Source: a virus
Lineage: Duplodnaviria > Caudoviricetes
IMG/VR virus record: IMGVR_UViG_3300020430_000003
Location: 1 to 33,850 of that record
Direction: 5' to 3' (one strand)
DNA: 33,850 nt
Below, in pieces: positions 1 through 33,850 of the stretch (position 1 is the stretch's first letter; each line of letters begins with the position of its first letter). Made by a program: the position numbers and the translations under genes. A model generated the notes under the pieces. The model searched no databases and was not told the DNA's origin. It was given only the letters and a program-made list of their open reading frames with translations.

Positions 1-77
1 AACAGATAACCCTCTGGGCCTGTTTGGCGTGTAGAAATACACCGGGCGTGGACGTATCCACGAAGCCAAAGGCCGGA
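1..77. repeat. 77-bp terminal direct repeat (copy 1); probable circular-assembly overlap
   Basis: Identical to 33774-33850; 77 is a common assembler k-mer length. Confidence 0.95.
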
Positions 78-136
78 CCTTCCGACAACCTAATACGGCG
101 ACAGATTTAACTGGTTCAAAATAGGAGCTATTAGAA
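1..136 (+). promoter_or_regulatory. Putative structured 5' leader RNA of the major capsid gene
   Basis: Stems 1-5/20-24 and 10-12/16-18; 24-28/65-69 enclosing hairpins 29-42 (GAAA loop) and 47-62; 70-72/89-91 and 74-77/81-84; SD AGGAG 123-127. Confidence 0.6.
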
Positions 137-988
137 ATGTCTACGAACCTTAGTCCAGCGTTCGTTCAGCTATTTGAAGCGGAAGTACACCAAGCCTATC
201 AAGGTGCGGCTGTTCTCCGTGGGGCTGCACGTACACGCACAGGTGTTGTTGGGGACACTGTAAAATTCCCAAAAGTTGGCAAGGGGTCAGCTTCAGTTCG
301 TGTTCCACAAACTGACGTTACACCTATCAACGCTAGTTTTTCACAGGTAAGCGTGAGTCTTACTGACTATGTGGCTGCTGAGTACAGTGATATCTTTAAT
401 CAGCAAAAAATTAACTTTGATGAGCGTCAAGAATTAGCGCAAGTCGTAGGTAATGCCATCGGACGTCGTGAAGACCAAATCATCATTGATGCACTAGATG
501 CAGCATCAGCGGGATCGACAGTGGCTAAAACTGTTGTGACTTCTGGTTCAGCAGCGGCATCAAACTTAAACGTTGGTAAAATTATCGCAGCGAAAAAAGC
601 TTTGGACGCGAAAAACGTACCACCAACAGATCGTCATTTTGTAATCCACGCTAATAACTTAGCTGGTTTGCTTGGTGATGAACGTGCGGTTTCTGGAGAC
701 TTCCAGACGCTGAGAGCGTTAGTAAGTGGCGAAATCAATACAATGATGGGCTTCCGCTTTCATGTTGTTGGTGATCGCGATGAAGACGGTCTACCGCTTT
801 CAACTAACGACCGTACAACTTTTGCTTTCCATCGTTCAGCACTTGGTGTTGGTGTTGGTATCGCTCCAAAAACTGAAATCAATTACATCCCTGAGAAAAC
901 GTCTTTCTTGGTTACCGCTATGCTCTCAATGGGTGCTGGCGCAATCGACACTGACGGGATCGTGGATGTGATCTGTGATGAGTCATAA
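137..988 (+). CDS. Major capsid protein
   Basis: 283 aa; N-terminal FVQLFEAEVHQAYQ, VKFPKVGK, and C-terminal FLVTAMLSMGAGAID..GIV are typical of podoviral HK97-fold capsids; follows scaffold gene on the circle; good SD. Confidence 0.92.
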   Translation: MSTNLSPAFVQLFEAEVHQAYQGAAVLRGAARTRTGVVGDTVKFPKVGKGSASVRVPQTDVTPINASFSQVSVSLTDYVAAEYSDIFNQQKINFDERQELAQVVGNAIGRREDQIIIDALDAASAGSTVAKTVVTSGSAAASNLNVGKIIAAKKALDAKNVPPTDRHFVIHANNLAGLLGDERAVSGDFQTLRALVSGEINTMMGFRFHVVGDRDEDGLPLSTNDRTTFAFHRSALGVGVGIAPKTEINYIPEKTSFLVTAMLSMGAGAIDTDGIVDVICDES

Positions 989-1000
989 GGAGAGATAATC

Positions 1001-1276
1001 ATGGCATATGCAGTAACAGGTCTAAACCCTATCGGTGGGCAGTCTAAAAAAGGCAGCAACTCCGCTATGTGGTCTTACACATCAGCCGATGCTATCGCCA
1101 CTGTGAATACAGAGGGATACTTCAACGATGCGTCTGACATTCTAGCGGTTGGTGATGTGATTTTTGTTTACGACAATAACACACCTACCATGTCGATTGT
1201 TATGGTTGCTAGCAACGCATCAGGTGTTGTTGACGTAACTGACGGCACAACGGTTGCAATGACCGACTCAGACTAA
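1001..1276 (+). CDS. Small virion protein, probable capsid decoration/cement protein
   Basis: 91 aa directly after MCP with SD AAGGAG; D..ATV...GYFN motif; beta-rich. Confidence 0.6.
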   Translation: MAYAVTGLNPIGGQSKKGSNSAMWSYTSADAIATVNTEGYFNDASDILAVGDVIFVYDNNTPTMSIVMVASNASGVVDVTDGTTVAMTDSD

Positions 1277-1283
1277 TTTGGTT

Positions 1284-1308
1284 GGGGGCGGTTGCGCCCC
1301 CTTCCCTT
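1284..1308 (+). terminator. GC-rich hairpin, probable leaky terminator after capsid genes
   Basis: GGGGGCG-GTTG-CGCCCCC followed by a weak pyrimidine tract (TTCCCTT); position analogous to T7 T-phi. Confidence 0.55.
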
Positions 1309-1324
1309 ACTCAAGGAGACACTT

Positions 1325-1957
1325 ATGGCCTCTGGCGATACTAATGTAGGTATATGCAATAAAGCCCTTATATTCCTTGGGGCTAATACTATTTCTAGCT
1401 TTTCTGACGGTTCTGCGGCAGCGACTGCTTGTAACGCGATATACGACGAAGTAAAGCTTTCGACCCTAGCTCTATACGCTTGGTCTTTTACGATAGCCAA
1501 ATCCACATTAACGCGACAAGTTACCACGCCCGTTTCTGAGTGGACGTATCAGTTTACCTTACCCTCTGACATGCTCACGGGTGTACCTAGAGCGGTACGA
1601 GCTAGTACTACGGCGGGTTCTCCTCTCATAACAAATTGGGAGATCGGTCAGTCTAGCACGGGTGGCGCAGTTTTATTTTCAGACGAAACATCCATCACAA
1701 TAGATTATCAAAAGTCTATCGGTGAAGGTAATATGCCGACGTACTTTGTTACCCTCTTAGCTTATCAGTTAGCGTGGCATTTAGCTGAAACAATTACAGA
1801 TCAGTCTGGCAAAATGCAGCAATGGAAAACTGAAGCGTTAGGTCTGCCGTCTGAAGGTGGGCGCGGCGGTTATTTTAGGCAAGCTGTAAACATAGATAGT
1901 GCGGGACAAACGCCGCAAGTGATTAGTGACTATATGCTGACGGAGCTTCGTGGTTGA
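1325..1957 (+). CDS. Tail tubular protein A / head-tail adaptor (T7 gp11-like)
   Basis: ICNKALIFLGA..I.SF and W.F motifs; start moved to ATG 1325 behind SD AAGGAG; synteny. Confidence 0.85.
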   Translation: MASGDTNVGICNKALIFLGANTISSFSDGSAAATACNAIYDEVKLSTLALYAWSFTIAKSTLTRQVTTPVSEWTYQFTLPSDMLTGVPRAVRASTTAGSPLITNWEIGQSSTGGAVLFSDETSITIDYQKSIGEGNMPTYFVTLLAYQLAWHLAETITDQSGKMQQWKTEALGLPSEGGRGGYFRQAVNIDSAGQTPQVISDYMLTELRG

Positions 1958-4020
1958 GCCGAATACAAGCATATCAGGCTAGCTTTACTGGCGGGGAAAT
2001 GGACCCGCTACTGCGTGGTCGTACTGACTTGCAGCAGTATTACGCGGGTGTATCCCGAGCCGATAATGTTTTGTTTGAACCGCAAGGTGGTTTTTCTCGA
2101 CGTCCGGGTCTGAGGTTTTTATTAGACATAACGGCTGACAATCCGAACAATGGTGTTTTGCTTATACCTTTTGAGTTTAGCACGACGCAAAACTTTATGA
2201 TTGTTGCTAGTGTTTACGCAGCGACAACTTTACGTCTTCGTTTCTTTGCAAACCAAGTATTGCTTACAGATATCAACGGCTCGGGTAATAGTTACTTAGA
2301 TGTAAATGTGGGTACGTTGTTTAGTGTATCAACAATAGATATGAACAAAACGTATTACACCCAATCAGCAGACACTTTGATTGTTGTAAACGAAAACTTT
2401 CAACCGTTTAAGTTGGTTCGTGGCGCAAGCAATACGACTTGGACAGCAACGACGTTAAGCATTACATCTCCTAAAACAGCGTTTACTATTTCAACGTCTA
2501 ACCCGGCTGGAACTATTACGGCGTCTGCGGTGACTGGTGCAATAACGATTACGGCTAGTTCAAGTGTGTTTACCTCTTCACACGTTGATCAATATATCAA
2601 TGTTGTTAATGGTTTTGGTCGAGCTAGAATAACTAAACAAAATTCTGGAACAGTAGTTGAGGCTGTAACAGAAGTACCTTTTTTTAGTACGAGTGCCGTA
2701 GCAAATGGCGATTGGGAGCTAGAAGAAGGATACGAGGACTCGTTTAGTTCTACACGTGGTTATGCTAGAACGTGTACCTTTCACGAGGGGCGATTGTACT
2801 TTGGCGGTTCAGCTTCTGAGCCTTCTACTTTGTTTGCTTCAAAGGTTGCCGACTTTTTTAATTTTAAATCCGCAGAGGGTTTAGATGATGATGCGATAAA
2901 AGCTACGCTTACAACGGATAGTGTAAACGCGATAACGGCTCTACGTTCGGGTCGTGATTTGCAAATCTTTACGTCTGGTGCGGAGTTTTTCATTCCGCAA
3001 GCTGATCTAGATCCAATCACACCAGCTAACATTACAATCAAATCAGCAACACGGCGTGGCTCTAAGTTTGGTATTAGACCACAAGCTGCGGAAGGTGGTA
3101 CGTTATTTATTCAGCGTCAGGGTAAAGCTCTACGTGAAATGCTATTTAGTGATGTAGAACTTAGCTACGTGGCTAACAATGTGTCGTTGCTTAACTCGCA
3201 TCTACTCTTAGATCCGCAGCGTATGGCTCTCAGAAACGCCACAGACACCACCGAAGGTGACTTGCTAATGATCGTCAACGGAGATGACACTACGGGTTAC
3301 AGAGCGGCGTCTATAGGCTTACAAGGAACTATCACGGCTTATATGCTTAATAGGCCGCAACAGATTGTTGCCCCGGCTGTTTGGACAACTGATGGTAGTT
3401 TTGTAGATATAGGTGTGGATTTAGACACAATCTATACTGTTGTTAAGAGAACCATAAACAGCGCAACAAAATATTATGTAGAAGTATTTGACGATGACAG
3501 AACTACCGACGCATCACTTCAATACTTTTCTGGGGCAGTAAGCCCTGACCAATCTTTGCCGGGTTCTGCTACCGCTAGCAGTCTTTCGCACCTAGAAGCT
3601 AAGACTGTAAAAATTATACGGGACGATATTGTTGATACAGATCAAACGGTTAGCTCGGGAAGTGTAACCATTGGTGGTGTTCCAACTTCTTATGTAGAGG
3701 TAGGATTGAACTATACGGTGACAGTAGTAACGCAACCCGTAGAGTTAAGGCTACCTTCTGGATCTATGCAATCAACAAAGCGTCGTGTCGTTGAAGCTAC
3801 GCCTATTATGTATCAAACACAGAACTTAACCATCAACGGTCAAGAAGTTCCAACACAAACGGGTGTATCTGGCTCTGGTGGGTTGCAAGCCTACACCGGG
3901 TTAAAAACTCTAGAGGGATTTACTGGGTATGGTTCTGATGCACAGATTACGGTTTCACAAAGCCAACCCGTTTTTATGACAGTTTTAAGTTTAGATTATA
4001 AAGTGAGTACAGGACAATGA
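1954..4020 (+). CDS. Tail tubular protein B / nozzle (T7 gp12-like)
   Basis: 688 aa; SFTGGEMDPLL.GR.DL..Y, GG..RRPG and FHEGRLYFGG motifs; TTG start overlapping the upstream stop. Confidence 0.88.
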   Translation: MSRIQAYQASFTGGEMDPLLRGRTDLQQYYAGVSRADNVLFEPQGGFSRRPGLRFLLDITADNPNNGVLLIPFEFSTTQNFMIVASVYAATTLRLRFFANQVLLTDINGSGNSYLDVNVGTLFSVSTIDMNKTYYTQSADTLIVVNENFQPFKLVRGASNTTWTATTLSITSPKTAFTISTSNPAGTITASAVTGAITITASSSVFTSSHVDQYINVVNGFGRARITKQNSGTVVEAVTEVPFFSTSAVANGDWELEEGYEDSFSSTRGYARTCTFHEGRLYFGGSASEPSTLFASKVADFFNFKSAEGLDDDAIKATLTTDSVNAITALRSGRDLQIFTSGAEFFIPQADLDPITPANITIKSATRRGSKFGIRPQAAEGGTLFIQRQGKALREMLFSDVELSYVANNVSLLNSHLLLDPQRMALRNATDTTEGDLLMIVNGDDTTGYRAASIGLQGTITAYMLNRPQQIVAPAVWTTDGSFVDIGVDLDTIYTVVKRTINSATKYYVEVFDDDRTTDASLQYFSGAVSPDQSLPGSATASSLSHLEAKTVKIIRDDIVDTDQTVSSGSVTIGGVPTSYVEVGLNYTVTVVTQPVELRLPSGSMQSTKRRVVEATPIMYQTQNLTINGQEVPTQTGVSGSGGLQAYTGLKTLEGFTGYGSDAQITVSQSQPVFMTVLSLDYKVSTGQ

Positions 4021-4484
4021 GCGCACCATTATTTCAATTAGCTGGAGCAGCACTAAGCGGCATAGCGCAAATACGACAAGCTCAAGCACAGCAAGTTCAA
4101 TACGAAATGCAAGCGAGAAACGAAGTGATTAAGGCTCGTACTGATGCGGTTAATTTTAAAAAAGAGGGCAATGAGCGTATGCGGGAATTGCTTGTGGCAA
4201 TGTCTAGCTCAGTAGCCCGAGGTGCGGCTGGGAACTTAGATCCATACGCTGCTGGGGAAACCAAAGATTTAATAAATACTAACTCAATGAAGATGGCGGG
4301 AATGGACTTAAATACTCTTAATCTCAATGCAGAAAGTGCAATTTTACGCGGTCAATCCAATGCACAACAAGCTAGAATGGCTGGGGATGCTGCGGTGCGA
4401 TATGCTAAAGTTGCAGCTTTTGCCAACTTTGCAACAACAGCCGGTGACGTCATGGCAACGGGCGCACCTATAATGCCGCAGTAA
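4017..4484 (+). CDS. Internal virion (ejection) protein, gp14-like
   Basis: 155 aa, Ala/Gln-rich helical; position after nozzle gene. Confidence 0.65.
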   Translation: MSAPLFQLAGAALSGIAQIRQAQAQQVQYEMQARNEVIKARTDAVNFKKEGNERMRELLVAMSSSVARGAAGNLDPYAAGETKDLINTNSMKMAGMDLNTLNLNAESAILRGQSNAQQARMAGDAAVRYAKVAAFANFATTAGDVMATGAPIMPQ

Positions 4485-4486
4485 AA

Positions 4487-6274
4487 ATGGCAGAGAGTGT
4501 ACGATATCAAGGACGCCGGGTAGCACTTAGAATACCTGATGCACAAGCGTTTGAGGCTCAAGCGATAGAGCGTGGCATGGGTCAGCTTCAGCAGTCCCTA
4601 AACCGTATGACTAGCTTCTTTGCAGAACAAAGCCGAGTACAAGCAAAAGTACAAGGTGAAGAGTTTGGAGCAGCTAACGCTCCTACTATGGAACAAATTT
4701 TATCAGCTAGGCAAACAGGTGAAGAGCTTAAATTACCCGGTGATCAAAATACTTTGTTTGGTCGAGCGGCACGACAAGCGGCGGCAACGGTTGTTGCTTC
4801 TGAGCTAGAGTTAGCGGCGCACAAAGAAATGAACGCTACTATATTGGATTTTGAAAACAGAGAAGCTAACCCGGCTGGGCTACAAGATAAACTAGATGCA
4901 ATTATTTTAGGTTACTCGTCAACTTTTGATGAAAGTGTTCCCTCTATGGCGAGAAGCATGAAAGCTAAGTTAGCTCTTAATGCTCAAACTAAATATGCCA
5001 ATTATCACAGTGCATACATTACAAACCAAAAAGAAAAATCTAAGGCAGCATGGATAGCTAACAGTAGCCTTGAGTTTGATAACTTCCCTAACCTTTTTAA
5101 AGTAGGAATTGTAGAAAAAGACGAAAAAGGTAATGAGGTTACAAGACCAGTAAACCCTAAAGATATAGCCCTATTTAAGTTTAATAAATTAAACGAAATG
5201 AAAAACTTAGGTTTTTCTGATAGTGATATTAATACTTGGGGTAAGGCATATGACTCTCAAATATTAGCAACAGCTAGTGTTTCTTTGTCAGACACTGTTT
5301 TAAAAAGGGCAGATGCACATAAGATCATAAGAAGAATACAATCTAGTGATATTAAAGGATTGCCCGATAATATAGCAGTTCCAATAGCAATTATGCAAAA
5401 CGGTGATATTTCTCTTAATGATATAGCTAGACAGTTACGCACAGGTCTTTCAGAACAAATAAATTTTGAAAATGCTTTAGAAGAAAACAACAACAAAAAT
5501 ACTGAAAATAATGAAGAAGTCTTTATAAGTCGTATTAAGAGAGCGATGATCGTTGGTAATACAGAAGAATTCAAAACGGCTCTAGGATTGCTTAGACGAA
5601 CCAATGATGAAAAAGCTGATGAGCTAGAAAAAGAATTTATATCTGCTGGTATGCGCCGAACTGAAAGTGACCCTGAAGCTGAAAATTACCTTATTGATTT
5701 AGGGGATATGCTTACTATTGAAAACGTTGCTTCTGTTAGAGATCAGTTAAGCAATGAAGACCGTGTAAAATATACTAATAGGGCTGACACATTACAAGAT
5801 GAAGAAACTAAAACAGCCGTTACAATTATGCGCGGTCGTTTCGAATTACCTGAAGGTTATAAGCCCGTATCAGATCAAGATCCAAACTTTAAAAAAGCTA
5901 TGCTGTTTAACAAATTAATCGGTCGTTTAAATGAAAAAATAGAAACAGCAAAAAGACAAGGTAAAGATATAGACGCTATAGCTGAAGTAGATTTGCTTAT
6001 TGCTAATGTTAATGAAGAGTTTGACGAAGCATTTAATGCAATGCAAAAAGAAGCTGGCCTCAATGTACTCAAGCCATATAAGCTTTACACTGATGCAGAC
6101 TTATCCACATTGCAAAGTGGTTTAACTTATTTAGAGCAGCTAAGAAGTGATGTTCTCAGTCAAGGTGTAAGCGCATATCCAACCCAGTTGCGTAGAGGTC
6201 TGAAAAAAGTACCTGAAGTTATCAAGTTAATAGATACACATATTAACGGTATTAAGAAAGCATTAGGGCAATGA
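4487..6274 (+). CDS. Internal virion (ejection) protein, gp15-like
   Basis: 595 aa, helical; synteny with T7-like core proteins. Confidence 0.6.
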   Translation: MAESVRYQGRRVALRIPDAQAFEAQAIERGMGQLQQSLNRMTSFFAEQSRVQAKVQGEEFGAANAPTMEQILSARQTGEELKLPGDQNTLFGRAARQAAATVVASELELAAHKEMNATILDFENREANPAGLQDKLDAIILGYSSTFDESVPSMARSMKAKLALNAQTKYANYHSAYITNQKEKSKAAWIANSSLEFDNFPNLFKVGIVEKDEKGNEVTRPVNPKDIALFKFNKLNEMKNLGFSDSDINTWGKAYDSQILATASVSLSDTVLKRADAHKIIRRIQSSDIKGLPDNIAVPIAIMQNGDISLNDIARQLRTGLSEQINFENALEENNNKNTENNEEVFISRIKRAMIVGNTEEFKTALGLLRRTNDEKADELEKEFISAGMRRTESDPEAENYLIDLGDMLTIENVASVRDQLSNEDRVKYTNRADTLQDEETKTAVTIMRGRFELPEGYKPVSDQDPNFKKAMLFNKLIGRLNEKIETAKRQGKDIDAIAEVDLLIANVNEEFDEAFNAMQKEAGLNVLKPYKLYTDADLSTLQSGLTYLEQLRSDVLSQGVSAYPTQLRRGLKKVPEVIKLIDTHINGIKKALGQ

Positions 6275-9144
6275 ATTTATTAGAAGCTAGAAGACAGTCA
6301 CACCAAACACGAAACGCTATAACTTATGATATTCGTTTTAGTGATGATGGTGTTGTTGTAGAGCCTGACAATACTTTTGCTAACATGATGGGCGGTATGA
6401 CTGCACCTGAACAAACTGGTGAAGACTTGTTTGGTTTCACAGGGTCTGACGTTGTGGATACAGCTAAAGCGGCGGGTCGTGCGGTTGCCGGGGGCGTACA
6501 AGATACGGTAACAGGTGTAGTCGGTCTAGCCGATGATATAGGTACGGCTATTGACAATAAGATAGGTGGCCTTGGTTACATTACTATGGGGCCGGATGGC
6601 TTAGAGTATACACGCGAAAAGGTAGAGGGTGCGCCTAGATTAGATGAATTGTTTGACGCTGGGCTTGAGGAGCTTGGTGTAAAGGTTCCTCAAGGAGATA
6701 GCCCGGTTGAGGCTATGGCTAGAAGCCTAGTTCAGTTTGGTGCGGGTATGGTTGCCGCTCCTATTCGCGGTGCTGGATACGTCAACACAATGTTGCGTGG
6801 TGGTTTTGCTGACGCACTGTTTGACCCAGAAGAAGGTAACCTTTCTACGTTTCTAAAAGAATTTGGCTTAGAGGGTGCGGTTCTAGATTTCTTAGATAGT
6901 AAAGTTGATGACGAAGCTACAGCTATTGAAAGACTTGGTGGTAGACTTACCGCCGCAACAGAAGGTCTTTTAACTGGTGGATTATTAGACGTTGTTCTTC
7001 AAGGCTTTAAAGCTGTGCGTTCTGACGAAGGTGCGGTTGAAATCATTCGTAACAAACTGGCAACTGTTAAGGATAGACTGACGCAGCCGGGTGATATGCC
7101 TACGGTTGGTAGTCTTGGTGGAAACATAGGCGTTGGTGGTTACAAGCCTAAGTTAAACAAAAACGAAATAAACTTTTTAAAAAGTTCGGCAACTAAAAAT
7201 GGTGAATTAGACTCAGAAGCTTTTGAAGAAGCAAAAACGGAAGCGTTGCGAATAAAAGCTAATTACCCACCGGGCGAAGGTTGGGCTAATATTTCTATAG
7301 CCCCAAATGATAGAACTCCTTCTTTTACTAAAGATAAGCAGGGCAACATTAAAACAAAATTTGCACAGCCTTCTTATGAATTTAACAAACCGAAAAATGC
7401 TAGAGTAAAACCAGAAACGCATCAAAGCAATATGGTTTCGAAGATGGTTACTGACATAGAAGACTTAGTAACCAGAGCTAAGAATGGCGACCAAAAAGCT
7501 AAAGAAATTATTGAGCAAGCAAACTGGTATCGAAATATGCGAACACGTTTGCGTAAAGAGTTTGGCGGTTTAGGTGATGTGTTTGCTGACTTGCTGGGTG
7601 CTACATCTGCCCAAACTGGTGTACAGCAAAACTACGAAAATTCACTGCAAATTTTAAGACGGTTTACTAGAGGTGAGTTTGATAAAGAAATTAAAGCTTA
7701 TGAGGCATATGTTCAGGGTGGTGGTAAAAAAGGCCCGGCAATATTTAGACTTGATGCTGATACTGCGAATGAATTTCAGCTTATAAGAAAAGCATCTGGT
7801 GAAATGTTCGGTGCAAACAGCCCGGCTGCTACTGAGGCTTTGCTAGATATGTTTAGGCAAATTAAAGTTGGTTCTTCTCCTAAAACTGTAAACTTCACTG
7901 GCAATCTTATTGGGTATGGTAACGACGCTACTATTGACGTTTGGGCCGCACGGTATTTAAGAAAAATTTCTGGTCGTGATAGAATACCGCCACCCGCTGA
8001 ACCCGGCGTAACTGGTAAGCATTTGACGGGTAGTACGCTTGATAACCCTAGAATTGGTCAAGAGTTTGCATTCGGTCAAACTGTATTTAAAGACGCTGTT
8101 AATAAAATAAACGCTGACGGTACTATAAAAAGTTTTGATGCGTCATTAGGTGATATGGGGCCAGATGACTTACAAGCTGTAGTGTGGTTTTTAGAAAAAG
8201 AACAATGGACGAATAATGGCTGGACTTCAAAAGTTGGCGAAGGTGGTTCATTAGACTTTGAAAGCAAATTTGGCGGCTCACCAGATAGAGAGCGTGCGGC
8301 AGAGTTAAGAAGTATTATAAATAGAAAAGGAAGTACTCCAGAGCAAATAGCACAGGCTGAACAAGAGCTAGCAACGTTAGAAGGCGAAGCTCAACGTTTT
8401 GTTGCGGGCGTATCTAGGGAGAGACCTGACCAAGTTCCTACCAATGTAGAGCAAGCAGAACTAGCTAGCGAACTTACTGCCCCGCTTAATGATGATAAAA
8501 CTGTCATAGGCTATCAAGCTAATAACGCTTTTGGTGAGTTCATGGGAGAAAAAGAAAGGTCTTTAAATTTTGAAATTGTTACACAAACTGATTTTGACCC
8601 TACAGAATTAACTAATGCGTTAGTTGAGGCCGGGCGAAAGTATGACCAAGATGCTGTGTTTTTATCTAAGGTGGTAGACGATACGGCGGAAAACGCTCGA
8701 CCCGGTGTAGAGGTTTATTTTAAGCGACGAGAAACAGAAGATTATGTTCGTCAATTAACAGCCATTCTTAGGGAAAAAGGTTTAGACGGTTTTACAGCCA
8801 TTACAGATAGCAGACAGTCTGACCGTGTAGATGTTCAGGCAAGCACTGATGAAGCTACAGCCGGTCTCACTGGCATAAGGTTTCAGTACATCCCAGAGTT
8901 TGACGATGCGTTTGATGAGGCAAATGCTAAACAAATTTTTGCTGAAAAAGAAGCTTTGTATGAAGACGTTATGAGGGAACTTGGAAAAATTGATGGTATT
9001 ACCTACGCAGATGTAGTATACTATGATACGCAAGTTTTTAAGAATACTGACCGTTCTGGTACTGAATGGATAAATGGAGGCGTCGGATATGGCGAACACC
9101 TTGGAACAGCGGCTACAAAGACAGCTAGCGCAGGGGGCAACTGA
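6271..9144 (+). CDS. Large internal virion protein with C-terminal cargo domains (polyvalent-protein-like)
   Basis: 957 aa; Gly/Ala-rich N-terminal ~290 aa followed by globular enzyme-like regions (WY..., LLGATSAQ, TIDVWAAR, LQAVVW; GEFMGEKERS...KYDQDAV). Confidence 0.6.
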   Translation: MNLLEARRQSHQTRNAITYDIRFSDDGVVVEPDNTFANMMGGMTAPEQTGEDLFGFTGSDVVDTAKAAGRAVAGGVQDTVTGVVGLADDIGTAIDNKIGGLGYITMGPDGLEYTREKVEGAPRLDELFDAGLEELGVKVPQGDSPVEAMARSLVQFGAGMVAAPIRGAGYVNTMLRGGFADALFDPEEGNLSTFLKEFGLEGAVLDFLDSKVDDEATAIERLGGRLTAATEGLLTGGLLDVVLQGFKAVRSDEGAVEIIRNKLATVKDRLTQPGDMPTVGSLGGNIGVGGYKPKLNKNEINFLKSSATKNGELDSEAFEEAKTEALRIKANYPPGEGWANISIAPNDRTPSFTKDKQGNIKTKFAQPSYEFNKPKNARVKPETHQSNMVSKMVTDIEDLVTRAKNGDQKAKEIIEQANWYRNMRTRLRKEFGGLGDVFADLLGATSAQTGVQQNYENSLQILRRFTRGEFDKEIKAYEAYVQGGGKKGPAIFRLDADTANEFQLIRKASGEMFGANSPAATEALLDMFRQIKVGSSPKTVNFTGNLIGYGNDATIDVWAARYLRKISGRDRIPPPAEPGVTGKHLTGSTLDNPRIGQEFAFGQTVFKDAVNKINADGTIKSFDASLGDMGPDDLQAVVWFLEKEQWTNNGWTSKVGEGGSLDFESKFGGSPDRERAAELRSIINRKGSTPEQIAQAEQELATLEGEAQRFVAGVSRERPDQVPTNVEQAELASELTAPLNDDKTVIGYQANNAFGEFMGEKERSLNFEIVTQTDFDPTELTNALVEAGRKYDQDAVFLSKVVDDTAENARPGVEVYFKRRETEDYVRQLTAILREKGLDGFTAITDSRQSDRVDVQASTDEATAGLTGIRFQYIPEFDDAFDEANAKQIFAEKEALYEDVMRELGKIDGITYADVVYYDTQVFKNTDRSGTEWINGGVGYGEHLGTAATKTASAGGN

Positions 9145-9265
9145 TGATGATTTTGTCGTTAAACAGTTGCGCCGACAAATTGCCGCTAAAAAAAGTGGGC
9201 AGACTTCAAAACAGTTATACGTCACGGGTTCAGTTAAAAAACAAGAAGGCAGCATGGCTCAATAG
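9089..9265 (+). CDS. Small hypothetical protein overlapping the end of the cargo-bearing gene
   Basis: 58 aa from ATG 9089 with strong SD GGAGG at 9076-9080. Confidence 0.6.
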   Translation: MANTLEQRLQRQLAQGATDDDFVVKQLRRQIAAKKSGQTSKQLYVTGSVKKQEGSMAQ

Positions 9266-9298
9266 TTTTACCGTTGCCTCTAATAAAGGGGGCGTCTT

Positions 9299-12163
9299 AT
9301 GGTAAACGTTGCACAAAGCTTACGAGCGTTTTTTAAAAATCAGATAGACCAAGCTGAAGAAAAATCGTTTGGTGGCTTAACCCCTACTGATGATATTACC
9401 CCCGGCCCCGGTGGTTCATTAATTATTAAGGGCATGGATGACTCAGATGTCGAAGCTCTTAACGCTACGCTTGAAGCGGGTGGTTTTAAAGGTGGCTTAA
9501 ACCTTGGTCGTATTGGTGAAATCTTTGGTGAAAATGCTGATGATTTTAATTTAGAAACAGTTCTTACTAATATTAAAAACAATAACAAAGAATTATTTAA
9601 GCACTTACGTCGTGACAAAAAAAGTATGGAAGAACTTTTAAACCAGTCTGGTTTTCAAGATGCTGCGTACAAATTGTTAAAAAGAAAACCCGGCGAAGTG
9701 TTGCCGCCTGATGACGTTCTTACTGGTATAGTTGCATTTATTAAACTTGGTAAAGAGTTACAGCATACCGCATTGAAGGCTAGAAATAGCACTGACCCTG
9801 AGATTCGGAAGGCAGAATTTAAAAAGCTACAGATAATGGCAACTGTGCAATCTAACCTAGCAGCGCAAGTGTCTGGCAATGTTTCTGAGTTTGCAAGAGG
9901 TATGGCTGTAGTTAGGAATGTTAGTAAGCTACAAGATTTAAACTTATCACAAATGTCAGAAAGTTTAGACCAGTGGGTTAACGAAGCTGACGAAGGAATG
10001 ATTGATTATCACCTTGAAGCTTTCCTACAAATGAATAGTCCATTGGCTAGAGCAAAGTATGCAGAGCAAGGCTTCTTAGCAAAAACTTATGACGTTGCGA
10101 TGGAGAACTACATCAACGCGCTACTAAGTTCACCGACAACGCATATAGTTAACATGGCGGGTAACGCTAGTTTTCAGTTTCTTTCCCTAGCAGAACGTGG
10201 TCTTGCTGGGACAATAGGAAACATTAGAACACTAGGCGGTTTGCGTGGTGAGGTTGGGGATCAAAGGTATATAGGCGAAGCAGCAGCCGAAATGCACGGC
10301 ATGATGATGGCTCAGAAAGATGCCCTTTTGCTAATGGCTAAAACCTTTGTTACGGGTGAAGGCGGCGATCTTGTTTCTAAGATTGATTTAAAAAACAGAC
10401 GGGCTTTAGGTAGTTCAGATAATGTCGCTGACATTTATGAAGCAATGGCACAAGGTGACTTTTTCAAAGCTTCTGTTGATACATTAGGCATAGCCACAAG
10501 AATACCGGGTCGGCTGTTAGCGTCTGAGGATGAATATTTTAAGGTCATTTCTATGAGGCGTGTGCTTTATCGAGAAGCTCACCGAGAGTCACAGATAGCT
10601 TATACTATGGCTAGAAGAAGTGGTATTGATAGAACGACCGCTAAACAAATGGCGCAAGATAAATATAGCGACGTCATGATAAACCCTTCCGATAGTCTTA
10701 AAGAAATGATGGTAACTGAAGCTCGTAAGCTGACATTTCAAGGAACGCCTGAAGGTGTGTTTGGATATATATCAAGAGGTGTAAATGTCCCGTACTTAAA
10801 ACCAGTTGTGCCTTTCGTTAATACACCGACCAACGTTGTTAAAGAAGCGTTTGATAGAACGTTAAATATTTATCAAGTTTATAACGCTATTAAAAAAGGA
10901 TCTGGTCCTGAATTAGATGATGCTCTCGCTAAACTTGCTCTAGGCAACACTATAGCGATGACTATGTTTGGTATAGCTAATGGCGACTATGGTGATGAGA
11001 TTGTTATCAATGGTAGTGGTCCAGAAAATTTTAGCACCAATATTAATATCATGGGAGCCGCCAACGTGCCGCCCTACTCTATTGGTATTAAGCAAGAAGA
11101 TGGCACATATGAGTATACAACCTTTAGCCGTTTAGATCCTTTGTCAGCATTGCTAGTTATGGGCGCAGATTTAGCCCAATATTCTAAGTATCATGAAGAA
11201 GATATTTCACTGCTAGACCCAAAAGACTACGATGATATTATTAAAAATTATGTTTTAGCTGCTTCTGATTACGCTACAAATATGCCGTTTTTACAAGGAG
11301 TTGCTGAACTTCAGGCTGCGGCTGGCGGACAGTTCCAAACAAAAGAAGACTTTATTAAAAGAATGGCTAAATGGACGGGTGGACAAGTTGGCAATGTAGG
11401 AACAAATGTGATCGGTAATATTGACCGAGCGACCTTTGGATTGCCCAGTTATGCTGTTAATACCTTAAGTGGCGGTGAGTATAACTTAATTAGTCAATCG
11501 TCTTTTAGCGCATTGATGGAAAGAATGCACAACCCAGTAGCCAGCAATACAATGTTGGGAGAAGGTACAGATCCTTTAACCGGGGAACTAATGACTGAAG
11601 TGCCAGCATTTCTTCAGGGCTTCTATATTGCATTGAATAAAGCAAAGTCGAGAAATCCATATACAAGCGATGAACTGCCCGTCGGTTTAAATTTTTGGGG
11701 CAACCCGAGAACGCAGGGCAAAGGAACTTTAGGTGAGTCATTAAGTCCGTTTAGAGTACAGCAAGGCGGGTATAGTGATGTAGATAATGAACTTATTAGA
11801 TTGAGTGAAGTTGGTGCGGGTTCTCTAAGCTTTCACAGTAAAAGAATAGAACAAGTATTATTAAATGCTAATGAATATAATCAGTTTGTAAGACTTATAA
11901 ATGAGGTTGATAGTGAGGGGCGCGTTCTTGGTGAGGTTGGGTTTGACCCAAATGACACACTGCTTAACGCTTTACGAGATGAAATAACAAACTCAGAAAG
12001 TGATTATTTTTCGTTGTCTACAGATGAAGATAGGTTTGATGCTCTAAACTCAATAGTTTCAAATCGACGTAGTGGAGCTAGAAAAAGATTAATCAACGAG
12101 ACTCCAAGTCTTCAGCACTTAATGCAAGATGATAATGATATGATGACAAATGTGTTTGATTAG
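9299..12163 (+). CDS. Large internal virion (ejection) protein, gp16-like
   Basis: 954 aa; INALLSSPTTH.VN, PGRLLASEDEYFK and PFVNTPTN motifs typical of large podoviral core proteins. Confidence 0.7.
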   Translation: MVNVAQSLRAFFKNQIDQAEEKSFGGLTPTDDITPGPGGSLIIKGMDDSDVEALNATLEAGGFKGGLNLGRIGEIFGENADDFNLETVLTNIKNNNKELFKHLRRDKKSMEELLNQSGFQDAAYKLLKRKPGEVLPPDDVLTGIVAFIKLGKELQHTALKARNSTDPEIRKAEFKKLQIMATVQSNLAAQVSGNVSEFARGMAVVRNVSKLQDLNLSQMSESLDQWVNEADEGMIDYHLEAFLQMNSPLARAKYAEQGFLAKTYDVAMENYINALLSSPTTHIVNMAGNASFQFLSLAERGLAGTIGNIRTLGGLRGEVGDQRYIGEAAAEMHGMMMAQKDALLLMAKTFVTGEGGDLVSKIDLKNRRALGSSDNVADIYEAMAQGDFFKASVDTLGIATRIPGRLLASEDEYFKVISMRRVLYREAHRESQIAYTMARRSGIDRTTAKQMAQDKYSDVMINPSDSLKEMMVTEARKLTFQGTPEGVFGYISRGVNVPYLKPVVPFVNTPTNVVKEAFDRTLNIYQVYNAIKKGSGPELDDALAKLALGNTIAMTMFGIANGDYGDEIVINGSGPENFSTNINIMGAANVPPYSIGIKQEDGTYEYTTFSRLDPLSALLVMGADLAQYSKYHEEDISLLDPKDYDDIIKNYVLAASDYATNMPFLQGVAELQAAAGGQFQTKEDFIKRMAKWTGGQVGNVGTNVIGNIDRATFGLPSYAVNTLSGGEYNLISQSSFSALMERMHNPVASNTMLGEGTDPLTGELMTEVPAFLQGFYIALNKAKSRNPYTSDELPVGLNFWGNPRTQGKGTLGESLSPFRVQQGGYSDVDNELIRLSEVGAGSLSFHSKRIEQVLLNANEYNQFVRLINEVDSEGRVLGEVGFDPNDTLLNALRDEITNSESDYFSLSTDEDRFDALNSIVSNRRSGARKRLINETPSLQHLMQDDNDMMTNVFD

Positions 12164-12178
12164 TGTACAAATACCACA
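12164..12178 (+). promoter_or_regulatory. TGTACAAA-family intergenic motif upstream of the tail fibre gene
   Basis: TGTACAAATACCACA; related copies at 18459, 27588, 27611 (minus) and 33708. Confidence 0.5.
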
Positions 12179-12193
12179 AGTGAGGTGTAGTAA

Positions 12194-13024
12194 ATGGCTA
12201 CGTTTAGTGTATTAGACCAACTAAGGCGAACTCAGGGAACTGGTGACGGTTCTAATACTGAGTTTAGTTTTAGTTTTCAGGTCAACAATACGAGCGATAT
12301 AAAGGTGCATGTAGGCACTACGCTCCAAACAGAAAGTACCCACTATGATATAGTGGACAGTACAAATACGGCTGGTCTAAACGCAGACGGTACGGGCAAG
12401 GTAAAGTTTATTACGACCCCTACTGACTACACCCCAGCTAATGGTGCTACTGTTACTATTCATTCAGATGTACCTTTGGCTCGGACGTCTGTCTATAACT
12501 CGGGTGGCAACATCACAGCTACAGCTTTAGAAAGTGATTTCGACACAATTACTATGCAAGTAGCTGACAGAGAGGAGCGTGACGCTAGAGCGTTGACTGC
12601 TCCTATAACTGACCCGGTTACTGTAGATATGGCTATACCCTCCAAGGCTGCACGATTAGGGTACGTATTGGGTTTTGATGACACTACTGGCAACCCTATT
12701 CTCGGCCCTAAAATAAGTAACTTTAGTACGCTTACTTCTATATCTGCGGATATTGCGACACTTGCCGACATAGAAGACGGTACAGTAGCGACAACGGCGA
12801 TTTCTAGATTGGCAGCTATCGAAACTGATATGGCTGCCTTGGCTGCTATCAAACAAGAAATCATAGATTGCGCTGCTGGTTTAATTCACACCACACCAAT
12901 AAGCCGCGGCGGTACTGGTGCGACAACAGCTGCACAAGCAAAAATTAACTTAGGAATAACAGACGGAATTACACTTCAACAAGCTTCAGATGAATCAATA
13001 CCAATGGCAATTGCATTAGGATAG
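12194..13024 (+). CDS. Tail fibre protein with T7 gp17-like N-terminal attachment domain
   Basis: GDGSNTEFSFSF.V....DIKV and A.ALE.DFD.ITM..Q motifs; ISRGGTGATTA repeat; C-terminal AIALG. Confidence 0.8.
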   Translation: MATFSVLDQLRRTQGTGDGSNTEFSFSFQVNNTSDIKVHVGTTLQTESTHYDIVDSTNTAGLNADGTGKVKFITTPTDYTPANGATVTIHSDVPLARTSVYNSGGNITATALESDFDTITMQVADREERDARALTAPITDPVTVDMAIPSKAARLGYVLGFDDTTGNPILGPKISNFSTLTSISADIATLADIEDGTVATTAISRLAAIETDMAALAAIKQEIIDCAAGLIHTTPISRGGTGATTAAQAKINLGITDGITLQQASDESIPMAIALG

Positions 13025-13034
13025 GAGAAAAATA

Positions 13035-13484
13035 ATGGCTGATGATGCAGTAGTAACAGTCTCGGCAACGGTGTTGCCAGACGAAATACAAAAGACGTTT
13101 TCGTCTTCGATGACGGTAAGTCCAGCGGATGGAAACGATAAATGGTACTATAAACTTACAAGCGTAAGTAACGCTAGCACAGACCTGATGGCTGGCTATT
13201 ACACTGATTACACGGCTGTAGACGATGATACCGCACCAACTGCAATTGATGCAGCTGACAAGGTAAAGTTTTTGTTTGTTAAAAACACTGACGCTGCTGA
13301 GAGCGTATATATAGTTTTGGATGGCGGCACTGCTGGTCCTACAACAGCAGATGGTCTTCACTTAGGCCCATCAGAGTCTTTGGCAGTGCGAGTACCAAAT
13401 GCAACCGTAGCGGATGTACACGCAATCAGTTCTGCTAGCACAGTAACTTGTATCGTGTGCGCTTTACTTGACGATGTAGCGTAA
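13035..13484 (+). CDS. Hypothetical beta-rich virion/tail protein
   Basis: 149 aa, SD AGGAG, within tail module. Confidence 0.6.
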   Translation: MADDAVVTVSATVLPDEIQKTFSSSMTVSPADGNDKWYYKLTSVSNASTDLMAGYYTDYTAVDDDTAPTAIDAADKVKFLFVKNTDAAESVYIVLDGGTAGPTTADGLHLGPSESLAVRVPNATVADVHAISSASTVTCIVCALLDDVA

Positions 13485-13493
13485 GGATAGGTT

Positions 13494-13802
13494 ATGGCTA
13501 ATACATTTAAAAACCATACTAAGGCTTCTATAGGAACAACTGGTCAAAGTATCTATACAGTTCCAAGTGGCACTACGTCTGTTATGATTGGCCTTAACCT
13601 TGCTAATACCTCTGCTTCTCAAGTGACTGGTGATGTTTTGTTGAATGGCACCCACATTGTTAAGAATGTTCCTATCCCTGCTGGTGCGGCGTTAGATGCG
13701 CTAGGCGGTAAAATAATATTAGAGGCTGGGAACAATGTAGTTGTTGAGTCAAGTGCAGCTAACAGCATTGACGTAATCCTAAGCGTATTGGAGCAAACAT
13801 AA
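13494..13802 (+). CDS. Hypothetical tail-associated protein
   Basis: 102 aa MANTFKN...YTVP...GGKIILE...SVLEQT type, commonly found after AIALG-ending fibres in marine phages. Confidence 0.65.
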   Translation: MANTFKNHTKASIGTTGQSIYTVPSGTTSVMIGLNLANTSASQVTGDVLLNGTHIVKNVPIPAGAALDALGGKIILEAGNNVVVESSAANSIDVILSVLEQT

Positions 13803-14014
13803 TGGCTGGATATATTGGTAGTCGTGCAGTTACTTCAGTGTCAAACACTGACAGCATTACAGTAACAGGTGACGTTACTTTTGATGGGGTTCTGACCAAC
13901 GATGACTCGATTGACGAAGATGTTACCATTTTGTCAGGCAGAAATGCAGCAGTCATTGGACCAGTAACAATAAATGCTGATGTAACAGTCACAGGGACTT
14001 TGACTATACTATGA
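13802..14014 (+). CDS. Short tail-fibre segment protein (MAGYIG paralogue 1)
   Basis: 70 aa; shares the MAGYIG start and GP.T....T.TV.G.L.I end with 15300..15758. Confidence 0.65.
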   Translation: MAGYIGSRAVTSVSNTDSITVTGDVTFDGVLTNDDSIDEDVTILSGRNAAVIGPVTINADVTVTGTLTIL

Positions 14015-14517
14015 GTGAGTTGTTTGTTGATAACATTAGCAATCAAGCTGGAACTTCAGCTATGACCATTGATACTAATGGTGTTGTAGCTACTCCAGCT
14101 AGGCCAGCTTTTAGCGTATATAGAGATAGTTCAGGAACTGAAGGAGTTGGTGGCAATGTTACTTTTACTGGGGTTCACTCAAATATAGGTAGTCATTACA
14201 GCACATCAACAGGCTTGTTTACGGCTCCTGTTGCTGGTTTTTATCAATTTAATCTTGTTGCATTTGGTAGTAATTCTACTGGTGGCGTAGTAGCTACTGG
14301 TCAACCTGTAGTAGCTCAACTTTACGATGTTACTAATTCATCTCCTCTTTCAATTGGATACTCTTATGTTAACACAGTGTCTCATCCTAATATGAGTTTT
14401 TCATCTGCTCACAAACTTAATGCTAATGATCAAGTTAGAATTTATGTGTCTAATCAGTATCTTTATAGTGATGCTAGTGACCAATATTTAAAGTTTTCAG
14501 GTTTTTTTATAGGATAG
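14011..14517 (+). CDS. C1q-like domain protein, putative receptor-binding head
   Basis: PAFSVY, NIGSHYSTSTGLFTAPVAGFYQF and terminal FSGFFIG are C1q signatures. Confidence 0.8.
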   Translation: MSELFVDNISNQAGTSAMTIDTNGVVATPARPAFSVYRDSSGTEGVGGNVTFTGVHSNIGSHYSTSTGLFTAPVAGFYQFNLVAFGSNSTGGVVATGQPVVAQLYDVTNSSPLSIGYSYVNTVSHPNMSFSSAHKLNANDQVRIYVSNQYLYSDASDQYLKFSGFFIG

Positions 14518-14520
14518 ATT

Positions 14521-14751
14521 ATGGCAAATTATAAAAACATATCTGTAACAAGACCAGATGGTACTGCTTCACATATTGATACAGCAGAATTAATATTACA
14601 AACAACAGATTGGACACAATTATCAGACAGTGGATTAACATCTGATTGTGTAGCGGCTTTTGCTACCTATAGAGCAAGCATAAGAACTATTAGAAAAAAT
14701 AACCCAGATAACCCAACTTGGCCTGATGCACCTACAGAGGAGTGGTCATGA
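14521..14751 (+). CDS. Tail fibre assembly chaperone
   Basis: L..TDWTQLSD...YRA.IR.I....WP..P pattern. Confidence 0.75.
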   Translation: MANYKNISVTRPDGTASHIDTAELILQTTDWTQLSDSGLTSDCVAAFATYRASIRTIRKNNPDNPTWPDAPTEEWS

Positions 14752-15299
14752 CCTCCATAATAAAAGTTGATGAGATACAAAATAAAAGCGGTACTACAGC
14801 TATAACTATTGATAGCAGTGGTAGAATATTACAGCCAGCTAAACCAGCGTTTAAGATGGAATTCCAAAATCCTTCACCATCAGCCGCTAATTATAGTTCA
14901 GCTTATCATTATTTTTTACCTGATACTATGGTTTTTAATGTTGGTAATCATGCAGAAATAACTGGAACTAAAGGTCAATTCACATGTCCTGTTAATGGAA
15001 TTTATTATTTTAGTTATTGTATAAATTTTAGTTCAGGAAATTCATCTGGTTATTTAGATGTACATATGCTTAAAAATAATGAGTTACTTGGTGGAGGCAC
15101 TGCTGCTGGAGGCTCTAATATTGATACCTCTGTAAGATATTTAGAAGATGTTCAGGGTGGGACTTATCAATCAGGTGTAAATAATGGTTTGCTTCAATTA
15201 AGTGCAAATGATGTAATCTGTCTTGAATTTGTTCTTGTAAACGATACTTCAGCTACGCTTAGAGATGGTTCATTTTTTCAAGGGTTTTTGGTGAGTTAA
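14748..15299 (+). CDS. Second C1q-like domain protein
   Basis: PAKPAF, GQFTCPVNGIYYFS and terminal FFQGFLVS; ATG 14748 with SD GAGGAG. Confidence 0.75.
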   Translation: MTSIIKVDEIQNKSGTTAITIDSSGRILQPAKPAFKMEFQNPSPSAANYSSAYHYFLPDTMVFNVGNHAEITGTKGQFTCPVNGIYYFSYCINFSSGNSSGYLDVHMLKNNELLGGGTAAGGSNIDTSVRYLEDVQGGTYQSGVNNGLLQLSANDVICLEFVLVNDTSATLRDGSFFQGFLVS

Positions 15300-15758
15300 A
15301 TGGCAGGATACATAGGCACAGTACCAGCACCTCAAGCTACTCAGATCAGGCAGACGTTTACAGCGACTGCTTCTCAGACAACCTTTGGTACTGCTGGTTA
15401 TACGGTGGGCTTTTGCGATATCTACATGAATGGCGTCCGTCTCATAAGTGGGACAGATTTCGTCGCAAGTAATGGTTCTGAGATTGTTCTTACTACAGGG
15501 GCTGCTGCTGGGGACATCATAGACTTTATCGCTTTTACTGCTGATGACACTGCTTCAAACATGGGTGGTGGCAAGTTTAAGGGTGATCGAGGTACGTTTG
15601 GTTCTGGCGGTGCTGATATATTTAGAGTGCATGAGCAAGAGCTAAACACTGATGTAACTATAGATGCTACTGAGAATGCATTAGCTAGCGGCCCTTTGAC
15701 TGTAGCTAGTGGTGTTACCTTGACTGTCACAACAGGAGGGAACTTGTCCATTGTCTGA
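15300..15758 (+). CDS. Tail-fibre segment protein (MAGYIG paralogue 2)
   Basis: 152 aa; FTATASQTTF...IYMNGVRL...DF.A.NG..IVL module plus the C-terminal motif shared with 13802..14014. Confidence 0.7.
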   Translation: MAGYIGTVPAPQATQIRQTFTATASQTTFGTAGYTVGFCDIYMNGVRLISGTDFVASNGSEIVLTTGAAAGDIIDFIAFTADDTASNMGGGKFKGDRGTFGSGGADIFRVHEQELNTDVTIDATENALASGPLTVASGVTLTVTTGGNLSIV

Positions 15759-16125
15759 GATACGAGCAACAACAATTAGTGATGAGACAGGTAACGGCCC
15801 TATTGCTTTGACTAAGCAACATGCTGCAAAGGCTTGGGGTGATTACAATCAATCAACTAATACAGTATTAGGGAGTTTTAATATAAGCTCTGTTACTGAT
15901 TTTGCTACAGGAAGGTTTGATGCAGTTTTGGCAACAAACATGAGTTCTACAGCTTATTCTGTTGTTGCAAGTTCTATAGGTAACAATAGCTCTTATTCAA
16001 ATACTTGTTCTGATTTAGACGCTAAAGCCACTGATGGTTTACGCATGAGAGTATTTCATAATAGTTCACACGCAAGTGCTGACTTAACAACTAACTCCTT
16101 TGTTTTTCACGGAGACCTAGCATGA
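15751..16125 (+). CDS. Tail adhesin-like paralogue 1 (AKAW...GDLA family)
   Basis: AKAW, SFNISSVTD..TG, ends HGDLA; TTG start with SD AGGAGG. Confidence 0.7.
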   Translation: MSEIRATTISDETGNGPIALTKQHAAKAWGDYNQSTNTVLGSFNISSVTDFATGRFDAVLATNMSSTAYSVVASSIGNNSSYSNTCSDLDAKATDGLRMRVFHNSSHASADLTTNSFVFHGDLA

Positions 16126-16487
16126 GTACTCTAAAGGTCACAAACATCCAAGCTACAGGTGAGACAGCTAGTCGTCCAGTGTCAGGTGTTGCTGCTGCTT
16201 GGTGCAACTGGGATTACACAGGGACAGTTTTAGACAGCATTAATACATCGAGTGTTACTAATAATAGCACAGGAAATAATACGCAATCTTATACAAATTC
16301 CTTTAGTAATGCTTTCTATAGCTATTCTGGTTCTGTCTCATACGTTAGAAGATACCTTTGTGGTGCTGCTTCTACTGGAGATGGAAGTAACCAGCTATCA
16401 GGTTCTACAAGAACTGCTGTGTATACAGATAGTGGTAGTATTAGTCAAAGCCATACAAGCACAAAAACTCACGGAGACTTAGCATGA
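16122..16487 (+). CDS. Tail adhesin-like paralogue 2 (GDLA family)
   Basis: AAAW, SINTSSVT..STG, ends HGDLA; ATGA coupling. Confidence 0.7.
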   Translation: MSTLKVTNIQATGETASRPVSGVAAAWCNWDYTGTVLDSINTSSVTNNSTGNNTQSYTNSFSNAFYSYSGSVSYVRRYLCGAASTGDGSNQLSGSTRTAVYTDSGSISQSHTSTKTHGDLA

Positions 16488-16885
16488 GCAGTACTCTAAC
16501 AGTCACCAATCTTACAGCTACTAATCTCACTGATGGTGGTGGCACGACTTCTACGTTTGCTAATGTTGTTGATGGGTCTATAAAAGCTTACTCAGAACAA
16601 GACAACACTGGAGTTACGGTTAACCAATCTCTTAATCAAAGCTCTATTACTGATGTCACTACAGGACACAAAGTACACACTTGGACAACAGCTTTTTCAA
16701 CTAACACTTATCTTGGCTTAGTTGGTCTAATAGGTAATAGAAATTCAACTACAGGTACAGTTAGAGGAGTTATGCCAGATGGTGCTTGGACAACAACAGC
16801 AGCAGATGTTCGTTACTCATATGCTCCAAGCACTGTTAGTGACGATACTCAAGCTGGTATGGCTGTAGTAGGAGACTTAGCATGA
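16484..16885 (+). CDS. Tail adhesin-like paralogue 3 (GDLA family)
   Basis: IKAY, SLNQSSITD..TG, ends GDLA; ATGA coupling. Confidence 0.7.
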   Translation: MSSTLTVTNLTATNLTDGGGTTSTFANVVDGSIKAYSEQDNTGVTVNQSLNQSSITDVTTGHKVHTWTTAFSTNTYLGLVGLIGNRNSTTGTVRGVMPDGAWTTTAADVRYSYAPSTVSDDTQAGMAVVGDLA

Positions 16886-17280
16886 GTACAATCAATGTCT
16901 CCAATATTAGCGATGGCACAAAAACTGTAGCGACCACAAATGTAACTAATGGTTCTGCAAAAGCATATGTTACTTTTAATGGAGTAAATTTAACTATTGC
17001 CACTGATAAAACTGGAGTTGATCAAAGTTTCAATATTAGTTCTGTTGTAGATGTTGCGGTAGGCAGAGGCACTGTTGGTTTTACAAATGCTATGTCTAGT
17101 TCTTACCATTGTTCTACAGCGAGTGCTGGTGATGCAAGTTCAAGTGCTGCTAGAAATATTATGGTTAATGATGGTTTAGCTAATACAACAACTACATGTC
17201 GTTTTCATATCGAAAACCATTCTAATACATTAGGCGATGCTGAGTATACAGGTATAGTAACACAAGGAGACTTAGCATGA
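16882..17280 (+). CDS. Tail adhesin-like paralogue 4 (GDLA family)
   Basis: AKAY, SFNISSVVD...G, ends GDLA; ATGA coupling. Confidence 0.7.
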   Translation: MSTINVSNISDGTKTVATTNVTNGSAKAYVTFNGVNLTIATDKTGVDQSFNISSVVDVAVGRGTVGFTNAMSSSYHCSTASAGDASSSAARNIMVNDGLANTTTTCRFHIENHSNTLGDAEYTGIVTQGDLA

Positions 17281-17690
17281 CTCACGGACATCTTTGGGAT
17301 AGATTAGCAGAAGCTAAGACAAGACTAAAACCTGTACAGTCTAAGTACAGAGTATTGTTCGAAGACCCAGCCACACCAGACGAACCAGCCAAGGTTCTAT
17401 GCCCTGATCCTAACTGGATGGCTTGTGCATTGGAGGGTGGGATACTGCCACCTATAGAGACTTATCAGCGTGACCGTTTAGTTCCTGATGGACAGCCTAA
17501 GGAGCATCCATACGCTAAACCTATTGGTGCTATGACAGAAGAAGAAGCAATAGAATACTTAATTCAAAAGGATATAGATCCGTCAGTATGGCGAGACTAT
17601 AAAGGAAACAGAACGATCATGAAGATTGTACCTGTCGAACTGATCCCTAGTGATCGATCATTTAGAAACGCATGGAGAATTATGCAATGA
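17277..17690 (+). CDS. Hypothetical protein, probable tail assembly factor
   Basis: 137 aa, ends P.DR.FRNAW; coupled to the GDLA array. Confidence 0.65.
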   Translation: MTHGHLWDRLAEAKTRLKPVQSKYRVLFEDPATPDEPAKVLCPDPNWMACALEGGILPPIETYQRDRLVPDGQPKEHPYAKPIGAMTEEEAIEYLIQKDIDPSVWRDYKGNRTIMKIVPVELIPSDRSFRNAWRIMQ

Positions 17691-18037
17691 CTACAACTTA
17701 CATCAATATAAATGGAGATGTCAGAGATGCATCTTCTCTAACTATACCTAGCGACAGAACCTTTAGAGAGGCTTGGCAGTATAACGAAAATGTTATTGAG
17801 ATTAACATGACTAAAGCAAAAGAAATTCACAGAGATAATCTCAGAGCAGAACGTGCGCCACGTTTAGAAGCACTAGATGTATCTTACATGAAAGCTTTAG
17901 AGGCTGGCTCAGGTGCAGCAGAGATAGCTACACAAAAGCAAACTTTACGTGACATCATAGCAGATGCTCGTATTGATAATGCAGCAGATGCTGACGCACT
18001 CAAAGCATTGGATTTGGCTACACTCTTAGGAGAGTAA
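17687..18037 (+). CDS. Hypothetical protein, probable tail assembly chaperone
   Basis: PSDRTFREAW, then AKEIH...LR..R...L..LD...KQ.LRD chaperone-like pattern. Confidence 0.6.
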   Translation: MTTTYININGDVRDASSLTIPSDRTFREAWQYNENVIEINMTKAKEIHRDNLRAERAPRLEALDVSYMKALEAGSGAAEIATQKQTLRDIIADARIDNAADADALKALDLATLLGE

Positions 18038-18038
18038 T

Positions 18039-18425
18039 ATGTCTAGAGCTAAGAACTTAGCTAACTTTCAGACTACGATTACTGATGGCACAACTTCAGT
18101 AGCTACTAGTACAGCAGTAGACGCTGTAAAAAATGGTGCTGCAAAGGCTTGGGCTAATGCTGATGGTACAGGAACAATAGCTTTAAGAGACAGTTTAAAT
18201 ACAAGTAGTATTACGGATTATAGCACAGGTCTAGTGCAGTTTAATTTTACAAATAATTTTGCAAACACAAATTATTGTCAAAGTTCAACTACAAATAACT
18301 GGCATTCGTATATGTCTCATGGAGGTAAAACTGTAAGCGAAACTTTTACTGTTGCAGGAAATAGTTCTCATTCTGCAACAGATAGCGCACAAATGAATTA
18401 TATAGCCCACGGAGACCTAGCCTAG
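18039..18425 (+). CDS. Tail adhesin-like paralogue 5 (GDLA family)
   Basis: MSRAKNLA start, AKAW, SLNTSSITD.STG, ends HGDLA. Confidence 0.7.
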   Translation: MSRAKNLANFQTTITDGTTSVATSTAVDAVKNGAAKAWANADGTGTIALRDSLNTSSITDYSTGLVQFNFTNNFANTNYCQSSTTNNWHSYMSHGGKTVSETFTVAGNSSHSATDSAQMNYIAHGDLA

Positions 18426-18483
18426 GTAATTATATGGACAATTTTTTATTAACTAAAGTGTACAAAAACTAGAGGTAACGTCT

Positions 18484-18612
18484 ATGCCACATATATACGA
18501 TTTAAATCCAAACCTACGCCCGGGCGGTGCGCCGAAGCCTAAGAAAAAAGCTGCGGCGAAAGAAGAAACTACCCCAAAGAAAAAGGCTGGGCGTCCTAAA
18601 AAGAAAAGCTAA
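18484..18612 (+). CDS. Small basic protein with an AT-hook-like motif (not in ORF track)
   Basis: 42 aa MPHIYDLNPNLRPGGAPKPKKKAAAKEETTPKKKAGRPKKKS; SD GAGGT; TAATG coupling to the next gene. Confidence 0.65.
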   Translation: MPHIYDLNPNLRPGGAPKPKKKAAAKEETTPKKKAGRPKKKS

Positions 18613-18992
18613 TGGATCTGCCTAAGGTTAACATAGCCGTTGCCGCTAGTGCGGTGGTAGCCATTGTGTCAACCGTGGGCGGTGGTATTTGGTATGCTTC
18701 TCAGCAAGCGTCAGTCATTGAGGGACTTACTGCTCAAGTAGAAAGATTGACTATTGAGAACAACGCGACAGACCGCACCAATCTAATCAGAGATGTTGAG
18801 AACAACAGCGAGAATATTGATGAGATGATTGATATTCTTGCCGAGATTTATGATGAGATGGAAGAGGCCGACAAAGAATTATGGGATGAGGTAGATAATA
18901 TGGTTAACTACTTTACCCAGTTAGTTCAGTTACAATCTCGCGTAGCAATTCTTGAAAAGACAGTAGAGTTTACCCGGCGTGATGGGATGTAG
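18612..18992 (+). CDS. Membrane-anchored coiled-coil protein
   Basis: N-terminal hydrophobic helix followed by an acidic coiled coil. Confidence 0.65.
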   Translation: MDLPKVNIAVAASAVVAIVSTVGGGIWYASQQASVIEGLTAQVERLTIENNATDRTNLIRDVENNSENIDEMIDILAEIYDEMEEADKELWDEVDNMVNYFTQLVQLQSRVAILEKTVEFTRRDGM

Positions 18993-18994
18993 AT

Positions 18995-19450
18995 ATGGAA
19001 GTATTTACGATTCTCGCGGGAATTAAGTCAGGATTGGCAGCTGGCAAAACGATAGCTAGTTTATCAAAAGAGATTGGCAACTTCTTTGATGCTACAGACC
19101 AAGCCAAAAAAAAATTACAGAAAAAAGGTATCAGTAGTTCAGACGTAAACTCTGTCGCTATGGACAGATGGGCCAAAGAGCAAGAGGCCGCACAAGCTGA
19201 AGAAGAACTGCGCGAATGGGTGTGTAACAATCTTGGCAAAAGCAAATGGGACCAGCTTCTACGCATAAGAAAAGAAGTATTGCAAGAAAAGCGTGAGATG
19301 GAAGCTAGGCTACGGCGTGAGGCAATAGAACGGCAAGAGCTTATGATAACTGTAGCCGGGATTGTCGTGCTTCTTGTGTTCGCACTGGTAGGCAGTACGG
19401 CTTACCTCCACTATCTTGGGTGGATCGACGTACGGGATTATTTCAGATGA
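18995..19450 (+). CDS. Hypothetical membrane protein
   Basis: 151 aa, coiled coil plus C-terminal TM helix. Confidence 0.7.
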   Translation: MEVFTILAGIKSGLAAGKTIASLSKEIGNFFDATDQAKKKLQKKGISSSDVNSVAMDRWAKEQEAAQAEEELREWVCNNLGKSKWDQLLRIRKEVLQEKREMEARLRREAIERQELMITVAGIVVLLVFALVGSTAYLHYLGWIDVRDYFR

Positions 19451-19620
19451 TCTACGTTTTGGTTTGGTTTCACTTTGTTCGCACTGATCACCTTCAGTAT
19501 TACCAATTTGAGAATTTTCCCTCGTTGGAACAGTGTGAGCAACAGCGTGAAAAAGCAGTCAAGTTAGTAACCAGTACAAACATGCTTTTGGAGTGCATTA
19601 AAGTGGATGCTTCTAGTTGA
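19447..19620 (+). CDS. Small hypothetical protein
   Basis: MIYVLVW...F.SLEQCE...LECIKV; ATGA overlap with the upstream stop. Confidence 0.6.
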   Translation: MIYVLVWFHFVRTDHLQYYQFENFPSLEQCEQQREKAVKLVTSTNMLLECIKVDASS

Positions 19621-19729
19621 GGTTAAGAGAAATAGATGGGTGATTTACAAAAACGGAAAGGTGGTCATTCAGACCACGGACAAACGAGTAGCAGATAGGA
19701 TTATGGAAAATGGCTCACACAGTAATTGA
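19607..19729 (+). CDS. Small hypothetical protein (not in ORF track)
   Basis: 40 aa MLLVEVKRNRWVIYKNGKVVIQTTDKRVADRIMENGSHSN; fills the gap between neighbours. Confidence 0.45.
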   Translation: MLLVEVKRNRWVIYKNGKVVIQTTDKRVADRIMENGSHSN

Positions 19730-19910
19730 TGATTGGAAAATAGTACCCCGGCTGATGATGTTGGCGGTCACGGTTTTAACTTACCAGTCTGTGCATTGGT
19801 ACATGGGGCTTGAGGAACCTACCAATGGGCAAGCTGGACTAGTGTCTGTGTGCATGGGCGCACTCACTGGTTGCTTTGGTATCTGGATGAACAAGGAAGC
19901 AAGCAAATGA
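19710..19910 (+). CDS. Small two-TM membrane protein, possible holin/antiholin
   Basis: 66 aa, two hydrophobic segments, near endolysin. Confidence 0.55.
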   Translation: MAHTVIDDWKIVPRLMMLAVTVLTYQSVHWYMGLEEPTNGQAGLVSVCMGALTGCFGIWMNKEASK

Positions 19911-20248
19911 TTGGAATTATAAACAGCCTAAGTGGCCTAGCCAAAAGTTATATTGATGCAAAGACAGCAGTTAAAATTACAGAGGCAGAGATTAAAAAGA
20001 AACAGCTTACCGGGGAAATTGATTGGGAACAATCTGCGATTGAGGCTAGCAAGGATAGCTGGAAGGATGAACTTTGGACACTTGTGTTTGTTGTTATCCT
20101 TATTGCTAATTTTATTCCTTCTCTACAAGAAACTATGGCACGAGGATTTGCCAACCTTGAGACTACCCCCCTCTGGGTTCAATGGGGGATGTATGCGTCC
20201 ATTGCCGCCTCGTTTGGAATAAGAACAATGAAAGGCTTTGGAAAATGA
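19907..20248 (+). CDS. Putative holin
   Basis: SWKDE.W motif plus two TM helices and a basic C-terminus, directly upstream of endolysin; ATG 19907. Confidence 0.6.
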   Translation: MIGIINSLSGLAKSYIDAKTAVKITEAEIKKKQLTGEIDWEQSAIEASKDSWKDELWTLVFVVILIANFIPSLQETMARGFANLETTPLWVQWGMYASIAASFGIRTMKGFGK

Positions 20249-20763
20249 AACAGAACTTTGATGAATCACTAAAGATGTTGTTGCACCACGAAGGCGGATA
20301 CGTCTGGGATAAACGCGATCCCGGGGGCGAGACTATGAAGGGTGTAACCCGTGCAGTTTATGAGCAATGGGTTGGGCGTCAAGTCATGGATGGCGAGATG
20401 AAAACCTTAACCGATGAGGACGTAGCTCCGATCTACAAAAAAAATTATTGGGATAGAATAAGAGGTGATGATTTACCTTCAGGGCTAGACTTCGCAGCGT
20501 TTGACTGGGCGGTAAACTCTGGCACAGGTAGGCCAGCCAAGGTCATACAGAAGTATATTTCAGCTAAACAAGATGGGGCAATCGGTCCCAAGACACTTGC
20601 CCTTGTTGCAGAGAACGACCCCGCAAATATTATTCAGTACTTATACGAACAGCGTCAGAAGTTTTACGAGCGGCTACCGCACTTTGATAGGTTTGGCAAA
20701 GGCTGGACTAGACGCAATCAAGAAACTCTCAAAGCAGCAATGGAGATGGCTAATGGAGCGTAA
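20245..20763 (+). CDS. Endolysin, glycoside hydrolase family 108 with peptidoglycan-binding domain
   Basis: HEGGY...DPGGET.KGVT, FDWAVNSG, DG.IGPKTL, FGKGW.RR. Confidence 0.9.
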   Translation: MKQNFDESLKMLLHHEGGYVWDKRDPGGETMKGVTRAVYEQWVGRQVMDGEMKTLTDEDVAPIYKKNYWDRIRGDDLPSGLDFAAFDWAVNSGTGRPAKVIQKYISAKQDGAIGPKTLALVAENDPANIIQYLYEQRQKFYERLPHFDRFGKGWTRRNQETLKAAMEMANGA

Positions 20764-20938
20764 GTTTAAAAAGGTAGCCAAGGATAAAAAGTCTGGCTTG
20801 CCAAAGAAGTACGTCAAGGGATCTAGCAACCCGGACAAAACTAGAAATGAAATCAAACGCACTCGACGTTTGTATCTCATGGGCAAGCTGACCCCTGCAA
20901 TGATGGATAGAATATCTGAACAAAGGAGTAAAACGTAA
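20753..20938 (+). CDS. Small basic hypothetical protein
   Basis: 61 aa MERKFKKVAKDKKSGLPKKYV...; SD GGAG upstream; TAATG coupling to the next gene. Confidence 0.6.
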   Translation: MERKFKKVAKDKKSGLPKKYVKGSSNPDKTRNEIKRTRRLYLMGKLTPAMMDRISEQRSKT

Positions 20939-21138
20939 TGGCTAAGTTTGATGGTATCCCGGGCGCAAGCAAGTTTTCTAAGGATAAACTAAACAAGGTG
21001 TATCGCAGAGGTTTGGGGGCGTACTATTCTCAGGGTAGTAGACCAAAGACTTCGGCCCACCAGTGGGCGATGGGCCGTGTCAAATCTTTTGTCAGTGGTA
21101 AAGGTGGTGCCAGAAAAGCTGACAAAGACCTTCTATAA
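20938..21138 (+). CDS. Small basic protein, DUF5824-like
   Basis: L.KVY.RGLGAY...G.RP....QWA..RV.SF....ADKDL pattern, recalled from marine phage/giant virus proteins. Confidence 0.55.
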   Translation: MAKFDGIPGASKFSKDKLNKVYRRGLGAYYSQGSRPKTSAHQWAMGRVKSFVSGKGGARKADKDLL

Positions 21139-21369
21139 AATACGAATACCTCGGGGTGTGTAGGGCATGATCTCTATCCACCCACGTTTCTGCAAGTTTT
21201 TCAACAAGGCATGAACATTACTTTCCACCCGTTTTTGTAGGACGGTTTGCCCGTCTATCTTTCCTTGAGCTATTTCCCGGGTTGACGGGAACACTCCGTA
21301 GGTATTGTGGTAGGCTCGTAGAAACTCATACACTTCCTTCTGTCGTGCAGTTAATCCTATCTTATCCAT
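21133..21369 (-). CDS. Stand-alone LexA-type winged-helix DNA-binding protein
   Basis: LTARQKEVYEFL......G..PSTREIA...VH..L..L..RG.I.....RGIRIL; no peptidase domain. Confidence 0.85.
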   Translation of the reverse strand: MDKIGLTARQKEVYEFLRAYHNTYGVFPSTREIAQGKIDGQTVLQKRVESNVHALLKNLQKRGWIEIMPYTPRGIRIL

Positions 21370-22318
21370 TTTCTTTTTCCTCAATGCTTAAGCCAGCGTT
21401 GTACTGCTTGCGTTTATCTTTTAATTCTTGAACCATATCGTCAGGTAATGTGGCGAAAGTGTCAGTGTTCTCTTGTTCTAACTCTTTCATTTTGGTACGA
21501 CGAACTGCCGGAGTAAGACTTGAAGCCCTACGAACTGCCAACAACAAATCGTTATAGGCATCCATATAATCGAGTGGTTGCTGATACGTCGTTGGTTCTT
21601 TGTTCGGAACGTAGAGTTTAAAATCCTCTGCAACGATAGCTTCCGTTTTCTCTGGCACGATATTTTCAAGATACTTATCAAACTGTGATACGGGTTCCGC
21701 TTGCACAACTTCAGCTTCCTCGACCTGTGGTTCAGTCAAAGCCTCAAGCGTCGGCGCAGCCACAGCTTCTTGTGTCGGTGTTACATCCTTCGGCTCATCA
21801 TAGTCCTGTGCCTCTTCAGCAGAGATAAGACCGTGTATGACGTCAGGGAAAGCATCACGGATCGCGTTGCCCCTCGCCCGGTGTTGTAACATCCTCTCCG
21901 GGTAAGCCTTCCAAGTAGGTCTGTTGGATAGCCCAGCTTGCTGTGCTTGTTTCATTGAGAACGTTCTTTTAATTTCCTCAACGCTACCGTCAGAGTGTTT
22001 GCGTTTGATGATACAAGTGGCGACCCCGCCCTCTTGTGTTTCTTGTACGCCCAGACAACGACTGTCAGCACGTACCATTGCAAGTAAACTATCACCGTAC
22101 ATACTGGGCTTGCCGTTAATAACAGCGATAGACTGAAGTGCCTGAAGCGGTGCTAGACCACACTCCAAACCCCACTGTATTGCGACAAAACAATTAGCGG
22201 GTTTGCCTTGATAATCTTTTGGAACTAAAATTGATTTGCTTAATTTCTCCGCAAACTTTTCCATTTCTTCTATGGTTGTCGGCACAAGGCTTTGCCGGGT
22301 TGTAACGATATTATTCAT
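21362..22318 (-). CDS. RecT-like single-strand annealing protein
   Basis: S.LVPKDYQGKPAN..VAIQWG.E.GL.PLQALQ.IAVINGKPS..GD and W..YP.RML..RA; paired with exonuclease; start ATG 22318. Confidence 0.8.
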   Translation of the reverse strand: MNNIVTTRQSLVPTTIEEMEKFAEKLSKSILVPKDYQGKPANCFVAIQWGLECGLAPLQALQSIAVINGKPSMYGDSLLAMVRADSRCLGVQETQEGGVATCIIKRKHSDGSVEEIKRTFSMKQAQQAGLSNRPTWKAYPERMLQHRARGNAIRDAFPDVIHGLISAEEAQDYDEPKDVTPTQEAVAAPTLEALTEPQVEEAEVVQAEPVSQFDKYLENIVPEKTEAIVAEDFKLYVPNKEPTTYQQPLDYMDAYNDLLLAVRRASSLTPAVRRTKMKELEQENTDTFATLPDDMVQELKDKRKQYNAGLSIEEKENG

Positions 22319-23237
22319 TGCTCGTTTCCTTAATAGTAAATGACAAGGCTTCGTAAAACTCACCAGTGCCAATTGATTGTTTCTTTTCTTTGGTTTGAGA
22401 AGCGGCCTTAATCTGATAGCCCGGGATGGTAGCGTACTCCACGCCAAGTCCATCCAAGGTCAGGGTAATGCCAAGCTTAATTTCTTCTTTGAGCTTCTTC
22501 CAATGACGTTCCTCACCCGCAGCCCTGTGATAGTCCGCACAGAGTTGTTGCAGATCCTGATTAGATTCGGTGAGCTTCTCACTTATATCTACGTACTCAG
22601 GCTTCTCTTCTTCTGCCACAGGTGGGTACTCACCGTCAGACTTAACAAGTTCCCAGAACTCAGCGTAAGCGTTGACCATTTTTTCCACTAGCTGCTTATT
22701 CCACATGACCGGGTACAGATGCAGACGTCCCTTCTGGCACATACAAGCAATGATTGCCCAATTCATTTCAGCACAGAACATCTGATGCATGACCTGAACA
22801 ACCCACTCAGGTTTAGGTTTGTCGTGATGATAGAAGTCAGTCTTTATCTCAACGATACCTTGCCCGTGTAGCGTCAGTGTATCACCGTCTGGCTTGGGTA
22901 AAGTCAAAGGCTCACTCAGTTCGATGATCCTATCTATGCTTGACGCAACACCCAAACCTTCCTTGCGATAGGCTTCAGTAGGCTCAAACATAATAGCATC
23001 ACCGTTTGACAAGCGTTCGATTTCTTCATTGGCCCACGCCGCAACCCCAGCTTCAAGGTGTGTCCCACGACGTAGCGCACGTTGATTGCGTACTTCGTCA
23101 ATGGCTTCCACCCCTGCTCGGGCGAGCTTGTGTTTCTGTAAAACCTCATGCCGTGATTGGAAGCTAGTCTTATGTAAAACAATCGCACCAGCTTCGCTGC
23201 TACCTATTTCGTAGCCAGTTTTAGTAAGTTTTGGCAT
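22311..23237 (-). CDS. YqaJ/lambda-exonuclease family nuclease
   Basis: IGSSEA, RG..LE, ASSIDR, VEIKT and QV.HQM motifs; start ATG 23237. Confidence 0.85.
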   Translation of the reverse strand: MPKLTKTGYEIGSSEAGAIVLHKTSFQSRHEVLQKHKLARAGVEAIDEVRNQRALRRGTHLEAGVAAWANEEIERLSNGDAIMFEPTEAYRKEGLGVASSIDRIIELSEPLTLPKPDGDTLTLHGQGIVEIKTDFYHHDKPKPEWVVQVMHQMFCAEMNWAIIACMCQKGRLHLYPVMWNKQLVEKMVNAYAEFWELVKSDGEYPPVAEEEKPEYVDISEKLTESNQDLQQLCADYHRAAGEERHWKKLKEEIKLGITLTLDGLGVEYATIPGYQIKAASQTKEKKQSIGTGEFYEALSFTIKETSNE

Positions 23238-23239
23238 AA

Positions 23240-23467
23240 TTAGTACCCCTGCGCTGCTGCACAAGTGTCACTGATCGCGCACCCAAATACTAAAAAACAG
23301 TACAGACTGAACAGAAAGCCCAGAAAGAACAGTGTAGCCAGTGTTTCTTCGAAGTACAGTTTAAGCTTCTTATTCTCTAGTACAGTAGTGACAGGGGATA
23401 CTAGGATAGTATATATTATGAGAATCCACGATATAGGTTTCACGTTAAGTTTTTGTTTACTAAACAT
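23240..23467 (-). CDS. Small hypothetical membrane protein
   Basis: 75 aa, two hydrophobic stretches, SD AAGGAG. Confidence 0.55.
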   Translation of the reverse strand: MFSKQKLNVKPISWILIIYTILVSPVTTVLENKKLKLYFEETLATLFFLGFLFSLYCFLVFGCAISDTCAAAQGY

Positions 23468-23522
23468 TATTGCTCCTTGTTTGTTTTGTGCAATACCAAG
23501 ACCACTTGTGATAGAGACCGGA

Positions 23523-23936
23523 CTACCCTTTTAAGTTTTGCCGTCTTTCCCAAATGGGTTGATACTGCTCTTGGTTTAAGTCGTCACGCGCTAGTAGTTC
23601 GGCGTGACCATTATGATTAACTAGACCTTGGTCTGTGTACTCTAACATTTCTGCACCACGTTCGCGGGGATCTTTGGGCAGCATACTGGCGAATCGTTTA
23701 TTGGTAAAACTAATCGCTGTTTGGGCATACATACATTTATCGGCATTACGAAACGAATTGTTACCTCTTATTTTTTCAAGTTCTTCTACGAGGCTAGTGA
23801 ATAGTTCTATGCTCTTATTTAAATGATCTATGTGCCACATCTGCACATCTATGCGACGTTTAAAACGCATTTGACCTGTTCTCATATAATCGACTGTCAG
23901 GTTTTTCTTTCGTTTGTTCTGGTTTCGTTTAGTCAT
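23523..23936 (-). CDS. Hypothetical protein
   Basis: 137 aa ORF in the leftward operon; start uncertain (23936 or 23948). Confidence 0.65.
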   Translation of the reverse strand: MTKRNQNKRKKNLTVDYMRTGQMRFKRRIDVQMWHIDHLNKSIELFTSLVEELEKIRGNNSFRNADKCMYAQTAISFTNKRFASMLPKDPRERGAEMLEYTDQGLVNHNGHAELLARDDLNQEQYQPIWERRQNLKG

Positions 23937-23992
23937 TGTACTTCTCATGTTCGCAACATTATCACCAAATTTTCTAGTTTCAAGATGTTATT

Positions 23993-24778
23993 TTATTTTT
24001 TACCTCCTTTCATTCTTAATACGTAGTTACGCACACTTGTTGGATACCACTCTGTTTTTCTAGCTAGATCCGGGTTGCGTCGTTTAGCGGGTGTAGGAAT
24101 ACCCATTTTGTTAAGCTCACGGGCTATGCCACGGTAGCTGATCTGCTGCTCTAGCAAACGTTCTATGATGGGCCATACGTCCCCTGCCCGGGCGTCTGCT
24201 TTAGCTTTGTTTACCTCTGAGCCTTTCTTTGAGGCTTCAGGTTGCTTGTCGTGTATACCAAGCTTGGTTATCTTTTTACCCGCTTTGGTAATGTGGAAGC
24301 CCTTCTCTTTGATCTCCGCTTGGATACGGTCTAAGGCTTCTTTGGTACGTTCACGGATCTTACGGCGTTCGTGCTGTGCCATCATAGCTCTCATGCTCAA
24401 GGTCATAGGGTCTGTAATGGTTGGGTCGTCAACAATGACAAGCTTCATCTTGCCTGTGCTAACTTCCTGATCAAAGAAACGGAGTGTCTCCCACATCGAA
24501 CGGCTCAAGCGGTCTAGCGAATAGATCACCATTGTTGCATTGTTTTTGCGGCAATACTCAAAGCAGTTGTGTAGCTCGTGACGTAAATGCCAGTCAGTGC
24601 CAGAGCTTACGCCCTCCTCACGGAACCACTTTACTTTATGGTCACCACCATTGAGGTAGGCTTTGATAGCCGACTCTTGGTTCTTTACATCCTGATCATC
24701 AGTACTGACCCGCACGTAAGCAGCATAGTTGCCTGTGTGCGGCGTACCGTGGTCAGGTCTGGTTTGGTAAAGTGTCAT
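23993..24778 (-). CDS. Serine recombinase (resolvase catalytic domain plus recombinase-type DNA-binding motif)
   Basis: YVRVSTDDQ (catalytic Ser), EEGVSSG, LDRLSRS, AQHERRKIRERTKEAL; C-terminal SYRGIARELNKMGIPT...W.PTSVRN. Confidence 0.92.
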   Translation of the reverse strand: MTLYQTRPDHGTPHTGNYAAYVRVSTDDQDVKNQESAIKAYLNGGDHKVKWFREEGVSSGTDWHLRHELHNCFEYCRKNNATMVIYSLDRLSRSMWETLRFFDQEVSTGKMKLVIVDDPTITDPMTLSMRAMMAQHERRKIRERTKEALDRIQAEIKEKGFHITKAGKKITKLGIHDKQPEASKKGSEVNKAKADARAGDVWPIIERLLEQQISYRGIARELNKMGIPTPAKRRNPDLARKTEWYPTSVRNYVLRMKGGKK

Positions 24779-24810
24779 TGTATCCCCTTCAATATATATT
24801 ATGCGAATGA

Positions 24811-24969
24811 TTAGCTTTTATGAGGTAAAGGTGTTGTTTTAAGCTCATAAAGTATTGCTCTTAACTCTGACGTAAGAGATGGATTAAAGCGTGTTTCCCC
24901 AGCAGCTTCATTTATTCGTGTAATTTCTTCACTTATTTCTGTAAGTAATGACTGAAGTTCCGTATTCAT
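24811..24969 (-). CDS. Small hypothetical protein, first gene of the leftward operon (not in ORF track)
   Basis: 52 aa MNTELQSLLTEISEEITRINEAAGETRFNPSLTSELRAILYELKTTPLPHKS; SD AGGAG. Confidence 0.6.
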   Translation of the reverse strand: MNTELQSLLTEISEEITRINEAAGETRFNPSLTSELRAILYELKTTPLPHKS

Positions 24970-25003
24970 AATTCGCTCCTATAACGTTCCTATTTCATTC
25001 CTG

Positions 25004-25066
25004 TTTACAATAGATAGCAACGTGATAGCATTTGTGCAAGACCCAGACGTAACTTTTTTTTGCACA
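25004..25066. promoter_or_regulatory. Divergent promoter/operator region
   Basis: Plus strand TTTACA-16-TAGCAT; minus strand TTGCAC-17-TATCTA; GATAGCA direct repeat at 25013 and 25024; TGTGCAA/TTGCACA inverted repeat at 25033/25060. Confidence 0.55.
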
Positions 25067-25076
25067 GGTAAATTTT

Positions 25077-25259
25077 ATGAAGACAGAAGTTATATATTTA
25101 AGGCTCAATCCACGCATAAAAGAAGCTGTTAATCTTAAAGCTTTGGATGAAGGAAAGTCTGTAAACCTATATTTACAAGACCTTATTTGTAAAGAGCTAG
25201 ACATAGAAGTTGAGCAAGAACTAAAGCTTGTTCGTCGCGCAGCGGGGCAAGTTGCGTGA
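25077..25259 (+). CDS. Ribbon-helix-helix (Arc/HicB-C-like) regulator
   Basis: IYLRLNPRIKEAV...A..EGKSVN.Y...LI matches the RHH pattern; first gene after the divergent region. Confidence 0.75.
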   Translation: MKTEVIYLRLNPRIKEAVNLKALDEGKSVNLYLQDLICKELDIEVEQELKLVRRAAGQVA

Positions 25260-25648
25260 AGTACAAAGCCAAGAAGGTAGAGCTAGATGGATACAGTTTC
25301 GACTCTATGAGCGAAGCAAAGCACTACTACTACACACTAAAACCACGGCTTGAGGCCGGGGAAATAAAAGACTTGAGGATGCAGCCAGCTTTTCGCTGCG
25401 AGATAAACGGGAGACTCATATGCAAGTACATAGCGGATTTTCAGTACATAGATTTAAACACGACTGGGCCACAGGGTCAGCACGGATGCACCATAATAGA
25501 GGATGTGAAGGGCTTCAAAACGCCAGTCTATCGCCTGAAGAAGAAAATGGTGGAAGCGATACACCTAGGTACAAAGATATTAGAAGTTTCACCGCGAGTG
25601 TATCAGTCAAAAAAGTTCTCGCTGCCATCTCACGCCGTAGTGAAATAG
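25256..25648 (+). CDS. DUF1064-like PD-(D/E)XK endonuclease (putative junction resolvase)
   Basis: KYKAKK..LDG..FDS..EA..Y, L..QP.F, Y.ADF.Y, IEDVKG.KT.VY.LKKK. Confidence 0.85.
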   Translation: MKYKAKKVELDGYSFDSMSEAKHYYYTLKPRLEAGEIKDLRMQPAFRCEINGRLICKYIADFQYIDLNTTGPQGQHGCTIIEDVKGFKTPVYRLKKKMVEAIHLGTKILEVSPRVYQSKKFSLPSHAVVK

Positions 25649-25878
25649 AGATAGACGTACTTATTGGCCCCAAACGCGATAAGATTATCATGCCGTGGCG
25701 ACAACTAGCCTACCTTCTGAGCTACGAACTCACAGGCTGTACGCTCACACAAATCGGTAAGGTCATGAAAAGGGATCACACCACCCTACTCCACGGTATC
25801 AAACAGATCAACAAACTACGTGAGCAAGACCAGTACGTAGAACTAATCTACCGGGAGCTATACCGTGAACTGTCCTGA
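25609..25878 (+). CDS. DnaA C-terminal (domain IV) DNA-binding domain; start unresolved, possibly reached by -1 frameshift
   Basis: R...I...RQLAYLL..ELT..TL.QIG....RDHTTLLHG...I matches DnaA domain IV; the ORF is formally open from 25420, but similarity begins around 25600. Confidence 0.8.
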   Translation, partial: KKVLAAISRRSEIEIDVLIGPKRDKIIMPWRQLAYLLSYELTGCTLTQIGKVMKRDHTTLLHGIKQINKLREQDQYVELIYRELYRELS

Positions 25879-26056
25879 GTGTAGCGGAAGGAATACCGTC
25901 GTGTTGAACAAGTCCAAGCGCAACAATAAGGTGCTACGGCTCTACTCTTGCCCGGCTTGCAAGACACGCTTCCAAACGTCCGAAGTCATACGGATCAAAC
26001 CCGCAGACGAAACAATCAACTTTGAACCCAGAAAAAGCACACGGAAATACAAATAG
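25865..26056 (+). CDS. Zinc-ribbon protein (NrdR-N / Ogr-Delta-like)
   Basis: M.CP.C....T.V.....R.Y.C..C..RF.T.E. Confidence 0.7.
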   Translation: MNCPECSGRNTVVLNKSKRNNKVLRLYSCPACKTRFQTSEVIRIKPADETINFEPRKSTRKYK

Positions 26057-26058
26057 TC

Positions 26059-26508
26059 ATGTCTTCAATGTACAATTTCCAGACGTATAGACCAGTGTAT
26101 GAACGACCACTGGACCGGGACAACGAAGGGCAACTAGCCCAACTCGTAACCCAGAAATGGAAATGCACCATGTCCAAGCTACGGGACAAGTCAGCGTTCG
26201 ACTACGCCGCTATCCGTAATGATGACGTCATGGCGTTCATCGAAATGAAAACACGCAAGAACGAAATGAACAAGTACCCCACCTACATGATTAGCTTTAC
26301 CAAAGTATTCAAAGCCAAGCAGCTTAACCAAGCTCTGCACCTACCCGTATTGCTCATCGTCAAGTGGGCCGACGCCGTGGGCTTTACCTCACTGCACAAC
26401 TGTAAACCATCCATCAAGATAGGTGGTCGCAAAGACCGTAAAGATCCCGCCGACATAGAACCCGTCGCGTTGATCCCTATCAAAGACTTTCAGAGGATCA
26501 CCACATGA
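26059..26508 (+). CDS. PD-(D/E)XK-fold nuclease-like protein
   Basis: E...A, FDY, FIEMKTR motifs. Confidence 0.7.
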   Translation: MSSMYNFQTYRPVYERPLDRDNEGQLAQLVTQKWKCTMSKLRDKSAFDYAAIRNDDVMAFIEMKTRKNEMNKYPTYMISFTKVFKAKQLNQALHLPVLLIVKWADAVGFTSLHNCKPSIKIGGRKDRKDPADIEPVALIPIKDFQRITT

Positions 26509-26657
26509 CCAAGACAATCCCCTGCCCTCACTGCGACGGCGAAGGTCAATACTATACAGAAGTAGCAGTCGTGGACTACCAGCACGGCGGGTTCCTAGAT
26601 GAAGTCATAGTTGAGTGTGAGGAGTGCGACGGTTACGGGGAAATAGAACAAGACTAA
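26505..26657 (+). CDS. Small DnaJ-type zinc-finger protein (not in ORF track)
   Basis: 50 aa with CPHCDGEG and CEECDGYG; ATGA and TAATG couplings at both ends. Confidence 0.75.
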   Translation: MTKTIPCPHCDGEGQYYTEVAVVDYQHGGFLDEVIVECEECDGYGEIEQD

Positions 26658-27586
26658 TGCTAAAGTCAGAGCTAACACCAGACCCGGTCAGAGACGCACC
26701 CGAAGGTCACGGCGAAAACCAAAGCCCCGGCGCATACTCAGCACTACCGGGCAGAGCCATAGTAGACGAACGCTTCTACCAATACCCCATGACAATGGTC
26801 GTACTCGCTCATTGCTGTGGTCACGTAAACTACCACACCGCCATATTCTGGATTAACCAAAGCACCCTCGCCCGCAGAATGAACTGTACACAGCAAGCTA
26901 TATCACAGCATATGCGTAAGCTCGTACAATGGGGCTACATAGAAAAGATACGCAAGGAAGCTCCTATCAGAGCCTACGGACGCAAAGGAGCCGCATGGAG
27001 AGTTATCTATGACCCAAGAGTATCACTAGACGAAGCACTCGCCACAATTCCCTCAGACGCAGCTACACCAGAGCAACAAGCAGAGGAGGCTAAGAAGACA
27101 ATAGAACTGGCTACATCCGGGCCAAAAGGTCAAAAGAAACGGCCAACAAAGCCTGTGGATAAGTCTACAACCCACAAGCCCCAGCTTGTAGATGATGATG
27201 ACAAGTACAAGCCCCAGCTTGTGCATAGCCACAAGCCACAGCTTGTTCATAAAGACTTACATATAACGATAGATAAAGAGATTAAGGATATTGATTGCAA
27301 AAGATTATGTGAGCAATTCAGCGCGGAGATAATGAAAAGATATGGAAAGGGTTGGGTGTATGATCTAAGGCAGATGGATCTAGCCAAACAACTCTTTGGT
27401 CTCGGGTATACCGTCGAGTCATTCGGTAGAGATGCCGGGTATGTATTGGATTGGCTGGTAAAGAATAACAAGCAGCACCCAGTATCATTGCAGTATTTCA
27501 TTGCACGTAAGCAGAACAAGAAGAAAGATCACAAGACAGCAGAGGAGCATATAAAACACCTAACAAACAAGATGAGAATAAGATGA
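26657..27586 (+). CDS. Putative replication initiator (N-terminal HTH, lambda O-like layout)
   Basis: WINQSTLARRMNCTQQAISQHMRKLVQWGYIEK winged HTH; central linker encodes DNA repeats; start ATG 26657. Confidence 0.7.
   Translation: MLKSELTPDPVRDAPEGHGENQSPGAYSALPGRAIVDERFYQYPMTMVVLAHCCGHVNYHTAIFWINQSTLARRMNCTQQAISQHMRKLVQWGYIEKIRKEAPIRAYGRKGAAWRVIYDPRVSLDEALATIPSDAATPEQQAEEAKKTIELATSGPKGQKKRPTKPVDKSTTHKPQLVDDDDKYKPQLVHSHKPQLVHKDLHITIDKEIKDIDCKRLCEQFSAEIMKRYGKGWVYDLRQMDLAKQLFGLGYTVESFGRDAGYVLDWLVKNNKQHPVSLQYFIARKQNKKKDHKTAEEHIKHLTNKMRIR
27154..27290. other. Putative replication origin: DnaA box, three palindromic iterons, AT-rich tract
   Basis: TGTGGATAA (=TTATCCACA) 27154-27162; ACAAGC-N4-GCTTGT at 27174, 27207 and 27231; AT-rich 27247-27290. 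Confidence 0.7.
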
Positions 27587-27624
27587 TTGTACAAACACCA
27601 CACGGTCGGCTAGTATTTGTACAA
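27587..27624. promoter_or_regulatory. Inverted pair of TGTACAAA motifs upstream of the packaging/late operon
   Basis: TTGTACAAACAC-14 bp-GTATTTGTACAA (1 mismatch in 12). Confidence 0.55.
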
Positions 27625-27736
27625 AGGTATAGGGGGGGGTGTGCGTTACAAAAAAGGCACCTTATGCCCCCCCGCCCCCTATCGCGTAGTATAGGGGCCA
27701 CTCAAAAATATTTTGGTAAAAAACATGGAGAAGTAA

Positions 27737-27997
27737 ATGGTTAAAGTTTTAGACATAGTTCAGCCTAGAGAGGGCAAGGAAGGAAAGACGTACTGGCAGA
27801 AGCTTGGAGTTAAGTTTGTTTCTGATGATGGGAAGGAGAGTATTAAGTTAGATGCTTTGCCTTTGCCTAATGAGAAGGGTGAGGTTTGGCTGAATGTTTT
27901 TGAGCAGAAGCCACGAGATGATGCGGGTGCTAATGGTACTTGGTCTAAGCCTGAAGCTGGTGATGTGAGTTTACCGAATGACGAAATCCCGTTCTAA
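27737..27997 (+). CDS. Small ssDNA-binding-like protein with acidic DEIPF tail
   Basis: GKT.W.K.G..F...G..SIKLDALP beta-rich core; SSB-type C-terminus. Confidence 0.65.
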   Translation: MVKVLDIVQPREGKEGKTYWQKLGVKFVSDDGKESIKLDALPLPNEKGEVWLNVFEQKPRDDAGANGTWSKPEAGDVSLPNDEIPF

Positions 27998-28409
27998 CAG
28001 TCCGAAGGTTCCCCGGGTAACGCCGTTTGCTACTCGGGGGATCACGAAGCGGTTACGTGGTTCTAAAATAATTTATGAGCAACGTGATGAGTTAGCGATG
28101 GATTTACTGGGTTTGTATTCTGCGAAGGTTACGGATGTGGTGGATATTGTTCATCGTGAGGATGGTTCGACGAGTGTGGACTTGAAGGATGTGGGGGATA
28201 TTCCTGAGAATGCTTTGAGGGCGATTAGGAAGATCAAGGTGACGCCTACGCGGCATGGTGAGCAAGTTGAGGTTGAGATGATTGACAAGGTGAGGATAGG
28301 TCAGATGTTGGCGAAGTCTGCGGGGTTACTGGATAACGAGAAGGAGATTGATAAGCCGGGTGTGGTGAGCATTGAGATGGTTATGCCGAAGGAGGACGGT
28401 GATGAATGA
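27978..28409 (+). CDS. terS: Terminase small subunit
   Basis: AI.KIKV.....G..VEVEM.DK...L.K..GLL pattern; immediately upstream of TerL. Confidence 0.7.
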   Translation: MTKSRSNSPKVPRVTPFATRGITKRLRGSKIIYEQRDELAMDLLGLYSAKVTDVVDIVHREDGSTSVDLKDVGDIPENALRAIRKIKVTPTRHGEQVEVEMIDKVRIGQMLAKSAGLLDNEKEIDKPGVVSIEMVMPKEDGDE

Positions 28410-29925
28410 GCCTCTAAGCAACATGAAGTTGGATTTTTCTACGTCGCCTACGGTTGCCAAGTTTTTTAAGAGCAAGGGTTTTGTTCGTGGGATTATGGGG
28501 CCTGTGGGCAGTGGCAAGTCTTATGCTTGCTGTGCGGAGATATGGCGTCGGGCTATTCAGCAGAAGCCTAGTCCGAGGGATGGGATTAAGTACACGAGGT
28601 TTGCGATTGTACGAAATACCAACCCTATGTTGAGGACGACGACGTTGAAGACTTGGTTGGAGTTGATGCCTGAACACGTTTGGGGGCCTGTGAAGTATTC
28701 CCCGCCTATCACGCATCATATCAAGTTACCGCCTAGAGATGGGGCGGCTGGCATTGACTGTGAGGTTATATTCTTAGCTTTAGATGACCCGAAGGATGTT
28801 AGGAAGCTGTTGTCTTTGGAATTGACGGGAGCTTGGGTGAATGAGTGCCGTGAGCTTCCCAAGGCTGTAGCGGATGGTTTAACGCATAGGGTTGGACGTT
28901 TTCCGACTAAGGCTGACGGGGGACCTTCTTGGCATGGGGTTATCATGGATACGAACCCTATGGATGATGATCATTGGTATTATCGGATTGCGGAGAAAGA
29001 GCGGCCTAGAGGTAAGTATGCTTGGGATTTTTTTAAGCAGCCCGGTGGTGTGTTGGAAGTAGGCATTGATGAATTGCCTGATGAGATGCCCGAAGCTCAA
29101 GGGTTTATTCATCAGGCGGGTCGCTGGTGGAGAACGAACCCCAAGGCTGAGAACCTCAAGAACCTACCGACGGGATACTATGAGCAGCTTTTGGGTGGTA
29201 AAAACCTAGATTGGATTCAGTGCTATGCCGAAGGCAAGTATACGTTTGTTCAGGAAGGTAGACCCGTTTGGCCTGAGTACAACGATAGTCTTATGGCGGC
29301 TGACTTAGAGCCTGACCCGGAGTTGCCTGTGCATATTGGCTTGGACTTTGGTTTGACCCCGGCGGCTATCTTTGCCCAGAAAATGGGGAACGGTAGATGG
29401 CACGTGTTGCATGAGCTTGTCACGTTTGACATGGGGCTAAATCGGTTTGCGGAGATGCTCAAGAGCGAGTTGGAGTCTAGGTTTCCCAGATATGAAACGA
29501 TGATATGGGGTGACCCTGCGGGTATGCAGCGTGACCAGATCTTTGAGACTACGGCCTTTGATCATCTGAAAACTCTGGGGCTACTGGCTAGACCTACGGC
29601 AACAAACGAATTTAGAACCCGGCGTGAAGCTTTAGCGATACCTATGGGTAGGCTCATAGATAGCAAACCCGGGTTTCTGATCAGTCGTAAGTGCAATCGG
29701 TTACGCAAGGCTTTAGCGGGTGGGTATCACTTCAAGCGTGTGGCGATTGGTGCGGGGCAAGAACGGTTTAGAGATACGCCCAACAAGAACGAACATTCGC
29801 ACGTAGGTGATGCGGCGGGGTATTGTTTGCTAGGTTCTGAGCATAGAATTATGACCAAAGCCCCTACCCGTGGTCGTGTGGCGACGACGCAAGCAAAAGT
29901 TTTGGAGTTCAATGTTTTCGACTGA
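28402..29925 (+). CDS. terL: Terminase large subunit
   Basis: Walker A GPVGSGKS, Walker B-like AWVNE, DTNP, GLDFGLTPA, SHVGDA; start ATG 28402. Confidence 0.95.
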   Translation: MNEPLSNMKLDFSTSPTVAKFFKSKGFVRGIMGPVGSGKSYACCAEIWRRAIQQKPSPRDGIKYTRFAIVRNTNPMLRTTTLKTWLELMPEHVWGPVKYSPPITHHIKLPPRDGAAGIDCEVIFLALDDPKDVRKLLSLELTGAWVNECRELPKAVADGLTHRVGRFPTKADGGPSWHGVIMDTNPMDDDHWYYRIAEKERPRGKYAWDFFKQPGGVLEVGIDELPDEMPEAQGFIHQAGRWWRTNPKAENLKNLPTGYYEQLLGGKNLDWIQCYAEGKYTFVQEGRPVWPEYNDSLMAADLEPDPELPVHIGLDFGLTPAAIFAQKMGNGRWHVLHELVTFDMGLNRFAEMLKSELESRFPRYETMIWGDPAGMQRDQIFETTAFDHLKTLGLLARPTATNEFRTRREALAIPMGRLIDSKPGFLISRKCNRLRKALAGGYHFKRVAIGAGQERFRDTPNKNEHSHVGDAAGYCLLGSEHRIMTKAPTRGRVATTQAKVLEFNVFD

Positions 29926-30403
29926 AGAACTCAATCGGGTCATGCCGCTCGATTACCCTCGGCATAAACTGGTTGACTGGTCCCCGGCACATTACCTGAT
30001 GTGTGAAATCAATAAGTTTGATGAGGATATAGCCCGTCAGCACGACGATTATCTATCTATTCTTAGCCAGTATGCCAATTCAGGTGTCGCTTATACCGGG
30101 ATTGGTGAGGGCAAAGTTTATGCGATGTTCGGGATTTATGAGTATTGGAAGGGCAGCGCAGAAGCGTGGCTTATTCCCTCGAAGCACATAGGCCGAAAAA
30201 CTATGTCGTTTCACCGCACTGCTTTGCAGTTTTTTGAGCTAGCAGCGAATAGAATGGGAATAAAAAGGTTACAGTTCACCATTCATTCTGACAACGTTCC
30301 AGCAGTCAAATGGGCTGAGAGGTGTTACTTTGAGTATGAGGGGACCATGCGACGGTATGGTCCTGACGGTAGTGACTACAAAATTTATGCGAGGTTGTTT
30401 TAA
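29912..30403 (+). CDS. GNAT-fold protein (T7 gp13-like)
   Basis: EAWL, RLQFTI..DN..A.KWAE...FEYEG.MRRYGPDGSDY. Confidence 0.75.
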   Translation: MFSTEELNRVMPLDYPRHKLVDWSPAHYLMCEINKFDEDIARQHDDYLSILSQYANSGVAYTGIGEGKVYAMFGIYEYWKGSAEAWLIPSKHIGRKTMSFHRTALQFFELAANRMGIKRLQFTIHSDNVPAVKWAERCYFEYEGTMRRYGPDGSDYKIYARLF

Positions 30404-30651
30404 TGGGTGGTTTATTTAAAAAACCTAAAGCTCCAAAGCCAGACCCAAAGGTTGAGGAAAATCTTAGGCAGCAAGAAATTCAAGCGGAACAGGAACGAAT
30501 TGAAGCAGGGCGCAAAATATCTGCGCGGAAACAATCAAGAGTTCGTGGCGGCACAAGGCAGCTTATGGCTGAAGGTGTAACTGGTGGAACTCAAGGAAGA
30601 AACGTTGAGCAGCTTCAAACATCGTTAGGACGTAACCCAAGGTCGGGCTAA
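30403..30651 (+). CDS. Small virion-associated protein preceding portal
   Basis: MGGLF..PK.P.P start typical of small pre-portal podoviral proteins. Confidence 0.65.
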   Translation: MGGLFKKPKAPKPDPKVEENLRQQEIQAEQERIEAGRKISARKQSRVRGGTRQLMAEGVTGGTQGRNVEQLQTSLGRNPRSG

Positions 30652-30690
30652 TGAAAAAATATATTCGCAATCCAAGACACACGGAGGTCC

Positions 30691-30810
30691 ATGATGTACG
30701 GTCAAAAAAAAGGCAAGAAGCCATTGAGCAGCAAAATGAACAGCAAGATGAACAATCTTCGGAAGAAGATGGCGACTAAGTACGGCAAAAAGAATGACAA
30801 GAAGTCCTGA
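30691..30810 (+). CDS. Very basic small protein (not in ORF track)
   Basis: MMYGQKKGKKPLSSKMNSKMNNLRKKMATKYGKKNDKKS; SD GGAGGT. Confidence 0.55.
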   Translation: MMYGQKKGKKPLSSKMNSKMNNLRKKMATKYGKKNDKKS

Positions 30811-30985
30811 GAAAACAGGAACGTCCGGGCGTAGGGTTTCATTCGCGGCAAGGTTTGCGGGAATGAGAGGGCCTATGAAAGACAAAAAACGCCAACCCAC
30901 TAAAAAAGCTTTAGCGTTAAAAGATTGGGGCTTTAGTAGCGTAGAGGCAGCTAGAAATTTTGCACGAAGGCATAAGAAAACCTAA
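30794..30985 (+). CDS. Small basic protein, DUF6321-like
   Basis: RR.SF.AR..GM.GPMKD....PT.KALAL..W pattern, recalled from marine phages. Confidence 0.6.
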   Translation: MTRSPEKTGTSGRRVSFAARFAGMRGPMKDKKRQPTKKALALKDWGFSSVEAARNFARRHKKT

Positions 30986-32532
30986 TGGTATTAGACGTCA
31001 AACAAATTAAGAAACGCTTTAAGAAAGCGGAAACTCACAAAGACCAATGGCGGTCTATCTACGAAGAAGCCTACGAATATGCGCTTCCTATGCGTAACTT
31101 GTACGACGGATACTACGAGGGCAATGTCCCCGGTCAAAATAAAATGAAACGAGTGTTTGATAGTACGGCTATCCACTCAACGGCCCGGTTCGCAAACCGT
31201 ATACAATCCTCCCTGTTTCCACCACAACGAGCGTGGTGTCGGCTTCAACCGGGCCAAGAAATACCTGAAGAAAATAAAATACAAGCTCAACAAGCTCTAG
31301 ATTTCTATACAGAAAAAATGTTCGGCGTAATGGCGCAGTCTGGTTTTGACTTAGCTATGGGTGAGTTCTTACTGGATCTTGCGGTAGGAACTGCGGTCAT
31401 GCTCATACAGCCCGGAGATGAAGTAACGCCGATACGCTATACGGCTGTACCGTCCTATCACGTTTGCTTTGAGGAAGGTCCAAACGGTACGGTTGATACG
31501 GTATATCGTAAGTTTAAGCGACCTTTTAACGTTATTCAGCGCGAATGGCCTGACGCAAATATTCCTGACCATATTGTAAAAAAATATGAAGAAGATCCGA
31601 CGCAACCGTTGGAAATGATTGAGGCAACCTACACGATAGATAATCAAATCTATTATTGCTTAGTCACAGCAGAAGAAGACTTTAAACTTGTACACCGTGA
31701 CTTAAAGTCTTTTCCTTGGGTGATCTCTCGATACATGAAAGCCAGTAACGAACGTTACGGTCGTGGCCCTGTGCTATACGCTTTACCTGACATTAAGACA
31801 TTGAACAAAGTTGTTGAATTAACTTTGAAAAACGCCAGCATCAGTATCGGTGGCGTGTTTACTGCGGTCGATGATGGCGTCTTAAACCCCCAGACAATAA
31901 GCATCGTTCCCGGCGCAGTAATAGGCGTTAGCTCGAACGGTGGACCTCGAGGCCCATCCTTACAACCCCTACCCCGTTCGGGCGACGCTAACTTGACACA
32001 AATCGTTAGCAATGACTTACGTATGAACATCAAGAAAACCCTTCTTGATGAAAGCTTGCCGCCCGACAATATGTCCGCCAGAAGTGCGACTGAGATTGTA
32101 GAAAGAATGAAAGAGCTATCGCAGAACTTGGGGTCAGCGTTTGGGCGGCTCATCTCTGAAACGATGTTTCCAATCGTGCGTCGTAGCCTAGAGCTTATGG
32201 ACGAGATGGGCATGATAGAGCTACCTCTAAAGGTAAACGGACTACAAGTTAGCGTTATACCTCAATCACCTTTGGCTATGGCGTCCAACATGGACAAGCT
32301 TAACGAGGTTATGCAGTTTATGCAGATTTCCCAGATGATGGGGCCTCAAGGTCAGACATTACTGAAAATGGATCAAGTCGGTGACTACATAGCTGATCAG
32401 TTAGGTATCCCGGCTTCACTCAGAACGACGCCGCAAGAACGAGCGCAGATGCAAGAAGAGATGTTAGCAATGGCACAGATGGCGGCAGAGCAACAGGGCG
32501 TGATACCGCCTGAAGGGGAACAAATGCAATGA
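30985..32532 (+). CDS. Portal (head-tail connector) protein
   Basis: 515 aa; VFDSTA, L..GTA, YGRGP...ALPDIK.LN, SATEI.ER..E motifs of T7/BPP-1-like portals. Confidence 0.95.
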   Translation: MVLDVKQIKKRFKKAETHKDQWRSIYEEAYEYALPMRNLYDGYYEGNVPGQNKMKRVFDSTAIHSTARFANRIQSSLFPPQRAWCRLQPGQEIPEENKIQAQQALDFYTEKMFGVMAQSGFDLAMGEFLLDLAVGTAVMLIQPGDEVTPIRYTAVPSYHVCFEEGPNGTVDTVYRKFKRPFNVIQREWPDANIPDHIVKKYEEDPTQPLEMIEATYTIDNQIYYCLVTAEEDFKLVHRDLKSFPWVISRYMKASNERYGRGPVLYALPDIKTLNKVVELTLKNASISIGGVFTAVDDGVLNPQTISIVPGAVIGVSSNGGPRGPSLQPLPRSGDANLTQIVSNDLRMNIKKTLLDESLPPDNMSARSATEIVERMKELSQNLGSAFGRLISETMFPIVRRSLELMDEMGMIELPLKVNGLQVSVIPQSPLAMASNMDKLNEVMQFMQISQMMGPQGQTLLKMDQVGDYIADQLGIPASLRTTPQERAQMQEEMLAMAQMAAEQQGVIPPEGEQMQ

Positions 32533-32825
32533 GCCAAGCAGAACGTATTCGCAGCATAAACTCTCCCGGCTGGGATGGAGTTGACGCAACCATAACACAT
32601 TTAGAGATGCCCAACAGCGCACAACGGGATTTAGATATTCAGTTTAAAAGATGCTTTGACTCTGAGGCTGGTAAAAAGGTTTTAGAGCATTTGCGTACAA
32701 TAACTATTGATCAACCCGCTTGGGTGCCGGGTGCTGACCCTTCTTTTGGATACGCACGGGAAGGTCAGAATAGTTTAGTGCGTGAAATTGAACAGAGGAT
32801 AAAACGAGCGAATGAGCGAGAGTGA
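32529..32825 (+). CDS. Bbp19-like small protein
   Basis: F.S.AG.KVL.HL ... REGQ.SLV..I pattern between portal and scaffold. Confidence 0.7.
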   Translation: MSQAERIRSINSPGWDGVDATITHLEMPNSAQRDLDIQFKRCFDSEAGKKVLEHLRTITIDQPAWVPGADPSFGYAREGQNSLVREIEQRIKRANERE

Positions 32826-33624
32826 TAACCAAGAAGCCGAAGGGACAACCGAAGAAGTAGCGGCCCCTGATGGTTTGATGGCCGCAGCAGCTTTAGAAGA
32901 AGAACAAGCGGTAGAAGAAGGTGAAACTATAGAGCATCGAGCGGATGCCGAAGTAGAAGGCCAGCCCACAGAAGAAGAAACGTTTGAGCGTCCTGACTTC
33001 ATACCTGAAAAATTTTGGGATGAAAAAGAAGGGCCTGACTTAGAAAAGATGATGAAGTCTTATGATGAGCTTCAAAAACAATTTTCTCAAGGCAAACACA
33101 AAGCCCCTAAAGAATACAACACTGAGGTGCTTACAGAAGCTGGATACGAAGCTAGTGACCCGCTTGTATCTACTTATTTAGATTGGGCGCAAAAGTACGG
33201 GGTGAACCAAGCAGCATTTGACGAGCTTGCTTCTAGTATTACTGGTATGGCGGGTGAAGACATGGCGGCTGTAGAGTTAGACCTACAGCGTGAACGTGAG
33301 GCTCTCGGGCCTAATGCTAATGAAATATTAAAGTCAAATATTGATTGGGCTGATGGTTTAGAGCGTAAAGGTATTATTTCTGAGGCAGAACGGGCTGAGT
33401 TAAACATTTGGGGTGGCTCTGCTGTTGGTCAGCGTCTTATGCAAAAAGTTCGTTCTATGACTGGTGACATGTCCAAAATACCAGTCGCAGAAGTTGCTGA
33501 AGCGGGTCAAAGTGAAGATGATTTCAAAGCTTCTATGCAAGCTAAGATTGCCGACCCTCGGTATGGTTCCGACCCTGCATTTACTCGCAACGTAGAGTTG
33601 GAATATCAAAGGAGATACGGCTAG
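32812..33624 (+). CDS. Capsid assembly scaffolding protein
   Basis: Acidic N-terminus, RPDFIPEKFWD, KSY.EL.K, C-terminal DPRY..DPAF...V. Confidence 0.85.
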   Translation: MSESDNQEAEGTTEEVAAPDGLMAAAALEEEQAVEEGETIEHRADAEVEGQPTEEETFERPDFIPEKFWDEKEGPDLEKMMKSYDELQKQFSQGKHKAPKEYNTEVLTEAGYEASDPLVSTYLDWAQKYGVNQAAFDELASSITGMAGEDMAAVELDLQREREALGPNANEILKSNIDWADGLERKGIISEAERAELNIWGGSAVGQRLMQKVRSMTGDMSKIPVAEVAEAGQSEDDFKASMQAKIADPRYGSDPAFTRNVELEYQRRYG

Positions 33625-33670
33625 CCTGTAGTCGTATAATTAGGAGTTTTTCACTGCTCTCTCCTAAACT

Positions 33671-33706
33671 AGCCCTCGCTTCCGTTTCCCGGCGAGGGCT
33701 TTTTAT
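33671..33706 (+). terminator. Rho-independent terminator after the scaffold gene
   Basis: AGCCCTCGC (33671-33679) pairs with GCGAGGGCT (33692-33700), followed by TTTTAT. Confidence 0.8.
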
Positions 33707-33738
33707 ATGTACAAATACTACACCTAGCATCTAATATG

Positions 33739-33767
33739 TTTACAAGCTACAGCTTGTAGTGTATCGT
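33739..33767 (+). promoter_or_regulatory. Putative sigma70-type capsid promoter with an operator palindrome in the spacer
   Basis: TTTACA (33739-44), 17 bp, TATCGT (33762-67); TACAAGCT-AC-AGCTTGTA at 33741-33758. Confidence 0.55.
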
Positions 33768-33773
33768 TTTGAT

Positions 33774-33850
33774 AACAGATAACCCTCTGGGCCTGTTTGG
33801 CGTGTAGAAATACACCGGGCGTGGACGTATCCACGAAGCCAAAGGCCGGA
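33774..33850. repeat. 77-bp terminal direct repeat (copy 2)
   Basis: Identical to 1-77. Confidence 0.95.

Follow-up and report, generated by a model that had tools for sequence, protein, structure and literature searches.

The window, meaning the whole 33,850-nucleotide stretch analysed here, is a complete circular genome of 33,773 bp from a marine podophage, its two ends overlapping by 77 bp. Profile searches identified a T7-like portal, scaffold and capsid module, terminase genes, RecE/RecT and a serine recombinase, with further genes for a LexA-like DNA-binding protein and a DnaA-domain protein. Among cultured phages, Methylophilales phage MEP301 has the nearest capsid (61%), and HTVC010P-type pelagiphages and MEP301-type OM43 phages carry the same sort of head, portal and tail module; MEP301 also carries a resolvase, a YqaJ recombinase and an SSB (available part of PMC8024684). 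The only sequence found in a genome collection was a 1.8-kb contig within a metagenome-assembled gammaproteobacterial bin, too short for naming a host. Five paralogous small tail-region genes lie in tandem at 15751-18425, with a CACGGAGACCTAGCATGAGTA-type junction of 21 bp recurring between them. An Rfam search of the window found nothing, and two RNA runs gave nothing on 32400-33850, a result that is uninformative either way.

The predicted capsid promoter and its palindrome

The region between the scaffold gene and the capsid gene, which runs through the end overlap, holds the following features.

33671..33704, + strand: terminator-like hairpin with a T run, following the scaffold gene (−18.3 kcal/mol, z −4.4)
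33708..33721, + strand: upstream motif TGTACAAATACTAC, which belongs to a genome-wide family
33739..33744, + strand: predicted −35 hexamer TTTACA; the operator begins with the last three of these bases
33742..33757: putative iteron-like operator ACAAGC-TACA-GCTTGT, predicted to span −32 to −17 in the capsid promoter
33762..33767, + strand: predicted −10 hexamer TATCGT, 17 bp past the −35
1..136, + strand: structured leader of the capsid gene, with 1-77 repeating 33774-33850 and the first helix starting from the predicted +1
137..988, + strand: major capsid protein gene (PF19821, E 4.5e-68; phrog_3437, E 1.2e-48)

TTTACA / 17 bp / TATCGT is the sole sigma-70-like promoter in 33400-33850, and the capsid gene lies across the 77-bp end overlap from it. 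The palindrome shares ACA with the −35 hexamer and then fills most of the 17-bp spacer. The initial annotation had placed it over a putative −35 and spacer; the position stands, while the promoter itself is a prediction that, as a single hit, is no better than chance (0.6 expected), so the call leans on conservation. Anchoring on the promoter worked for 141 of 155 fetched capsid-gene loci, among which 96 promoters are distinct; the other 14 have too short an upstream sequence or a different −35 region. The −35 hexamer is near-invariant in promoters with and without the palindrome, partly by construction, as the loci were anchored on it. Among the 66 promoters that bear the site, the −10 place reads TAT, CAT or TAA in 63, and the spacer is 17 bp, as in the window, in 63. 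The leader structure begins 6–7 bases past the −10 hexamer, which would put the transcription start near 33774 and the palindrome at about −32 to −17. MerR-type activators seated in the spacer require 19–20 bp between −35 and −10; the 17-bp spacer does not fit such a site, which was set aside.

The exact pattern ACAAGC-N4-GCTTGT occurs at 27174, 27207, 27231 and 33742, confirming that the promoter palindrome shares the 6-4-6 pattern of the origin repeats. No other copies had been noticed at the outset, and with up to one mismatch the same four remain the only ones (0.09 expected; 0 of 100 shuffles gave four). Allowing two mismatches adds a fifth copy at 24438, a total near chance (5 seen, 1.8 expected). 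No other spaced palindrome with arms of 6 bp recurs at separate places in the genome, and at the promoter the 6-4-6 pattern is enclosed in a perfect 18-bp inverted repeat (33741-33758). A loose ACAAGA-CCTT-ATTTGT at 25175-25190, inside a 60-aa gene, is the sole other ACAA-N8-TTGT in the window; this one excepted, there is no 6-4-6 site at the start of the initiator operon or upstream of it. As RNA, the palindrome folds at −8.1 kcal/mol (z −1.8; 12 of 200 shuffles), which is not unusual. An intrinsic terminator was rejected on this z score, on the AGTGTATC that follows the palindrome, and on position 6/11, which is often unpaired in relatives.

Across the 96 distinct promoters, ACAA-N8-TTGT is present in 66 and absent from 30. 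The left ACAA occurs whether or not a promoter has the site, so the signal resides in the right arm and the inner bases, and because the promoter fixes the left ACAA only eight bases of the arms can vary freely (a chance per promoter of about 1.1e-5). The register of the site on the −35 is identical in 66/66 promoters, which is partly forced, as TTTACAA supplies a half-site. On a capsid tree of 90 rows, the site appears in 60/63 rows of the main clade and 0/27 of the distant clade. A similar terminator-like element accompanies 39/66 site-bearing promoters against 0/30 site-less ones; such a hairpin would shield the capsid promoter against transcription running in from upstream.

The leader shows double-sided changes in 15/28 pairs among 12 sequences, with a multi-helix structure and a repeated GA(T/C)AACC word; it had no Rfam match at E ≤ 1, and it is possibly a translational autoregulation element. 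It had been proposed that the capsid gene is under three layers of control. The proposal holds in part only: the leader is a co-varying structure, and TGTACAAA turned out to be a genome-wide element at no fewer than five gene boundaries. In the form TGTACAAnWMCYAR it lies at gene boundaries at 12164, 18459, 27588 (+), 27623 (−) and 33708, with weaker copies at 25033 and 26069, and several relatives hold 5–8 copies. The copies at 27588 and 27623 form an inverted pair directly after the initiator gene, and none was found at threshold before the capsid gene in G004, G005 and G009. The motif looks like the left half of the iteron together with its spacer; because it does not clearly follow residue 84 of the initiator (see below), it is not treated here as a site of the initiator.

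A probable initiator gene with an internal origin

The other three copies of the palindrome lie in the middle of a second gene, with these features.

26657..27586, + strand: probable replication initiator gene, with an N-terminal winged helix, a repeat-carrying unstructured linker and a helical C-terminal domain
26891..26929, + strand: predicted recognition helix, residues 79-91 of a structural model (Gln84 codon, 26906-26908)
27154..27162, − strand: DnaA box TTATCCACA, just before repeat 1, called by the DnaA-box consensus
27174..27189: origin repeat 1, ACAAGC-CCCA-GCTTGT
27207..27222: origin repeat 2, ACAAGC-CCCA-GCTTGT
27231..27246: origin repeat 3, ACAAGC-CACA-GCTTGT
27247..27310: AT-rich tract (75% A+T) at a local minimum of cumulative GC skew

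From its profile matches and layout, ORF 26657-27586 is likely a lambda-O-like initiator with an internal origin. All 11 of 11 aligned initiators matched phrog_270 (best E 4.8e-13) and the O-like phrog_391 (best E 1.1e-9); the window's initiator alone reached only E 5e-6 and 2e-4, respectively. Its N-terminus gave HTH_36 and MarR-type hits, and the model has helices at 68-75 and 79-91 plus a wing. Matches to winged-helix folds (Z 7–8.3, rmsd about 2, 62–80 aligned) are at the level of a common fold; Foldseek on solved structures gave nothing at E ≤ 0.001, and a PDB sequence search gave weak winged-helix hits only. There was no lambda O chain among the structure or PDB sequence matches, which excludes nothing, and among cultured phages the initiator had no match beyond one hit at E 0.8. 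The genes that follow encode an SSB-like ORF and the terminase small subunit, and a scan of 17 ORFs, a subset of those in the genome, gave no hit for P-, DnaC- or DnaB-like genes.

The 434 repressor, a cI protein with 14-bp operators that overlap promoter boxes, has a helix that opens with two glutamines, with a third a few residues on, and reads an ACAA half-site. Its likeness to the present case, in the glutamines of the recognition helix and the ACAA half-site, is a lead only; no 434 chain was among the structure or PDB sequence matches.

Internal repeats are present in 156/161 distinct initiator genes, mostly spaced by 24, 33/34 or 44/45. In the 139 genes with 16-bp sites they fall in all three reading frames (309/32/29), with more than one frame used in 59/139. 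A constraint on a repeated peptide is thereby rejected, and the use of all three frames argues that the repeats are selected as DNA elements. The exact DnaA-box 9-mer was found in 104/156 origin windows but in 0/3716 control windows. The AT-rich tract is likely the unwinding element; A+T after repeat 3 is 75% in the window, and the mean in relatives is 63%. Further downstream, the gap between the initiator and SSB genes (27633-27715) holds G-run/C-run hairpins followed by CACAAAAATATTTT-like text. These hairpins are kept in 11/11 loci inspected, with a similar arrangement in MEP301, and are candidates for a packaging site, a terminator or a late promoter.

Residue 84, the origin repeats and the promoter site among relatives

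Near-complete relatives were scanned with a looser pattern, ACAAS-N7-TTGT. Exactly three origin sites and one promoter site were found in G001, G006 and G007; G004 and G010 have both kinds of site, as do G005 and G009 with 2–3 strays. Origin sites only were found in G002 and G003 (one stray in G003), and G008 has none. Among close relatives, the promoter site is absent from L022, L042, L120, L226 and L235. The origin repeats are intact in L022, L120, L226 and L235 (the initiator of L042 was not seen), and L022 and L235 retain a similar promoter.

The sites at the two places share more than their arms. Position 6/11 cannot pair in 18/66 promoters (G·G in 7, A·G in 4, A·C in 4, C·C in 3), with C·T in 2 and T·T in 1 besides, and mismatches are likewise tolerated there in origin sites. 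Both kinds of site combine this tolerant position with an asymmetric spacer, Y-N-C-A (117 origin and 43 promoter sites), although the shared-spacer result is inflated by orienting the sites by their spacers.

Base 5 of the half-site in origins follows residue 84 of the predicted recognition helix, as tallied over the 156 of 161 distinct initiator genes. Initiators with Gln84 have G (593/624), those with Arg or Lys have C (138/138 and 28/28, respectively), and those with Glu or His have G (18/18 and 22/38). We infer that residue 84 reads base pair 5/12. The combination of Arg or Lys with C arose on two separate branches of a tree built without residue 84 and without the linker; as helix and repeats lie in one gene and are inherited together, this correlation counts as two events only. 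One Arg lineage is nested among Gln initiators with support 99, albeit in a quick tree.

The promoter site, which lies outside the initiator gene, changes with them in this nested lineage. L096 and L236, the nested-Arg loci that reach the capsid gene, have the promoter site ACAACC-TCCA-GGTTGT and origins ACAACA-N4-GGTTGT, and nine loci with C-G promoter sites form one clade within the G-C loci on a scaffold tree (support 99). Of 51 distinct loci that hold both genes, those with Gln comprise 36 G-C, 4 G-A and 2 without a site; the nested Arg loci are C-G (2/2), the distant-clade Arg loci lack the site (6/6), and the one His locus is G-T. Four more loci with unanchored promoters were left out, none with a site by eye. 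An own-versus-other match over 12 lineages gave p = 0.0055, rising to 0.063 without the Arg lineage, so the covariation of promoter and origin amounts to one clean event, comprising both arms of four sites and one amino acid. The initial annotation had proposed checking in relatives whether repeats and promoter palindrome co-vary; they do so once, in the nested Arg lineage, together with residue 84. As to the suggestion that the initiator acts on the capsid gene, this joint change argues for its recognition of the site.

A second event in L163-L168 (GATTGT at both places) looked good by eye and failed in the lineage matrix. L331 (Leu84), found when seeking a further switch in the L017 lineage, has G-C origin repeats and an A-T promoter site, a mismatch that lost specificity would explain only after the fact. 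The distant Arg/Lys clades have ACAAC origins and no site at the −35 place of the capsid gene (L061 and L296 by eye). In the distant Arg/Lys loci L049, L053 and L253-L276, the ACAAC…GTTGT origin sites span 15, 17 or 18 bp, not 16, and L269, L067 and L076 have a perfect 15-bp ACAAC…GTTGT upstream of the capsid −35. The one in L269, ACAAC-N5-GTTGT, lies about 30 bp further upstream and resembles one of its own origin sites.

Other phage proteins that could bind the site were compared with the initiator.

21133-21384, − strand: LexA-like protein gene
25420-25878: stand-alone DnaA domain IV protein (PF08299, E 1.6e-14)

The LexA-like gene, which lacks a protease domain and has a variable helix as in an immunity-type regulator, is present in 9/10 near-complete relatives and missing from G008, itself without the 16-bp site. 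Its predicted recognition helix differs widely among genomes with identical sites. The DnaA-domain protein, which could aid or compete with host DnaA, has an RDH[S/T]T-type helix in Gln and Arg lineages alike, and a short protein encoded at 25077-25259 was found in only 2/10 near-complete relatives. At 24969-25077, TGATAGCA-type direct repeats and an inverted pair TGTGCAA…TTGCACA lie in what appears to be a divergent region of early control; the 60-aa gene that follows looks ribbon-helix-helix-like by eye. By this comparison of sequences, the initiator alone among the phage DNA-binding proteins tracks the promoter site.

A proposed link between replication and capsid expression

Taken from sequence comparison, it is very probable that the initiator binds the promoter palindrome as well as the origin repeats, and somewhat probable that it represses the capsid promoter when bound. 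In the mechanism we propose, a lambda-O-like initiator would bind the same 16-bp palindrome at two places, the capsid promoter and the three repeats in its own gene. At the promoter, a dimer with its centre near −24.5 would cover half of the −35 hexamer, clash with sigma-70 and block RNA polymerase, keeping capsid transcription low until free initiator falls. An early brake would be needed because the capsid gene's own promoter, host-type and placed behind a terminator, would otherwise fire at once upon infection. Repression is favoured because half of the −35 is covered, the 17-bp spacer is optimal and loss of the site leaves a similar promoter. Relief could come from titration by new origin clusters, from decay of the initiator or from shut-off of its operon. 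Titration is possible by analogy with lambda O and RepE, for which extra iterons compete; its weak point is that every new genome also adds an initiator gene and a promoter site, and for the former reason decay or shut-off may matter more.

A wider scheme, which we put forward tentatively and hold to be on the doubtful side, makes the initiator a timer of late genes. Through the full iteron it would shut the capsid promoter until replicated origin clusters titrate it away. The weaker elements of the TGTACAA type, which precede terminase, tail-fibre and lysis-side genes, would be its low-affinity sites, so that one genome-counting protein frees the whole late programme; the code at residue 84 would have Gln read G and Arg or Lys read C.

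The covariation would look identical if the bound initiator activated the promoter, so that capsid is made once initiator accumulates, as with parvovirus NS1. The imperfect −10 suits such a role, lambda O contacts the beta subunit of RNA polymerase (available part of PMC3017604), and NS1 binds both the origin and P38 and activates P38 (available part of PMC10194145). Activation is nonetheless unlikely, given the covered half of the −35, the optimal 17-bp spacer and the similar promoter kept without the site by L022 and L235, which fits a lost brake better than the loss of a needed activator. It is also quite unlikely that the bound lone site serves replication instead, by looping with the origin or soaking up initiator, with capsid transcription clearing it; the signal would then run from the capsid promoter to the origin, as with incC of plasmid F. 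Looping and titration by extra iterons are described for F (available part of PMC13028717), and extra iterons compete for lambda O (available part of PMC3985674), but here there is a single site and no cluster, and it keeps one register on the −35 in 66/66 promoters, though TTTACAA forces this in part.

The two remaining readings dispense with the initiator. The promoter palindrome might be an RNA hairpin, a cruciform or a leftover copy with no binder, its match to the origin being history or chance. It does fold (−8.1 kcal/mol) and was called terminator-like in a promoter scan, a hairpin would also survive the change from G-C to C-G, and several lineages have lost the site. The fold is not unusual (z −1.8), however, and lies past the terminator but short of the predicted start; position 6/11 is unpairable in 18/66 promoters, as in origin sites; and a hairpin gives no reason why three origin repeats at a distance of 6.5 kb changed in the same way. 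We regard this reading as very unlikely, and least likely of all is another binder at both places, whether the LexA-like, DnaA-domain or short 25077-25259 protein or a host factor. The presence of the LexA-like gene in 9/10 relatives and its absence from the site-less G008 would suit the first of these, but its helix varies, the helix of the DnaA-domain protein is constant and the short protein occurs in 2/10; a host factor would leave the base switch that follows residue 84 on two branches unexplained.

Initiators are already known as regulators of transcription in plasmids and eukaryotic viruses. P1 RepA is a plasmid iteron initiator that acts as a repressor. Likewise, RepE of plasmid F is both initiator and repressor, acting through inverted repeats at a promoter, and is titrated by iterons (available part of PMC13028717). 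As with RepE, the putative initiator site here overlaps the predicted promoter boxes; plasmid initiators repress their own gene, however, and here the target would be an unrelated late structural gene 6.5 kb away. Parvovirus NS1 recognises one short repeat in two places, the origin and the P38 capsid promoter, and regulates capsid expression (available part of PMC10194145). It is a nickase-helicase of a eukaryotic ssDNA virus, activates through host factors and shares no homology, in contrast to the predicted winged-helix dimer site on a bacterial −35 box, which is likely repressing. In lambda, the O dimer binds repeats in the middle of its gene, with DnaA boxes nearby (available part of PMC3985674). 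Both phages thus have their origins in the middle of the initiator gene, with three 16-bp sites here against four 19-bp sites in lambda, and here no P-like loader was identified adjacent; the additional site at the capsid promoter has no counterpart reported for lambda in the available part of PMC3985674.

Turning to cultured relatives, the capsid promoter of MEP301 has no such site, and 'promoter' is absent from the available main texts on HTVC010P-type (PMC8477408) and MEP301-type (PMC8024684) phages, the available parts of which also do not address the delay of late genes. The HTVC010P-type paper names the DnaA-domain protein as a possible initiator (available part of PMC8477408). The literature searched, which leaves most subscription journals out of reach, held no precedent for a tailed-phage initiator on a capsid promoter.

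The present analysis names a likely initiator and origin for a widespread group of uncultured phages, for which the published annotation of related phages, in its available part, had favoured the DnaA-domain protein. The natural pair of Gln and Arg initiators with matching G-C and C-G sites makes a ready swap system that needs no cultured host. To our knowledge, this type of small marine podophage does not encode an RNA polymerase. Elsewhere, late genes are controlled by the T4 clamp or by a dedicated late activator, and neither would be needed in the link proposed here. An initiator site on the capsid promoter would be a direct answer to how late genes are delayed, in which one protein and one 16-bp word may tie replication to head synthesis.
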